A DNA stretch of 64,000 bases from a bacterium (lineage in GTDB: Archaea > Thermoplasmatota > E2 > JACPAO01 > JAHFTW01): positions 181,160-245,159 of the forward strand of contig JAZJZE010000005.1 in assembly GCA_040390065.1 (NCBI GenBank), in the 5' to 3' direction. This document shows positions 1-64,000 of the stretch, one piece after another. Below the pieces are notes generated by a model, which saw only the letters and a list, made by a program, of their open reading frames with translations, was not told the origin of the DNA and searched no databases. The position numbers and the translations under genes were made by a program. Position 1 is the stretch's first letter. Each line of letters opens with the position of its first letter.

Positions 1-1794
1 CTGACGCACGGCGGCCTCTGGGTCTACACCAACATCGAGTACCCGTCCTTGATCCGCGGCGGCCACAACGCAATCCACGTCACGGCCTCCGACGAGCCCA
101 TCGTCTCCTACTACCCCGAGCTGCAGGTGCTGATTGCGCTCAACAAGGAGACCATCGACATGCACATCAAGGACGTCGTGAAGGGCGGCGTCATCGTCTT
201 CGACGCCGAGGACCCAGCCTTCGCTGGCGCTGGCGCAGAAGTCGCCTCGACCTACGCCGACCACGTCAAGCGGGGCGTCTTCTTCCTCAACGTGCCCCTG
301 AAGAAGCTGTCCGAAGCTGCGGGCGGCGTCATCACGAAGAACACGGTGGCCGTCGGCGCGATGCTGGCCTTCATCGGCTACCCGTTCCACTTCATCGCCG
401 AGGGCCTGGAGGACATCTTCGGCAAGAAGGGCGGCGACATCATCACGATGAACGTGACGGCCGCCAAGTCCGGGTACGAGACGGTGACGGCGAACTTCGC
501 CGACAAGATCGTGAAGCTCGTCAACGTCCACAAGGAAGCGCCCAAGCGCATGCTCATCACGGGCAACCAGAGCACGGCCATCGGCTTCATCCAGGGCGGC
601 CTCAAGTGGTATTCGGCGTACCCGATGACGCCGGCCACGGCCATCCTGCAGACACTCATCCAGTACGGCGAGCCCTACGGGGTCATCGCCAAGCAGACCG
701 AAGACGAACTCGCCGCCGGCCTCATGGCCATCGGCGCGAACTACCAGGGCCTGCGGGCGGCCTGCGGCACCTCCGGCGGCGGTTTCTCGCTCATGGTGGA
801 AGGCCTCGGCCTCGCCGCCATCGCGGAAGTCCCCATGGTCTACGTCGACGTGCAGCGCGCCGGCCCCGCGACGGGGCTTCCGACGTGGAGCGGCCAGGGC
901 GACCTGCGCTTCGTCCTGCACGCGAGCCAAGACGAGTTCCCGCGCTTCGTCATCGCGCCCGGCGACACCGAGGAGTGCTTCCGCGCCGCCTTCGATGCGC
1001 TCAACCTCGCAGAGATGTTCCAGGTCCCCGTCATCGTCATGACGGACAAGAACCTCGCCGAGCACCACCAGACGTGGGAGCCGTACAACACGAAGGGCCT
1101 CGTCATCAACCGCGGCAAGCTCCTCAAGCACGGCGAAGCCCAGGTCGACCCGACGTACCGCAAGTTCGCGCGCCTCGAGTTCACGGCCGACGGCGTCTCG
1201 CCCCGCGTCGTTCCCGGCCAGCCCGGCGGCGTCCACACGATGGCGTCCGACGAGCAGGACCGCTTCGGCGACATCACGGAGGACCCGACCAACCGGACGA
1301 AGCGCCACCTCAAGCGCTTCGCCAAGATGGAAGGGATGGCCGCCGTGTGCCCGCCGCCCAAGTTCTACACGTGGGCCAACGGCAACGTCGTCGAGGACAA
1401 GCACCCCGAAAGCGCGGACATCACGATGATCTGCTGGGGCGGCACGAAAGGCCCGGCCATCGAGTCCCTCAAACTCCTGCACGCCGCCGGCATCAAGGCC
1501 AACGTCCTGCACGTCATCTACATCTGGCCGTTCCCCAAGGTCGCGCTGGAGGAGATGCTGGAGAAGTGCAAGCACACCATCATGGTGGAGGCCAACTACC
1601 TCGGGCAACTCGAGGGCCTCATGCGCGAACACCTGCTGCGCGGCTGCGACGCGCGCATCCACAAGATCGACGGCCGGCCGTTCAACCCGATCCAGTTGTA
1701 CCGCGATGTCGTCAAGATCGCGAAGCAGAACTTCACCGAGGTCACGTCCATCGCGACGGACTCGTACGCCACCCTCGAGGAGATGAAGGCATGA
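1..1794 (+). CDS. korA: 2-oxoacid:ferredoxin oxidoreductase alpha subunit (5'-partial, begins before window)
   Basis: Frame open from base 1 (…EYPSLIRGGHN). Motifs YPMTPAT, EDELAA, TSGGGFSLMVE, VQRAGPATGLPT, VEANYLGQL. Confidence 0.93.
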   Translation: MTHGGLWVYTNIEYPSLIRGGHNAIHVTASDEPIVSYYPELQVLIALNKETIDMHIKDVVKGGVIVFDAEDPAFAGAGAEVASTYADHVKRGVFFLNVPLKKLSEAAGGVITKNTVAVGAMLAFIGYPFHFIAEGLEDIFGKKGGDIITMNVTAAKSGYETVTANFADKIVKLVNVHKEAPKRMLITGNQSTAIGFIQGGLKWYSAYPMTPATAILQTLIQYGEPYGVIAKQTEDELAAGLMAIGANYQGLRAACGTSGGGFSLMVEGLGLAAIAEVPMVYVDVQRAGPATGLPTWSGQGDLRFVLHASQDEFPRFVIAPGDTEECFRAAFDALNLAEMFQVPVIVMTDKNLAEHHQTWEPYNTKGLVINRGKLLKHGEAQVDPTYRKFARLEFTADGVSPRVVPGQPGGVHTMASDEQDRFGDITEDPTNRTKRHLKRFAKMEGMAAVCPPPKFYTWANGNVVEDKHPESADITMICWGGTKGPAIESLKLLHAAGIKANVLHVIYIWPFPKVALEEMLEKCKHTIMVEANYLGQLEGLMREHLLRGCDARIHKIDGRPFNPIQLYRDVVKIAKQNFTEVTSIATDSYATLEEMKA

Positions 1795-2696
1795 ACCCCG
1801 ACCCCGCCCCGGCCGGCGCGCCGCAGACCCTCAAGCTCACGACGAAGGACTTCACGACGGAGAACAAGCCAGACTGGTGCCCAGGCTGCGGCGACTTCGG
1901 CATCCTGAACGCGCTGAAGAAGGTCCTCGTCGACCTACAGAAGCAGCCGCACGAGGTCACGGTCGTGGCCGGCATCGGCTGCTCGAGCAAGCTGCCGCAC
2001 TGGCTCAACACCTACGGCTTCCACACGCTGCACGGACGCGCGCTGCCCATCGCCACGGCCGTCCGCCTGGCCAACACGAAGAACGACGTCATCGTCATCA
2101 GCGGCGACGGCGACGGCTACGGCATCGGTGTCGGGCACCTGGTCCACGCGGCCCGGCGCAACGTCAACATCACCATGCTGGCGCACAACAACCAGATCTA
2201 CGGCCTCACCACCGGGCAAGCCTCGCCTACGACGGACCTCGGCCACAAGACGAAGACGACGCCGAAGGGGAACTTCGAGGCGCCCGTCAACCCGCTGGGC
2301 CTCGCGATTGCATGCGGCGCCGGATTCGTCGCGCGCAGCAGCGCCGGCGACCCGAAGCACCTTGCCGAGACCATCAAGGCCGGCATGGAGTACAAGGGGT
2401 TCGCGCTCATCGACATCCTGCAACCGTGTGTCACGTTCAACAAGGTGAACACGTACGCCTGGTACAAGGAGCAGAGCCGCAAACTGCCCGCCGACTACGA
2501 CGTCACGAACAAGGCGAAGGCCTTCGAGACGAGCCTCAACTGGGGCCACAACGACATCGAACTCGGCACCCTCTACCGCAACGACAAGCTGCCCACGTTG
2601 GAGGACTTCTACCCGCAAGCGACCGGCGCGACGCCGTTGTACATGCAGGACATCAGGAATATTGACACAACGCCGACCTTGAACAAATTCGTTTAG
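1791..2696 (+). CDS. korB: 2-oxoacid:ferredoxin oxidoreductase beta subunit (TPP-binding)
   Basis: ATG overlaps korA stop (ATGA). Motifs WCPGCGDFG, GIGCSS, HGRALP, GDGDG, NNQIYGLTTGQASPT, QPCVTFN. Confidence 0.95.
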   Translation: MNPDPAPAGAPQTLKLTTKDFTTENKPDWCPGCGDFGILNALKKVLVDLQKQPHEVTVVAGIGCSSKLPHWLNTYGFHTLHGRALPIATAVRLANTKNDVIVISGDGDGYGIGVGHLVHAARRNVNITMLAHNNQIYGLTTGQASPTTDLGHKTKTTPKGNFEAPVNPLGLAIACGAGFVARSSAGDPKHLAETIKAGMEYKGFALIDILQPCVTFNKVNTYAWYKEQSRKLPADYDVTNKAKAFETSLNWGHNDIELGTLYRNDKLPTLEDFYPQATGATPLYMQDIRNIDTTPTLNKFV

Positions 2697-2703
2697 GTGT
2701 AGC

Positions 2704-2928
2704 ATGGGCTGGGACGAGATCGGGGCTATTGCTACGGTCGTTGGCGTTGTGCTCGCAACGCTCGGCGCAATCGGGACGGTTTTCGCCTTCACCTGGCGCC
2801 GGATTGACAAGGTTGAGGAGCGCCTCCGAAATATCGAAGATGACAAGAACTATCTCACAGGCGTAGAACATAGTCGCGCCCAAGCCTTGGAGAAAACCAA
2901 AGAGATTGCGAGAAGGAAGGGACGATGA
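2704..2928 (+). CDS. small protein, N-terminal TM helix plus coiled coil
   Basis: Hydrophobic IGAIATVVGVVLATLGAIGTVFAFTW then charged helix; lower GC than flanks; ATGA coupling to next ORF. Confidence 0.6.
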   Translation: MGWDEIGAIATVVGVVLATLGAIGTVFAFTWRRIDKVEERLRNIEDDKNYLTGVEHSRAQALEKTKEIARRKGR

Positions 2929-3128
2929 GTCTAACGCCATGGGAAAGAGAGCGGCTTGCAGAATTGGTCGGCCGTCAGAATATGTGGGGACTCAGCCCTG
3001 GCGAGGAGCAGGAACTTCGCGCCCTCATGGCCAAGGAGTTTCCAAACGAGGCGCAAACCCTCGCCATCGGTGCCCTGGCTGCGATCGCGCTTGGATTCCT
3101 GGCTTACTGGCTTCTGCGGGAAAAGTGA
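2925..3128 (+). CDS. small protein with C-terminal TM helix
   Basis: 67 aa, C-terminal LAIGALAAIALGFLAYWLL; coupled to previous ORF. Confidence 0.55.
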   Translation: MSLTPWERERLAELVGRQNMWGLSPGEEQELRALMAKEFPNEAQTLAIGALAAIALGFLAYWLLREK

Positions 3129-3180
3129 CCCGGGAAGGTCGCCCCCGTTGCAAGTGTTGGCGAGGCAAGCATCGACAAGA

Positions 3181-3415
3181 CCACGGCGGGCGTGGCGTCG
3201 GTCGGCCTGGGCGGCCGCTCGTGAGCGAAGCGAGCAGGCGCTCCGCGGCGCGCTGCGGGAGGCGCGCCGGAGCGCGGGAACACGCGCGGCGACGAGCCGC
3301 GCGGTGTGAGCGGCCGCCCTTTCCTTCCGGGGGTGCGGGGGGCGAAGCTCCCCGCGAGGGGCGCGCTATCGACCGGCGAAAGGGGTGAGCGAAGCGAACC
3401 CGTTTCGCCGTCCGA
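3181..3415. repeat. highly palindromic intergenic element (structured RNA or REP/MITE-like)
   Basis: Perfect 12-bp inverted repeat gggcggccgctc (3209-3220) / gagcggccgccc (3308-3319) enclosing sub-hairpins; cggcgaaa/tttcgccg stem (3374-3410); gtgagcgaagcga twice (3221-3233, 3385-3397). Confidence 0.55.
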
Positions 3416-3456
3416 TTTCACCAACCTCTAAGTAGGTATAATCACCATCATTAGCC

Positions 3457-3726
3457 ATGCGCAAGATCGTGCTCCAGGCCAAGGCGCTGAAGTGGGGGAA
3501 CTCGTACGGCTTCCGTATCACGAAGGCGGACTTCGAGCGGGCCGGGCTGCACATCGGCCAGGAGGTCCAAGTGGACGTTGTCGGCCGCCCCGGCAAGTTC
3601 GACCTCAGCCAGGTCCCGTCCTTCCGCCTGGGCTCACTGACCCGTGAAGACCGGGACGCGGCCGCGGAGGCGCGCTGGGCTGAGAAACAGGCCCGATCCC
3701 GCGGTCCAGGCCGGGAGAAGGAATGA
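3457..3726 (+). CDS. vapB: AbrB/MazE-type antitoxin
   Basis: KWGNSYGFRITK swapped-hairpin motif; directly upstream of and overlapping a PIN gene. Confidence 0.85.
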   Translation: MRKIVLQAKALKWGNSYGFRITKADFERAGLHIGQEVQVDVVGRPGKFDLSQVPSFRLGSLTREDRDAAAEARWAEKQARSRGPGREKE

Positions 3727-4094
3727 AGGCCGTCGACACGAGCTGGCTCTTCGCGTTCTTGTCAAGCACAGACGAATTCCACACCCAAGCGCGGCGGCAA
3801 GCGGCGGAGCCGGACACCATCCTGGTCAACTCAATCGTCCTTGTGGAGACCTTGGACCTGGTGCGCGGCCGCAGCGACCGCGCCACGTCGCTGCACGCTC
3901 TCAAGACCGTGGCCAGCCTCCAGAATGTCCGCCTCACGAATTCGCCGACGGCCGCGAACATGGCGCGCCTCATGGAGAGACACGGCGGCATCTCGTGGCA
4001 CGACGCTGCTGCGATCTGCACGGCCCTCGACGAAGGCGCGGGGCTGCGTACGTTTGACCAAGCCCAAGCAAGGGCGTTCAAGGCCATGCTCTAA
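3723..4094 (+). CDS. vapC: PIN-domain toxin (VapC-like)
   Basis: AVDTSWLFA, VLVET, ISWHDAA, TFD: acidic PIN residues; 123 aa. Confidence 0.88.
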   Translation: MKAVDTSWLFAFLSSTDEFHTQARRQAAEPDTILVNSIVLVETLDLVRGRSDRATSLHALKTVASLQNVRLTNSPTAANMARLMERHGGISWHDAAAICTALDEGAGLRTFDQAQARAFKAML

Positions 4095-4146
4095 CGTCGC
4101 CGGGCTCAAGCGAAAGGCTCCAAACGCCCCTTCGGGTTCCCGCCGC

Positions 4147-4566
4147 ATGGCCATACCCCCGCTCCCCTGGGGCCCACTGCGCTTCCTCTACGTCGGCACC
4201 AAGGACACGTCGGCTGGCGTCAAGTTCTGGACCGAGAAAGGTGCGCGCAAGGTCTGGCACTTCAAGGCGTTCGGCGCCGAGGTCGCGGCCCTCGAGATTG
4301 GGCCCGGCCCGCTCTTGCTTCTGGCGGACCATCGGCCGGCCGGGCACGTCCTGCCCATCTACGAGGTTCCGGACATGGAGAAAGCCCGAAAGTCGCTCGT
4401 GGCGGCGGGCTGGAAACCGGAAGGCCCGACGTTCGAGGTGCCGCATGGGCCGGTGCTGATGCTCAAGGATCCCTCGGGCATCGAGGTGGCAATCCTGGAG
4501 GACCGTCGGCCTGGCGCGATGGAGTCGTCGTACTCCGCCGAGAACCCGAACGCGCAACTCGACTAG
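4147..4566 (+). CDS. VOC/glyoxalase family protein
   Basis: FEVPHGPVLMLKDPSGIEVAILE C-terminal VOC signature. Confidence 0.75.
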   Translation: MAIPPLPWGPLRFLYVGTKDTSAGVKFWTEKGARKVWHFKAFGAEVAALEIGPGPLLLLADHRPAGHVLPIYEVPDMEKARKSLVAAGWKPEGPTFEVPHGPVLMLKDPSGIEVAILEDRRPGAMESSYSAENPNAQLD

Positions 4567-4979
4567 CGGCGCGTGACCTTCGTCAACTTCGGCTTCTTCG
4601 TGGGCGGCGCGATGCGCGGGGCGGCGATACCGAGTTCGCCCTCGCCGACCGGCTCGGAGCCCGTGAACAGGCGGTTCCATTCAGGGCGTTCCTGGTTGAG
4701 CTGTGCGAAGACTGGCTTTTCGTTCCGCAGGAGGTCGATGTACCACGGGTAGTACTCGGCGGGCACGAAGCTTGCCGCCCAGTCCTCGCGGGGGTCGTAG
4801 AAGTTCTCGACGGACTGCGAGTCCGGGTGGAGGAAGTAGACCGTGTAGCGCTCGCCCTTGGCGCCTTGGCAGATGATGTAGCCGTGAAAATGCGCGACGT
4901 CGCCGACGCCGCTGTGCATGTTCATCTTGCGGCCCAGGAACACCTGGTAGCTCTTCACTTCGAACGCCTTGGTTGCCAT
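4563..4979 (-). CDS. hypothetical protein
   Basis: ATG preceded by gaggtagg RBS; globular sequence (…YIDLLRNEKPVF…EPVGEGE). Confidence 0.7.
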   Translation of the reverse strand: MATKAFEVKSYQVFLGRKMNMHSGVGDVAHFHGYIICQGAKGERYTVYFLHPDSQSVENFYDPREDWAASFVPAEYYPWYIDLLRNEKPVFAQLNQERPEWNRLFTGSEPVGEGELGIAAPRIAPPTKKPKLTKVTRR

Positions 4980-5053
4980 GGACCTACCTCGGACTCGCGA
5001 TGGCCCCATTCCGGCTTTAAGGTTCACCTTTGCAGGGCAATCCCCGAGCTGGG

Positions 5054-5818
5054 TCAGGCCGCAACGAATTCGCGTTCGCGGCCAGCCATGAGGATGAGGA
5101 CGAGTGCCGTGGCGGCCAGAAGGGGGCCGATGATGACCAGGCCCATCGACAGGGCGGCCACCCCCGCGGCGACGAAGCCGGTCCACGGCTTGCGCAAGTG
5201 GTAGATCTGCCAGGAAGCGTAGGCGCACCAGCCGCCTGCTGCCAAGTCGAAGAGGCCCTCGACGACGGCGGCGCCCTGCCCGAGGATGGCGCTGTACGCG
5301 CCGGCGAGGATCAGCGAACCCTGGAGGACGGCAAGGACTCCGGCTACGAGGAGGAACAGACTCGCGGCCAGCGCCTTGTCCGGCCACTCGTGCTTCTGGA
5401 ACCCTTTGCGGGTTCCTGTCATGTCTTCGCCTTCGCGGTGCGCTTGGACGAGGAATCCGACAGCAATCAGGGACAGGATGGGCACGAGCCCGACGAAACC
5501 GAGCGAGCCGATACCGGTCAGGCAGCCAACGTAGGCGAAACGCTTCTGCCGCGCCCGCAGGCTCACGACGCCGAGCACGAGGGTCGCAAGGGAGAGGACC
5601 AACTGCAGGAGCTGCGTCTGCGTCGTGAGGAATGCTGGCAGTTCATGAACGGTGCAGGGCGGTGCCGTGCCGCCCGCGGGCGCCGGAGGGCAGGACGGAA
5701 AACTGACGACGCCCTCGATGCCGGCAAACAAGGTGCCCATCGTCCCGGCGAGGATGAGCATGATGGAGGCGAACATCGCCTTGTCCGGCCAATGGGGATG
5801 GTGTCCTTCGGCTGCCAT
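5054..5818 (-). CDS. integral membrane protein with internal duplication
   Basis: Multiple TM helices; HWPDKAMFASIMLILAG is repeated as EWPDKALAASLFLLVAG. Confidence 0.7.
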   Translation of the reverse strand: MAAEGHHPHWPDKAMFASIMLILAGTMGTLFAGIEGVVSFPSCPPAPAGGTAPPCTVHELPAFLTTQTQLLQLVLSLATLVLGVVSLRARQKRFAYVGCLTGIGSLGFVGLVPILSLIAVGFLVQAHREGEDMTGTRKGFQKHEWPDKALAASLFLLVAGVLAVLQGSLILAGAYSAILGQGAAVVEGLFDLAAGGWCAYASWQIYHLRKPWTGFVAAGVAALSMGLVIIGPLLAATALVLILMAGREREFVAA

Positions 5819-5913
5819 GGCACGCCAAGCCGGCTCCAAGGACTTAGACGTTGCCTCTGGCGTCCCGCCCCAAGGCCCAAAACGATTCACGGACTCGATG
5901 GAATTCGGCCGAC

Positions 5914-7092
5914 CTAGCGGACCTGGACCTTTGCCGCGAGCCGTTTGGCCTTGTTGCGGGCCTCATCCGTGGTCTTCCCGCCGACCACGACGACGCCCAT
6001 GCGCCGCTTGGGATGGGCCGTCGGCTTGCCGAAGATGCGCAGGATGGCGCCGGGTTCCGCCAGCGCGGCCTCGACACCCGTGTACGACGGAGGGGTTGCC
6101 TCGATGGTCGAGAGGATGACGGCGCTGGCGGTCGGCCCCGTGTGCCCGACGTCTGGAATCGGCAGGCCCGTGATGGCCCGGACGTGCAAGGCGAACTCGG
6201 AGAGTTGCTGCGAACCGAGCGTCACGAGGCCGGTGTCGTGCGGGCGCGGGCTGACTTCGGAGAACCACACATCGTCGCCCTTCACGAACAATTCCACGCC
6301 GAAGATGCCGCGGCCTCCGAGGGCGTCCGTGACCTTGCGTGCCATCTCTTGGCTGCGCGCCAACGCCTTCGCACTCATGGCCATGGGCTGCCACGATTCG
6401 CGATAATCGCCGTCAATCTGGACGTGGCCGATGGGCGGGCAGAACGTCGTCCCAGCAGCGTGCCGGACCGTCAGCAAGGTGATTTCATATTCAAAGTCGA
6501 TGAAACTCTCGACGATGACGCGGCCGGTCTTGACTCGGCCCTTCATGGCATGATCCCACGCCTTTGCGACGTCGGCGGCGGTGCGCACGACGCTCTGGCC
6601 CTTGCCGCTGGAGGACATGGTTGGCTTGATCACGCAGGGCATGCCGATGGCCGCGACGGCAGCCTCGAACTCGGCCTGCGATCCTGCGAAACGGTACTTG
6701 CTCGTCGGCAAGGCAAGTTCCTCTGCCGCAAGCTGGCGGATCCCCTCGCGGTCCATGGTGAGGCGGGCGGCCCGTGCAGTCGGGATGACGGTGAAGCCCT
6801 CCTTTTCCAGTCTTTCCAGTTCCGCCGTAGCGATGGCCTCGATTTCCGGGACCACCCAGTCCGGGTCCTCCTCCTCGATGACCCTGCGAAGCGCCGCGGC
6901 GTCGGTCATGTCGATGACATGGCTGCGGTGGGCCACCTGCATGGCCGGCGCATTGGCGTAACGGTCGACGGCAATCGTCTCGATGCCGAGCCGCTGGGCC
7001 TCGATGACGACTTCCTTGCCGAGCTCTCCCGAACCCAGAAGCAGCATCCGGCGGGCATTGGGCGACAAGGGCGTGCCCCAGGCGGCGTCCAC
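5914..7092 (-). CDS. purT: formate-dependent phosphoribosylglycinamide formyltransferase
   Basis: GTPLSP…[48 protein letters not shown]; GTG start gives 392 aa. Confidence 0.95.
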
Positions 7093-7237
7093 GGGCGCGG
7101 CACCCCGGCCGCCATGAAGAAGGGTTTGCTCCTGGGAATTGGGTCCATCCGGGGCCGGACAAGCCATGCCGTTCCAGAAGGCGTGCACGAAAAACTCTAT
7201 CTGCCACCAGGTTCCTCCTTCAGGTGGTGGCCGTCTG

Positions 7238-8962
7238 ATGAGGACCCTCGTTGCTTTCCTGTTGGTCGGGGCGACCCTGACGATTGTCCCGGGGTCCGCC
7301 GACGCCGCGACCAGTTGGTGCGGCACGCAAGGCGTCACGTTGTTCTGTGACGACTTCACAACCAACCAGGGCTGGACGAAGTCCGGCTATGGCCTGCAGC
7401 CCTGCGGCAGCGACATCGGCCAATGCTACAACCCCACGGACTGGCTGAAGTCCACCCGCGGCTGGGACTACGGCGTGTGGACTCCCAATGGTGACAGCAA
7501 CTCGTGGTTCGTGGGCGTGCAGGGCGGCGGCCAGGATCTCGGCTACCTCGCGCCGCAGCCCTTCGGTCTCTTCCTGGGCGGCATTATCGCCGGCAAGGGT
7601 GCGGCTTGGTACGACGTGCGCAACGTTCTCACCTCCCCGCTCATCGACGCCACCGGCGCACAACTCACGACCATGAGCTATGCCGTGAAGGGCAGCTCCG
7701 AAGGCAGCCTGTACGACCGCCTCGAGGTCTGGGTGCAGGTCGCGGGCGGCGGCACCACGATGCTCGGCTCCTACGCTGGCAACCAGATCCAGGGCGACAT
7801 CTGCAACTGCTTCTACACGTTCCCGTTCTCGGCGGCCTGGCTGTCCGGGCAGAAGTTCCAGTTCCTGTTCATCTTCATCGAGGATGCCAACACCGACAGC
7901 GTCACACCTCCGCCATGCCTGGCCGTGTCCGTCCCGACCGGTCAGTCGCCGCCGATTCCGCCCAACGCCGGGTGCCCCGTTGGAGCAACGGTCTGCGCGC
8001 CGGCGCTCTTCAGCGGCTCCGGCTGCCTGTACGGCGGCATGGGCTTCTGGGTTGACGACGTCATCGTACGCAAACTCACGAAGGCGCCCATCGCCCAGTT
8101 CGTCTACAAGTACAAACCCGTGTGCGAAGGCGGCTTCCACGTGGACTTCACGGACGGCTCCGTCGACACCGACGGCACCGTTGCAGCCTGGAACTGGGAC
8201 TTCGGCGACAAGACGACAAGCAACCAGCAGAACCCGTCGCACGACTACCAGTCGGAAGGCACGTACAAGGTCGTGGAAGACATCCAGGACAACGAGGGAA
8301 ATCCTGCCCAGTACATCTTCACGATCATCCTGAAGTACACAAAGTGCCCCGAGCCGGGAAGCACTCAGGAACCAATCCCCATGACGGTGTCCGAAGGCAA
8401 CCAAGCACAGACGCGGCCACCGCATGATGGCACGGACCCCGCCGCTGCAGGCCTCGACACCGACGGCGACGGCGTGCCCGACGCGATCGACCTCTGCCCC
8501 GCGCAGGCGGACGACCAGGCGGACTCCGACGGCGATGGCATCGGCGATGCTTGCGACGTCGACGCGGACAACGACGGCATCATCAATCCACGTGACAACT
8601 GCGCGACGGTCCCGAACCCCGGCCAGGCCAACCTCGACGGCGACGAAGAAGGCGACGCGTGCGACGCCGACATCGACGGCGACGGCGTGCCCGACGCGGC
8701 CGACAACTGCCCGAGCTTGACCAACAAGGACCAGGCGGACCTCAACGCGGACGGAGCCGGCGACGCGTGCCAAATCGTGCGCAACGCCGCGGAGGACAAG
8801 ACCTCCGAAGTCGGCGCATCCGCCGGCACCCGCACCGACTCACAGGCCGGCTTGCCCAGGACGGTGCCGGCGGGATCCCCCACGGCAGGCATTGGCGCAA
8901 TCGTCCTCGGCCTCGGCCTGCTCGCCGTCGCGCTGGTCGTGGCGCTGCGCCGCCGTAGCTGA
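7238..8962 (+). CDS. secreted, membrane-anchored protein with PKD domain and thrombospondin type 3 repeats
   Basis: Signal peptide; WNWDFGD…[11 protein letters not shown] motif; [13 protein letters not shown] Ca-binding repeats; C-terminal TM + RRR. Confidence 0.88.
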
Positions 8963-9015
8963 ACGCCGGTCAAGCGTCAACAACCCTTGAATACCGAGGG
9001 GGTTTGCCCGCGGAC

Positions 9016-9032
9016 GCAGAAGGACATTCTGC
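9016..9032. promoter_or_regulatory. inverted repeat (candidate operator) upstream of RiPP precursor
   Basis: gcagaa-ggaca-ttctgc, between a TATA-like ccttgaatac (~8986-8995) and the GGTGA SD (9039-9043). Confidence 0.35.
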
Positions 9033-9048
9033 CTCAACGGTGAACACA

Positions 9049-9348
9049 ATGGCAATCTTCGGATGGAAAAAGAAGAAGGCAGAGGCAGGCACCACGACCA
9101 CGGCCGCCACGGCGAAGGCTGGAGCCGACATGAGTTGCGGCTCAGCGAAGGGCGGCGACATGTCGTGCGGCTCGGCAAAGGCCGAGGGCGGCGCGGACAT
9201 GAGCTGCGGCTCGGCGAAGGGCGGCATGCCCACCGTCAAGGCGTCCGCCAAGATGACGCAGAAGGCGCCCGCCAAGAGGGCCAAGACGCCGGCAAAGACC
9301 AGCGTCAAGGCGAAGGTCGCGGCCAAGCCTGCATCGAAGAAGAAGTGA
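9049..9348 (+). CDS. putative MNIO (DUF692) precursor peptide with 3x DMSCGSAK and Lys/Ala/Pro-rich tail
   Basis: 99 aa with GGTGA SD. The only Cys residues are in three exact DMSCGSAK repeats (synonymously diverged DNA). Ends 6 bp before the DUF692 gene. Confidence 0.8.
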   Translation: MAIFGWKKKKAEAGTTTTAATAKAGADMSCGSAKGGDMSCGSAKAEGGADMSCGSAKGGMPTVKASAKMTQKAPAKRAKTPAKTSVKAKVAAKPASKKK

Positions 9349-9354
9349 CACGGC

Positions 9355-10200
9355 ATGGGCCGCCTTTCCCCCTCCTCCCTCCCTTTCCTTGGCGCCGGCA
9401 TCGGCTACCGCGGTGACCTCGCCAGGTTCTTTCGTCGGCACGATGCCCGCATCGGCTTCTTCGAGGTCATGCCTGAGCACGTCGTCCACGGCGCTGCCGA
9501 ACGGCGCGCCCGTTTGTTCGAGCACGTCGCCGGCAAGCCCGTCGTGACGCACAGCGTCAGCCTCAGCGTCGGCACGGCGACCGGGGCCGACCTGGTCTTC
9601 GCACGCAGCATGGCACGCATCAACCGCAAGCTCCGCGCGGCGTGGTGCAGCGACCACCTTTCGTTCACGCGCATCGGTGGGCAGAACATCGGCCAACTCA
9701 CGCCAATCCCGTACACGGACGAGGCGCTTCGCCGCGTCGTCGCCAACGTCAAGGCAGTGCAGGCTGCGGTCGGCCTACCGTTCCTGCTGGAGAACATCTC
9801 GCAATACTTCCGGTACCCGCGCACGGACATGACGGAGCCCGAGTTCTTCCGGGAGGTGACCGCGCAAACGGGCTGCGGCATCCTCCTGGACGTCACCAAC
9901 CTGCGCAACAACGCCGCCAACATCGGCGTCAAAACCAAGGCGTACCTCGAGGCCTTCCCGCTCGACCAAGTGGTGCAGCTCCACCTTGCCGGCTCCGAGT
10001 GGATTGGCGGCAAGCTCCTCGACACGCATGGGGCCGCAATCCACCGGGACGTCTGGCGCATGGCAGACGACATCGTGCAGGCGCATCCCGTGCGCGCCCT
10101 CCTCATCGAGCGCGACCAGACATTTGGGCCACTTCCGCAACTGGCTCGCGAGATCCGCCGCGGGGCCACGACCATGCGCAACGCCATGGGGGCTGCCTGA
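9355..10200 (+). CDS. DUF692/UPF0276 multinuclear non-heme iron oxidative enzyme (MNIO)
   Basis: GIGYR, FFEVMPEH, HSVSLSVG, WCSDHLSF, LLENI, LLDVTN, QLHLAG, DTH, IERD: family metal-ligand motifs. Confidence 0.92.
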   Translation: MGRLSPSSLPFLGAGIGYRGDLARFFRRHDARIGFFEVMPEHVVHGAAERRARLFEHVAGKPVVTHSVSLSVGTATGADLVFARSMARINRKLRAAWCSDHLSFTRIGGQNIGQLTPIPYTDEALRRVVANVKAVQAAVGLPFLLENISQYFRYPRTDMTEPEFFREVTAQTGCGILLDVTNLRNNAANIGVKTKAYLEAFPLDQVVQLHLAGSEWIGGKLLDTHGAAIHRDVWRMADDIVQAHPVRALLIERDQTFGPLPQLAREIRRGATTMRNAMGAA

Positions 10201-10937
10201 TGGGACTTGCATCCGTGCAGCAGGCGGTCGCGACTCTCCTCATGGAGGACACCGTCCGGGAGGCTTGGGTCGTGAATCGTTCCGCCTTTGCGCGCAAGTG
10301 GCGCCTGGCGGGACGCGACGCACGCCTAGTGGCCGGGTTGGACGCACGCGACCTGACGTACTTCGCCGCGCACCGCCGCATCGACCGCATGGCGATGCTC
10401 GCGGCCGAGATGCCCCGCAGCGCAAGGACGCTGGGCGAACGCGGCCTCGGCTCGTATTTCCAGCGTCATCCATACGCCCTCGAGGCGACGGCCGCCGAGA
10501 CCGCGCGCTTTGCCGCATGGGCCGCGCGCCATGCGAAGCCGGCCGTCGCGGACCTGGTCCGCTTCGAGATGGCGCAAGCGCGCTTGCGACGCGCCCGCCC
10601 CCGCGCCGCCGCCGCGTCCGTCCACCCGACGCGCGCGCCCGGGGTCGTCCTGCTGCGCCTTGCGCACAGGGTCGACGGCACGCGTCTCCGGCCGGCCAGC
10701 CCGACGTTCTATGGATTGCGGCGACTCTCGGACGAAGTCGCCTGGTTCCGGTACGGCGCCTTGGAGGAAACGCTGCTGCGGACCGCCAACGGCCGGACCG
10801 GCGAAGCGGCATGGTTGCGGCGCGCGGCGAGTGAATGTGACATGGCCATTTCGGCTGCGCGGGCGGCGGCGCGTGAACTGCGCACCGTCGCACTCTTGTG
10901 TCCAACCACGCACAAACGCCAAGGCCCCGCCAGATAA
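10200..10937 (+). CDS. MNIO partner protein (DUF2063-like)
   Basis: TGATG coupling to DUF692. MPRSARTLG…YFQRHP…ETARFAAW…VADLVRFE resembles DUF2063-type partners. Confidence 0.7.
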   Translation: MGLASVQQAVATLLMEDTVREAWVVNRSAFARKWRLAGRDARLVAGLDARDLTYFAAHRRIDRMAMLAAEMPRSARTLGERGLGSYFQRHPYALEATAAETARFAAWAARHAKPAVADLVRFEMAQARLRRARPRAAAASVHPTRAPGVVLLRLAHRVDGTRLRPASPTFYGLRRLSDEVAWFRYGALEETLLRTANGRTGEAAWLRRAASECDMAISAARAAARELRTVALLCPTTHKRQGPAR

Positions 10938-10983
10938 GCCTTCGCAGCCGCGCTTAAAGGAGACCACGGCCAAACCTCGGGCC

Positions 10984-12108
10984 ATGCAGACGGAACAGCT
11001 TTGCTGGTCCCCCCAGACCGGCTGGAGCCCCCGCGAAGCCGCCCTGAAGCCGAACCTTGTCCTCGTCTTTGGCAGCCCATCCGCGATGTCCCGCGACGGC
11101 GCCTTCGAGGAATTGCGCCGGCTCTACCCCGACGCCCACCTCGTCGGCTGTTCGACGGCCGGGGAGATTGCCGGCACGCATGTCATGGACGATTCGCTCG
11201 TGGCGACGGCGGTCCGCTTCAAGAAGGCCCACGTGGAAGTCGCACGCGTCAACCTGCGCGATGGCCAGTCGAACGAGGACCTCGGCGCGGCGCTTGCGAC
11301 CAAGCTCCCGAAGGACGGACTGGCGCATGTCCTCGTCTTCTCCGACGGCACCCATGTCAATGGCAGCAGCCTCGTGAAAGGCATGCTTGCGAAATTGCCG
11401 GCCGGCGTGCAAGTGACTGGCGGCCTTGCCGGCGACGGCGCGCGCTTCCAGCAGACGTTCGTCATGGCCGACGCAAGGGCCGCCGACCGGAGCGTCACGG
11501 CCATCGGATTCTACGGCGCGGACTTGCACATCGGCTACGGCAGCCTCGGCGGCTGGGACTCGTTCGGCCCGATTCGCATGGTGACCAAATCCAAGGGCAA
11601 CGTCCTCTACGAACTGGACGGCCAGCCGGCCCTCACGCTCTACAAGAGATACCTGGGCGAACACGCGGCGGCGTTGCCTGCGGCAGGTCTTCTTTTCCCC
11701 CTCAACATCACCTCCAACGGCGGTCCGAGCCTGACGCGCACCATCCTGGCGGTCGACGAGGCAGCGCAGACCATGACCTTCGCGGGGGACATCCCGCAGG
11801 GATCGCGTGCCCAACTCATGAAGGCCAACTTCGACCGCCTCGTCGACGGCGCACACGGCGCGGCGGAGCAGAGCCGTGACCTGCTCGGCGCCGGAGCGGA
11901 ACTGGCGATCCTCATCAGCTGCGTCGGCCGCAAGCTCGTGCTCAAGCAGCGCGTCGAGGAGGAACTGGAAGCGGTGCAGGACGTGCTTGGCCCCAAGGCC
12001 CTCCTGGCCGGTTTCTATTCGTACGGCGAGATTTGCCCGGCAGCACCCCGGGCCAACTGCGAACTGCACAACCAGACCATGACGATCACGACCTTGCGGG
12101 AGACGTGA
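10984..12108 (+). CDS. FIST N/C domain signal transduction protein
   Basis: GCSTAGEI, VTGGLAGD, GNVLYELDGQPAL, ISCVGRK, GFYSYGEI, LHNQTMT. Confidence 0.92.
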   Translation: MQTEQLCWSPQTGWSPREAALKPNLVLVFGSPSAMSRDGAFEELRRLYPDAHLVGCSTAGEIAGTHVMDDSLVATAVRFKKAHVEVARVNLRDGQSNEDLGAALATKLPKDGLAHVLVFSDGTHVNGSSLVKGMLAKLPAGVQVTGGLAGDGARFQQTFVMADARAADRSVTAIGFYGADLHIGYGSLGGWDSFGPIRMVTKSKGNVLYELDGQPALTLYKRYLGEHAAALPAAGLLFPLNITSNGGPSLTRTILAVDEAAQTMTFAGDIPQGSRAQLMKANFDRLVDGAHGAAEQSRDLLGAGAELAILISCVGRKLVLKQRVEEELEAVQDVLGPKALLAGFYSYGEICPAAPRANCELHNQTMTITTLRET

Positions 12109-12192
12109 CGGCCATGCCAGAGGTGGCGTGCGCCGGCTCGTCGCCTGGCCGCGACCTCATGCGCTTTTGGCCGGGCGACCAGTGAGGTCAAC

Positions 12193-14058
12193 GTGCACAA
12201 GCTTCTCGAGCGTCAACTCAAGAAGCACTTCGGCAGCCTGGAGGCAGTGCCGGCCGACCTTGCGCCGGTCCTCGACCAGATTGACCGCTCCTACACGGAA
12301 GCCGACGCCGACCGGCGGCTGGTCGAGCGGTCCCTCGAACTCACGTCCGGCGAACTCCTCGAGCGCAATTCCGCCCTCACGGCCGAACTGGAAAACCGGA
12401 CCTACACGGAGAGCTTGCGCTCGGCCATCCTGGACTCGGCGCTCGACTGCATCATCCTCATGGACCAGCAAGGTATCGTGCGCGAATTCAACCCGGCCGC
12501 CCAGCGGACCTTCGGATTCACGAGGGAACAAGCCGTTGGCAAGCGGCTGGCCGAGCTCATCATCCCGGAGAAGTACCGCGCGGCCCATTCAGCTGGGCTG
12601 CAGAAGTACCTCGCCACCGGCGACGGACCGGTCCTGCACAAGCGCATCGAGATCGTGGGTCTGCGCGCCGACGGGAGCGAGATTCCTGTCGAGCTTGCCA
12701 TCATCCCATTCAAGGCGGCTGGGCAGGCCATGTTCGCCGGATACCTTCGCGACCTGTCCGACCGGATGAGGGCCCAGGAAGAGATCCGCCGCCGTACCGC
12801 CACCGTGCAGCTCCTGCAGCAGGTGCCGCTCTTGGCCAACGAGGCGGATTCCATGGACGAGGCGGCCCGGCTGTGCCTCGAAAAGGTCTGCGAGTACACC
12901 GGCTGGCCTGTGGGCCACGCCTACTTCGTCAACGAGGCGGACACCGAGATGACGTCGCATGGCGTCTGGCGTTTGCCGCCGGGCCTCGAGTTCGAAGCCT
13001 TCCGTACGGTGACGGAGGCGACGACGCTTGGGCCGGGTATCGGCCTTCCGGGGCGCGTGTGGGAGAGCCGCAAGCCCGCGTGGATTCCGGACGTGATGAA
13101 GGACAACAACTTCCCGCGCGCCACGCGGGCCCAGGCCATCGGCGTGCACAGCGCCTTCGGCATCCCTGTCCTGGTGGGTCACCGCGTGCTCGTCGTCCTG
13201 GAGTTCTTCTCCGACCACATCCGCGAGCCCGACGAGGAACTCCTGACCGTCATGGCCAACGTGGGCGAACAGCTTGGCCGCGTCCTCGAGCGCCGCCGGG
13301 CGGAAGCCGAACTCAAGGCCGCCTACCAGCAGTTGCAGGAGGTGGACCGCGCACGCATCCAGTTCATCAACACCGCCGCCCATGAGTTGGGCACACCCCT
13401 GACGCCGATCAAGCTGCAAGTGGAGATGGTGAAGAACCGCCTGGACGCCCACGCCGAACCGCAGCAACGCAAGAGCGTCGAGATCCTGGAGCGAAACGTC
13501 AGCCGCCTGTCCCACCTCGTGAAGGACCTCCTTGACTCGGCCCGCCTGCAGACCGGCCAGCTCCAAGTCGTGCCGCAGACCCTGGACATCCACCAGGAAG
13601 CCGAACGCGCCGTCGAAGCCTACCGGCAGCCCGCCGCCGCAGCCGGCGTCCGCTTGACCCTTGCCCCGGGACGCCCCATGGCAATCCTGGCGGACGTGCG
13701 GCGCATCGGACAGGTCCTCGACAACCTCCTCTCCAACGCCGTGAAGTTCACTCCGCACGGCGGTGCGGTCCGCGTCGACGTGGAACGCACCGGCTCCTTC
13801 GCCCGAGTTTCGGTGCGTGATGGCGGCATTGGCCTGCGGCCCGATGCCATCGCCAAACTTTTCCAACCTTTCAGCCAGGTGCACGACACGATGCAGATCA
13901 CGCAGCCTGGCACGGGCCTCGGGTTGTACATCAGCAAGGGCATCGTCGAGGCCTTGGGTGGCGACGTCGGCTGCACCTCTCCCGGTCTCGGCAAAGGGTC
14001 GACGTTCTGGTTCACGCTGCGCCTCGCCGACCAAACCGCCGCCGCCAATCCCAAATGA
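12193..14058 (+). CDS. PAS-GAF sensor histidine kinase
   Basis: PAS (FNPAAQRTFG…RADGSEIPVEL), GAF (GLPGRVW), H-box AAHELGTPL, N-box NLLSNAVKFT, GTGLGLYI. Confidence 0.93.
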   Translation: MHKLLERQLKKHFGSLEAVPADLAPVLDQIDRSYTEADADRRLVERSLELTSGELLERNSALTAELENRTYTESLRSAILDSALDCIILMDQQGIVREFNPAAQRTFGFTREQAVGKRLAELIIPEKYRAAHSAGLQKYLATGDGPVLHKRIEIVGLRADGSEIPVELAIIPFKAAGQAMFAGYLRDLSDRMRAQEEIRRRTATVQLLQQVPLLANEADSMDEAARLCLEKVCEYTGWPVGHAYFVNEADTEMTSHGVWRLPPGLEFEAFRTVTEATTLGPGIGLPGRVWESRKPAWIPDVMKDNNFPRATRAQAIGVHSAFGIPVLVGHRVLVVLEFFSDHIREPDEELLTVMANVGEQLGRVLERRRAEAELKAAYQQLQEVDRARIQFINTAAHELGTPLTPIKLQVEMVKNRLDAHAEPQQRKSVEILERNVSRLSHLVKDLLDSARLQTGQLQVVPQTLDIHQEAERAVEAYRQPAAAAGVRLTLAPGRPMAILADVRRIGQVLDNLLSNAVKFTPHGGAVRVDVERTGSFARVSVRDGGIGLRPDAIAKLFQPFSQVHDTMQITQPGTGLGLYISKGIVEALGGDVGCTSPGLGKGSTFWFTLRLADQTAAANPK

Positions 14059-14129
14059 CCCCTCATCGGCATCCTTAACCGCCGCGGCCGTCAGGGGAAC
14101 CCAAGTCAGAACGGATCGCGTTCATGGCC

Positions 14130-14291
14130 GCGGAAGGGGTCGCCCCCTGGAGATCCTCCAGACGACCTTCCGCTGCGGGGTCGGGCCACAAGCCCGGCCC
14201 GCTGGTCTTGCCAACAAGGCCATTGCACCCGGAGCCGGCAAGGCCGGACCACCGAGTGGGTTCGGGCGACGACAACATTCCGCCCGGCCCA
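14130..14291 (+). promoter_or_regulatory. structured 5' leader (five consecutive hairpins) of DEAD-box helicase
   Basis: Stems at 14130-14173, 14175-14202, 14203-14222, 14235-14247 and 14257-14291; TATA-like ccttaac at ~14093. Confidence 0.55.
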
Positions 14292-14301
14292 AGTGAACAC
14301 C

Positions 14302-15576
14302 ATGCAGACATTCAACGCATTCAGCCTTAGCCCCGGCACCCTCGACGCCGTGGCCGCCATGGGCTACGAAACGCCCAGCCCCATCCAACAGCAAGCCATC
14401 CCGCCCCTCCTGCAGGGACGAGACGTGCTCGGCCAGGCCCGCACGGGCACCGGCAAGACGGCCGCCTTCGGCATCCCGATGGTGGAAAAACTGCGCACCG
14501 TCGTGAACGGCGGCATCGCCGCCCTCGTCCTCGTCCCCACGCGCGAACTCGCGCTGCAGGTCACCGAGGAGATCCTGGCCATCGCCAAGGCGTCGCCCAT
14601 CCGGGTCATCCCCATCTACGGCGGCGTCGGCCTCGGCCGCCAGACCGACGAGTTGCGGCGCGCCGGCACCCAGATCGTCGTCGCGACACCGGGCCGCCTG
14701 CTCGACCACTTGCAGCAGGGCAACGCCCGCCTCGACAAGATCAAGATCCTCATCCTCGACGAGGCAGACCGCATGCTCGACATGGGTTTCCTGCCGGACA
14801 TGGAGCGCGTCCTTCGCGCCGTCCCCCCCGTGCGCCAGACGGCGCTCTTCTCGGCGACGGTCCCGGAGCCCATCCGCAAGCTGTCCGCCCGATTCCTCAA
14901 GGACCCGTTCTCGGTCAAGGTGGAAGCCGGCCCGGCCGCCACTCCCCTGGCGGAGCAGTTCAAGATCCACTGCGAGAAGTCGCAGAAGACGCGCGCCCTG
15001 CTTGCCCTCCTGGCGAAGGAGAAGCCGGAACGCGCCATCGTCTTCTGCCGCACCAAGCACTTGGCCAAGCGCCTGGCCCGGCAACTCGCCGGCACCGGCC
15101 TCTCGGCCGTCGCCTTGCAGGGCAACATGAGCCAGAACCAGCGCGAACGCGCCATGGAGGATTTCCGGCAGGGCAAGGCAACGCTGCTCATCGCGACCGA
15201 CGTGGCAAGCCGCGGCATCGACGTCCCGGAGATCAGCCACGTCGTCAACTACGACATCCCGACGGTCCCCGAGGACTACGTGCACCGCATCGGCCGCACC
15301 GGCCGCATGGGCCGCACGGGGCGAGCCTTCACGTTCATCCAGAGTGACGAGCACCACGACTTGCGCCTCATCGAACGCACGGCGGGTTCCGCCATGCAGC
15401 CTTTCGACGTCGGCGATTTGCCAGCCGAGCCGCCGATGCCGGTCGTGGCACAAGGCCAAGGAAACCATTCGCGGCGGCCGCACCACGGACGCCCCTCGGG
15501 CCCAGGGCACCACGCCAAGAAGACGCCTCAGAGCGGCGGGCGCGGGCAGTGGCGCGGACCCAGCCGTCGATTCTGA
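14302..15576 (+). CDS. DEAD-box RNA helicase (RhlE/DeaD-like)
   Basis: Q motif, TGTGKT, PTRELA, TPGRL, DEAD, SAT, SRGID, HRIGRTGR. Confidence 0.96.
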   Translation: MQTFNAFSLSPGTLDAVAAMGYETPSPIQQQAIPPLLQGRDVLGQARTGTGKTAAFGIPMVEKLRTVVNGGIAALVLVPTRELALQVTEEILAIAKASPIRVIPIYGGVGLGRQTDELRRAGTQIVVATPGRLLDHLQQGNARLDKIKILILDEADRMLDMGFLPDMERVLRAVPPVRQTALFSATVPEPIRKLSARFLKDPFSVKVEAGPAATPLAEQFKIHCEKSQKTRALLALLAKEKPERAIVFCRTKHLAKRLARQLAGTGLSAVALQGNMSQNQRERAMEDFRQGKATLLIATDVASRGIDVPEISHVVNYDIPTVPEDYVHRIGRTGRMGRTGRAFTFIQSDEHHDLRLIERTAGSAMQPFDVGDLPAEPPMPVVAQGQGNHSRRPHHGRPSGPGHHAKKTPQSGGRGQWRGPSRRF

Positions 15577-15668
15577 CGCCAGGGTAGAAGTTCACGTACC
15601 CTGAACAGGTTCATGCAAAGGGTTCTTGCCGCAAGGCCCCGCTTGCCTAGCCTCTGGAGTCAAGGGCG

Positions 15669-15854
15669 ATGCCACAGTTGTCCACCCATCAGCCACTGCG
15701 CGCCATCTCGTGCGCGCCCGAGTGCGGCTTTCTGATCCGCAGCCACAATGACAAGGAGGTCATGGCCGCGGCAGTCGCGCACGCAAGGACCGCCCACGGC
15801 CGCACCTTCAGCGAGGCCGACGCGCGCAAGATGATGGTGCACGTCAATCCCTGA
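15669..15854 (+). CDS. DUF1059-like small metal-binding protein
   Basis: C…CGFLIRSHNDKEV…HARTAHG pattern. Confidence 0.7.
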   Translation: MPQLSTHQPLRAISCAPECGFLIRSHNDKEVMAAAVAHARTAHGRTFSEADARKMMVHVNP

Positions 15855-15912
15855 CGGCGACCCCGGCGGGCGCCAAGTCCCTTTTCTACGCCCCGACCCT
15901 GCCGGCATCAGC

Positions 15913-16413
15913 ATGGTCGCCGCCGCGAAGAAGTCCATCCAGGTCGCCGTCGTCATGGGCAGCAAGTCCGACTGGGATTCGATGAAGAACGCAGCCGACA
16001 CGCTCGCCGCCTTCGGCATCTCGTACGAGGCCCGGGTCCTCTCGGCGCACCGCGCCCCGCAGGAGTTGCACGCCTGGCTGGCCGGGCTCGCTGCCCGCGG
16101 CTGCAAGGTCGTCATCGCCGGTGCCGGCGGGGCGGCCCACCTCGCCGGCGTCTGCGCGAGCCAAGTCGTCATCCCCGTCATCGGCGTGCCGATGATGACG
16201 AAGTCCCTGGGCGGCATGGATTCCCTGTTGTCGACGGCGCAGATGCCCAAAGGCATCCCGGTGGCCACCGTGGCCATCGGCGACGCCGGCGCAGCCAACG
16301 CCGCCTTCCTTGCCGCGCAGATCCTCGCCCTCTCGGACAAGAAGCTCGCCGCAGCCCTTGCCGCCAAGCGCGCCGACGACCAGGCCAAGATTGCGGCTGA
16401 GCGCCTGGAATGA
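15913..16413 (+). CDS. purE: N5-CAIR mutase
   Basis: VMGSKSD, SAHR, AGAGGAAHLAG, PVIGVP, QMPKGIPVATV. Confidence 0.96.
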   Translation: MVAAAKKSIQVAVVMGSKSDWDSMKNAADTLAAFGISYEARVLSAHRAPQELHAWLAGLAARGCKVVIAGAGGAAHLAGVCASQVVIPVIGVPMMTKSLGGMDSLLSTAQMPKGIPVATVAIGDAGAANAAFLAAQILALSDKKLAAALAAKRADDQAKIAAERLE

Positions 16414-16426
16414 GCGGGGCCTCACA

Positions 16427-17413
16427 ATGACTTCTGGCGTCCGCCCGCCCGACGACGCCGCCATCCTCGAGGCGGCCAAGATCTTGCGCGCCGGGGGCTT
16501 GGTCGTCTTTCCCACCGAGACGGTGTATGGCCTGGGCGCAAACGCCCTCGACCCGAACGCAGTGCGCCGTATCTTCATGGCGAAGGGACGCCCCGCCGAC
16601 AACCCTGTCATCGTGCACGTGCACGACGTGGCCGCTGCACAGCACCTCGTCCGTGCATGGCCCGCCCTCGCGCAGCGGCTGGCCGACGCATTCTGGCCTG
16701 GCCCGCTCAGCCTCATCCTGCCGCGCGCCGATGTCGTGCCGGCCAGCATCTCGGGCGGCCTCGATTCCGTCGCCATCCGAATCCCACGCCACCCCGCGGC
16801 CCAGGCCCTGCTACGCGAAGCAAACCTGCCCGTCGCCGCGCCAAGCGCCAACAAGTCGGGACGGCCAAGCCCGACGCGGGTGCAGGACGCCATGGCTGAC
16901 CTCGGCGACAAGGTGCAACTCTACCTGGACGGGGGCCCGACGGACGTCGGCGTCGAATCCACGGTGGTCTCCCTGCTGGGACCGAAACCCGTCATCCTGC
17001 GGCCGGGCGGCATCACGCGGGAGGCCATCGAAGCCGTCGTCGGACCCGTGGACGTGCCTGCGCCGCGTGGCCCCACGACCGACGTCGTCGTGTCGCCCGG
17101 AATGAAGTACCGGCACTACGCGCCCAAGGCCCACCTCATCGTCGTGGACGCTGACCGGCTGCACCGCGAATGGGACAAGCTGCGCGGCCACGCCACGAAG
17201 GCGCATGTCATCGCCAGCAAGGAGTCGCGGCTTGCCGGAGTCGACGTGACCACCCTGGCATCACGCAACGACGGTGCCGCTTGGGCCCGCGGACTGTTCT
17301 CGCTGCTTCGCGACCTCGACGCCAAGGGCGTGCAGGTCATCCTCGTCGAGGCCATCCCTGAGAAGGGACTTGGCGTGGCCGTGATGAACCGCCTGCGCAA
17401 GGCCGCCGAGTGA
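16427..17413 (+). CDS. sua5: L-threonylcarbamoyladenylate synthase (Sua5)
   Basis: FPTETVYGLG, KGRPADNP, FWPGPL, APSANKSGRPSPT, SPGMKYRHYAP, AVMNRLRKAA. Confidence 0.95.
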   Translation: MTSGVRPPDDAAILEAAKILRAGGLVVFPTETVYGLGANALDPNAVRRIFMAKGRPADNPVIVHVHDVAAAQHLVRAWPALAQRLADAFWPGPLSLILPRADVVPASISGGLDSVAIRIPRHPAAQALLREANLPVAAPSANKSGRPSPTRVQDAMADLGDKVQLYLDGGPTDVGVESTVVSLLGPKPVILRPGGITREAIEAVVGPVDVPAPRGPTTDVVVSPGMKYRHYAPKAHLIVVDADRLHREWDKLRGHATKAHVIASKESRLAGVDVTTLASRNDGAAWARGLFSLLRDLDAKGVQVILVEAIPEKGLGVAVMNRLRKAAE

Positions 17414-18988
17414 TCAGAGGCCCGGCAGGCCGCGCAGCCGTTCCGCCATGACGCCCATCGCCGTCGCCGTCTCCATGCTGATCCCGCGGCCCGTCAACTC
17501 CAGGTGCGCAGGCGCGACGCGCAGCAGCGAAGCAGGCAGGCCACGCTTGCCCAAACCCATGACGAGACAGACGTGCGTCGCTCCGGCGGCGCGCGCGGCG
17601 GACGCCGCATCGGCGAGGGCCATGCCTTTCCCCGGAGCCGGCTGCGACGTCGTCGCGACGGGAAAACCGAGCCGTGTCCAGTCGGTCGGCGGTTCCTTCG
17701 TCGTGCATGGGACGAGCAGGACTCGGCCGGCGCGCACCAGGTCTTCGAGGTAGCGGCCGCCTTCGCCGATGTTGGTGTCCGCCACGGCCTGGGCGGCGAC
17801 AGCGCGCACGTCGCTCGCCGGAAAGCCGAGGAGGGCGAGGTCAAGGTCGAATGCCATGCAGAGAGGGGCTGCCCGCGCAATCGCGCGCAAGTGGACATCC
17901 TTCAAGCCGCCCTCGTAGGTATCGTACAGAGCCAAGACGTGGCGCGTGACGGCGGCGGGCGCGGCGGCTGGCAGAGGCCTTTCCGTCTGCACGGTCGCGT
18001 TGGCTGGTCCCGGGCCGGAGGTCGTGGGCGCGGCCGCTTTCCCGCCAAGGCGCTGCAGGCCAGTCCTGAGGTTTGCCTCGATTGCTTGCCGCGCCTGAGG
18101 ATCGGTCACATCGGGCACCAGGGCGAGACCCTCCTCCAGCCAGGACCTCGCCTGGACGGCGTCGCGCAGCCGGTCGGCACGTCCGCCTGAAGCGGCGAGA
18201 AGACGGACCCGCGTTTCCACGTCGAGGTCGGCGGCGGCCCCGGCGATGCGATGCAACGCGGCCACCGACTCGGCGGATGCGACGAGACTGCGCAAGACGT
18301 CCAAGCGCACGGCAGGGTCGTCGACGCGCCGGGCGCTCGCCAAGGAGTGCTCCAGGATGGCCGACGCATGGGACGGGTCGTGAGCGGCGACGTGGTGGTG
18401 CAAGGCGCCAAGCAGGCGGGCCCGCAACGCGGCATCCGGGACGCCGCGCAGCACATCCACGACGGACGCGGCCGCCCCGGCGTCGGCGGCCGCCTTTGCC
18501 ACGGCCTTGCCGCCGTCGAGCTCGAAACCCTGGTTGGCCAGCGCCATGTGGAGGAGGTCGGGGAGACGCTCGACGGGACAACTGTCGGCGACGTCCTGGA
18601 TGGCCGAGGCAAGCGACTGCCCCGGCGGCATGGCCATGGCCAGGTCCACGATTCCGTCCAGGAAGCGGGTGCGAGCTGGCGCGGCGGACGGCCCCTCCCG
18701 CCACTTGGCGCCCCGCTTGGCCAGATGCCCCAAGAGTTCGGCCTTGCGAAATCCCCGGTCGACCTTTGCCGCGCGCTTGAGGATGTCATCCAGGATCAGC
18801 GCCGCCTTGTCGCCGCTCAGGCGCCGGTCCATGCTGAGCGCCATCAGGGCCTCGGCGGCAAAGGACGGGTCGGCGATGGTTCCCGCCTCTTCCAGCAATT
18901 CGCGCAGGGGTCGGCCGCGACCGGACTTGGCTTCCTGGATGAGGGCCCGCGCTTGGCTCGGGGGGTGCGGTCGCGGGGGGGAGGCCAT
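17414..18988 (-). CDS. DUF531 (SPOUT-like) domain fused to long N-terminal alpha-helical repeat region
   Basis: C-terminal LALYDTY…HLRAIARAAPLCMAFD…IGEGGRYL…ATTSQP…GLGKRGLP…LELTGRGISMETATAMG; ~320 Ala/Leu-rich helical residues N-terminally. Confidence 0.75.
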   Translation of the reverse strand: MASPPRPHPPSQARALIQEAKSGRGRPLRELLEEAGTIADPSFAAEALMALSMDRRLSGDKAALILDDILKRAAKVDRGFRKAELLGHLAKRGAKWREGPSAAPARTRFLDGIVDLAMAMPPGQSLASAIQDVADSCPVERLPDLLHMALANQGFELDGGKAVAKAAADAGAAASVVDVLRGVPDAALRARLLGALHHHVAAHDPSHASAILEHSLASARRVDDPAVRLDVLRSLVASAESVAALHRIAGAAADLDVETRVRLLAASGGRADRLRDAVQARSWLEEGLALVPDVTDPQARQAIEANLRTGLQRLGGKAAAPTTSGPGPANATVQTERPLPAAAPAAVTRHVLALYDTYEGGLKDVHLRAIARAAPLCMAFDLDLALLGFPASDVRAVAAQAVADTNIGEGGRYLEDLVRAGRVLLVPCTTKEPPTDWTRLGFPVATTSQPAPGKGMALADAASAARAAGATHVCLVMGLGKRGLPASLLRVAPAHLELTGRGISMETATAMGVMAERLRGLPGL

Positions 18989-19148
18989 GGAGTTTGCAGC
19001 CGCCACCCGGTGAAAAGCTCGCAGGCGGCCGTCCTGGCGTCAAGCCCGCGAAAGCACGCACCTTCGCCATGGTTGTCCGCGGCTTTGGCCGGCCCGACCG
19101 TTGCGCATGTGCCAAACCTTTTTTGCTCGCCGAGTGGACGTAGGGCTC

Positions 19149-19397
19149 ATGCCCCTGCGAAAGCGGGTCAATACGGGCCTCGACGCGGTCCTCGCGCCGG
19201 AGGCCCCGTTCGTCTACCTGCATCGGCCAGCGCCACATCCCTCTCCCGCGGAGCCGCCGCCCCAGCCGCCCGCGCCCCAGGAGGCGATTCCCCTTGCGAC
19301 GTTCGAGACCATCATCGACTGCCTCCCCGAGGAGCCCGATGGGCCAACACCGGAGGCCGTTGCGGCATCCGCCCTGGAGACGTCGGGCCCTCCGTGA
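19149..19397 (+). CDS. small Pro-rich hypothetical protein
   Basis: Fills an intergenic gap; no recognisable motif. Confidence 0.35.
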   Translation: MPLRKRVNTGLDAVLAPEAPFVYLHRPAPHPSPAEPPPQPPAPQEAIPLATFETIIDCLPEEPDGPTPEAVAASALETSGPP

Positions 19398-19510
19398 TAC
19401 CCGGCCGCGCGTGTTGCCACCCGGCTTCGGCCGACCTGCGTTGAAATCCTTGCCTGCCCCTCCTCTTATACGTCCACATGCATAGAATAGGGCTGTTGAA
19501 GCCCCACGTG

Positions 19511-20434
19511 ATGGAACAGACCGTGCCTGAAGCCGCGGACGCAATCCGCACCATGCGTGTGCGCGGCGCCGCTGCCATCGCGTGCCTTGGCGCCACGACG
19601 CTTGGGCACCACGTAGCCGGCTTGGCCGGGGGCCTGCCCGCCGTGCATGCGGGCGCCCGCCGCGCAGCCGGCATCCTGTTTGCGACGCGGCCGACCGCCG
19701 TGAGTCTGCGCAACGGCCTGGGCGCGGTCCTTGCACCGGTTCTTGCGGCGACGGACGCGGACGCGGCGCGGGCTGAGGCCCCGGTCGCGGCCAACGCGTT
19801 CGTTGCGGCCGTGGACGCTAGTGGGCAAGCCATCGCCGAACATGGCTCGAGCCTCCTCGCCGCGGGCGGGGCCGTCCTCACGCATTGCCACTCCACGACG
19901 GTCATCGACGTGCTGAGGCGGGCCCAGGCACGCGGTGCGGACCTGCACGTCTACGCGACCGAGACGCGCCCGTTTCGCCAGGGCCTCGTGACCGTTCGCG
20001 CCCTGCACGACGGCGGTGTGCCGTGCACGCTCATCGTCGACTCCGCGGTGTCGCACGTGCTCGAGACGAAGGCCATCCGGTGGGTCCTCGTCGGCGCGGA
20101 CACGGTCGCGGCGGACGGCACGCTGTTCAACAAGGTGGGGACGGCGGGGGTCTGCGCGCTGGCGCAGCGTCGCGGGGTGCCCGTCCACAGTGCAGCTGGA
20201 TTCTACAAGTTCACGCGCCAACCGCCCGGGGCAATCCCGATTGAGGAACGCGCCCCGTCGGAGGTCGTCCCGGATTCCGATGTCCCTCCTGGCGTGGCCG
20301 TCTTCAACCCCGTCTTTGACCGGACGGCACCCGGCCTGCTGACCTCGTACATCACGGAGGCCGGCCCACGCACTCCCGGCGAAGCCGTGCGGCAAGCGCT
20401 TGGCCGCCTCCCTGCATCGGAGGCACTCGCATGA
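19511..20434 (+). CDS. ribose-1,5-bisphosphate isomerase (eIF-2B-like fold)
   Basis: MRVRGA, TRPTAVSL, THCHS (catalytic Cys), ETRP..QG, VGAD (catalytic Asp), NKVGT, NPVFD; coupled to RuBisCO gene. Confidence 0.92.
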   Translation: MEQTVPEAADAIRTMRVRGAAAIACLGATTLGHHVAGLAGGLPAVHAGARRAAGILFATRPTAVSLRNGLGAVLAPVLAATDADAARAEAPVAANAFVAAVDASGQAIAEHGSSLLAAGGAVLTHCHSTTVIDVLRRAQARGADLHVYATETRPFRQGLVTVRALHDGGVPCTLIVDSAVSHVLETKAIRWVLVGADTVAADGTLFNKVGTAGVCALAQRRGVPVHSAAGFYKFTRQPPGAIPIEERAPSEVVPDSDVPPGVAVFNPVFDRTAPGLLTSYITEAGPRTPGEAVRQALGRLPASEALA

Positions 20435-21636
20435 AGGACGCCGTCATCGCGACGTACGAACTTGCCGGGGAATTCCCGCTGGAGGACTGCGCCCGCGTCG
20501 TCGCCATGGAGCAGTCGACCGGGACCTGGACGCCCTTGGCCGAGCGCCGCGCCTCCATCGAAGACCGCGTCTCGGCGTGGGTCGTGGACACCGACTCCGC
20601 CGCCGGTCTTGCACGCATCGCCTTCCCGTTGGAAATCTTCGAGACCGCCAACGTCCCCGGCGTCCTTTCCGTCATCGCCGGCAACCTGTTCGGTCTCGGT
20701 TCGTTGCGCCAGGCCCGCCTGACGGATGTCGAATTTCCCGCCGCCTTCTCACGCGCATACCCAGGTCCCGCCTTCGGCATCGCCGGCATCCGCAAGGCCG
20801 TGGGCACCGCCTCGTCCGGTCGACCGCACGGGGGCACCATCGTCAAGCCCAAAGTCGGCCTCGACCCCAAGCAGACGGCCGCCGTCGCCAAAGAAGCCGC
20901 CCTCGGCGGCCTGGACCTCATCAAGGACGACGAGACGCTGACCGACCAAGCGTTCTGCCCCCTCGACGAACGTGCGCGCCTCGTGCTCGAAGCCCTCGAC
21001 CAAGCGAAGTCGCAGACCGGCAAGGCCTGCCTGTACGCGGTCAACGTCACGGCGGGCGCCGATACGATCGCTGAGCGTTGGGACCGCATCAAGCCCTACG
21101 GGCCGAACTGCGCAATGGTCGACGTCCTCACCGCCGGCTACGACGCGCTGATGGCCCTGCGGCGCACCTGCAACGTCCCCATCCACGTCCACCGCGCGAT
21201 GCACGGCGCCATGACCCGCTCCGCCGACTTCGGCATCGACATGCGCGTCATCGGCCGCCTCGTGCGCCTCTGCGGCGGCGACCAATTGCACATCGGTTCC
21301 GCCACGGGCAAGATGGACCACCCGCGGGACCTTGCCGACCTCGTCGGCGCGCTCAAGGGACCCTGGACCAACCACAAGGCGGTCTTCCCCGTCTCGAGCG
21401 GCGGATTGCACCCGGCCCTCGTACCCGCCGAAGTCGCCGCCTTCGGCAGCGACGTCGTCCTGCAAGCCGGCGGCGGCATCCACGGCCACCCCGACGGCAC
21501 CCGCGCCGGAGCCAAAGCCCTCATGCAGGCCATCGAGGCCGTGCACGCAGGCCGTCCGCTCGACAAAGAGCGCGAACCCGAACTGCAAGCCGCCCTGCGG
21601 AGGTGGAAGGACGAATCCTATGGCTACGGCACCTGA
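20431..21636 (+). CDS. rbcL: RuBisCO large subunit, form III/III-like
   Basis: EQSTGTW, GNLFG, KPKVG, KDDE, HRAMH, HIGSATGKM, SSGG, GGGIHGHP: full carboxylase residue set; 401 aa. Confidence 0.93.
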   Translation: MKDAVIATYELAGEFPLEDCARVVAMEQSTGTWTPLAERRASIEDRVSAWVVDTDSAAGLARIAFPLEIFETANVPGVLSVIAGNLFGLGSLRQARLTDVEFPAAFSRAYPGPAFGIAGIRKAVGTASSGRPHGGTIVKPKVGLDPKQTAAVAKEAALGGLDLIKDDETLTDQAFCPLDERARLVLEALDQAKSQTGKACLYAVNVTAGADTIAERWDRIKPYGPNCAMVDVLTAGYDALMALRRTCNVPIHVHRAMHGAMTRSADFGIDMRVIGRLVRLCGGDQLHIGSATGKMDHPRDLADLVGALKGPWTNHKAVFPVSSGGLHPALVPAEVAAFGSDVVLQAGGGIHGHPDGTRAGAKALMQAIEAVHAGRPLDKEREPELQAALRRWKDESYGYGT

Positions 21637-23131
21637 AGAACCAAGCCTCTGGACCGTGCACGCCCTCGACATCCACGGCGGCGCCCCCGAAGCCTTCCTG
21701 CACGCCCGCGACGCCGACTTGCTCGGCCTGCACCCACTCGACCGCGTGCACATCTTCGCCAGCTCCCCGGGCCGCTCGGCAACCGCCATCGTAAGCATCG
21801 CGGGCGGATTTGCCCAACCAGGCCACGTCGGCGCTTCGGCTGAACTGTGGACCACCTTGCGCCTCGAACCCGGCCAACGCGTCCGCCTCGAGCCAGCCCC
21901 GCGCCCCAAGAGCGTGCACGCCATCCGCCGCAAACTCGACGGCGCGCGCCTCGACGCCGCCGACATCCAACTCATCATCCAAGACATCGGACGCGCCAGC
22001 CTCAGCCCCGTCGAGATCACAGCCTGGGCCTGCGCCGTCCAAGTCCACGGTATGGACCCCGACGAAACCGCCGCCTGCATCCAAGCCATGGTCGAAGGCG
22101 GCGACCGCATCCACTTCCGCAAAGGCCCCGTCCTCGACGTCCACTCCATCGGCGGCGTCCCAGGCAACAAATACGCCCCCATCACCGTCTCTATCGCTGC
22201 GGCAAACGGCGTCATCATCCCCAAGACCTCCAGCCGCGCCGTCAGCTCCGCCTGCGGCACCGCCGACTTCATGGAAGTCCTCACCCCCGTTGCACTCTCC
22301 GCCGGCCGAGTCCGCGACATCACGGAACGCATCGGCGCAACCCTGTGCTGGGGCGGCGCCGTCAACCTCGCCCCCGCCGACGACGCCATCATCCGCGTCG
22401 AATACCCACTCCTCCTCGACCCACCATCCCAGATCATCGCCTCCGTCCTCGCCAAGAAACTCGCCGTCGGCACCGCCAAAGTCCTCATCGACCTGCCCGC
22501 AGGACGCGGCGCCAAAGTCTCCAACGACGACGCCACCGCCCTCGCCCGCCAATTCACCGACGTCGGCCAACGCGTCGGCCTCGAAGTCCAATGCGTCATC
22601 ACCGACGGAAGCCAACCCATCGGACGAGCCATCGGCCCCACCCTCGAAGCCCGCGAAGCCCTACAAGTCCTCGAAGGCGCAACCCAACCCGTCGCACTCG
22701 TCGACAAAGCCTGCATGCTCGCCGGCCGCCTCCTCGAAATGGCCAACAAGACACCACCCGGAACAGGCACCGCCCTCGCCCGCACCACCCTAGCCAATGG
22801 CCAAGCCCTCAACAAGTTCCGCGAAATCATCACAGCGCAAGGCGGCAACGGCGCAATCACAGCCAACGAACTCCAAGCCGGCCCCTACACCGTCGAATAC
22901 CTCTCCCCAGCCACCGGCACAATCCTACGCATCGACAACAAAGACCTCTCACAAGTCGCCCGCATCGCCGGCTCACCCCACGACCACGGCGCCGGCCTCC
23001 TCCTCACCGCCCAAGTCAACGACCACGTCACCGAAGGCGAACCCCTCATGACCATCCACTCCGGCAACGCACGCCACCTCGCCGACGCATTAGTCACGGC
23101 GACACAAGAGAAGCCATTCACGATTGGATGA
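21620..23131 (+). CDS. AMP phosphorylase (thymidine phosphorylase family)
   Basis: N-terminal extra domain; DVHSIGGVPGNK, IPKTSSRAVSSACGTAD, DGSQPIGRAIGP, AGL…GEPL; overlaps rbcL stop. Confidence 0.93.
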   Translation: MATAPEEPSLWTVHALDIHGGAPEAFLHARDADLLGLHPLDRVHIFASSPGRSATAIVSIAGGFAQPGHVGASAELWTTLRLEPGQRVRLEPAPRPKSVHAIRRKLDGARLDAADIQLIIQDIGRASLSPVEITAWACAVQVHGMDPDETAACIQAMVEGGDRIHFRKGPVLDVHSIGGVPGNKYAPITVSIAAANGVIIPKTSSRAVSSACGTADFMEVLTPVALSAGRVRDITERIGATLCWGGAVNLAPADDAIIRVEYPLLLDPPSQIIASVLAKKLAVGTAKVLIDLPAGRGAKVSNDDATALARQFTDVGQRVGLEVQCVITDGSQPIGRAIGPTLEAREALQVLEGATQPVALVDKACMLAGRLLEMANKTPPGTGTALARTTLANGQALNKFREIITAQGGNGAITANELQAGPYTVEYLSPATGTILRIDNKDLSQVARIAGSPHDHGAGLLLTAQVNDHVTEGEPLMTIHSGNARHLADALVTATQEKPFTIG

Positions 23132-23351
23132 ACGCCGACGAGGAGTGGGGTGCGGGCGAAGGGGCAGGCTGGAATGGAGAATAGCGGGGAAACCCCATAC
23201 CGAACCAAATCTTAGCGGGTTTGGCGCCTTCTTTGGGCTATTCTTGGCTATGCGAGAGAGTAACGTGAGGCTTTCGGAACGACCCTGGCCGAGGGCCGCA
23301 ACCTGGGCATCCGACCGGCCGCGCGCACGACAATGGCGCCCGGCCCGCCAT

Positions 23352-23708
23352 TCATTGGACAAGAATGAGAAGGATGCCTGACGGGTCCCAGACGTGCAGG
23401 ACCCTCGAATCTCCCACGGCCTCGGGTGGCTGAATGCGGGCAGGGCCGAAATCGCCCTCCGCGAGGACCTGGCCGGCCTTCGTGTACCAGGCGTCGACGT
23501 CATGGACGCCCATCATTATCATGAAATTCTGGGCCCACTCCTTAACGTAGTAGTTCTGGAGACGGAACTGGTTGCCATCGAGCTCGAAGTCGCAGGTCTT
23601 GCCCCATCCCGGAGTCATGCGAAATCCGAGCGCCAGGTAGAACCGCTTGGACATTTCGAAGTCACGCGCAGGCACGTAGGCCTTGAGGTCCTTGATGGCT
23701 GGCCCCAC
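23352..23708 (-). CDS. VOC/glyoxalase family protein
   Basis: VPARDFEMSKRFY..LGF, VHDVDAWY, WDPSGIL. Confidence 0.82.
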   Translation of the reverse strand: MGPAIKDLKAYVPARDFEMSKRFYLALGFRMTPGWGKTCDFELDGNQFRLQNYYVKEWAQNFMIMMGVHDVDAWYTKAGQVLAEGDFGPARIQPPEAVGDSRVLHVWDPSGILLILVQ

Positions 23709-23874
23709 GGACGACCCGAGTCCCCGCTAACCGATGAGGATTTCCGCTACATGGATTGGCCGATTTTCTCCCCGCTACTCGCAAGCAGTGCTAAAGACGC
23801 GCAACTGGACTAATTACGCGCAATCCAACAGTGAAGGGTTCGTTCCGGTTCCAAAACGGCAGGGAGTCGCGGTC

Positions 23875-24246
23875 TCATCTCCGGGGGCCGCCAGCGGCTC
23901 CTCGTGAAACCTGCACGTCGTAGGCCAACACGAATTGGTTGCGCTGGTTGAAGGCCTCCAGGCTTGCAGAGTCATCAGGGTTGAATCCGTCCTCGATCAA
24001 CGGCGCCAGCTTCCTCAGAAATTCGGCTACCTTGGGATCTGTCCCAGCAAGCTCGACCAGCGACGTCGGCCGGCTACCGTCCGGGAATTCCAAGACGCGC
24101 ACCATGCGGCCATGGCCCAAGAACAGAGTATTGCGCGTAGCACCCATTCCAAGGGCGACCGCGCGACCGCCGTCCGCATTGTTGAGCAACCGCTCGAATT
24201 CTGCCTCAGACCCAAGCCGCGCCCTGAAAGAGAAGCATACAAGCAC
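23875..24246 (-). CDS. small ferredoxin-like-fold protein (possibly SchA/CurD-like)
   Basis: FRARLGSEAEFERLL…TLFLGHGRMVRVLEF; start uncertain. Confidence 0.5.
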   Translation of the reverse strand: MLVCFSFRARLGSEAEFERLLNNADGGRAVALGMGATRNTLFLGHGRMVRVLEFPDGSRPTSLVELAGTDPKVAEFLRKLAPLIEDGFNPDDSASLEAFNQRNQFVLAYDVQVSRGAAGGPRR

Positions 24247-24528
24247 AACCGGGCAAGGGCCTCCGCCGAGATAATTCCGCTGCCGCGGCCGCGGTTTGAA
24301 ACGCCGGGCGGCCAACACAGACGACCAGGTCCTGGGAATCGGCCACCGGGCCGTCGGACTAGAGGCTCTCGCGCTGAAGGCAGAGGCCGTTGCCGCCGGC
24401 CCTTCGGCGTCAGCATGGGGTCTGCTTGGAAAGCCTCGCCCTCCACCCGTCGCCTCGGGGTTCGGCATCGAAGCGGCCGCCGCAGCCTCGTCGCGTGGCC
24501 TTGATACGCCCGCCGTGCTTCCGCCAAC

Positions 24529-25458
24529 GTGAACCTCGACCCAGTCGATTGGCGCCTCGTCCGCGAACTCTATGGGTGGGAGTCCAGCTACCCCAAGGGG
24601 GCCGACCGGGTCTCCTTCGCCGAATTGGGCACAAAAGCCGGACTGCACCCAAAGTCGGTCAAGCAGCGCGTCAAGAAACTACGCGGCGCGGGCGTCATTG
24701 ACGGCCCATACTTCGAGCCGTGGCCGTCAGCACTTGGCCTGCACGCGTCGGCCTACGGCTTCGACTCAGGCACTCCACGCGATGCAGCCGCCCTTGAGCG
24801 CGGCCTAGCGAGCGTCCCCGAGGTGCAACTGTGCGTCTTCTCGCGCTCCATCACGTACGTCATCTTCTGGCACGATGGCAAAGATGCTGGACCCACGCTG
24901 CGGCGCATTGAGAAATCCGCCGGGCTTGCAAAGCCATGGAAATCGTTCTCGACCGCCGACTTCCCGTCCGCTCCGGCGGTCAACCGGTCGCCGCTGGATT
25001 GGCGAATCGCCTTGGCCCTACGCCGGACGCCGGCCCGTTCGCTGGCCGCCGTGGCGCGAGAACTGGGTGTCACAGTGCGAACCGTCGAGCGACGCGCCCG
25101 ACAACTCATCGAGACGCGGACGGGTGCGATGCAGATCCGTTTCCGGCCATCCAAGATTGAGGGCTCAATCTACGCGGCCATCGTCGTGCGGGACGGCGAC
25201 GACCGGGCGCCCGGCAGCCTGGCCGCCGCATTCCCCGACCGGGTCATCGGACCGTTTGGGGGGCCCGTGAGGCCAAACGTCGGCGTGCCGGTTGCCAACC
25301 TGGACGAAGCTGAGCGGCGCGCCAGCGAGGCCGAACTCCTACCGGGCATCAAGCGCGTCTCCATGTACCTCGTACGCGATTGGATCTACCCCGTCGCCTT
25401 CGATGAGTGGCTGGCCGAACGTGTCGCAAATTGGACGCACGGCGTGCACCAGCCCTAA
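24529..25458 (+). CDS. Lrp/AsnC-type regulator with two wHTH modules
   Basis: LDPVDWRLVREL…SVKQRVKKLR and SPLDWRIALAL…VARELGVTVRTVERR. Confidence 0.8.
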   Translation: MNLDPVDWRLVRELYGWESSYPKGADRVSFAELGTKAGLHPKSVKQRVKKLRGAGVIDGPYFEPWPSALGLHASAYGFDSGTPRDAAALERGLASVPEVQLCVFSRSITYVIFWHDGKDAGPTLRRIEKSAGLAKPWKSFSTADFPSAPAVNRSPLDWRIALALRRTPARSLAAVARELGVTVRTVERRARQLIETRTGAMQIRFRPSKIEGSIYAAIVVRDGDDRAPGSLAAAFPDRVIGPFGGPVRPNVGVPVANLDEAERRASEAELLPGIKRVSMYLVRDWIYPVAFDEWLAERVANWTHGVHQP

Positions 25459-25483
25459 GTCGCAAGGCCGGCCATGTGGGGAC

Positions 25484-26011
25484 ATGGACCGCCCCACCCT
25501 ACTCACCGGCCCCAAGACCTACGCCTTCGCCGGCGTCGCCGCCGCCACCGCCCTCTTCGCTACCACCTTCGCCCTGTTCATGGCCGCACCCAAGAGCCCA
25601 GCTCTCCCAATCGCGGGTGCCTTGGCTCATGTCGCCCTGTTCCCCGTCGTCGCCGCCCTACGCGCCCCCCGAGACGCCAAGGCGGCTGGGTACGGTTGGC
25701 TCACCGTAGACATCGTCGCAAACATCATGGCGCTCAACGGCGCCGACACCAACCTAACTTCCGCCATCCGTCTCGGAGGCCACGTCGCAGCCGCAATCTG
25801 GATCATCGGAGTGACCATGGAAACCCGGCGGCTGCCCTTGCTGGGCTACCCCTTGGCGGCGTGGTTGGGAATCTATTCCTTCATCGCGCCCTGGGTGCCC
25901 ACGACCGCCTTCTACCCGGCATTCATCCTGCTCTTGGCCTGGCTTGCAGGAATGAGCGTCCTGGTCGGCCGATTCGACGCAGCGCCACGATTGTCTAGGG
26001 CCACAGCCTAG
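25484..26011 (+). CDS. integral membrane protein
   Basis: About six hydrophobic helices. Confidence 0.7.
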   Translation: MDRPTLLTGPKTYAFAGVAAATALFATTFALFMAAPKSPALPIAGALAHVALFPVVAALRAPRDAKAAGYGWLTVDIVANIMALNGADTNLTSAIRLGGHVAAAIWIIGVTMETRRLPLLGYPLAAWLGIYSFIAPWVPTTAFYPAFILLLAWLAGMSVLVGRFDAAPRLSRATA

Positions 26012-26020
26012 GTGCGCCCG

Positions 26021-26503
26021 ATGACCCAGCCCTGGGCGGAGACCTCCCGCTGGTTGTTCGTCGCCATGGGCGCCGTGTGGCTCCTCATTGGGGCACTGAC
26101 TCCCGTGATGATGGGTTCGTCCAGCTACCGGAACTTGTTGTTCCTGTCCCCGCGGACCGACCGCGAACTCTACGGACAGGAACCCAGCGACGCCCTGCAA
26201 AACACGACGTTACGGGGCGTCCGCGACACCGTAGTCCTGGCATTGGCGGGAACGTTGGTGGCCGCGGGCCTGTTGGCCGTGGCCATGGCATGGTTCGGGT
26301 TGGGTGATGGGGCCGCGTGGGCGTTCTGGTCACTTGCCGCCGCCGGGGCGGTGGTTCTGCCTTACTGGATCATGGTTCTGCGGCCGTACTGGGGCGCCGG
26401 CGTATGGACCGGCTTGGGGGACTTGCCTCCCTTCATGTGGGTGACGACCTTGCTGTGGTTGGCCGCTACCACCACGGGCCTTATTGCGCGGGGCGGCGCC
26501 TGA
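26021..26503 (+). CDS. integral membrane protein
   Basis: About four hydrophobic helices; follows previous gene closely. Confidence 0.7.
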   Translation: MTQPWAETSRWLFVAMGAVWLLIGALTPVMMGSSSYRNLLFLSPRTDRELYGQEPSDALQNTTLRGVRDTVVLALAGTLVAAGLLAVAMAWFGLGDGAAWAFWSLAAAGAVVLPYWIMVLRPYWGAGVWTGLGDLPPFMWVTTLLWLAATTTGLIARGGA

Positions 26504-26567
26504 CGGCGGTCCAGGTTCGCCGAGCCGGCACACATGGATTGCGTCGCTGCAGTGCTCTGCAGTAGGG

Positions 26568-29332
<2,765 letters not shown>

Positions 29333-29335
29333 TGC

Positions 29336-30223
29336 ATGGCAGCACTCTTCGCACCTGTCTCGGAGAAGGACATCACGCGCGCCCTGGTGGGCGAATGGCA
29401 CCGCAAGTTCCAGGAGCACACGGAGTGCGACGTCGTCGTCGTCGGTGCTGGCCCTTCCGGCCTCATCGCAGCTACCGACCTGGCAAAGGCGGGCGCCAAG
29501 GTCATGGTCGTGGAGACGAACAACTACCTCGGTGGCGGCTTCTGGGTCGGGGGCTTCATGATGGCGCCCCTGACCATCCGGGCTCCCGCGCAAAAGGTGC
29601 TCGACGACCTCGGCTGCTCCTACAAGCAAGCCGACGGAGTCCCCGGCCTCTACCTATCCACCGGCCCCGAGGCCTGCAGCAAGGCCATCGCCGCCGCCTG
29701 CGACGCCGGAGTCTTCTTCCAGAACGTCACCAACCTCGAGGACATCGTCCTGCGCGATGGCCCCAACGGCAAACCCCGCGTGGCCGGCGCCGTCATCAAC
29801 TGGAGCCCTGTCGCCTCCCTTCCCAGGCAAATCACCTGCCTCGACCCCGTCGCGGTGGAATGCAAGATCCTCATTGATGCCACCGGCCACGACGCCGCCG
29901 CACTCGGCAAGCTGCGCGACATGGGCCTGGCCGAGATTCCCGGCCACGGCAGCATGTGGATCGAGAAATCCGAAGACCTCGTCGTCGAGAACACCGGTGT
30001 AGTCTACCCCGGCCTCATTGTCTGCGGCATGAGCGTTACCACGGCCTATGGCCTGCCCCGCATGGGCCCCACGTTCGGCGCCATGCTCCTCTCCGGCAAG
30101 AAGGCCGCCAAGGTCGCCCTCGAGGAACTCGCCCGCCAGGAATGGAAACCCAACAAGACGAACGGCAAGCCCATGGTTACCTCCAAGGCCAAGCCGTCCA
30201 AGACCGCCACGGTCCTCAACTGA
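29336..30223 (+). CDS. thi4: thiazole synthase Thi4 (Cys-type)
   Basis: VVVVGAGPSGL, LGGGFWVGG, INW, TCLDP, DATGHDA, PRMGPTFGAMLLSG. Confidence 0.95.
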   Translation: MAALFAPVSEKDITRALVGEWHRKFQEHTECDVVVVGAGPSGLIAATDLAKAGAKVMVVETNNYLGGGFWVGGFMMAPLTIRAPAQKVLDDLGCSYKQADGVPGLYLSTGPEACSKAIAAACDAGVFFQNVTNLEDIVLRDGPNGKPRVAGAVINWSPVASLPRQITCLDPVAVECKILIDATGHDAAALGKLRDMGLAEIPGHGSMWIEKSEDLVVENTGVVYPGLIVCGMSVTTAYGLPRMGPTFGAMLLSGKKAAKVALEELARQEWKPNKTNGKPMVTSKAKPSKTATVLN

Positions 30224-30231
30224 GGTGCTGC

Positions 30232-30504
30232 ATGGCCATCACCAGCTCGAAGCGGGGACGCACCGTCACGAAGCATTACGCATGGAACTGGGATGAGGTC
30301 CCGTCCGCCAAAGCGGCAGCGTGGTCGGAAGAATGGACATACGCCTCCGACGGTGCACTCCTCTCCCGCCGCCGCATCCAGCAAGGCAAGAAGCCGACCA
30401 CGCACACCATCAGTACGGACCCACGGGCCGGCGCCATCATGCGCGAGGATCTCGGACTCGCCCACCGTCACGGCACTCCCATGGCGGGGCCCCATCACCA
30501 CTGA
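30232..30504 (+). CDS. small hypothetical protein
   Basis: gaggtg RBS directly after the thi4 stop; 90 aa. Confidence 0.5.
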   Translation: MAITSSKRGRTVTKHYAWNWDEVPSAKAAAWSEEWTYASDGALLSRRRIQQGKKPTTHTISTDPRAGAIMREDLGLAHRHGTPMAGPHHH

Positions 30505-30551
30505 AGTTCCGATTATTCACGGCTTATAATGAGGGCCGCCGTGCGGCCATC

Positions 30552-31400
30552 GTGCCCCTACCCCCCTGCTTCCACCTGGCCGACGACATCTTCCCCAGAG
30601 TCCGGGCGGAGGCCGCTCGCCAACTCGTTGCAAAGGGCTGGAGCCAGATGCGGACCGCCAAGGCGATCGGCATCAGCCAAGGCCTCGTCTCGAAGCACGT
30701 GGCCGCCAAACCCCTCGCGGCGGAACCCCTCATCACGAGGCTCACAGCGGAGCTCCTGCTAGACCTGGAGGCCGGGACTCCGACCAGCGCATCGGCTTGG
30801 TGCACGACCCTCACAATCACCGACGCAACGCCGGGCGGCGACCAGGCTGTGGCGGACGTGCTGGCCGCCGAAGCGATGCTAAGCTCAGCCATGCCGCTAC
30901 GGCTCATGCCCCAGATTGGCCTGAACATCGCCCGGGCACTACCCGACTCCCAGACGCCACAGGACGTTCTTAGCTACCCCGGGCGCCTCGTCGATGCGGG
31001 CGGCAACCTCGTCGCACCAGCTCCGCCCGCCTTCGGCGCCTCCGGACACCTCGCGCGGTGCCTGCTCCACTTGCGAGGCAGGGACCCGTCGTTGATGGCC
31101 TTGGCCAACGTGCGTGGCGGAAGCGAGGCCATGCGTGCAGCCAAGAAACTTGGCTGGCGGGTCGTGGAGATTGCAGCCGACAGGCGCGGGGACGCGGAAG
31201 CTCCGTTCCGCCGGGCCGTGGATGGCGAGGCGAAGCCTCCCACGGTCCTGCACGATGGGAAGGCCATCGGCATCGAACCCTGCCTCTATGTGGCTGCTGT
31301 CGACGCAACGGCGCTTGCGCGGCTCGTCGTCCAGCTTGATGGTGCCGCCATGACAACCGCCGTCAAAGCGAACGCCAAAGGAATTGGCATCACCCGTTAA
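30552..31400 (+). CDS. thiR: HTH-ThiN thiamine regulator (ThiR-like)
   Basis: PPC…PRVRAEAARQL…SQMRTAKAIGISQGLVSKH HTH followed by a ThiN-like domain (MPQIGLNIA…PGR…FGASGHLA…GIEP). Confidence 0.82.
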   Translation: MPLPPCFHLADDIFPRVRAEAARQLVAKGWSQMRTAKAIGISQGLVSKHVAAKPLAAEPLITRLTAELLLDLEAGTPTSASAWCTTLTITDATPGGDQAVADVLAAEAMLSSAMPLRLMPQIGLNIARALPDSQTPQDVLSYPGRLVDAGGNLVAPAPPAFGASGHLARCLLHLRGRDPSLMALANVRGGSEAMRAAKKLGWRVVEIAADRRGDAEAPFRRAVDGEAKPPTVLHDGKAIGIEPCLYVAAVDATALARLVVQLDGAAMTTAVKANAKGIGITR

Positions 31401-31489
31401 CGGAACGGGGGGAACGCCCTTCGGGGCCGGATTCCAGCGACCCTTCCCATAGCGGCAAGAACCGGAGCTCGGCCACCCAAGAGCAAGAG

Positions 31490-31831
31490 GTGGCAGGACA
31501 GCAGATGCTGATTGACCGCATCCGGACGAACAAGGCCGACGCCCGCGGCGTCCTCTTGGAAGAGGAAATGCCAATCATGAAAACGATGCCAGCCGGCTTC
31601 GATCGCCTGCTCAAGGTCCGCACTGTGACCGCGGCGCCGACGAGCCTTGCCATGAGCGACGCCGGGGCCTTCCTCCAATTCAACGACATGTCCGGCCGCA
31701 TCGACTTCAACTACGCCCTCTGGGGAAACGGCCCCGGGTACATGGCGTGGTGCCGGCGTCTCTTCGAGCACGTCTGGGCAATCGCTCAGCCGGCGGAGTG
31801 TGCCGCGCGGCCGACGGCACAGGTTCGTTGA
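31490..31831 (+). pseudogene. probable C-terminal fragment of a DUF1724-type archaeal regulator
   Basis: Ends GRIDFNYALWG…AWCRRLFEHVW like DUF1724 C-termini, but has no N-terminal wHTH. Confidence 0.4.
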
Positions 31832-31904
31832 CACCACCTCGCCGGGTGCTGCTTCGTCCCAATAGGGGCGCGCGCCAACGCCCTGCGTCCGGCCCGGCGC
31901 CTTC

Positions 31905-32366
31905 TTGACGTACTGCCAGCCTACTCCGAGTGTGTCCGTCAAGGTCGAAGGTCTCGTGCGCGCTCCGCCGGCGAAAGTGAATGCCTACCTGGCCGACCTT
32001 TCCAACTGGCCGAAATGGCAGTCCGACATGCAGAGCGTAGAACTGGTCTCCGGCACACGGGGGAAGACCGGTGCCACGTATCACTACGTCGCGAAGGCCA
32101 TGGGCAAGTCGTTCGACTCGACGGTCAAGGTCGTCACGGCTGACGCAGGGCACGTCGCCTTCGAAGGCGAATGGCAAGGAGGGATGCGCCCACGTGGAAC
32201 CTTCACGACGTTTGCCGCAGAGGGCGGGACGCTTGTGACACTGAATCCCAACCCTGAATGCCGAGGGTTCATGAAACTCATGATGCCCCTGACCAACGGC
32301 ATGATTCGCAGAATCCAGAAGCGCCACCTCGACGCGCTGCGAAGGGAACTCGAAGCTCAGGCGTGA
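31905..32366 (+). CDS. SRPBCC/polyketide cyclase family protein
   Basis: VRAPPAKVNAYLADLSNWPKWQ…LDALRRELE; start uncertain. Confidence 0.8.
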   Translation: MTYCQPTPSVSVKVEGLVRAPPAKVNAYLADLSNWPKWQSDMQSVELVSGTRGKTGATYHYVAKAMGKSFDSTVKVVTADAGHVAFEGEWQGGMRPRGTFTTFAAEGGTLVTLNPNPECRGFMKLMMPLTNGMIRRIQKRHLDALRRELEAQA

Positions 32367-32391
32367 TGGGCATCTTTGCCTCCGATTTGCG

Positions 32392-32661
32392 TCAGACGAG
32401 GTCGGGGTGAATGACAGGCCCGGCCCCAGCCCCTGCGGAACGCTTCAACGGGAGCTCAATCGTGACGGTGGCCCCTTGTTCGGGGCCGGGACTTTCGATG
32501 CGGATGGTTCCACCGTGCGCGTCCACGATGACTTTGGACAGGTGCAGGCCAAGTCCGCTTCCTTGTTGGCGGCCTTCGTGGACTTGCCCGAATGGCTCGA
32601 AGAGGCGATCAAGTTGTTCGCGATTCATGCCTCGTCCCGTGTCGTGGACGACCGGTTGGGC
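32392..32661 (-). pseudogene. histidine kinase HATPase 3' remnant; inverted copy of 54552-54821
   Basis: DTGRGM…LFEPFGQ…GSGLGL…IHPDLV*; about 21 mismatches in 270 bp by manual alignment. Confidence 0.85.
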
Positions 32662-32856
32662 TGGATGCTGTCCCCCTGTTGCTGGCGGATTGCATCGCGA
32701 AGGGTTCGATGTCGCTCGGAGCACTTTTTCGCGCGTCGGGAAGCGTGCCGGTAGCCGTAGCCCCGCGGCCCAAGGGGATGTTGTCCGATTCCGTCAGTCA
32801 GGCCGGCGCTGGTTCGATGCTTCTGCGGGATGATGGACCTGTGGAGCAAAACCCAC

Positions 32857-33270
32857 ATGGCCACCCAAACCACGACCAACAACGCTGCTTCCGTCAAGGA
32901 CCTCATCGCGGAGGCCCGCACGCATATCGACAACCTAGCCTGCCCGGCGATGGCACAGGCCCTTGAGGCACCAGACGTCCTGCTGGTCGACCTGCGGGAA
33001 CCCGCCGAGCGCGCGCAGAACGGAACCATCCCCGGGGCCCTAGCTGCGCCGCGCGGGATGCTGGAATTCTACGCCGATCCCTCGATGCCATACTACAAGC
33101 CGGAATTCCAGCGCTCCCGCCGCATCCTGCTGTACTGCGCCTCGGGCGGCCGTTCCGCTCTCGCCGGCGCTAGCCTGCGTCGCCTCGGATACGACCGTGT
33201 TGCGAGCCTCGATGGCGGCTTCAAGGCCTGGGTTGAGTCCGGCCACGAGGTCGCCCCGGTCCAAGCATGA
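32857..33270 (+). CDS. rhodanese-like sulfurtransferase
   Basis: LVDLREPAE…GTIPGA…YCASGGRSA…LDGGFKAW. Confidence 0.92.
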   Translation: MATQTTTNNAASVKDLIAEARTHIDNLACPAMAQALEAPDVLLVDLREPAERAQNGTIPGALAAPRGMLEFYADPSMPYYKPEFQRSRRILLYCASGGRSALAGASLRRLGYDRVASLDGGFKAWVESGHEVAPVQA

Positions 33271-33335
33271 GCCCGGCCGTGCCAGAAGCGGCTGGGCCGC
33301 GAAGGCGTTATCCCGAAGACTGTATCTGAGGCACC

Positions 33336-34316
33336 GTGGACGCAATCGATGTCGGGATCCTGCGAGCGATGGGCGTCCGTCCCTATGAGCGGACGCCCAA
33401 GCCGCTGGATGCCCTACAGCCGGCCCGCATCGCGCGCGTGACCGGCTCCAGCGTCAACACGGTGAAGGACCGCATCGCCCGGATGACCGAGCGTGGCGTC
33501 ATCGCCGGTTACCAAGCCGTCCCCAACCTGCGCCACCTTGGCTTGCAAGGTGAAGCGTACCACCTGAAGTTCACGAGCGATGCCGCCAAGGACAAAGCGA
33601 TGCCCCGGCTCCTCGCCGTCAATGGTCTCCTGGAACTGCACGACTTTCTTGGCCAAGGCGCCTGCGCAGACTTCGCCTTCAAGGACGACGCTGAGTTGCG
33701 GCGGACCCTCGCAACCATCTCAGCAGGGTCCCAAGACGGAGCACCGCGCCACTTCTACAGCCGCGAGATGCCCGACGTCAGGCGGTCCCTCACGCCGCTC
33801 GATTGGCGCATCGTGCAAGCCCTGCGCGCCGACCCGCGCGCAACACCTGCCGACCTGGCACCCATCGTCGGTGTCAGCACGCGCACCGTGAAGCGGCACT
33901 TGACGCGCATGGCCGCCGAGGGCAGCCTCTTCCTCGTCCCGATACTCGACCCGAGCAAGGCGGACGGGGTCTTCCTCTTCGAGCTCCTGGTCTATCTGCG
34001 CGATGGGACGGGGCCGCGACCAATGGCGGCGCTGCGCGCGGCGTTCCATGCCGAACACGTGTATGCCTACGTGCCAGCATCGGCAGAACTCGGCAACTTC
34101 GACCTCCTGTTGTTCGCCCGCACGAGCGCCGAGGTCGAGGCATTGCGGCGGCGCGCCGAGCAAGTCGACGGGGTTGTCCGCGCCGAGGCGTGGCTGTTCC
34201 GCGCATTCCTGGGCTTCCCTGCCTGGATGGACGCCGCCATCGAGAAGGCGGCCCGTGCCGTGGAAGCACCACCAGCGGTTGTGCCGCCCAAGACCCGGCG
34301 CCCCCGGAGGTCCTGA
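33336..34316 (+). CDS. Lrp/AsnC-type regulator with two wHTH modules
   Basis: TVKDRIARMTERGVI and LTPLDWRIVQALRADPR…VGVSTRTVKRHL; paralogue of 24529-25458. Confidence 0.8.
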   Translation: MDAIDVGILRAMGVRPYERTPKPLDALQPARIARVTGSSVNTVKDRIARMTERGVIAGYQAVPNLRHLGLQGEAYHLKFTSDAAKDKAMPRLLAVNGLLELHDFLGQGACADFAFKDDAELRRTLATISAGSQDGAPRHFYSREMPDVRRSLTPLDWRIVQALRADPRATPADLAPIVGVSTRTVKRHLTRMAAEGSLFLVPILDPSKADGVFLFELLVYLRDGTGPRPMAALRAAFHAEHVYAYVPASAELGNFDLLLFARTSAEVEALRRRAEQVDGVVRAEAWLFRAFLGFPAWMDAAIEKAARAVEAPPAVVPPKTRRPRRS

Positions 34317-34317
34317 A

Positions 34318-35090
34318 TTGGCTCGCGCCTTGGTCCTCGGCGCCGGATTCGGCGGCATCAGCGCCGCCCTTGAGTTGCGCCGATTGCTTGACCCCGAACA
34401 CGAGGTCGTCCTCGTGGACGACTCCGCAAGCTTCCGGATGGGCGTGGGCAACCTGTGGATCCTCGATGGCCGCCGCAAGATTGGCGAAGGGGTGCGTCCC
34501 CTGGCCTTGCTTGGCGCCAAGGGCATCCAGGTGCGACGCGGGCGAGTGGACCGCATCGACGTGGCGGCCCGCAGCGCCGTAGTGGACGGCAAGGAACTGG
34601 CCTCCGATGGCATCATCATCGCATTGGGAGCCCGTTTGGCACCGGAGGCGACGCCCGGATTCGCCTCGACGCACAACTTGTACGAGGCGTCGGGGGCGGC
34701 CTCCTTCGCGCAAGCCCTTCAGAGCTTCGCGGGCGGACGAGTCCTCATCCAGGTCTGCGGGCTGCCCTTCCGTTGCCCGCCGGCACCCTACGAAGCAGCT
34801 CTCATCGCGGCCGACGTGCTCAAGCGGCGCGGCGTCAAGGCCGAGATCCACCTTGCCACGCCGGAACCACACCCTCTGCCTGTAGCGCCGCCCGAGTTCG
34901 GAAACCGCCTCCTCCCGCATCTCCAGGCGGCAGGCATCACGTACCATCCCGGATGCAGGCCAACGGAATTCGAGGGCGGACGAGTCGCATGGGAGAATGG
35001 CGGCACGCAAGCCTTCGACCTAGCGGCGGCCGTTGCGGTCCACCAGGCCCCAACCGTCGTCGCCACCACGGGGCTCGCAGGGCCCTCCTT
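34318..35090 (+). pseudogene. 3'-truncated sulfide:quinone oxidoreductase / FCSD-family flavoprotein
   Basis: ggagg RBS + TTG; VLGAGFGG, IIALGA, FRCPPAPYE. Homology ends at GLAGPS; no second FAD motif (T…V.AIGD); frame then reads integrase antisense to 35361. Confidence 0.75.
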
Positions 35091-36227
35091 CATCTCGCGT
35101 TCCCGGCGCGAGGGGAGCATCTTCTCCGCTTCGGGCGTAAGAGGGGCACCGCACGGCTTGCAGAAGAGAGCCTCAGCCCGATTCTCCTTTTCGCAGCGGG
35201 CGCACTTGAGCGGTCGGAGGCCCATGTCCTCGGCGCTCTTGGGAACCTTGACTCCCCACGATGCCAAGAGTCGCGTTTGGGCGTCATCGCGTGAGAGGTG
35301 GACGTACGTGGCGCTTTGCTCGCTGGTGTCGCTCCAGCCATACACGAGATTCATCGCTTGACCATCGAGGCCGCGCTTGGCTGCCGCGGTGGCGGAAGTA
35401 TGCCTGAAAAGGTGCGGATAGACCCGCTTCTTGATGCCCGCTTCCTTGGCGACGCGCTTGACGAGGGCGTACGCAGTCTGGTAGCCCATTCGGGCGTGCA
35501 TGTTCCGGTTGCTCTTCGAGTAGCACAAGGGCGCGTCGGGATCGGTGCGCATCTGGTGGTCCTCGAGCCAATCTTTGAGGTGCTCGGCGGCCTTGAAGAT
35601 GCGAAGCGGGCGCGCCCCCGTCTTCAGCCCGTCGGCGTCTTCCGGCATGCGCAGCAGGTAACCGAATGCGTCTGGCTCGACACCGCCCATGTCGACGCTC
35701 AACAGTTCCTCGGCCCGAGGGCCGGCCTCGTACAGTCCAGCGATGATGAAGCGCTCCTGGCTGTCGCGGCACTTGCGCAGCATCGCCACGAGTTCCTCGG
35801 GCGTAATGAGGTCCTCTTGCCGCAGTCGCTTCTTCGACGGGCGCGAGACCTTGAAGCGCTCGAACTCGGGTGGCGTCTCCTTCTCGTCCAACTTGTGGAG
35901 CCACCGGAAGAAGGCTCGCAAAACGATGTAGGTCTTGTAACGGGTGCCCTCCGCCTTGTGGGAGATGCTGGCGAAGAACGCCACGACGTCTTCCCGCTTC
36001 AGGCGCCGCACCGAGCGGCTTCCGACCCACCGGCCGAACCGGCTGAACTCGTCGGCGTCCGCGCCGAGCGTGCTGCCGTCCAGTTTCTTGCCGCCCGCCT
36101 TGCGCTCGGTCAGGTAGGTCTCGAACTCCTTGCGGTTCGGCTTGTGGTTCACCAGATTTAGGTGGTCCATTGCGACGCCCCAGAGCTTGTCTGCGGGCAG
36201 TTTCGTGTAGTAACTCAACGGGGTCAT
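34788..36227 (-). CDS. tyrosine recombinase/integrase with C-terminal Zn ribbon (3' end fused to SQR antisense)
   Basis: GPRAEELL, LKTG, YPHLFRH, GW, ATYVHL; CARC…CKPC; gaggag RBS. Confidence 0.9.
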   Translation of the reverse strand: MTPLSYYTKLPADKLWGVAMDHLNLVNHKPNRKEFETYLTERKAGGKKLDGSTLGADADEFSRFGRWVGSRSVRRLKREDVVAFFASISHKAEGTRYKTYIVLRAFFRWLHKLDEKETPPEFERFKVSRPSKKRLRQEDLITPEELVAMLRKCRDSQERFIIAGLYEAGPRAEELLSVDMGGVEPDAFGYLLRMPEDADGLKTGARPLRIFKAAEHLKDWLEDHQMRTDPDAPLCYSKSNRNMHARMGYQTAYALVKRVAKEAGIKKRVYPHLFRHTSATAAAKRGLDGQAMNLVYGWSDTSEQSATYVHLSRDDAQTRLLASWGVKVPKSAEDMGLRPLKCARCEKENRAEALFCKPCGAPLTPEAEKMLPSRREREMKEGPASPVVATTVGAWWTATAAARSKACVPPFSHATRPPSNSVGLHPGWYVMPAAWRCGRRRFPNSGGATGRGCGSGVARWISALTPRRLSTSAAMRAAS

Positions 36228-36357
36228 CTCCTCAGATGGCCCATATGAAGGTTCCACGCCCGTTCCCATCGGGAAAAGCGATTTGATTCAGGGTTAATAG
36301 CGGGGATACGACCCCCCTCTATCACAGTCCATACCGCCCCCTTCAGGAGGCGGCGTG

Positions 36358-36657
36358 ATGACCGAAGTTACCACGAAGCTCATCGGTCCCGGCTGGGTCC
36401 TCGTAGCCGCCGGGGCAGTGTTGGCGGGTTCGGCGTACTTCCGGGTTACGCCTGCATGGCCCGTCGCCATCCCGTTCGCCATGGTGCTTGTCGAAGCGGC
36501 ACTTGTTCTTCCCTTCGTCCTCCGGAATGCGGCTGCCGGCTCCAAGGCACTTGAGATTCAAGTGCAGCGACTCGCCCGGCGGTCCAAATTAGACCGCCTG
36601 GTCGACCTACAGGACGCGCCAAGCGAGACGCATGAGGGAGGCGACGTCAATGAGTGA
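36358..36657 (+). CDS. small 2-TM membrane protein
   Basis: ggagg RBS; two hydrophobic helices; overlaps next start. Confidence 0.55.
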   Translation: MTEVTTKLIGPGWVLVAAGAVLAGSAYFRVTPAWPVAIPFAMVLVEAALVLPFVLRNAAAGSKALEIQVQRLARRSKLDRLVDLQDAPSETHEGGDVNE

Positions 36658-37063
36658 CCCCCCAACTTCCACCGCGGTTCCCTCGATGACAACGGACCGG
36701 TACTGGATCCAGGCCTGGGCCCCGCAGGCGGACCGGAACGGCGGCCCAAGGGTTGGCAAGTGGATTGTCACGGTGGACGAGGCAGACCTCGATGCGGCAT
36801 GGCGCACGGTGAAATCAGCGCTCCAGGCGGGCACGCTTGGCCCGTCCGCCAAAGCCCGGACGTCTGTTCCTCTTCCCTTCATCCAGGCCGACGGTAAGTC
36901 GGTGATCTGCGTCTACACGCATGACTTCCAGGACGTGCGCGATCGGGAACGCATAGGGCATGCACTTGTGCGATTGGGGTTCGGCCATCTGGGTTACAAG
37001 ACGGACGAGCAAAGCCTGCGCGACTGGCAGCAGGAATGCGGCACGCGTTGGGGCTGGTGCTGA
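36650..37063 (+). CDS. DUF1917 (eIF4E-like fold) protein
   Basis: GKW…DAAWRTV…AK…VICVYTHDFQD…LGF..LGYKTD. Confidence 0.8.
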   Translation: MSDPPTSTAVPSMTTDRYWIQAWAPQADRNGGPRVGKWIVTVDEADLDAAWRTVKSALQAGTLGPSAKARTSVPLPFIQADGKSVICVYTHDFQDVRDRERIGHALVRLGFGHLGYKTDEQSLRDWQQECGTRWGWC

Positions 37064-37064
37064 C

Positions 37065-38219
37065 ATGTCCTTCTTCAGTTGCAAGAGCCGTGACGACTGC
37101 TGGAAGTACTTCGACCGCCACCTCGAGGCCATCGAGCCAGGAAAGCGGACCAGTGCCCGCGCGTACCTGCTGGAGCGCGAAGAAAACGTGGAGCTCGGAA
37201 CCATCGGCAGCTACCTGACCCACATCAAGGCCTTCGGCATCTACCTAGCGGAAAAGCCGTGGAAAGACGCGACGCGCGACGACGTCATTGGGCACATCAA
37301 GTCGGCCGCCGGCCGCCAGGGCCGCGTTGGCCGCCGTCACCCGAAGAACGGACAATCCCTGGGCCAGTACACCAAGTATCAGCGCATGGTGATGTTGCGC
37401 GAATTCTACAAGTGGCTGTACGAAACGGACGAAATGCCCCAGCAGTTCCGCCGCATGCCGTTCAGCAAGCCCAGCATGGAGGAGCAGTCGCAAGCCCGCG
37501 AGGACCGCCTTACACAGCCCGAGATCATGGACATGCTGGCGGCGACACAGGACAAGATGGAGCGGGCGTTGGTGATGCTCCTCCTGGATTCCGGCTTCCG
37601 TGCCGGTGAGGCGGCTGCCTTGGATATCCGCGACGTCACCTTCGACGACGTGGGCGCCAAGATCATGCACTCGCGAGAAGCAAAGGGCCTCAAGACCGCG
37701 CGGCGCAGGGTACCCACCAGGGTGACGCTCGCGGCGCCGTACCTTCGCGACTGGATTGCCATCCATCCGCGCCGCCTCCACCTGGACTCCCCAATCTTTG
37801 TCAGCCGGAGCAATCGCAACCACCTGGAACGCTTGGGCTCCGCGGGCGTGTGGAGCATCATCACGGTCCTCGCCCGCAAAGCGAAGTGCCGCCACATCCA
37901 CCCCCACATGTTCCGCCACACGGCGGCCAGCATGCGCGCGGGGGATGGCTGGAACGAGGAGATGTTGCGCCTCCACTTCGGATGGTCAAAGGGGAGCGAC
38001 ATGCCCAGTCTGTATGCACACGTCGAGCAGGACTATGACTCGTTCGCGCTGCGGCGCGCCGGCCTGCCTGTCCCAGTGAGCAAGGCGCAGTGGACCCTGC
38101 AATGCCGCAACTGCAAGGTGGACAGCCCCGGGGATGCCTACTTCTGTGGCGGATGCGGCCGGCAACTCCACGAGGCCGACGCGCGCAAACCAACAGGCGA
38201 GCCGGCGGAGGTGGGTTGA
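37065..38219 (+). CDS. tyrosine recombinase/integrase with C-terminal Zn ribbon
   Basis: SGFRAGEA, LKT, IHPHMFRH, FGW, SLYAH; CRNC…CGGC. Confidence 0.92.
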   Translation: MSFFSCKSRDDCWKYFDRHLEAIEPGKRTSARAYLLEREENVELGTIGSYLTHIKAFGIYLAEKPWKDATRDDVIGHIKSAAGRQGRVGRRHPKNGQSLGQYTKYQRMVMLREFYKWLYETDEMPQQFRRMPFSKPSMEEQSQAREDRLTQPEIMDMLAATQDKMERALVMLLLDSGFRAGEAAALDIRDVTFDDVGAKIMHSREAKGLKTARRRVPTRVTLAAPYLRDWIAIHPRRLHLDSPIFVSRSNRNHLERLGSAGVWSIITVLARKAKCRHIHPHMFRHTAASMRAGDGWNEEMLRLHFGWSKGSDMPSLYAHVEQDYDSFALRRAGLPVPVSKAQWTLQCRNCKVDSPGDAYFCGGCGRQLHEADARKPTGEPAEVG

Positions 38220-39050
38220 ATGGCCTTCCGCCCTCTGAGCACGCGTGACGCTGACGCGGTTCGCATCCTGCATGTCAGCGACCCTCACTACGACTTCCAT
38301 CCCGTCGAAATCCGAGAAGCGGTGCTGTCGTCAATTGAGCGCGCAGACTTCGATGTCGTCGCTTGCACGGGCGACATCGCGAACTCAGAGAATAACTGCG
38401 CCGAATTTCTGGGCTGGTTCAGTGATGTCAAAGCACCGAAATTCTTGACTCCTGGAAACCACGATTTGTGGTGGATTCGCAAGCCTGCCACGGCGGAACG
38501 CCACGCCGGGGAAAGGAACGCCGACGGCTTCTGGGGTCATGCTGCCCGGGCGGGATGGCTAACCCCGAATCCGGACAAGCTTTGGGACGTGGTCCAGAAC
38601 GTGTTGATGTTCAACGTGTTCTACACGCCAAACCCGGCTTGGGACCACATCCCGCCCTCAAGGTACTCCCGTGGGCGGGGAGGCAACGATCCAATGTACT
38701 CCGCGGATTGCCGGCAGATGTTCGGATTTCGCGACCTCTTCAAGGACCCCGGCTCGCCCGGCAAGGAATCCCTCCCTTCCGTGGCCTGGAGCATGGGCCA
38801 CTTGAGTCCTTCGGACATGATTCCCTCCTTCTTCCCCCCACAGGTCTGCTTCGTGAACAACCGGATCGGAGAGCTCGCGAAGGCGCACGGGAGCCTCCTC
38901 CACCTGTTTGGGCACACTCATGAGGCCCGGGATGTCGAAGTGGGAAGATTGCGCTGCGTGAATCATTCATGGGTGGACGCTCAGTATGATGTGAATCTGC
39001 CCAGGGAAGGTCTCGTGGTGCGCAGTGCCGTTCGGAGGCTGGACTCTTGA
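38220..39050 (+). CDS. calcineurin-like metallophosphoesterase
   Basis: SDPH, TGDI, PGNHD, GHTHE motifs. Confidence 0.88.
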   Translation: MAFRPLSTRDADAVRILHVSDPHYDFHPVEIREAVLSSIERADFDVVACTGDIANSENNCAEFLGWFSDVKAPKFLTPGNHDLWWIRKPATAERHAGERNADGFWGHAARAGWLTPNPDKLWDVVQNVLMFNVFYTPNPAWDHIPPSRYSRGRGGNDPMYSADCRQMFGFRDLFKDPGSPGKESLPSVAWSMGHLSPSDMIPSFFPPQVCFVNNRIGELAKAHGSLLHLFGHTHEARDVEVGRLRCVNHSWVDAQYDVNLPREGLVVRSAVRRLDS

Positions 39051-39448
39051 GCCGTACGTCGCGGCGGGCTGGGCCAACCTGCGCATGGCACCCGGATGCC
39101 GACGTCATGGAATGCCGTGCGGACGACTGCGCGTTCCAGTACATCTGCCTCGCAGACCAGCCTCATCACATCGACGATCCACCGCGCGTGGAACCGAAGG
39201 TCCACGACCCGGCAAGGCAGCTGCGCCTCTTCATGCGAGCGTTGGACAGGTGGTTCTCCAAGAATACCGAACTACCAAGTGGCCCCCGGTTTCGCTGCCC
39301 GGACTGCGGTCACGGAATGTTCTCCAGGTGGCGGTCCGCTGGGGATTCCGTGAAGCTCGGGTGTTACGGGTGCGGCCTCGAGACCGACGTGCCCCGTCCG
39401 CGAGGCACGGCATGGCCGGGTCCGGAGCGGAAGAAGGCCAGGCCTTGA
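39047..39448 (+). CDS. Cys-rich (Zn-finger-like) hypothetical protein
   Basis: CPDC and CYGC pairs plus N-terminal Cys/His; overlaps upstream stop. Confidence 0.5.
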   Translation: MSRTSRRAGPTCAWHPDADVMECRADDCAFQYICLADQPHHIDDPPRVEPKVHDPARQLRLFMRALDRWFSKNTELPSGPRFRCPDCGHGMFSRWRSAGDSVKLGCYGCGLETDVPRPRGTAWPGPERKKARP

Positions 39449-39648
39449 TGCAGCCCATGAACGAGCCGGCAGCCAACCCCACTACGGTTATCGACTTCCG
39501 GCCGGTCAAGCGTGCCGCCGCGGAACGGTACCGACCAGACCATCCGCTCCGCCGAGTCATCGAAATGGAACCGGACGTGGTACCGCGCACGGAGGCCGCC
39601 GTCCTCATTGTGGAGTTGCTGAGGCTCACCATGCGGCTGGCACCGTGA
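39448..39648 (+). CDS. small hypothetical protein
   Basis: TGATG coupling; DHPLRRVIEMEPD helical motif. Confidence 0.5.
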   Translation: MQPMNEPAANPTTVIDFRPVKRAAAERYRPDHPLRRVIEMEPDVVPRTEAAVLIVELLRLTMRLAP

Positions 39649-40058
39649 GATGTGGCGTCGAACACCAACGACCGTCCGACAGTAAGAAAAACGTATCATG
39701 GACGTGGCAGGCCGATCCGACGTCTCCTTCGCCGCGCAAGGCACCGACGCAGCGAGGCTGTCATGGAACGGTTTCCGGAGCCTAATATACCCACCAGATG
39801 AGTTACCCCCCGCCGACCGGGCGTTTCCTAGGGTCGCCGAAGGCGTCTTGAAGGAGCGCTCTTGTCGGCACCCACGGTGAACGTCATGGCCCCCCCGCAA
39901 TACAGCGTTCCCAGCGCGGCCGAAGTGCGCCGCATCTTGCAGGAAAACCAGGCCGAGCGCGACGCCCATGCCGAGGCCCTTGAGCGCCAACTCGCTGTGT
40001 CGGAAGACACCCTTAAGCTGCGCTTCCGCCTGTAGGGAGTGCACCGTGGTTGCCGGAC

Positions 40059-41594
40059 ATGTTAAGGGCCGTTCCGTTTGATCCAACCACGATTCTCGAC
40101 ATCGTAGCGAGCCACTACAAGGAGAAGACCGGGAAAGAAGTGCCGCACCCGCTGCGAACGCGATCGCGCTGCGCCGGGAAGCGCCAATTGGCGGCGATCA
40201 TCAAGCACGTCGCGTCGCTCGACTGTCGCGTCATTGTGATTGAGGATCCGTACGTCGACCGCGATTTCCTCGAGGACTTTTCTGCCTACTACGGCAAGGC
40301 GTATCGGCACTACCCTCGGTACTGCCGCAGGCTTCACTTCTTTTCGCATCCGGTTACGGAGGCCACGTTCCAGGACTTTCTGGACAAGGACGAGCCCACC
40401 ACGGCCGACGTGCTCCAGTCAGGGTACCTCGGGTTCACCGTCCTGCGTCCCTTGCCGGGCACATTCATCGGCCGCACGTGCCTCCGTCCCGGCAATGATG
40501 GCGCCAACCGTTTCCACAGCGCCTTCATGCGACCCTATGAAGTCAACCTCGCCGGGCGCCAATTTCGTGTCGATGCCCTAGCGTTCCAAGAGCAAGACCG
40601 CACCGTCGCCGCCTGCGCGACCAGCGCGGTTTGGACGGCACTGCACAAAGCTGGCCTAACGTTTGGCGTAAAGGTGCCCACTCCCAGCGAGATTACGCAC
40701 CTTGCGATGCGAGACGGACCGCGGCGCGCCCTTCCCAGCGATGGCCTTACGGTTCCCGAAATCAGTCACGCCATCCGTCGCAGCGGCCTGGAAGTGGAGA
40801 TTCGTGACCGCGTTCTCGACCTCAAGGCCTTAGCCCACGGCTACGGCCAATTCGGCATCCCCATCATCCTCGGACTTGACTTGTTCCAGGAGCATGGAAA
40901 TTCCAACCGCCGCCTCGGAATGCACGCCGTCACCGTAACGGGCTTTGCCACGACGGACAAGGGACCCGCGGGCGAATCGTTTTCTGACCGCATCACAGGG
41001 TTCTACTTCCATGATGACCAGGCAGGCCCGTACTGCCATGGAGCCCTCACACTTCGCCACGAGAAGCATGCCGAAACCGGCGAGGACCTGGCGTTCTGGG
41101 TCCTCGACACCGATTTCCCCACGGCGCGGGGAAAGGTCGTAGGGGTCGTCCAGACCGTCATCATACCGGTCGACGACATGATCCGGATCCAATACGAGGA
41201 CGCAGAACGCATGGCAGCCGCGTTCCGACACGTACTCCTTCCCGTCGTTCCGGCCGGGATGTTCGAATGGGAAATCCGGCTATGCAATGTAAACGAGGCC
41301 CGATCGGTAATCGGGCGCAAAATTCCTGGACCCCATCGGGCGCGTTTCCTGCAACGAAACCTGCCTCGTTTCATGTGGCGAGTGACAGCTCGCCACCAAG
41401 GCCAGCCAACCCTTGACTTGGTATTGGATGGCACAGACATCAGGCGTGCCTTCTTCGTGACCGACCTCATCATCTACGATGCGGCGCTTCGTGAAGCCGT
41501 CGCAAAGTACATTGCGGTCGCCGAAAACCGGAAGACCATCGAGGATACGAGCGAATGGGGCGCGGACTGGCTGGCGACCTTGGAGAAGGCTTAG
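40059..41594 (+). CDS. papain-fold (C39-like) cysteine peptidase domain protein
   Basis: FQEQD…ACATSAVW (Gln/Cys), MHAVTVTGF (His), YFHDDQAGPY (Asp). Confidence 0.72.
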   Translation: MLRAVPFDPTTILDIVASHYKEKTGKEVPHPLRTRSRCAGKRQLAAIIKHVASLDCRVIVIEDPYVDRDFLEDFSAYYGKAYRHYPRYCRRLHFFSHPVTEATFQDFLDKDEPTTADVLQSGYLGFTVLRPLPGTFIGRTCLRPGNDGANRFHSAFMRPYEVNLAGRQFRVDALAFQEQDRTVAACATSAVWTALHKAGLTFGVKVPTPSEITHLAMRDGPRRALPSDGLTVPEISHAIRRSGLEVEIRDRVLDLKALAHGYGQFGIPIILGLDLFQEHGNSNRRLGMHAVTVTGFATTDKGPAGESFSDRITGFYFHDDQAGPYCHGALTLRHEKHAETGEDLAFWVLDTDFPTARGKVVGVVQTVIIPVDDMIRIQYEDAERMAAAFRHVLLPVVPAGMFEWEIRLCNVNEARSVIGRKIPGPHRARFLQRNLPRFMWRVTARHQGQPTLDLVLDGTDIRRAFFVTDLIIYDAALREAVAKYIAVAENRKTIEDTSEWGADWLATLEKA

Positions 41595-42043
41595 TCGCGC
41601 CGCGCATTGATGGCGAATTCCGGGTAAGTGGCGTATACGTGGTCCAATAAGCGAGGAAGCGGTTCGTAGCGATACCGCTCGACGACGCTGCGGACGGCTT
41701 CGCTTTCTTCGGCGAACCTCTCCGAAAGGCGCCGGGCTTCCTCCTGGCCCTTCGCCGTCAGCTCACAGGAGGCCGTTGCCATGGTTTGGCCCTTCTGCTG
41801 GTACAGATATGGGTCCCGCGCCAGAATTAGTTCCCTCTCGAGTTGATCCACCTCCCCGGAGAGGTCCTGGGAAAACGGCCCATAGAGGTACGGTTCGAAG
41901 TGGAACGTCGACGCAAGCGGCGAGACCCCGCTTTCACGTTGCACGAGGTACACCAGTTTTTGCAGCTTCGTCTTGCCACTGATTTTTCCCGCGTGAAGGG
42001 CAACCAGCAGGAGCAGGCGTTGGCGTTCGCGATGGTCGCTCAT
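41591..42043 (-). CDS. Panacea/SocA (DUF4065)/YwgA-like wHTH protein
   Basis: GKTKLQKLVYL…FEPYLYGPFS.DL…L..HVYATYPE. Confidence 0.78.
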   Translation of the reverse strand: MSDHRERQRLLLLVALHAGKISGKTKLQKLVYLVQRESGVSPLASTFHFEPYLYGPFSQDLSGEVDQLERELILARDPYLYQQKGQTMATASCELTAKGQEEARRLSERFAEESEAVRSVVERYRYEPLPRLLDHVYATYPEFAINARRD

Positions 42044-42813
42044 GCCACCACCGGCCGTCCGGACTCCCACGCCTGATTGAAGAGCCGAGCCAAGTCGGCC
42101 GCCAGAGGTTTCTGCTGTGCATGCACGCAGGCCGGGCCGTCGCTGGCTCCTTGGACCGCCAAGTAGGCATCGCGACGATCCACGACGACGAAAGCGGAGG
42201 ATAGGGATTCGGTCACGCGCACTTGGAGGCCGCTTGCGATTAGTCCGGTCGCTTCATGGCGTGCTGGCATTCCGGTGCAAAGAATCCGGACCTTTGCAAC
42301 GGTGCTCTTTAGCAGATCCCCGAGCGCCGTCCCCGGCAGCAGCCACGCGACCTCGCTATCAGCCACGATTATTTCCTCCTTGGCGGACTTGAATTCGGCC
42401 AGCAACGAGGACGATTTGGCGCCCCTGCCGGCAAGGACTTGGACCAAGCCTTCGACGTCCGCGCCGGTTCCGATTTCTTGCGCGCCCTCGTAAACCTCGA
42501 CGAGGCGCCCCCGAATTTCGCTGCTCAGGCGGCTCATGTCGTTGGCGCCCTTCATCAGTTGCGGCATGAAGTCCTCTGGACGCACCGCCTTGTAGCGCTT
42601 CTTGCCCAGGGCGACCTGATAGACGAGATTCTTCTTCTCGAGGCCGTCGAGGACATCGTACACCTTGCTTTTGGGAATCGAGGTCCTGGAGGCGACTTGA
42701 GGGGGGGTGCCGTCCCCTTCGAGGGCCAGGCAGGCTAGTGCCGCTCGCTCGTATTCGCCCATGCCTGAGAGTGTAAGGAACTCGAGGAACTTGTCCTTCA
42801 GCACTCGGTCCAC
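42040..42813 (-). CDS. TrmB-family transcriptional regulator
   Basis: MGEYERAALACL…TPPQVASRTSIPKSKVYDVLDGLEKKNLV; C-terminal effector domain (FVVVDRR…LFNQAWE). Confidence 0.88.
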   Translation of the reverse strand: MDRVLKDKFLEFLTLSGMGEYERAALACLALEGDGTPPQVASRTSIPKSKVYDVLDGLEKKNLVYQVALGKKRYKAVRPEDFMPQLMKGANDMSRLSSEIRGRLVEVYEGAQEIGTGADVEGLVQVLAGRGAKSSSLLAEFKSAKEEIIVADSEVAWLLPGTALGDLLKSTVAKVRILCTGMPARHEATGLIASGLQVRVTESLSSAFVVVDRRDAYLAVQGASDGPACVHAQQKPLAADLARLFNQAWESGRPVVA

Positions 42814-42932
42814 GAATCTCTACTACTGCGGTAGTGAATATCTGCTTTATGGTGCAAGAAAAGCCTACAGTCGTGGTTGGTCGTTAAATAGTCGCTGGTG
42901 CGATGACGAATTGCCCCTGGGGCGCGAAGACC

Positions 42933-43196
42933 ATGACTGCACAGGAAACAGCCTCCAAGAAACCGCACATGACGACCTTCTACGTCGACAACGAACCAAT
43001 CGAGACGGACCAGAAGGAGCTGACCGTTCGCACGATTCTCGAATTGGCCGGCGACGACCCCAACAACCACTACCTCATGGAGCTCCGCGGTGACCAGCAA
43101 ATCCCGCACAAGGACCTCAACGAATCCATCAAGATCCACGAGCACCTCCGCTTCGCGGCAATCTTCACCGGCAACACGCCCGTCAGCTGCGGGTGA
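42933..43196 (+). CDS. ubiquitin-like (multiubiquitin-family beta-grasp) protein ending in Gly
   Basis: TFYVDNEPIET…LTVRTILELAG…YL…IKIHEHLRF, C-terminus TGNTPVSCG; first gene of E2/E1 operon. Confidence 0.8.
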   Translation: MTAQETASKKPHMTTFYVDNEPIETDQKELTVRTILELAGDDPNNHYLMELRGDQQIPHKDLNESIKIHEHLRFAAIFTGNTPVSCG

Positions 43197-43558
43197 ACAC
43201 CATGCCGCCGCAGGACCTCATCCGAGACCTCCAGGCACGAGGGCTCAAAGTCCGCCCCGAGCCATCCATGCTTCCCGGAGGACCCTACGTCATCATCGAC
43301 GACTACGAGGTCCCAGTCGGCCAACACCACGGCAAGAAAATCACGTTGGCCATCCCGACGCCCGGCGACTTTCCCATCACGCCGCCCGGCGGCATCCACA
43401 TCATCCCCCACCTCATCCAAGTCGGGACACGGAACGTCCACCAAAGCCCAATGGGCGCCGAATGGCAGTACTGGAGCCGTCCCATCGTGGACTGGCGACA
43501 CGACCGAAGCACGGCTCGGCTCATGAGCCACGTCAACAGGCTGATGCTCGATGCCTAA
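43193..43558 (+). CDS. prokaryotic E2/UBC-like protein lacking Cys
   Basis: YEVPVG…LAIPTPGDFPITPP…WQYWSRP; GTGA coupling; no cysteine in the ORF. Confidence 0.78.
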   Translation: MNTMPPQDLIRDLQARGLKVRPEPSMLPGGPYVIIDDYEVPVGQHHGKKITLAIPTPGDFPITPPGGIHIIPHLIQVGTRNVHQSPMGAEWQYWSRPIVDWRHDRSTARLMSHVNRLMLDA

Positions 43559-44957
43559 ACCAAGCTTTTCGGTCGCAATGCCGGAAGAACTCCATGTGGC
43601 TCTCGCCAAACACCTCGTCCGTGCCGACCACCAGGAGGACCTCTGCTTCGCCATATACTACCCCAGCACGAGCCGAAACCGAACCACCGCCATCCTGCAC
43701 CGAATGATTGCCCCCAGCAAAGGCGACCGAAAAGTGCACGGCAATGCCAGCTTCGAAGCCCCATACTTTGACCGCGCGCTGCGTGAGGCGCGCGCCGCTG
43801 GCGGAGGCTTGGCATTCATGCATAGCCATCCATTCGGAGGCTGGCAGAACCTAAGCCGCGACGACCACGACGCAGAGGCCGGCCACGCCGCGGCCGCGCT
43901 AGCCGTGACGGGCCTACCACTCGTCGGACTCACCATCGGATTGGATGGGGCATGGAGCGCCCGGCAATGGCTCCGGGTAGCCGCAAAGACGTACAAACCG
44001 CAATGGGCGCACACGGTCAGGCGCGTCGGTGGTGCTCTCCAAGTGACCTTCCATCCAAGCCTCGTCGCACCATACCACGCCGGCGAAGCCCTGATGCGAA
44101 CCGTTTCATTCTGGGGCGATGAAAACCAGCACCTCCTAGGTCGGCTCCGCATCGGCATCGTTGGCCTAGGAAGCGTCGGCAGCTTGGTCGCAGAAAGCCT
44201 TGCACGAACCGGCATCCGCGACCTGGTCCTCATCGATTTCGACCACATCAAGAACCACAACCTGGACCGAACGGCCGGGGCCACCAAGCAAGACGCAAAG
44301 AAGGCGCACCCTAAGGTCACTGTGGCGGCCCGCAACGTTGGTCAGGCGGCCACGGCCAATGGCTTCCAAGCCGACCCCGTCAACCAGAGCCTCGTCGCGC
44401 CCGAAGGGTATCGCGCTGCCCTCGACTGCGATGTCCTCTTCAGCTGTGTCGACCGCCCTTGGCCCCGCCGGGTCCTGAATCACATCGCGTACGCACACCT
44501 CATTCCCGTCATCGACGGCGGCATCAGCGTCCGCCACGGCCCGACCGGACGTTTCAAGAACGCCAACTGGAGCATCCGCACCAGCGGACCAGAACGGGCG
44601 TGCCTGGAATGCACCGGAGCCTACGACGCAGGGCTCGTCAACACGGAGCAGCAGGGCTACCTGGACGATCCGAGCTACATGGCTGACCTTCCCTCCGACA
44701 GTCCGCTGCGCCGACGAGAAAATGTCCACGCCCTTAGTATGAGCCTAGCGGCGCACGAGGTCCTCCAACTCGTTGCCCTCGTCACTGGTCTCGTGGGAAT
44801 GCACGACACCGGCGAGCAGCGGTTCAGCTATTTCCCCGGAATCGTGGAAGCGCGCCGAGTTCAATGTGAACGCGACTGCCCCCACCAAGCTCTCGTGGCC
44901 CAGGGCAATTTTGCAGACGAAAAGATTGGGAATTTCCTCAGGACTCAGGAGGGATGA
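43551..44957 (+). CDS. JAB/MPN+ peptidase fused to ThiF/E1 adenylation domain
   Basis: QED…MHSHP…LSRDD (JAB); IVGLGSVGS, DFD….NLDR, SCVD, CLEC…CERDC (E1). Confidence 0.88.
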   Translation: MPKPSFSVAMPEELHVALAKHLVRADHQEDLCFAIYYPSTSRNRTTAILHRMIAPSKGDRKVHGNASFEAPYFDRALREARAAGGGLAFMHSHPFGGWQNLSRDDHDAEAGHAAAALAVTGLPLVGLTIGLDGAWSARQWLRVAAKTYKPQWAHTVRRVGGALQVTFHPSLVAPYHAGEALMRTVSFWGDENQHLLGRLRIGIVGLGSVGSLVAESLARTGIRDLVLIDFDHIKNHNLDRTAGATKQDAKKAHPKVTVAARNVGQAATANGFQADPVNQSLVAPEGYRAALDCDVLFSCVDRPWPRRVLNHIAYAHLIPVIDGGISVRHGPTGRFKNANWSIRTSGPERACLECTGAYDAGLVNTEQQGYLDDPSYMADLPSDSPLRRRENVHALSMSLAAHEVLQLVALVTGLVGMHDTGEQRFSYFPGIVEARRVQCERDCPHQALVAQGNFADEKIGNFLRTQEG

Positions 44958-45325
44958 TGATGCTCCGTCTCATGCCCGCAGATTGGATCTTCCTGCCCTC
45001 CGCGACCGCATCCCTAGTGGTCCTAGCCGCGGTGGCCATTGGTGTCCTCGTCGAGCGCCGCCAGCACTTCATCGCCCGACCCGCCATTTTCGGAAACGCC
45101 CTCATGCTTTGGCAGGTCTTCTTTGACAAGTGGAGATCCTTGCCAGACTGGCTCCAGGTGTACCTCAACGTGGGCAGCTTCATCGGGGCACTGGCCCTCG
45201 TCTCCTATGTAACTCGCGCAAGGCTTCCGACTCCGTTCTACCGCTTTTCCTTGTACGGATACGGTTCCCTAACCGTACTAATCTTGATTGGAAGCCTGGC
45301 CGAACCATGGTCACCATTGAGGTAG
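44954..45325 (+). CDS. small 4-TM membrane protein
   Basis: ATGA overlap with E1 stop; four hydrophobic helices. Confidence 0.65.
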   Translation: MMMLRLMPADWIFLPSATASLVVLAAVAIGVLVERRQHFIARPAIFGNALMLWQVFFDKWRSLPDWLQVYLNVGSFIGALALVSYVTRARLPTPFYRFSLYGYGSLTVLILIGSLAEPWSPLR

Positions 45326-45327
45326 CC

Positions 45328-45579
45328 ATGGACGGCAAAGCCTTCGCGGGAATTTGGAATGCCCTCCTCGTCGGCGCCGCCATCCTGGCAGCGCTGGCTG
45401 GGTGGTACGGCCTCACGGCCACAATTATTGGTAGCATGATTGTGACAGCCGTTCTGACGGGGCTTGCCGGCCAGATGTCCGAAGAGATTGCCGAGGCCCT
45501 CCCGTTCCTGAGTGGATTCGTCGGCACCATGGCTGCGGTCATCTACTGGTTATTGAGGATTGACACTTGGCTGCATTAG
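45328..45579 (+). CDS. small 3-TM membrane protein
   Basis: gaggt RBS, starts 2 bp after previous stop; almost wholly hydrophobic. Confidence 0.65.
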   Translation: MDGKAFAGIWNALLVGAAILAALAGWYGLTATIIGSMIVTAVLTGLAGQMSEEIAEALPFLSGFVGTMAAVIYWLLRIDTWLH

Positions 45580-45991
45580 GCACGCAAAATCGTAAACGCT
45601 AGCTTGTGGGATAGCGGAACCCGGCCCAACGTAAGCGGCGGAACTCGTCCTGCCATCGAATTTCCCAAGGTGCGTGCGATCCTTCTCATGCTTGGGTTCG
45701 AAACCATTTCGGACTGCAAGCTCCTGTTTGCTGGCGCCTTCATCGGCCAGCCCTGCCTCATGGTAGAGGCGCTGCGGGACCACACGACCGAGGTGAAGCC
45801 AACGCCACGTACATCCTAATCAGGCATGCGAATGGATTCTACTACTTGCGCGCCCAGAGAAACGACTTCTCGGGGCTGATTCTCATGAAAGATTCCGTTG
45901 GCCCCGGCATCTTGAAAGGAGCACCTGGAAGCCAAGCGTGCTAGCGCCACGTTACGCGCCACACCCCGGCGCCGCTAAGTCCCCATGAACC

Positions 45992-46867
45992 ATGCCTATG
46001 GTTGTGCCCCCAGAAAACGCCGAAACTCCCCGTACAGTACTCCTCCTCGAACTCCAGGAGGCACCGCCCGGCGGGCCAGATGCCATCATTGCCGTTCGCA
46101 CAAACCTGGAGCATTTCGCTGCGCCCATCCAAATGGCCCTGCAGCTCATCCTGGATAGGGCGCGCCTGGCGTTGCTCGGCGCTCGCGCCCTCGAAACCTA
46201 TGACCCGCAAGTCCCGGGGACGTTCCTTCACGTACACACTGCCGAAAATCAGATGCTGCCGCTGGACGCCCTGAAAGGCCAGACGGAACGGTGGATTCTC
46301 GGATGCGCCGTTCGGGACGCCGTCGAGTTGCTCTCCGACTCCCTCGTCGATGCTCGACGTATACTTGGCATCTGGAGCATGCATGGGAAGGTCTTGCCAT
46401 CCGAGGATGTCAATCGTAACCTGTCGGAGGCGGACGCTGCATTTGCAAGAATGGGGCTTCCCCAAAAGTTGGCTGCCCTCCAATCGAAGCATGCATTCGG
46501 GTTGGAGGAAGAAGCCCGATTGATGGCGGCGAGCCTCCAGCAAGCTCGCAACTGCCTTACTCACCGGGGGGGTACGGTCGACCCGATTGACCTGAAGGGA
46601 AGACCAAGTCTCGTTGTGCAGTGGAAGGAATTCGCCATTCTAGCAGGCCGCCTGGATGCGCCGCGCCGGCTCAAGAAGGGCGGGATGGCCCAGGCTGGCG
46701 AGGAGGTTCGAGTCGGCCGGATCAAAGAGGTGCGCGAGTTCCCCCCGGGCACCGAGATGGCCTTCGACGTAGACGACGTGGGAAGCATATGCCAGACAAT
46801 CGTCTTGATTGCAGAGCACATCGGGGCCCGGTTACAGGAACGGAAGACCCACGCGGGGTTGCCATAG
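45992..46867 (+). CDS. putative HEPN-domain protein
   Basis: Helical protein with KLAAL…ARNCLTHRGG (R-x4-H). Confidence 0.55.
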   Translation: MPMVVPPENAETPRTVLLLELQEAPPGGPDAIIAVRTNLEHFAAPIQMALQLILDRARLALLGARALETYDPQVPGTFLHVHTAENQMLPLDALKGQTERWILGCAVRDAVELLSDSLVDARRILGIWSMHGKVLPSEDVNRNLSEADAAFARMGLPQKLAALQSKHAFGLEEEARLMAASLQQARNCLTHRGGTVDPIDLKGRPSLVVQWKEFAILAGRLDAPRRLKKGGMAQAGEEVRVGRIKEVREFPPGTEMAFDVDDVGSICQTIVLIAEHIGARLQERKTHAGLP

Positions 46868-46872
46868 AAGAC

Positions 46873-48228
46873 CTACCTGGCCCGTCGTTCGAGAAACTCG
46901 CGCAAATCGCGAGGCCCAGCTGCCGAGGTAGCTAGAGTCGACAACTCCAGCATGTCTTCGTGACCGAGAAGACTGATTTCATCGCCGTGCGCAGTCGCTA
47001 GGTCTGACTCCGAGATGGCTTTGCGCGACAACGGAGTGACCAGGGCCGCTAGAATGGGTTGGCCCACTGCGTTTGCAATCTCTGCTCGGCGCCTTACGAG
47101 TTTGGCCAGCTTGTTGTCCTTGTCTGGCGTTCCGGTCGTGCATTCGACAACTAGGTGCCACCCGTCCCCCTCGGCCAGGACATCCGGCGCATCCCATTTC
47201 ATCGCCCAAACCGGCATTACTCTCATGCCGAGACAGTGCAAGGCAAGCGCGGTCCAGGTTTCCAGCATTCCTTGGCCCTTGAGGCCTTGGTCAATCATGT
47301 CTTTGAGAAACCCCTCGTTCTCCTTTAGGGCAACCAACGATCTTCCATGTCTCCGCGCGGCGCCGACCGGTGCCGTGACGACGGACGCAGTGGCCACGGG
47401 CCACCCGCGATAAGTTACGACGATTTTTGCCCGACTGGCCTCCCGCGGCAGCTCAATCGACATGACGATGTCGCTTGGGGATTGTCCCGCCAAGACGGAA
47501 CGAACAGGGAGGCGACCGCGGATCACGTCCATATCGAATATCGTGGATGGCGGTACGATGTAGCCGATAAACATGAGATTCACGTCCGTGTTCTCCGTTG
47601 CTGAGACGTAGAGACGAAGTTCGCGCCCCGTCAATGCTCCACCGATAATCCCTACACCGGGCCGGGCTTCAATGAGGACGTGCGATCGGTAGGTTAGTTC
47701 GTGGGCTTGCATCCCGTATTGGAAGAATTCGGATAGAACCTCGCCGACGCCGTCCCATGGCGGGTTCGCCGTTTGCAGGATTCGGTCCATCTCTTCAAGC
47801 TGGAGGCGCGCGGAGTCAGGGCGGTCGGGCTGGGCTGCAAGCTGGAACCCGAGACCATGGACGGATCCTGGGGCGTCACGGATTGCATAATAGAAGGCCG
47901 GAGGTCGTCCTTCCTTCGTAAGCAGGCTGTAGTTCCTGCCTTCGAGGCGAACAAAACCATTCGCGAGGTCGTCCAGGAACTGACCAAGGGAGTTGGCCGG
48001 AATGAGGGTTCTATGGAACGTGAAAGGGCCCGCGCTGGGCGGGATCTGGTTGGTTCCGGCCTCGCTTGCGGGTAAAGAGCGGCAGGTCAACACGACAACG
48101 AAACCTGCATTGGGGGCCGCTTGAGCATTCTCTGAAACCCAAGCCCTGATATCAAACTGGCCGAGGTCGGAGGCGAACGGCGCAACGTGCTCCCAGAACT
48201 GCTTGGCGGGGGTCGATGTGGGAGTCAT
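46873..48228 (-). CDS. protein with C-terminal PD-(D/E)xK-like nuclease domain
   Basis: LETWTALALHCLG…APDVLA…LVVECTT. Confidence 0.6.
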   Translation of the reverse strand: MTPTSTPAKQFWEHVAPFASDLGQFDIRAWVSENAQAAPNAGFVVVLTCRSLPASEAGTNQIPPSAGPFTFHRTLIPANSLGQFLDDLANGFVRLEGRNYSLLTKEGRPPAFYYAIRDAPGSVHGLGFQLAAQPDRPDSARLQLEEMDRILQTANPPWDGVGEVLSEFFQYGMQAHELTYRSHVLIEARPGVGIIGGALTGRELRLYVSATENTDVNLMFIGYIVPPSTIFDMDVIRGRLPVRSVLAGQSPSDIVMSIELPREASRAKIVVTYRGWPVATASVVTAPVGAARRHGRSLVALKENEGFLKDMIDQGLKGQGMLETWTALALHCLGMRVMPVWAMKWDAPDVLAEGDGWHLVVECTTGTPDKDNKLAKLVRRRAEIANAVGQPILAALVTPLSRKAISESDLATAHGDEISLLGHEDMLELSTLATSAAGPRDLREFLERRAR

Positions 48229-48523
48229 TCAGGCACGGCCGCCATTGGGCGAGGAACAACTCCGACATGATGGACGTTTCAGTCTACCAAATCCAGATGC
48301 CGAGTTCGCGGTAGGGATGGGGCCGGGCCCTGACGGCCGCCCCATGGCTAGACGACGCGCCGGCTAGGCTGCGTCGGCACTTGTCGAATCAGGCGCTTCA
48401 TTGGACATGTACGACCAAGGCGATGCGACCGGTCCCTTCGCTCAAGTTCCGTTCCCAAGAAGGCCACCCACTCCGCACGCGTTGGGAAACCCTGGCCCCC
48501 AAGCCTCACGCGCCGGCGTCCTT

Positions 48524-49294
48524 TCATGGCCATTCAAAGCCGAATGGGTCGGTCGGCAGACCGCGAACGGGCCGTACGACCAGGAATGCCCTCCTTGCGG
48601 GTGGGGTTTCACTATTCGGCAATTTCACGTGCGCCGTGAATGTCGCCCGGTCGCCTGCAGGCAAGAGAAGACCGCCGTTCAAGTTGTGGCTGGCAGCGCT
48701 CAACACCCGCCCGGAGAACGCTCGTTTCTGGTGATCGTGCCCCGGCCAGTAGACTTCGACTTCATGCGGCGCGCTTCCCGCGGTTCCGGAGTTGATGGCC
48801 TCGAAGTTGAATGCCAAGGTCCGGCCTTGCTCAGCGTGTTCCCACCGGGCCGCCGAGACGTCAGTAACGCGAAAAACGGCACCGGCGGGATAATGGGCCG
48901 GCAAGGAGTCCCGGGGTTCGGCTGTTGCTAGGGTCCCTTGCATAATGATATTCGTCGTGTTCCCCTTGCCCTTGATGATGGGCGCCACGCTTCCCCGGTC
49001 AAGACGTTGTGAACCGACCTGACCACCAAAGCTGGCATTCCAACTTGGCTTCACTTCCCCATTCCAGAGATGTCGGAGCTTGATGGCGTAGTAGATGAGC
49101 ACGGCAGGAATCCCCGGCAGCCCATACACCCAACGTGGCAAGCCATTCTCCAAATGAACGAGGGCAAGAAGGATTCCAACGGCCACAATCGCAATCACCG
49201 CAATTACGATGGGAATGAAGACCCATTCCTTCATTGCCCGGTCCATCACCTCGTCGGTTGTTTCCTTTTTCTTGCTTGAACCCACGATACTCAC
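48524..49294 (-). CDS. 2-TM membrane protein with C-terminal beta-rich domain
   Basis: GTGA overlap with kwaB stop; two TM helices. Confidence 0.6.
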   Translation of the reverse strand: MSIVGSSKKKETTDEVMDRAMKEWVFIPIVIAVIAIVAVGILLALVHLENGLPRWVYGLPGIPAVLIYYAIKLRHLWNGEVKPSWNASFGGQVGSQRLDRGSVAPIIKGKGNTTNIIMQGTLATAEPRDSLPAHYPAGAVFRVTDVSAARWEHAEQGRTLAFNFEAINSGTAGSAPHEVEVYWPGHDHQKRAFSGRVLSAASHNLNGGLLLPAGDRATFTAHVKLPNSETPPARRAFLVVRPVRGLPTDPFGFEWP

Positions 49295-50184
49295 GCCTGC
49301 CTTCGCATCGCCGCTTCGTAGTGTTCGGGAATGCCTTCGACGAGTTGAATGGTGTATCGGCGCCGGTCGAGGACCTTGAGGAAGGCCATTTCGCTGCCGG
49401 GCCTTGGACCGATGCGCCCTTTGGCTTTGACGAACGCAACCTCGTCCTCATCTAGTTTTTCCTCCAGCAGCTCGACCGATGTCTGTTCTAGGTCTTGGCG
49501 ATGCCTGATGCTGGCGAGGATGCGTGCAGCGCTGGGGTGCTGTTGGCAGAACGCCGCCAGAGGTACGGAGTCAACGAACGGCATTCGGTCTGCAACGGTC
49601 GTCGCATTCGCTTCTGCCGCCGCCATGACGGCGTCCTGTGTATCGGCGGTAGCATGGAAGCCAGTTGGGTTAAGGATCCAGACGTTTCCAGCTTCAATGA
49701 GGTAGTCGAAAACGTCATTGAAGGCGAAAATTTTGCCCTTGAGGAGCTTTGCCCCGTCGTGCGTTCCAGTGAAAAGGCGTTTCTTGCTGACGCCCTTTAG
49801 TTGTGACGCGCGCCGTACGCCGATCAGGCGGTGCCCGTTCCTTGTTGTGAACAGGCCAAAGTAGTAGCCGATGGCCTGAACATCGCTTAGGGCGGTTGCA
49901 ACGACCGGGGGTTGCGCCTTGAGCAAGTCACGAGGTCGGCCCGCGAGGCTTGAGCTTAGGGGCAAGTGGCAGGGGTAGGGATTTGGATAAAGTTCACTGA
50001 TGTCCAATTCGGGAATATCCTCGGCGTCGGCAATTCGATTCCATGTGTCGACGGCCATCTCGTGGAGAACTCGTTGCACACCGACATCGGCTGGAACGCG
50101 AACCAATTCTTCCCGCGCATCCGTGGTCTCCCGGCTTATTCCGAGTTCGATGGTCAAGTCCTTGGCGTTCAAATCGAATTTCAT
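49291..50184 (-). CDS. kwaB: Kiwa defence protein KwaB (DUF4868-like)
   Basis: ~297 aa; FNDVFDYLI..GNVWILN..GF, FLKVLDRRRY…EHYEA; ATGA-coupled to an upstream TM gene. Confidence 0.75.
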   Translation of the reverse strand: MKFDLNAKDLTIELGISRETTDAREELVRVPADVGVQRVLHEMAVDTWNRIADAEDIPELDISELYPNPYPCHLPLSSSLAGRPRDLLKAQPPVVATALSDVQAIGYYFGLFTTRNGHRLIGVRRASQLKGVSKKRLFTGTHDGAKLLKGKIFAFNDVFDYLIEAGNVWILNPTGFHATADTQDAVMAAAEANATTVADRMPFVDSVPLAAFCQQHPSAARILASIRHRQDLEQTSVELLEEKLDEDEVAFVKAKGRIGPRPGSEMAFLKVLDRRRYTIQLVEGIPEHYEAAMRRQA

Positions 50185-50774
50185 GGCATCTCCTCTACAA
50201 ACAGGTGATCATCAAGTCGGAGCAGGCGTAGCGGCTGTCCAGTTGGCGGTGGTCCTAACCTGCAAAGAACGACGACTGGAACGGTTCTGGCTCCAGAGTT
50301 GGAAGGCCAGCCCATGTAGATGCGATACCCCCGAAATGAAAGGGGCAGGTTGACGTGGTGCAAGCCAAGGAACATGAAAATCCAGATGACCAGCAATAAT
50401 CCAGTCAAGCCCGCGAGAAGGCCGCGTTCCGTCGCCACATCGACGAAAAACATGGAGAGTAGAACCGCCACCAGATAGTCAAAAACTTGCGCCCTGTCGT
50501 CCTCCACGCGCTCAAAAGTGAATGTTGAGTAGCTTCTTTCCTTTGCAGCGCGAAGCCATCGAACGACGACAATTGTTAACGGAAACATGATGGCCAGGGA
50601 AACCCCAGATGCAGCGGCCCATGCGCCGTCGAGATGCCAGCTGCCCAAGCGAATGGAGGGGGCCGCAGGCATGCCTCGCAAGGCCCACACGAGAAGAACG
50701 GGGGAAAAGCTGGACACCACCAGCATGGCCCTGAACAGACCTAGAGTGCGTTGCCGGTGCTCGATGCGTCTCAT
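50181..50774 (-). CDS. kwaA: Kiwa defence membrane protein KwaA
   Basis: Four TM helices; SSFSPVLL, DYLVAVLL, VNLPLSFRGYRIY pattern. Confidence 0.72.
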   Translation of the reverse strand: MRRIEHRQRTLGLFRAMLVVSSFSPVLLVWALRGMPAAPSIRLGSWHLDGAWAAASGVSLAIMFPLTIVVVRWLRAAKERSYSTFTFERVEDDRAQVFDYLVAVLLSMFFVDVATERGLLAGLTGLLLVIWIFMFLGLHHVNLPLSFRGYRIYMGWPSNSGARTVPVVVLCRLGPPPTGQPLRLLRLDDHLFVEEMP

Positions 50775-51101
50775 TGGCTCACATGCCGTCCACTTGAGCC
50801 TTCGAGACCCGGGCTCCGTCGTAGTCCAAACAAGCCCCCAGTAAATCCGCGGCGAACGGTTGCCGGTCTGGCGGGCACGTCCAGCGCCTCGTTTGTTGGG
50901 CGGGTGCAATCTGTACCAAGGATGCGGGCCAAGTCTTGGCTTACGGGATGAATGTTGCCGAACCCTCCGTTCCATCACGAATGCGGCTTTACTGAAGTCA
51001 CGACGTACCCTGGAACGTGCACAACGGGTCCCACCAAGCGAGGCCAATGAGGCGTAGACTTCCGGTTCCTGCCGATGCGTCACGAAAACGAACCAATAGC
51101 G

Positions 51102-51157
51102 CGCCCGATTACGCCCGATTACGGGGTTCACAGCCGCCGAAGGCGGCCTGGTGAACC
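51102..51157 (+). promoter_or_regulatory. tandem 10-bp direct repeat plus SD-occluding hairpin
   Basis: cgcccgatta x2 (51102-51121); ggttcac-a-gccgcc-gaa-ggcggc-ctg-gtgaacc (51125-51157) pairs most of the GGTGA before ATG 51160. Confidence 0.45.
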
Positions 51158-51159
51158 AC

Positions 51160-51354
51160 ATGAAAACCCTAGCGTACGCTCTGGCAGGCCTGGTCCTGCT
51201 GCTTGCTGCCCCGACGATTGCACCCGCGGCGACCGCGGAATGCATGGGCGATATCTGCCCCCCCGCCACAGTCTATGGGACAGGCGGATGCGCCGTGTTC
51301 TGGTACTGGCTCGAACCGGAGCCGGGCTACCAGCTGGATCCCGACTGTCTATAG
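51160..51354 (+). CDS. small secreted Cys-rich peptide
   Basis: Signal peptide MKTLAYALAGLVLLLAAPTIAPAATA; ~38-aa mature part with 4 Cys; GGTGA SD. Confidence 0.65.
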   Translation: MKTLAYALAGLVLLLAAPTIAPAATAECMGDICPPATVYGTGGCAVFWYWLEPEPGYQLDPDCL

Positions 51355-51394
51355 ATTTGACAACGCCCATAGCGAACCAGGGGGTGGCATCGCC

Positions 51395-52798
51395 ATGGCA
51401 CGACTGGCGCCCTTAGCGCTTCTTTTCCTCTTCTTCACCCCGGCGACGGTCCAGGCAGAAGTCCCGGCCTTGAGCGCGAACGAAGTGCGGGTCGAGGGCA
51501 TTGGTGGCATGGAGGTCGACTTCGCCGGAGCCTACCTCGATGCCGTACCATTGCTCAATCCGGCGTTGGTCACCCTCGTCGCAGACACGGGTCAGATGAC
51601 TCTCACTGAAGCGACGATGGACATCTATGCAGGCCAGATCGGTCTTACCCCTGCCAAGCAATCCAATTACACCACTGCTCTGAGGGGGGCTACTGCGACG
51701 TCTTTTGAGCCATATTCCGGAGTGAGGCTCATCCTTGTCGGGGAGCCATCAGGGACCCGTGCCCATGCTGAGGCCGCGGACCTAAATGCCGTGCCCGCGC
51801 CAAATAGTCGCGAATTCCGGGCCCGAGCCGCAGCGGGCGGCTGGACGGTTCCCAGTGCAGGTGGAGTTGCGCTGCAGGGGGACTACAATTCGACTATTAC
51901 CATTGTCGGCTCTTTCCGCTTCATTGTATGGGACGCGACGTTCACCCTGAAAAATTCCACGGGAAACTACGCCGTGCGAACGGGGACAGTTGATGAGCCG
52001 GTTGCCGGCTTGCCTTCCGGTCCTGTTTCTCGACACGTTCAGCGCGAGGCGGTCTTCGACATCATCGAGGGCGCGGTGACGCTCCCGCGACAGGTGGGAC
52101 TGCAGCTATTTGCATCCAGCGTGAAGGTCGATTTGGAGTCAGGCCACATACAGGTTGGAAACCCATCAGGCATCAATCCTGTCGATGGAGGGGAAATCGC
52201 ATCAGGCAGCAAGATCTTGGACCTAGTCGCGCCGTTTTCCATGACCTTGCAGGGTCGGGGCGATTCCTTGGCGCTTGCCTTCCCGATTGCCCCAACGGCC
52301 GCCGAACTCGACGGTCGAGCTGTCCGCGTCCCCAGCAGTTCTCCACATTGGTTCGGGTTCGGCGTGCTAGCGCTGGTGGCCATTCCGGCGGCCCTCGCCG
52401 CGGGAGCCAGAGCGCAGAACGCGCGCCGCCTACGAACCCTCGACCGCCTCATGGTGAGCCGGGAATCGGGCCAGGCCATTACCCTGGCAAGAGCCATCCG
52501 GAAGCGCCATCCTCGCGGGGAAGAGGCGCTTGTCGCCGAGGCGATTGGCCTTGTGCGCCAACAGCAGTTCGGCGCCGCTTCCAAGCTTCTTGAGGAGGGC
52601 GCCTGGACGGGCGCACTGCAGCCCCTGAGAGACTATCTCCGTGCGTGCGCCGCCGTTGGCCAGGGGCGCCGGCCTGCTGCGGTGAAAGCCTTGCGGGCTT
52701 GCCTTGCCTCGGCGCCGGAGATGCGGGCGGATGCGTCGGCGAATCCCCTGCTGTTCGGCATTCTGGATGAGGCCCGGCGCGGCACGTCCGAGGCATAG
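51395..52798 (+). CDS. single-pass membrane protein: extracellular beta domain, TM, cytoplasmic TPR-like region
   Basis: Signal peptide; TM WFGFGVLALVAIPAALAAG; TPR-like helices (YLRACAAVGQGR..AAVKALRACL…P). Confidence 0.72.
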   Translation: MARLAPLALLFLFFTPATVQAEVPALSANEVRVEGIGGMEVDFAGAYLDAVPLLNPALVTLVADTGQMTLTEATMDIYAGQIGLTPAKQSNYTTALRGATATSFEPYSGVRLILVGEPSGTRAHAEAADLNAVPAPNSREFRARAAAGGWTVPSAGGVALQGDYNSTITIVGSFRFIVWDATFTLKNSTGNYAVRTGTVDEPVAGLPSGPVSRHVQREAVFDIIEGAVTLPRQVGLQLFASSVKVDLESGHIQVGNPSGINPVDGGEIASGSKILDLVAPFSMTLQGRGDSLALAFPIAPTAAELDGRAVRVPSSSPHWFGFGVLALVAIPAALAAGARAQNARRLRTLDRLMVSRESGQAITLARAIRKRHPRGEEALVAEAIGLVRQQQFGAASKLLEEGAWTGALQPLRDYLRACAAVGQGRRPAAVKALRACLASAPEMRADASANPLLFGILDEARRGTSEA

Positions 52799-52809
52799 GG
52801 GCTCGCCCC

Positions 52810-53250
52810 GTGCAACGTAACGGCGCCCAGACCCGACAGCGAATCCTTACCGCCCTACGCGACCGGCCAGGAATCAACAAAGCTCAACTTCGCCGCCAGA
52901 CCGGCCTTGCGTGGACCACCGTCTCCTACCACCTGCACGTCCTACACAAAGGAGGATTTGTCCAATTCGAGCGCAAGCGCGGCGCCATCCAGTGTTTCCC
53001 AATAGGCATCCCCGCTCGCTTCCGGCCGTGGCTTGCCCTCCTGCAGGACGCGGGCGCCTGCAGGGTCCTCGATGCCCTTGCGCAGGGTCGCCAAAGTGTA
53101 GCGCAGATCTCGACCAAGACAGGACTCTCGCAGCCCGCGGTCCGCCGGCATCTCCAACGCATGTTGACAACGGGAGTGGTCCGGCAACACGGAACCTTCC
53201 GACCGCGCTTCTCCACCGACATCCAGGAAGCCAAGGGAATTCCCCGCTGA
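52810..53250 (+). CDS. double winged-HTH transcriptional regulator
   Basis: RQRILTALRDRPGI…LAWTTVSYHLHVL and ISTKTGLSQPAVRRHLQRM. Confidence 0.82.
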   Translation: MQRNGAQTRQRILTALRDRPGINKAQLRRQTGLAWTTVSYHLHVLHKGGFVQFERKRGAIQCFPIGIPARFRPWLALLQDAGACRVLDALAQGRQSVAQISTKTGLSQPAVRRHLQRMLTTGVVRQHGTFRPRFSTDIQEAKGIPR

Positions 53251-53429
53251 GGCGCGGTCTCATTCCCCGGCACAGCGGATTTGCATTAGCGACTAGACGG
53301 CAGGCAACGGCGATTCCTTCAACGACGTTGGAATTCTATCCGTACGCATGTGCGGCTCAGAACGGCATCTCACGAGAGAGCCCAGGTTTCGAAACCGATT
53401 TTCGGGCGGCCCGCGAATGGGGGTAGGCC

Positions 53430-54821
53430 ATGCCTGAGTCGCCCACGCGCGAATTGATCAAGGAGGAACGGAAGCACCTCCACCAGGCGCAGGAGGAATC
53501 CATGAAGCATCCCGATGCACCGGGCGCTCAGTTGGCTGCGGGCCATGCCGAGGGCCAAATGCGTCGCGCCATCACGATTCGCCACTACGAACAGGTCCTC
53601 GATGCGGCCCTAAGCAACATGCCCCTGGACCGCTTGTTGCCCCTCATCCTGTCCCGGGTCCGCACCCTTCTTGAATGCGACGCCGTGACTGTGTTCCTCC
53701 TGGATGCGGACGGCAAGGACCTTTACGCGACGGCCAGCGTCGGGCTGGAACAGGCAGTGGACGTCGCGATCAGGATTCCCCTAGGCGAAGGCATTGCTGG
53801 CGCCGTCATGTCGTCAGGTGCGTCGCAGACATTGTACGACGTCAACGCGGCCACCGTCGCGAATCCCTTGCTGGTCGGAATGGGAATCAAGTCCCTCGTC
53901 GCCGTGCCAATCGGCGTCGGCGGGCGACCCATAGGAGTCCTCACCGCCGGCTGCCTTAGCGGTCGCAAGTTCGAGGCGGAAGAAGTGCGACTCCTCGAGG
54001 TAGTGGCGGAGCGCGTTGGCCTCGCCATCGACCGCACGCGCATCCTGGAACTCGTGCACGTGGAGCGGGAAAAGGCTGAGCGGGCAAGCCGGTTCAAGAC
54101 CACGCTCATGCACATGGCCACCCATGACATCAAGACGCCTTTGACGACCATGAAGCTGCAACTGGCGCTGTTCAAGATGCCCGGGGCCACGCCCGAGAGC
54201 ATGGCCAAGGCCGTCGCAATCGTCGACCGAAGTATCACTCGCCTTGAGATGATCCTCGACGACTTCTTGGACCTGGCCCGCATCGAGGCAGGCAAATTCA
54301 CTCTTAACGTCCAGCCGGTCGACCTTCGCGCCGTTGCTGACGAAGTCGTCCAGATGTTCGCGCCCCAAGCAGCCTTGAAGGGCGTGGAGCTCCGTATTAC
54401 GGGTGACTCCGTCATTCTGGATGCGGACGAACGACGTCTGACGCAAGTGATCGTGAACCTCGTCAGCAACGCCATCCGTTACACGAACCACGGTTCCGTG
54501 GATATTCGCGTCGGGCACAAGGACGCCGCGGCACACGTCGTGGTAGAATCCGCCCAATTGGTCGTCCAGGACACGGGTCGAGGCATGAACCGCGAACAAC
54601 TCGATCGCCTCTTCGAACCATTCGGCCAAGTCCACGAAGGCCGCCAGCAGGGAAGCGGACTTGGCCTACACCTGTCCAAAGTCATCGTGGATGCGCACGG
54701 TGGAACCATCCGCATCGAAAGCCCAGGCCCCGAACAAGGGGCCACCGTCACGATTGAACTCCCAATGAAGCGTCCCGCAGGGGCTGGGGCCGGCCCCGTC
54801 ATTCACCCTGACCTCGTCTGA
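53430..54821 (+). CDS. GAF sensor histidine kinase
   Basis: GAF (GEGIAG…SLVAVPI), ATHDIKTPL, NLVSNAIRYT, GSGLGL. Confidence 0.92.
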   Translation: MPESPTRELIKEERKHLHQAQEESMKHPDAPGAQLAAGHAEGQMRRAITIRHYEQVLDAALSNMPLDRLLPLILSRVRTLLECDAVTVFLLDADGKDLYATASVGLEQAVDVAIRIPLGEGIAGAVMSSGASQTLYDVNAATVANPLLVGMGIKSLVAVPIGVGGRPIGVLTAGCLSGRKFEAEEVRLLEVVAERVGLAIDRTRILELVHVEREKAERASRFKTTLMHMATHDIKTPLTTMKLQLALFKMPGATPESMAKAVAIVDRSITRLEMILDDFLDLARIEAGKFTLNVQPVDLRAVADEVVQMFAPQAALKGVELRITGDSVILDADERRLTQVIVNLVSNAIRYTNHGSVDIRVGHKDAAAHVVVESAQLVVQDTGRGMNREQLDRLFEPFGQVHEGRQQGSGLGLHLSKVIVDAHGGTIRIESPGPEQGATVTIELPMKRPAGAGAGPVIHPDLV

Positions 54822-54908
54822 AGGCGCAAGGTGGCTTGATGAGAGGCTACCGATCTCGGAGACCAAGTCCCCCGTACCAAATTCAATCGCTCGGTGGGCA
54901 ACGCGGAC

Positions 54909-56351
54909 CTATGGCGGAGAAGTGAGGAACGGGATGAACCTGACGTTCCACGTGACGTTGTCACCGTGGCCGCCTGCGCCGACGGGGGGCGATGGGGCGG
55001 CCGACCCCGGGCCCACGTAGACTTGGGGGCCGTCCCCGCTTCCCCACCAGTTGCCCGTGCAGTCGGCAGCGGAAGAAGCGTAGATAGCGGTCACCGCGTA
55101 GGGAACGTTCTTGGAAAAACTGGAGCCATGTACGGCCAGCGTCAGTTGCGTGGCTTCCTCTGCCAGGAGGGGCGATGGCTGCCACACCAGGCCTCCATAA
55201 AACTGGACGGGGGATGTCAGGGGACCTGGAAATGTGGTCGCATTCGGGTCCGGCCATCCGCGGCCGTTGTTCGTGAAGCGGACGGACGTTACGTCAACGT
55301 TCAGAAACTTGGCTTGCACTCCCGCATAGGTCATGTTGGCGACCGTCCCCTGGGCCAGCGAGAGAGAAACCCGGCCGGTGGAGTCACCTTGGACATGTAG
55401 CCCATATTGTGCACGGTTCAGGGTAAAATTGGAGAGTGCCATGCTATACCCATACCTGACGTCAATCGTCGCCTGGCCGCCGCTTGCGGCAAATCCGTTC
55501 AACTTGATGGTCTTGGCGTCATCAAGGCGAAGTGCCCCCTGCGAGCATTCCGACGTGTCTAGCGAAACGGCCTCGAAAGATGATGGGGCTTGAGCCTGGT
55601 CTCGGAACGGAACCTGTGACTGGATGATGGCCGATTCATCGCACTGGATTCGGACGTGATGGGCGGTCCCGCTGTGGAATCGACCTTCATAGGCCACCCG
55701 GTATCCGGCAATCTGCATGTGATCGAGGACCAAGGTGTCCAGTTGAGAGCCATGGGTGTTCATGGCCCATCCGACACTTGCGCGGCTCGCGACCAAAGTT
55801 GAGTCGTGGATCGCGACGGTTCCCATGGTGCTATTGGCGATTTCAATGGCATACGCGGGGTCCCGAACGAATATTGCTGGCCCCGTGACTGTTTGGCCAT
55901 CAGGGTCGGAAGCGGTCAAAGGGCCACGGGTGACGTTGCCCTGCCCCCAGGTAGAAAAGGACGAGCCGCGAACTACAATGTTGCCAGTGTAGTGGGACGC
56001 CTGTAGTCCCACCCATTGGGCGGAAACGGTTGTGTTGTCAATCGAAAGGGTACAAGATGGGCAACCACCGCTAACCTCGATGCCGAAGGTTGCTCCTTCA
56101 ATTTTCGAATCGCGGATTTGGACGCTCCGGGCGCTTTGGATTCGAATAGCAGGTCCGGCCGTGCCATTGGGTTTGTACACGGTGAGTCCGCCGATTACGA
56201 GGACCACCCCGCTTTCATGGCAGTGCCCCTCCAGGTTTGAAGGGCACGCGTCGTTCACAGTGTAGTTCTGATCCTGGGGCGTCGTGGCACAACCCGACAG
56301 GGTGGCCGCCGCTAGGAGGAGGAAGATGGAGAAGGTGGAAAGGGACTTCAT
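54909..56351 (-). CDS. lipoprotein with right-handed beta-helix (pectin-lyase-like) repeats
   Basis: Lipobox LSGC; repeated I/V-x-N/D-S-T/S turns; C-terminal GNWWGSGDGP. Confidence 0.75.
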   Translation of the reverse strand: MKSLSTFSIFLLLAAATLSGCATTPQDQNYTVNDACPSNLEGHCHESGVVLVIGGLTVYKPNGTAGPAIRIQSARSVQIRDSKIEGATFGIEVSGGCPSCTLSIDNTTVSAQWVGLQASHYTGNIVVRGSSFSTWGQGNVTRGPLTASDPDGQTVTGPAIFVRDPAYAIEIANSTMGTVAIHDSTLVASRASVGWAMNTHGSQLDTLVLDHMQIAGYRVAYEGRFHSGTAHHVRIQCDESAIIQSQVPFRDQAQAPSSFEAVSLDTSECSQGALRLDDAKTIKLNGFAASGGQATIDVRYGYSMALSNFTLNRAQYGLHVQGDSTGRVSLSLAQGTVANMTYAGVQAKFLNVDVTSVRFTNNGRGWPDPNATTFPGPLTSPVQFYGGLVWQPSPLLAEEATQLTLAVHGSSFSKNVPYAVTAIYASSAADCTGNWWGSGDGPQVYVGPGSAAPSPPVGAGGHGDNVTWNVRFIPFLTSPP

Positions 56352-57683
56352 GACGGGCCTACGTGTAAGATGGTTGCAGGCGTGCACGGGGTGTTGGAGG
56401 CGTTTGCCTTGACCGTGCCCAGCCCGGTGTACGGGTTCATCTCGTTCCAGGACTGCGCACGCTCCGGCTGCACGCCAAGGTTCACCAAATTGGGTGCCTG
56501 CGTCGCGGCTCCAAGAACATTTCCGTGTCCGCTGAAGCTGGAGGTGCCGACGCCGATTGCAGGGTTCGCGCAGCCATTCATTTGCACCCCGTCGTACCCG
56601 CATGCCTCCAACCGGTGGTCCTTCACGGGGCAGTTGGTCAAAAACCTGCCTGTGCCTCCGCTCTCCGCCGGGGTGGTGGCTACTACATTCGTGCCGCAGT
56701 CCTCGTACTGCGCGACAGCCCACACGGTTCGGGCGACTCCGCCATGACCGGTCGCGATGATGCTCCAGTCGACGGTGCAACTCCAAGTGTACCAAGTGTC
56801 GAGTGGTAGGGTGGTTTGGGCGGTTACCTTCATCTTCACTGGACCGACATCGAAGCCGGCCTCGACGCCGACCGCCAATTCGTGGGTATAGGTGCTACCG
56901 GTGCAGATTGGCTTCCGGATGGTGGTCGTGGCTTGCGCGAGGACCCCCCCGATTTCATGGCAATGCCCCTCTAGGTTTGAAGGGCACGCGTCGTTCACAG
57001 TGTAGTTCCGATACTGGGGCGTCGTGGCACGACCCGCTAGTGCGGCCGCCCCAACCAAGAGCCAAATGGAGAAGGGGGGAAGGGAGTTCATGGCGCACCT
57101 AGGTGTATGAGATGGTCGCAGGTGTGCACGGGTGGTTCGAGGCGTTGGCGACTACCGTGCCAAGCCCAGTGTAGGGGTTCATCTCGTTCCAGGCCTGCGC
57201 ATTCTCCGGCTCCACGCACAGGTTGACCGACATTGGCGCTTGCGTTGCGGCCCCGAGAACATTTCCGTGTCCGCTGAAGCTGGAGGTCCCGACATACACG
57301 GACGGGTTTGCGCAACCGTTGGCAGCTAGCCCGTCGTAGCCGCATGCCGCTTGCCTGTGGTCCTTCAGGGGACAGGGCTGGGTCAGCAACATGCCCGGGC
57401 CGGCGCTGCCGGCAGGCGTGGTGGCTGCGACGTTGGTGCCGCAGTCTTCGTAGTATGCGATGGCCCAGACAGTCCGGGCAACTCCACCCCAGCCGGTGGC
57501 GACGATTCCCCAATCGACGGTGCAGCTCCAGGTGTACCACGTATCGACGGGGAGCGTAGTCTTCAGGCTCACGCCCATGGCGATGGGCCCCACCTTGAAG
57601 CCGGTCTCGACTCCAAGCTCCACTTCGTGGGTGTACGTCTTTCCAGTGCAGGTCGGGCTCCCCAGAGTCGTCGTGGCCTGCGC
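56198..57683. repeat. diverged tandem duplication of ~740 bp (56198-56938 / 56938-57683)
   Basis: Shared blocks such as ggtttgaagggcacgcgtcgttcacagtgtagttc and gaacatttccgtgtccgctgaagctggaggt recur at a ~740-750 bp offset. Confidence 0.85.
56348..57091 (-). CDS. chimeric secreted Cys-rich protein
   Basis: First ~51 aa match the downstream lipoprotein N-terminus; the rest matches the C-terminal domain of the upstream gene. Confidence 0.75.
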   Translation of the reverse strand: MNSLPPFSIWLLVGAAALAGRATTPQYRNYTVNDACPSNLEGHCHEIGGVLAQATTTIRKPICTGSTYTHELAVGVEAGFDVGPVKMKVTAQTTLPLDTWYTWSCTVDWSIIATGHGGVARTVWAVAQYEDCGTNVVATTPAESGGTGRFLTNCPVKDHRLEACGYDGVQMNGCANPAIGVGTSSFSGHGNVLGAATQAPNLVNLGVQPERAQSWNEMNPYTGLGTVKANASNTPCTPATILHVGPS

Positions 57684-58319
57684 ATGCGGGGCGGAGGGGC
57701 TTAGTCCCTGGACGCAGAAGACCACCTGGTTTACGAAGGCTGGGTCCGTGGGCCAGCCAAGGGAGTTGTAGCAGGAGCAAGCCGCATCGACGGTACCCGA
57801 GGGATAGAGAGCGCAAACGCAGTTCACAGTCTCAGTCACAATGGGGTTGGGAAGCGAAACGCACGGAATCGATGGGACCGGGGGCAGGCAAAGCGCCACC
57901 TGGGCCGCCGACTGTTGTTGTGCCAGGGCCAGGCCCGGAGTCCATTGGCCGGTCGCGGTGTCAAAACGCTGGATGACGGATGTCGCCTGGCAGGACTTCC
58001 AAGGACCACAGTAAGGGGTCAGCGATTTTGCCGTCTTTGTCTCCCCAGGCGCAGTAGTGAATGCGTCTGTCGTAGATTGCGAACCAGAGCTCGTGGAGTC
58101 CGTCCAGTCGATCTTCGTAGTGACCTTCCAGTCGGTTGATGCGGTGTCACTTCCAGACGCGGTTGCCGTCCAGTCGGCGCCCGTTGTGTTTGGACCGCAC
58201 TTCGTAGCGGGCAGAGCTTTTGCGGTTCCGGAAGGCGCGATAAGGGCGTCAATCTGGGGCGTGACTAGCACGGCGGTCGCCACGAGAATTATGGCGATGG
58301 CGCGAATTTGTTTCAACAT
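57099..58319 (-). CDS. secreted Cys/Thr-rich protein
   Basis: Signal peptide MLKQIRAIAIILVATAVLV; many Cys; GGTGA SD. Confidence 0.75.
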   Translation of the reverse strand: MLKQIRAIAIILVATAVLVTPQIDALIAPSGTAKALPATKCGPNTTGADWTATASGSDTASTDWKVTTKIDWTDSTSSGSQSTTDAFTTAPGETKTAKSLTPYCGPWKSCQATSVIQRFDTATGQWTPGLALAQQQSAAQVALCLPPVPSIPCVSLPNPIVTETVNCVCALYPSGTVDAACSCYNSLGWPTDPAFVNQVVFCVQGLSPSAPHAQATTTLGSPTCTGKTYTHEVELGVETGFKVGPIAMGVSLKTTLPVDTWYTWSCTVDWGIVATGWGGVARTVWAIAYYEDCGTNVAATTPAGSAGPGMLLTQPCPLKDHRQAACGYDGLAANGCANPSVYVGTSSFSGHGNVLGAATQAPMSVNLCVEPENAQAWNEMNPYTGLGTVVANASNHPCTPATISYT

Positions 58320-58497
58320 TTTTTCACCAAGCCCCCGTTGGAGGGGGCAGGCGCAACGAGATGGCGGCGCTTGATAACCGGCGGAGTGCATTTCCCGGCC
58401 GATGCCCGCGACCGAAAAATTCCGGTGCAGACAAGGCTTAGATAGGGGGACGGGCGTGGTGAAAACGTCGACCCATCTCGATGGGGAGAGTTTTCCT

Positions 58498-58890
58498 TTG
58501 AAGGCCACTTTACTTGCATCGTTGTGTGTGTTATCCGCCTTCCTCGTGTCCCCCGCTCCAGTTTCGGCCGGCGTCGGTCCGTGTGACCACTTTAACGATG
58601 ATGGTGCTGAAGCAATTTACACCGCGTGCCTCCAAGCCATGAGTGCGATCGAACGGTGTCAGGACCCGCCGGTAGGCACGCCGCTCACCTGCGTCCAGGC
58701 CCTCCTCGCCTCGTACATCAATGCCGGTTATGACGCGACGCCTCTTACACAGTACGTTGAGCTACCGCAGACCGGTCACGATGTCATCATGGTAAACATC
58801 CCGGATGAGGGTAAGGGCGGCGGTGGCGGCCATTGGTTCGCCTGTGTTGGCACGAGTACCCGTGCGCAGTGCCCAGCCGGCATCCTGTGA
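58498..58890 (+). CDS. small secreted Cys-rich protein
   Basis: TTG start after ggggag; signal peptide …APVSA; 6 Cys in mature part. Confidence 0.6.
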   Translation: MKATLLASLCVLSAFLVSPAPVSAGVGPCDHFNDDGAEAIYTACLQAMSAIERCQDPPVGTPLTCVQALLASYINAGYDATPLTQYVELPQTGHDVIMVNIPDEGKGGGGGHWFACVGTSTRAQCPAGIL

Positions 58891-58897
58891 GGTCTCA

Positions 58898-59758
58898 ATG
58901 CTCCGCATCGCTACGTTCGCGTTGGCGGTCTTGATTGCCGGCTGTTCGTCGGCGCCCACCAGCAGCGAATCCTCGAGTGGCGGGGGCTCGGCGACGACTA
59001 CGGGCCATTCTACGACGGACATGGCCAATACAACCACATCGAGCGAGTTGCCGGTCTTGCCAATTGGACTCGTGGGCAGCGACTGCCAAGGGCTGGTATC
59101 GAATGCAAAGTGGCCCCTCAATACCGGCCCAGGCACGGCCCCACCGGATTGGGATCCCTCTCCCCATGAATCAACGGAAGTCTACACAGAATGGGAGACT
59201 TGCGCCCGAATACGCGTCGGCCCCTATGAGCGCCCCCTCTCCATCGTGATTGAAGGCCACGACCAGGCCGAGGCCCCTCCGAAATGTGCCGAGGGAAACC
59301 ACAACCTGATTTTCATTCTCAACAGCTTCTGGGTGAACGACACCGCCGTAGCGAGTTGGCTGCGGTCGACCTACCACATGCCAACCATCGCCGGCCCCAT
59401 CACCATGACGATTGCTGCCGGAGCCGCTCTCGAGACGCACGAATGGAGATGGCGTCCGGAGAACGCTACCGTCGAGAGCGTCGTTTCCTTCAACAGCACT
59501 GGACAGGCGGGAGCTCCCAGCGCCTACATCCTGCGCGTTGCATGGCCAAACGGCCAAGGCATCACCTACATGGACTTCAAAGAGACCTACTCGGTCCCGC
59601 CTGACGTTCAGGTTGTCACGGGCCGCATGGAGCCACCCATGCTGTACCCCACCGGGCGACCCAATCCGTACGTTGGCCAGGGTGAACTTCAATCCAACGT
59701 ATCGATTGAAACAGAACTCCACGCTTTCAAGGATTTCAAATGCGAGCAGCCGCTCTAG
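58898..59758 (+). CDS. lipoprotein
   Basis: Lipobox IAGC, Ser/Thr linker, globular domain; gaggt RBS. Confidence 0.72.
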   Translation: MLRIATFALAVLIAGCSSAPTSSESSSGGGSATTTGHSTTDMANTTTSSELPVLPIGLVGSDCQGLVSNAKWPLNTGPGTAPPDWDPSPHESTEVYTEWETCARIRVGPYERPLSIVIEGHDQAEAPPKCAEGNHNLIFILNSFWVNDTAVASWLRSTYHMPTIAGPITMTIAAGAALETHEWRWRPENATVESVVSFNSTGQAGAPSAYILRVAWPNGQGITYMDFKETYSVPPDVQVVTGRMEPPMLYPTGRPNPYVGQGELQSNVSIETELHAFKDFKCEQPL

Positions 59759-61239
59759 CATTAGTCGCAGTCCTTGCAGCGGCCCCTTCAGTCGCAGCAG
59801 GTCACGACGTCTCCTTCTTCAGCCCCGCCCAACTGGGCGGCGAAATCACTGTTCACAACGCCACGTGGGTTTTCGTTATTCTGGAGACCGGCCAGGGCCA
59901 TGGAACGGTGACATGGCCGTCAGCTGCCGTTAGCAACAGGACCCAGCCCATCGCGGTCCGAATCGACCAATCCCCAATTGTGACGTGGACCGGAAACCCC
60001 GGCGAGCCGCGGTACGACAATTGGACCAGCGGACCCACCACCAGCCAACTGGGTTTCGGCGCCCGCGGAAGCGCGCACCTTCTCATTGAGGCCGATTCCA
60101 TCGAGATGACGGCGAGCGCCGATGCCTCGTTGTTTGTGCCAGCCGAGTTATCCATGGGCAGGATGATTTCTCACCGAGAGTACACGAATTTCGTCGACCA
60201 TCAGGCGCCCACCGGGACGATTGCCCTTGCCGATGCCTCGGCTCAAGACATTCGGATTGTGGCGCATGGCTTGCGCTATGTCCAGTGGGCGGGTGCAAGC
60301 GTCAATTGCTCCAACCCGGTGTCACGGTGCCCTGATGGGGGAGGCCAACGCGAATATGCGGCTTCGCCGACGGGCATTCACTCCTACGAGATGTCGCTCG
60401 AGGAAATTCAAACGCAAGGCGGTGCGTTGACCTTTGACATCCCGAGAGCAAACGCCGTCGTGGGCGGCGCAAGTGAATCCATCGCGATTCGGGGCTGGGC
60501 CCGCCTCCCGTCGGCCACAACCTCCGGACCCTGCAACCCTTGTAGCGATGGAACGGTGACCCTTGAGGGGAACTCCACGCTGTCGGATCTCCGGCGGGTC
60601 GATGAACGTCACATCAGGGGTAGCGTTTCCCAGCAGGACGGGCACGCGTTCGTCGACGAGAGCAACGTGCCGTTGTTCCGTGATGGGCCCGCGTCAACGG
60701 TGGCACTTGCCACGGGTGCGGCGGTAGTTGGACTCATCGGGGCATGGAAGTTCCTGGCTTGGCTTCTGTCCAGGCCTGTCCTTGAGAGTTCGCGCCGACA
60801 ACGCATCTATTCCTTCATCCAGGAGAATCCGGGCGCGAATTTCCGAGAGATAGCCAACGCCCTTTCCCTTCATCAAGGAAATCTGTCCCGCCATCTCCTG
60901 ATTTTGGCCCGAGCAGATTTGGTGGTTCAGCATCGGTCCGCCAACTCAGTCCGCTTCTTTGAGAACCACGGAAAATTCGACGTAACGTGGCGCGAAACGG
61001 CCCTCCTTAGGGACGAAAGGAATCGAACCCTACTTGATGTGGTTGAAAGCCTTGGCCCGAGTACGCAAGGGGACATCGTCCGCGCAATGGCCGCACGGGG
61101 GTTCGGTCGGAGCGCCGTTCAGGATCGCTTGTACACGCTCGAAAAAGCCGGGTTGGTTACCCAGGAACGAAGAGGCAGGGCAACGGCTTACTCCACGCCT
61201 CAGAAATTGGCCGGCAAGCCCATTACGGTTACGCGCTGA
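59740..61239 (+). CDS. membrane-anchored regulator: extracellular domain, TM, cytoplasmic double wHTH
   Basis: Signal peptide; TM ALATGAAVVGLIGAWKFLAWLL; RQRIYSFIQENPGANFREIANAL…LSRHLLIL and SAVQDRLYTLEKAGLV. Confidence 0.82.
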   Translation: MRAAALALVAVLAAAPSVAAGHDVSFFSPAQLGGEITVHNATWVFVILETGQGHGTVTWPSAAVSNRTQPIAVRIDQSPIVTWTGNPGEPRYDNWTSGPTTSQLGFGARGSAHLLIEADSIEMTASADASLFVPAELSMGRMISHREYTNFVDHQAPTGTIALADASAQDIRIVAHGLRYVQWAGASVNCSNPVSRCPDGGGQREYAASPTGIHSYEMSLEEIQTQGGALTFDIPRANAVVGGASESIAIRGWARLPSATTSGPCNPCSDGTVTLEGNSTLSDLRRVDERHIRGSVSQQDGHAFVDESNVPLFRDGPASTVALATGAAVVGLIGAWKFLAWLLSRPVLESSRRQRIYSFIQENPGANFREIANALSLHQGNLSRHLLILARADLVVQHRSANSVRFFENHGKFDVTWRETALLRDERNRTLLDVVESLGPSTQGDIVRAMAARGFGRSAVQDRLYTLEKAGLVTQERRGRATAYSTPQKLAGKPITVTR

Positions 61240-61440
61240 CGGGCCGCGATTCGAGATTTCAGATTATTGGCCGCCCGCTGCCCGGGCGCGTGGCATCCCG
61301 AATAGGCCAGAACTTTGCTCCCTAGAGGTTGGCGCATGTCCAACGTCGCACCGCGCTGCAGAAGCCTACCAACGCCTCCGTCCCGGCCATCGCGGGGCGC
61401 GCCCGCCTCCGGTCCGGGGCGGCCGCGCCCGGGAAAGTGC

Positions 61441-61653
61441 ATGATGTACACAGAAGAGAGCCGCCTACGGGATATCCGCCTCCGAAGCGAACGCCTTTGG
61501 ACGCTGCTTGACGAAGCAGAAGCTACGGGTCGATGTCTCTCGGAATTATCGACGCAATCCTTGGGGGAGGTGCCTGAGGCCGTTCGGGAGGCGATTACTC
61601 GCCTTGAGGCGGCATTGGCCAGCTGGCATGGTCGCCAGGGCGAAGTACAATGA
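61441..61653 (+). CDS. small helical hypothetical protein
   Basis: 70-aa amphipathic helical ORF; no motif. Confidence 0.4.
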   Translation: MMYTEESRLRDIRLRSERLWTLLDEAEATGRCLSELSTQSLGEVPEAVREAITRLEAALASWHGRQGEVQ

Positions 61654-61729
61654 GCCTGACCCGCCGCTGGGGCCTTTCGGCCCGTTGCAGGGCCCTGCCA
61701 GGATACCCGTTTGGGCCGCCCCTTCGCCG

Positions 61730-62566
61730 TCAGGGAACTTTGGGCTGCGAATTTCCAGGGGGCGGCGCCTGGCTGCGGTCCCCGAGGCGCCATCGGGCGA
61801 GGGCGTTTCGAATAGCTCGCGGATCTTGGGCGAGGGCAGCGGCGATGCGTGCGTGGCCAATTCCCCTCCCATTGAGGTGCCCGACAATTGCTTCCAGTGG
61901 AGATGGCACCTTTGCGTTGCGGGACTGGCGGGAGCGGACCAAGCGCCCAATCTCATCTACATCCACTACCAGTCTAGCCGGCCGCGGCTCGGTCGTGCGA
62001 TTAAATTGCGTCCTAAGGAGGCGCTCTCGCAACGGCGCCACCATACGGTCGCGCCTCGCCACCAGGGGCTGCGGCAGTGGGCGGTCTCCACTGGAATAGT
62101 AGCGGTAGCGGAAGAACGACCGATAGGGCCGCGATGCATCAAGCACATCGTTTCGATCCTCCTCCAAGTCATGGCGGACGTTGCTTGATGCGTTCGGTGA
62201 TTCGAAGTTCTTGAGGACAAAGTTCAGCCCCTGGTCCTGCGTCAGGAGCCGTACGTTGCAGGTGACGAGATCGGGGCGCAAGGACGCAAAGGCTCGCAGT
62301 GCCACTGCCATGGCCTTGTAGTGCCCAGAAGCCAGGAATTGGCATGGCACCGAACAGTCAAAGGCGGCAGTCGGAATGGTCACGCGACTCCGCGCCGCGA
62401 CCCCCGGCTTGGGTCGAAGGTACGCGAGAAAGCCAATCGCCGCAACGCCCAGGCCCTCATCGAAAATGGCGTGGGGCCACAAATCGATGCGGGAAACGTG
62501 GTTGGCGGATAGGCGTCGCCACGCGCCGCCCCCTTTGCCCTCGGAAGTAGCCACGGGAGCGCCCAT
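61730..62566 (-). CDS. hypothetical protein with possible C-terminal HTH
   Basis: GIGHARIAAALAQDPRAIRNALAR; divergent from third integrase. Confidence 0.5.
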   Translation of the reverse strand: MGAPVATSEGKGGGAWRRLSANHVSRIDLWPHAIFDEGLGVAAIGFLAYLRPKPGVAARSRVTIPTAAFDCSVPCQFLASGHYKAMAVALRAFASLRPDLVTCNVRLLTQDQGLNFVLKNFESPNASSNVRHDLEEDRNDVLDASRPYRSFFRYRYYSSGDRPLPQPLVARRDRMVAPLRERLLRTQFNRTTEPRPARLVVDVDEIGRLVRSRQSRNAKVPSPLEAIVGHLNGRGIGHARIAAALAQDPRAIRNALARWRLGDRSQAPPPGNSQPKVP

Positions 62567-62580
62567 GACGCGGAAAGTAC

Positions 62581-62672
62581 GTCTTCTCTAGAAGACATTT
62601 CCCCGCTCCCCGACGAAGTCGGGGCTCCCCCTCTATTGAGGGGAGCCCCTCCATATCATACTGTATCATACT
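62581..62672. promoter_or_regulatory. cluster of palindromes and direct repeats upstream of integrase 3
   Basis: gtcttct-ct-agaagac; ccccgac-gaa-gtcgggg; ggggctccccctc-tatt-gaggggagcccc; tatcatact x2 (62654-62662, 62664-62672). Confidence 0.5.
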
Positions 62673-62766
62673 CTAGATTTCTAAGGCAGGCTTGACATGA
62701 AACTCACTTCGAAAGGGCGACGGGGCCGCGAGCCTGCGGCGCGGCCCCCGCCCGCCAGGTAAGAAA

Positions 62767-64000
62767 ATGACCAACCTGCCGACCGATTCCAAGTTCCATC
62801 GCCTGATTGCCCAACGAATTGCTGGCATCCCGGACCCGGCCAATCGCGCCAAGGTCCAAGCATATGCGTTCGAGACCGGCATCCGCGTCAAGGCCCAGAG
62901 CGTTCTCAGTTATCTCGACCCCATCGCAGCGATGGGCAAGGAGTTGGATAGTCGGTCGTGGCTGCAGGCCGACCGAAATGACATCATTCGCCTGATTACC
63001 CAACACGCGTCACAACGCGGAGACAAGCTGCGAGGCAAGGACAAGGATTGCCGGATGCTGGCGCCCTCAACACAGGTCCAATGGTGCATGCACCTCAAGG
63101 CATTCTACCGGTGGCTCCTCGATGGCGAGGAACCCCGGCAATTCCGCAAGCTTCCCTTCCGCAAGAAGGATGGCATGCAAGCACGAATTCGTGAGCTGGC
63201 CCTCACACCCGACGAAATCCGTAAGCTGCTGGCCGGCGCGGAAACCACACGGGACCGCGCCATCATCCTGGTCCTCATCGAAGCGGGATTTCGGGTCAGC
63301 GAAGCAGCCGCCCTCCGACTGGACACAATCCACCTGGAGGAGGTGGGCTACTGGTTGACATTGCCCAAGGACGAGCCCTTCCTGAAGACGGATCCACGCG
63401 AAGTCGAAGTCCCCGTCATCGCAGCTCAGCCGGCCTTGCAAGCATGGCTCGACGACCATCCGCGGAAGAATGACCTGCGTGCCCCCCTGTTCGTCAACCT
63501 CAGCAACCGATCCCATGGCAAACGTATGACTGGTACCACCATCAGCGAGGCCATCAAGCGCTGCGCGCGGCGCGCCGGATTGCGGCACATCCATGGCCAC
63601 ATGCTGCGCCACACCTCGGCGACCCTCAAGGTCGCAAAGGGAATGGACCCGGAGCTCATCCGCCTCATCCATGGCTGGACCAAGCGCAGCAACATGCTGG
63701 CACACTACACCCACAGCAAGCCGCACTTCAAACACATGGTCCTCAAACACCACGGCCGCGAAAGCCACGAACCAGAATTGCTTGACATCCTAGGTAGCCG
63801 GGCCTGCGAATTGTGTGGCCGTGGCAACACGATTTCGGCCGTCAACTGCGAACGATGCGGAATCATGCTGGGCGAAGCCCGAGCTGAAGCCGAACGCCGC
63901 CGCAAGAACGCAATCGTTCGATTGGACGCAATTGAGCGCGCCATGGTTTCCCTTCGACCCAGGCTCATCACGACCGTGGCTCGGGTCCTGGGTTGGACCC
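62767..64000 (+). CDS. tyrosine recombinase/integrase with C-terminal Zn ribbon (3'-partial, absent from ORF track)
   Basis: Manual translation MTNLPTDSKF…AGFRVSEA…LKT…IHGHMLRH…HGW…AHYTH…CELC…CERC; no stop before window end. Confidence 0.9.
   Translation, partial: MTNLPTDSKFHRLIAQRIAGIPDPANRAKVQAYAFETGIRVKAQSVLSYLDPIAAMGKELDSRSWLQADRNDIIRLITQHASQRGDKLRGKDKDCRMLAPSTQVQWCMHLKAFYRWLLDGEEPRQFRKLPFRKKDGMQARIRELALTPDEIRKLLAGAETTRDRAIILVLIEAGFRVSEAAALRLDTIHLEEVGYWLTLPKDEPFLKTDPREVEVPVIAAQPALQAWLDDHPRKNDLRAPLFVNLSNRSHGKRMTGTTISEAIKRCARRAGLRHIHGHMLRHTSATLKVAKGMDPELIRLIHGWTKRSNMLAHYTHSKPHFKHMVLKHHGRESHEPELLDILGSRACELCGRGNTISAVNCERCGIMLGEARAEAERRRKNAIVRLDAIERAMVSLRPRLITTVARVLGWT

Follow-up and report, generated by a model that had tools for sequence, protein, structure and literature searches.

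Peptides modified by MNIOs are among the largest and fastest-growing groups of RiPPs, and to our knowledge few RiPP-like systems are known from archaea. MNIO-modified peptides have been surveyed 'throughout the eubacterial phylogenetic tree' (Antoine et al., 2025, PMC12452194), and another MNIO survey was confined to Pseudomonadota (10.1101/2025.11.18.689057). No description of an archaeal MNIO system was found in the main texts searched, which agrees with the claim of an earlier note on this DNA that the system analysed here is undescribed.

Among the described systems, the group of oxazolin, fontiphorin and gonophorin ('captophorins', the Lys-Cys group; HvfABC, FonABC) shares with the archaeal operon the gene order precursor-MNIO-partner, and in both the precursor is a tandem array of numerous short units, in which the Cys has a Lys close by and is followed by a small residue. 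Furthermore, HvfB is the second-best NCBIfam model for the archaeal MNIO, and 3BWW, a close HvfB homologue, is its closest solved chain (E 1.6e-32). In contrast to this group, which is hosted by Pseudomonadota and built on the unit EGKCG, the present system belongs to an archaeon, has the unit K-S-C-(G/S/A)-(S/T), lacks a Sec signal peptide, a DoxX gene and a DUF2063 signature in the partner, and gives a product that is probably cytoplasmic. Captophorins are defined by the combination of an MNIO, PME1 and a Cys-rich precursor (Gadgil et al., 2025 preprint), and the archaeal system lies outside that definition because its partner is not PME1.

The bufferins (BufABC; DUF2282 and Buf_6/12Cys precursors) also have the three-gene core in common with the archaeal operon; BufB is the best curated model for the MNIO, and copper buffering by bufferins is the model for the function suggested below. 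The bufferin precursors, however, consist of folded domains that carry a signal peptide and are exported. The archaeal precursor, by contrast, is a disordered repeat peptide; having neither a Sec signal peptide nor DUF2282 nor EGKCG repeats, it is of neither the bufferin nor the oxazolin type. Within TglHI, the 3-thiaglutamate (pearlin) system, TglI is the best structural match of the archaeal partner, and in both systems the partner is without the DUF2063 signature and the precursor without a signal peptide. TglH has one Cys, at the C-terminus, as its target, whereas the archaeal precursors contain 3-15 internal Cys, and by sequence it ranks below 3BWW as a match of the archaeal MNIO (4e-22 versus 1.6e-32), with MbnB at 1.5e-12. 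Finally, the putative precursors named adjamnio-I (Antoine et al., 2025, PMC12452194, Table 2), compared by description only, resemble the present system in the absence of a signal peptide, in their many Cys (8-21) and in the order precursor-MNIO-PME-type 2, but their length is 122-293 residues, as against 44-154 here.

The operon and its archaeal host

The genes for the precursor peptide, the MNIO and the partner follow one another on the + strand at positions 9049-10937 of the window, the whole stretch of 64,000 nucleotides that was analysed (Table 1). The tight linkage of the three genes, on which the earlier note had based its claim of an operon, is borne out by an intergenic gap of 6 bp (9349-9354) between the peptide and MNIO genes and by a TGATG overlap, the A of which is shared by the MNIO stop codon TGA (10198-10200) and the partner ATG (10200-10202). 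A short precursor gene thus adjoins the genes of a modifying enzyme and of an RRE-containing protein, which is the arrangement by which a RiPP system is recognised. Together, the three genes take up 1.9 kb.

Table 1. Positions of the genes, core repeats and upstream elements in the window.
Feature	Position	Strand	Remarks
A/T-containing box CCTTGAATACC	8985..8995	+	candidate archaeal TATA/promoter element, ~55-65 nt 5' of start codon
Palindrome GCAGA-N7-TCTGC	9016..9032	+	~26 nt 3' of box
Shine-Dalgarno-like GGTGA	9039..9043	+	5 nt before peptide ATG
Precursor peptide gene	9049..9348	+	ATG 9049, TGA 9346-9348, 99 aa
Core repeat 1 DMSCGSAK	9127..9150	+	exact unit
Core repeat 2 DMSCGSAK	9157..9180	+	exact unit
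Core repeat 3 DMSCGSAK	9196..9219	+	exact unit
MNIO (DUF692) gene	9355..10200	+	ATG 9355, TGA 10198-10200, 281 aa
Partner gene	10200..10937	+	ATG 10200-10202, 245 aa

In an alignment of 7 upstream regions, the columns C..CTT.AATAC of the A/T-containing box are invariant or nearly so, and its position suggests that the box is a candidate promoter element. Both arms of the palindrome are invariant in 7/7 aligned loci, and this element may serve as an operator or as a hairpin at the 5' end. The orthologous loci carry GGTGA, GATGA or GTGA at equal spacing from the start codon. A regulon defined by the palindrome was considered and rejected, as the 2.68-Mb genome contains 3 GCAGA-N7-TCTGC sites, about the number due to chance.

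The operon belongs to an archaeon of the Thermoplasmatota, which confirms the archaeal host claimed before. The SSU rRNA of the assembly fits the archaeal model better than the bacterial one (1451 versus 1080 bits), genes for ThiN, Thi4 and TrmB are found within the window, and the operon occupies a slot between purT and a DEAD-helicase gene in 6/13 genomes of the genus. The genome is a metagenome assembly of 50 contigs with its rRNA on another contig, and the nearest non-clade relatives of the MNIO are bacterial, as might be expected if the contig were a bacterial contaminant of an archaeal bin that carries an ordinary bacterial system. This explanation is nevertheless extremely improbable in view of the gene order purT-operon-DEAD-Sua5, which is identical in 5 independently assembled congeners, the archaeal genes in the window, the genome contamination of 0.3%, the archaeal label of 4/4 named clade members, and the occurrence of clade MNIOs in three families, all of one archaeal phylum.

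No transporter or protease gene that might serve leader removal or export was found in the purT-DEAD slot of the 6 genomes. The variable neighbours of the operon (a PKD/TSP3 protein, FIST and a histidine kinase) are not conserved together with it. A FIST-histidine kinase pair flanks the operon in three genomes (G000, G004 and G002), and in two others (G007 and G008) the purT-DEAD slot is without the operon and is occupied by FIST orthologues; a link with this pair was rejected, FIST being present in 3/6 operon-bearing and 4/7 operon-less congeners.

The MNIO and its partner protein

The assignment of the second gene to DUF692 is upheld by the HMMER check suggested for it, with a PF05114 match that spans model positions 1-258 of 263 (E 8.4e-75; 251.8 bits, the cut-off being 25). 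Among the NCBIfam models, BufB (215.6 bits) and HvfB (180.1 bits) rank first, with lower scores for ApyH (109), MbnB (52) and ChrH (40 bits). The Buf/Hvf type that had been proposed for the enzyme is therefore right as far as the best two models are concerned, but the equivalog cut-offs of both BufB (NF050167, 310 bits) and HvfB (NF003818, 360 bits) are missed, which sets the enzyme in a separate subfamily. The metal-ligand motifs appear intact, as had been claimed: H66, H101, E146, D179, N182, H210, D223, H225, E252 and D254 are invariant in 69/69 clade members, and the first nine of these, which are also invariant in 55/55 outgroup rows, are the candidate metal ligands judged by homology. 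In the alignment with 3BWW, N182, D223 and H225 fall on its DVNN and DTHG motifs, the seat of the site-3 ligands that HvfB needs for activity (10.64898/2026.07.17.739211). Q255, which follows the catalytic Asp, was rejected as a mark of the clade, as it is found in 67/68 clade members, 4/4 actinomycete MNIOs and 29/45 others.

The clade MNIOs (51-76% identity) form a group with 100% support in a tree that includes 18 of 74 close homologues and alternate members of P0078-P0122, and the stem leading to this group is long (0.57 changes per column; SH-aLRT 100%). The enzyme of the operon is 33-44% identical to any non-clade MNIO. This low identity and the missed equivalog cut-offs together indicate that the chemistry may differ. 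The deep nodes of the tree are weakly supported (44), so that it gives no backing for a kinship with the Buf1-context clade, and the MNIOs L040-L042, which adjoin DUF2282-like precursors, fall in a clade of their own.

The partner is predicted to consist of an N-terminal helical domain and a C-terminal RRE-like winged-helix domain (AlphaFold2, mean pLDDT 88.5). Its top Foldseek matches are 8hi7_A (E 3.9e-6) and 8hci_A (E ~4e-6), both of TglHI, and 3dee (NGO1945; E 6.6e-4); chain A of 8hi7 is taken as TglI by exclusion, chain D being the DUF692 protein. PF09836 (DUF2063) was found in 0/6 orthologues of the partner alignment even at E<=10, and PqqD matches are weak and occur in 2/6. Of 147 distant relatives, 45 were scanned, hand-picked from below the first 20 ranks, and among these 9 match PqqD, 3 DUF2063 and 3 NGO1945_C, whereas the partner alignment, used as a profile against PDB sequences, gave 0 matches, the relation to solved structures being seen by fold comparison only. 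The description of the partner as DUF2063-like thus survives in part: a DUF2063-like fold with an RRE-like domain is confirmed by predicted fold and remote homology only, and the PF09836 signature itself is absent.

Antoine et al. (2025, PMC12452194) describe PME-type 2 proteins as encoded directly after the MNIO, lacking the DUF2063 signature and having an NGO1945- or TglI-like structure. With its TGATG overlap, its TglI/NGO1945 fold and no PF09836, the archaeal partner is of this type and not of PME-type 1, and together with the absence of a signal peptide in the precursor it fits the correlation published there, by which precursors without a signal peptide pair with PME-type 2 partners (PMC12452194). 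A predicted complex from the MNIO, partner and precursor alignments had a score of 0.02 (mark 0.32), which weighs neither for nor against a complex.

The repeat peptide and its family

The precursor begins with MAIFGWKKKK, continues with three DMSCGSAK units and ends in a Lys/Ala/Pro-rich tail closed by KKK; it contains 20 Lys and 3 Cys, every one of the latter within a DMSCGSAK unit, exactly as the earlier note had it. Between the 24-nt repeat units there are 2-5 mismatches, all of which are synonymous, one being an AGY<->TCG serine codon switch, and this supports the view that the peptide sequence is under selection. The precursor has no hydrophobic segment or signal peptide (its 12-residue Kyte-Doolittle mean peaks at 0.34), and no match to it, hence no DUF2282 domain, was found in Pfam and NCBIfam. 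The predicted model of the peptide is disordered (pLDDT 0.22), and the structure matches obtained with it were discarded as meaningless for this reason.

A precursor profile search of a 5.8-billion-protein set returned 3 proteins only; most family peptides are evidently not called as genes in that set and were therefore sought by reading the DNA upstream of the enzyme genes. The peptides found in this way have 44-154 residues and are composed of an MG-hydrophobic-KKK N-terminus, 3 to 15 [K/M]-S-C-[G/S/A]-[S/T] repeats (11 in genome G005) and a basic tail, with a like N-terminus in all 15 family members and a signal peptide in none. Across 80 Cys in 13 peptides, the preceding positions hold K (71) or M (9) and S (79) or A (1), and the following ones G (53), S (24) or A (3) and S (65), T (14) or A (1). 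In other words, the residue after Cys is small in 80/80 units, Ser stands at -1 in 79/80 and Ser/Thr at +2 in 79/80. The 'MSCG' core proposed for the peptide has to be given up, since Met at -2 (9/80) and Gly at +1 (53/80) are local variants.

A repeat peptide lies directly upstream of the clade MNIO in 13/13 loci with inspectable upstream DNA, which argues that the repeat architecture is more than chance and leaves none of these DUF692 homologues without the peptide, the check that had been suggested. Also, the precursor subtype changes in step with enzyme subclade and host family alike (KSCGS in f1, KSCSS in f32, KSCST in f15). These series, which run from 3 to 15 units, offer a natural set of substrates on which the sequential processing of repeats by an MNIO-partner pair could be followed.

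The Lys/Ala/Pro-rich tail resembles basic nucleic-acid-binding tails, and the peptide might, on that view, not be a substrate at all but an unmodified metallothionein-like or nucleic-acid-binding peptide, with the MNIO acting elsewhere. We regard this as very unlikely, because peptide and enzyme occur together in all 13 loci, in three archaeal families and with co-varying subtypes, because the 6-bp gap couples their genes, and because the RRE-type partner implies a peptide substrate. The order precursor-MNIO-partner is, in addition, the canonical one (PMC12452194). That the operon encodes a genuine archaeal system of MNIO, partner and substrate is, in our judgement, highly probable.

Possible chemistry and cellular role

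In the mechanism that we propose, the RRE domain of the partner would bind the conserved N-terminus of the peptide and the partner would present the repeats to the MNIO, which with O2 would oxidise each Cys in turn. The most probable product would be a 5-thiooxazole, as with BufB, HvfB and FonB, with a shift of -4 Da per Cys, a chemistry to which we assign, by analogy with these enzymes, an even chance. With the same operon logic, a different Cys or Ser-Cys chemistry is possible but doubtful, the candidates being an oxazolone/thioamide, beta-carbon excision, a cross-link via the hydroxyls of the flanking Ser and Ser/Thr, or an undescribed modification. Such a chemistry would suit the separate clade on its long stem, the missed equivalog cut-offs and the likeness of the partner to TglI, which serves a beta-carbon-excising MNIO; it would also suit the Ser at -1 and the Ser/Thr at +2, a constraint for which no thiooxazole link was found in the main texts searched. 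Many MNIO chemistries have, in addition, been listed (10.64898/2026.07.17.739211). However, the thiooxazole type is shared by the two curated models with the best scores and by the closest solved chain, and all Cys are internal here, whereas TglH uses a C-terminal one. FonB prefers a small residue after Cys (10.1101/2025.11.18.689057), and the small residue in every archaeal unit matches this preference and so favours the 5-thiooxazole.

The modified peptide would most likely stay in the cytoplasm, since neither a signal peptide nor a protease or transporter is linked with the operon. Most RiPPs are exported, as are the known 5-thiooxazole peptides, and no precedent for a cytoplasmic one was found in the main texts searched. 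Bufferins and oxazolin are periplasmic (PMC12452194; 10.64898/2026.07.17.739211), the conserved N-terminus could be a leader removed later, and a transporter or protease could lie elsewhere in the genome, so that export or release as an extracellular metallophore, antimicrobial or signal may be envisaged. It is, however, improbable for a precursor that lacks a signal peptide or hydrophobic segment, in a slot that is without a transporter or protease in 6/6 genomes and whose varying neighbours are not conserved with the operon. On the cytoplasmic reading, the product would chelate or buffer Cu(I) or another thiophilic metal in a multivalent manner, its capacity depending on how many repeats it has. 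For such a role in cytoplasmic metal handling, suggested by analogy with bufferins, the chance is slightly less than even, and the complete proposal, of a multivalent metal-binding peptide that is Cys-derived (probably 5-thiooxazole) and stays in the cytoplasm, likewise falls just short of an even chance, its chemistry and metal binding being inferred.

A further, tentative and rather unlikely extension is that in aerobic Thermoplasmatota a non-exported peptide with 3-15 modified Cys (5-thiooxazole or an undescribed Ser-Cys-derived group) acts as a cytoplasmic copper or soft-metal buffer in lineages where no CopA/HMA was found, its capacity being adjusted as repeats are rapidly gained and lost. 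No HMA domain or P1B-ATPase was found in the 89%-complete genome. The counts do not support an anticorrelation of the operon with HMA/CopA, HMA being present in 1/6 operon-bearing and 2/7 operon-less congeners, genomes that are incomplete and mutually related. If the extension is true, the peptide would be an enzyme-matured, ribosomally made counterpart of metallothionein, and no MNIO natural product from archaea or from inside cells would precede it.

With a separate precursor family, the archaeal clade extends the MNIO family to a second domain of life and adds to the few archaeal RiPP-like systems. It also suggests, as an idea open to testing, that metal ligands of the thiooxazole type may occur inside cells as well as in the periplasm. 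As regards the O2 that the proposed oxidation would consume, a haem-copper oxidase subunit I is present in the genome.

The operon and its precursor family

Three tightly joined genes encode the precursor peptide, an MNIO (DUF692) enzyme and a partner protein, and every detail that the earlier note had reported at 9049-10937 (gene layout, three exact DMSCGSAK units, synonymous differences between them) was right. Between units, 2-5 of the 24 bases vary, always synonymously, and at one serine the codon changes between AGY and TCG, which requires several base changes. The peptide contains 20 Lys, 23 Ala and only 3 Cys; its highest 12-residue Kyte-Doolittle mean is 0.34, and it has no hydrophobic stretch and therefore neither signal peptide nor membrane anchor. 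Of the two elements conserved upstream, the palindrome lies at about the expected start of an archaeal transcript and is a candidate operator or RNA hairpin; elsewhere in the genome it is no more frequent than expected by chance.

Features of the operon and its surroundings in window coordinates
Feature	Position	Strand	Remark
607-aa protein	7139-8962	+	directly upstream of operon
CCTTGAATACC box	8985-8995	+	upstream of peptide gene, conserved in 7/7 loci
Palindrome GCAGA-N7-TCTGC	9016-9032	+	upstream of peptide gene, conserved in 7/7 loci
Precursor peptide, 99 aa	9049-9348	+	gene 1 of three
DMSCGSAK units	9127-9150, 9157-9180, 9196-9219	+	exact, one Cys each
MNIO enzyme, 281 aa	9355-10200	+	6-bp gap behind peptide gene
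Partner protein, 245 aa	10200-10937	+	TGATG overlap with enzyme gene
FIST-domain protein and PAS-GAF histidine kinase	10984-14058	+	47 nt downstream of partner gene
RuBisCO large-subunit homologue	20431-21636	+	
Archaeal-type thiamine cluster	26568-30223		ThiD-ThiN fusion, ThiC, Thi4
Tyrosine recombinase (Phage_integrase)	34788-36269	-	faces away from the next
Tyrosine recombinase (Phage_integrase)	36960-38219	+	faces away from the previous

The upstream DNA was read for every obtainable enzyme of the clade formed by the window enzyme and its 51-76% identical relatives (5 congeners, 5 metagenome contigs and 3 genomes of two other families), and a peptide of the same design is encoded in 13/13 loci; a profile search recovered two further family peptides. 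The N-terminus reads MG(A) followed by two hydrophobic residues, with a Lys run within ten residues, the number of Cys units is 3, 4, 5, 6, 7, 11 or 15, and the peptides close with a basic tail (KKK, KAK, KTK, QKK or KKE). Among the 80 Cys of the 13 peptides, position -2 is Lys (71) or Met (9), -1 is Ser (79) or Ala (1), +1 is Gly (53), Ser (24) or Ala (3), and +2 is Ser (65), Thr (14) or Ala (1), and the two extra peptides add seven Cys in matching context. The 'MSCG core' of the earlier note is only a local variant of this K-S-C-small-S/T unit. Furthermore, the precursor subtype tracks both enzyme subclade and host family within the Thermoplasmatota, with KSCGS in f1, KSCSS in f32 and KSCST in f15, the window's MSCGS being a variant within the f1 subtype. 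Precursor subtypes that co-vary with the enzyme, genes that are tightly coupled and a partner of RRE type together make it very likely that the repeat peptide is the substrate of the clade MNIO, and all three oppose the rival reading that it is not.

Archaeal host and genomic slot

The window spans 181160-245159 of contig C5 in an assembly of 2.68 Mb and 50 contigs, which is 89% complete with 0.3% contamination. Its SSU rRNA (contig C1) scores 1451 bits against the archaeal model versus 1080 against the bacterial one, and the window carries genes for TrmB- and AsnC-type regulators and pyruvate:ferredoxin oxidoreductase. We take the host as an uncultured member of the Thermoplasmatota; the archaeal origin claimed earlier is upheld by the rRNA score and by purT-helicase synteny kept in congeners. 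That the contig is a contaminant in an archaeal assembly is contradicted by the operon synteny across the genus and is effectively excluded. The window also holds a RuBisCO large-subunit homologue and a thiamine cluster of archaeal type.

In all genomes of the genus that have it, the operon is found in a slot bounded by purT (- strand) and a DEAD-box helicase gene (+ strand). It occupies this slot alone in three genomes (G005, G006, G009), follows a FIST-histidine kinase pair in G002, and precedes that pair, after a PKD/TSP3 surface protein, in the window's own genome (G000) and G004; G007 and G008 carry the pair in the slot without the operon. Orthologues occur in 6/13 genomes of the genus and in 8/401 sampled genomes of the phylum, across three families. 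The operon is thus a resident yet dispensable part of these archaeal chromosomes.

In the window, transcription of the operon may read through into the FIST-kinase genes. FIST orthologues occur in 3/6 genomes with the operon versus 4/7 without it, so a functional tie was rejected. The 607-aa protein, which only G000 and G004 have in the slot, combines a PKD domain and thrombospondin type-3 repeats with a hydrophobic segment at the N-terminus and a hydrophobic anchor at the C-terminus. Further along, the recombinase pair adjoins a metallophosphoesterase gene and a 514-aa ORF of no family, and this region (34788-38219) may be an integrated element.

The enzyme and its partner

A PF05114 search (E 8.4e-75) bears out the DUF692 identity proposed from sequence; some archaeal MAG records already bear the enzyme's name through automatic annotation, and the peptide carries no family assignment. 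Against the NCBIfam equivalogs the enzyme scores highest with BufB (215.6 bits) and HvfB (180.1), below the respective cut-offs of 310 and 360, followed by ApyH (109), MbnB (52) and ChrH (40). The nearest solved chains are 3BWW (E 1.6e-32), with 72% identity to HvfB according to the Manley 2026 preprint (10.64898/2026.07.17.739211), TglH (4.2e-22) and MbnB (1.5e-12).

In a 5.8-billion-protein set, 74 proteins are 51-76% identical to the window enzyme and the next best reach <=44%; of the four members with names, three carry the label Thermoplasmatota archaeon and one Halobacteriales archaeon. In a tree of 55 rows the enzyme falls in a 21-row group (100% SH-aLRT, stem 0.57 changes per column). 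MNIOs adjoining DUF2282-like (bufferin-1 type) precursors, a group of Nocardia/Actinosynnema enzymes and a second archaeal MNIO type all fall outside it, and the deeper nodes are poorly supported. On sequence grounds it is best described as a subfamily of its own, nearest the thiooxazole-forming enzymes. The intact metal-ligand motifs claimed earlier recur throughout the clade, the candidate ligands among H66, H101, E146, D179, N182, H210, D223, H225, E252 and D254 being invariant in 69/69 aligned members, and from the invariance of these ten residues the window enzyme looks active. Its nearest relatives from cultured organisms, at 37-43% identity (L025-L033, Nocardia spp.; L024, Actinosynnema), stand behind a different short precursor, whose leader is conserved (...DPYLFERV...) and whose Cys-rich core is C-terminal (...GVLPCCSCGGCCRCYA).

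The window partner matched no Pfam family, and 2/5 orthologues match PqqD (RRE) weakly (best E 0.0012). A confident AlphaFold2 model from six orthologues (mean pLDDT 88.5) has eight helices, then a three-stranded sheet with three helices; in a Foldseek comparison with the PDB its sole matches below 1e-3 are TglHI chain A (E 3.9e-6 and 4.2e-6) and NGO1945/3dee (6.6e-4), with the RRE domains of PqqD, TbiB1 and PbtF ranking lower. A profile search of 1.84 billion representatives returned 147 relatives, and the 45 scanned include PqqD in 9, DUF2063 in 3 and NGO1945_C in 3. Fold and relatives together point to a predicted DUF2063-plus-RRE architecture without a DUF2063 signature; the 'DUF2063-like partner' of the earlier note thus holds for fold and distant relatives and not for the Pfam search. 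Such an architecture is termed 'PME-type 2' and associated with precursors lacking signal peptides in the main text of Antoine et al. 2025 (PMC12452194).

Proposed chemistry and related systems

The proposed mode of action is that of the Hvf, Fon and Buf systems. The partner RRE would bind the conserved precursor N-terminus, and the MNIO would oxidise each Cys in turn with O2 while its diiron site is in a mixed-valent state that depends on the partner, a state which 10.64898/2026.07.17.739211 describes for HvfBC. By nearest kinship of the enzyme the modified Cys would be a 5-thiooxazole, the structure now assigned to bufferins, oxazolin and fontiphorin in that preprint and in 10.1101/2025.11.18.689057; the small residue at +1 of every Cys agrees with the preference measured for FonB (the latter source). 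A different or new Cys chemistry is a real possibility, since the enzyme forms a separate clade and scores under the equivalog cut-offs, its partner resembles TglI, and Ser is nearly invariant at position -1.

Neither a protease nor a transporter gene accompanies the operon, which suggests that the modified product probably stays in the cytoplasm, where it would bind Cu(I) or another soft metal multivalently; export by unlinked machinery is the rival reading. The genome encodes a haem-copper oxidase subunit I (contig C9:579257-580600), which makes O2 and a copper economy plausible. Neither an HMA domain (PF00403) nor a P1B heavy-metal ATPase (TIGR01525) was found in this 89%-complete genome; control genomes have HMA in 13/14 and a P1B-type ATPase in 14/14, and HMA occurs in only 3/13 genomes of the genus. 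This scarcity is suggestive at most: the assemblies are incomplete and come from related organisms, and HMA does not follow the operon in its distribution.

With TglHI, in which TglH targets a C-terminal Cys, the system shares a PME-type 2 partner and a precursor without signal peptide. In contrast to Buf and Hvf, the enzyme lies outside BufB and HvfB, the partner is not of PME-type 1, and the peptide lacks a signal peptide, DUF2282 and EGKCG motifs. The uncharacterised 'adjamnio' groups share the partner type and signal-peptide-less design as described in the main text of Antoine et al. (PMC12452194), where adjamnio-I has 122-293 aa, 8-21 Cys and the order precursor-MNIO-PME-type 2, a likeness by description and not by sequence.

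Full-text literature searches yielded no published archaeal MNIO system, in line with the earlier claim of novelty. To our knowledge few archaeal RiPPs are known. The main text of the Antoine survey (PMC12452194), for which archaeal genomes were downloaded, gives distributions for eubacteria only, and the word 'archaea' is absent from the Gadgil preprint (10.1101/2025.11.18.689057). New here are the host domain and the precursor family and, probably, the cellular location. Overall, the reading given in the earlier note is supported in part and made more precise.

Other genomes of the same archaeal family carry the second MNIO type, which is unrelated and shares 34-40% identity with the window enzyme (loci L019, L020, L021 and L034 in G011, G017, G012 and G042), with its own partner-like gene downstream. 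A few hundred bases further on lie small Cys-x-x-Cys ORFs (...ETASCSPCILITV..., ...ELAGCRPCIQV...) and then a conserved secreted protein. Together these genes may form a second MNIO system of archaea.
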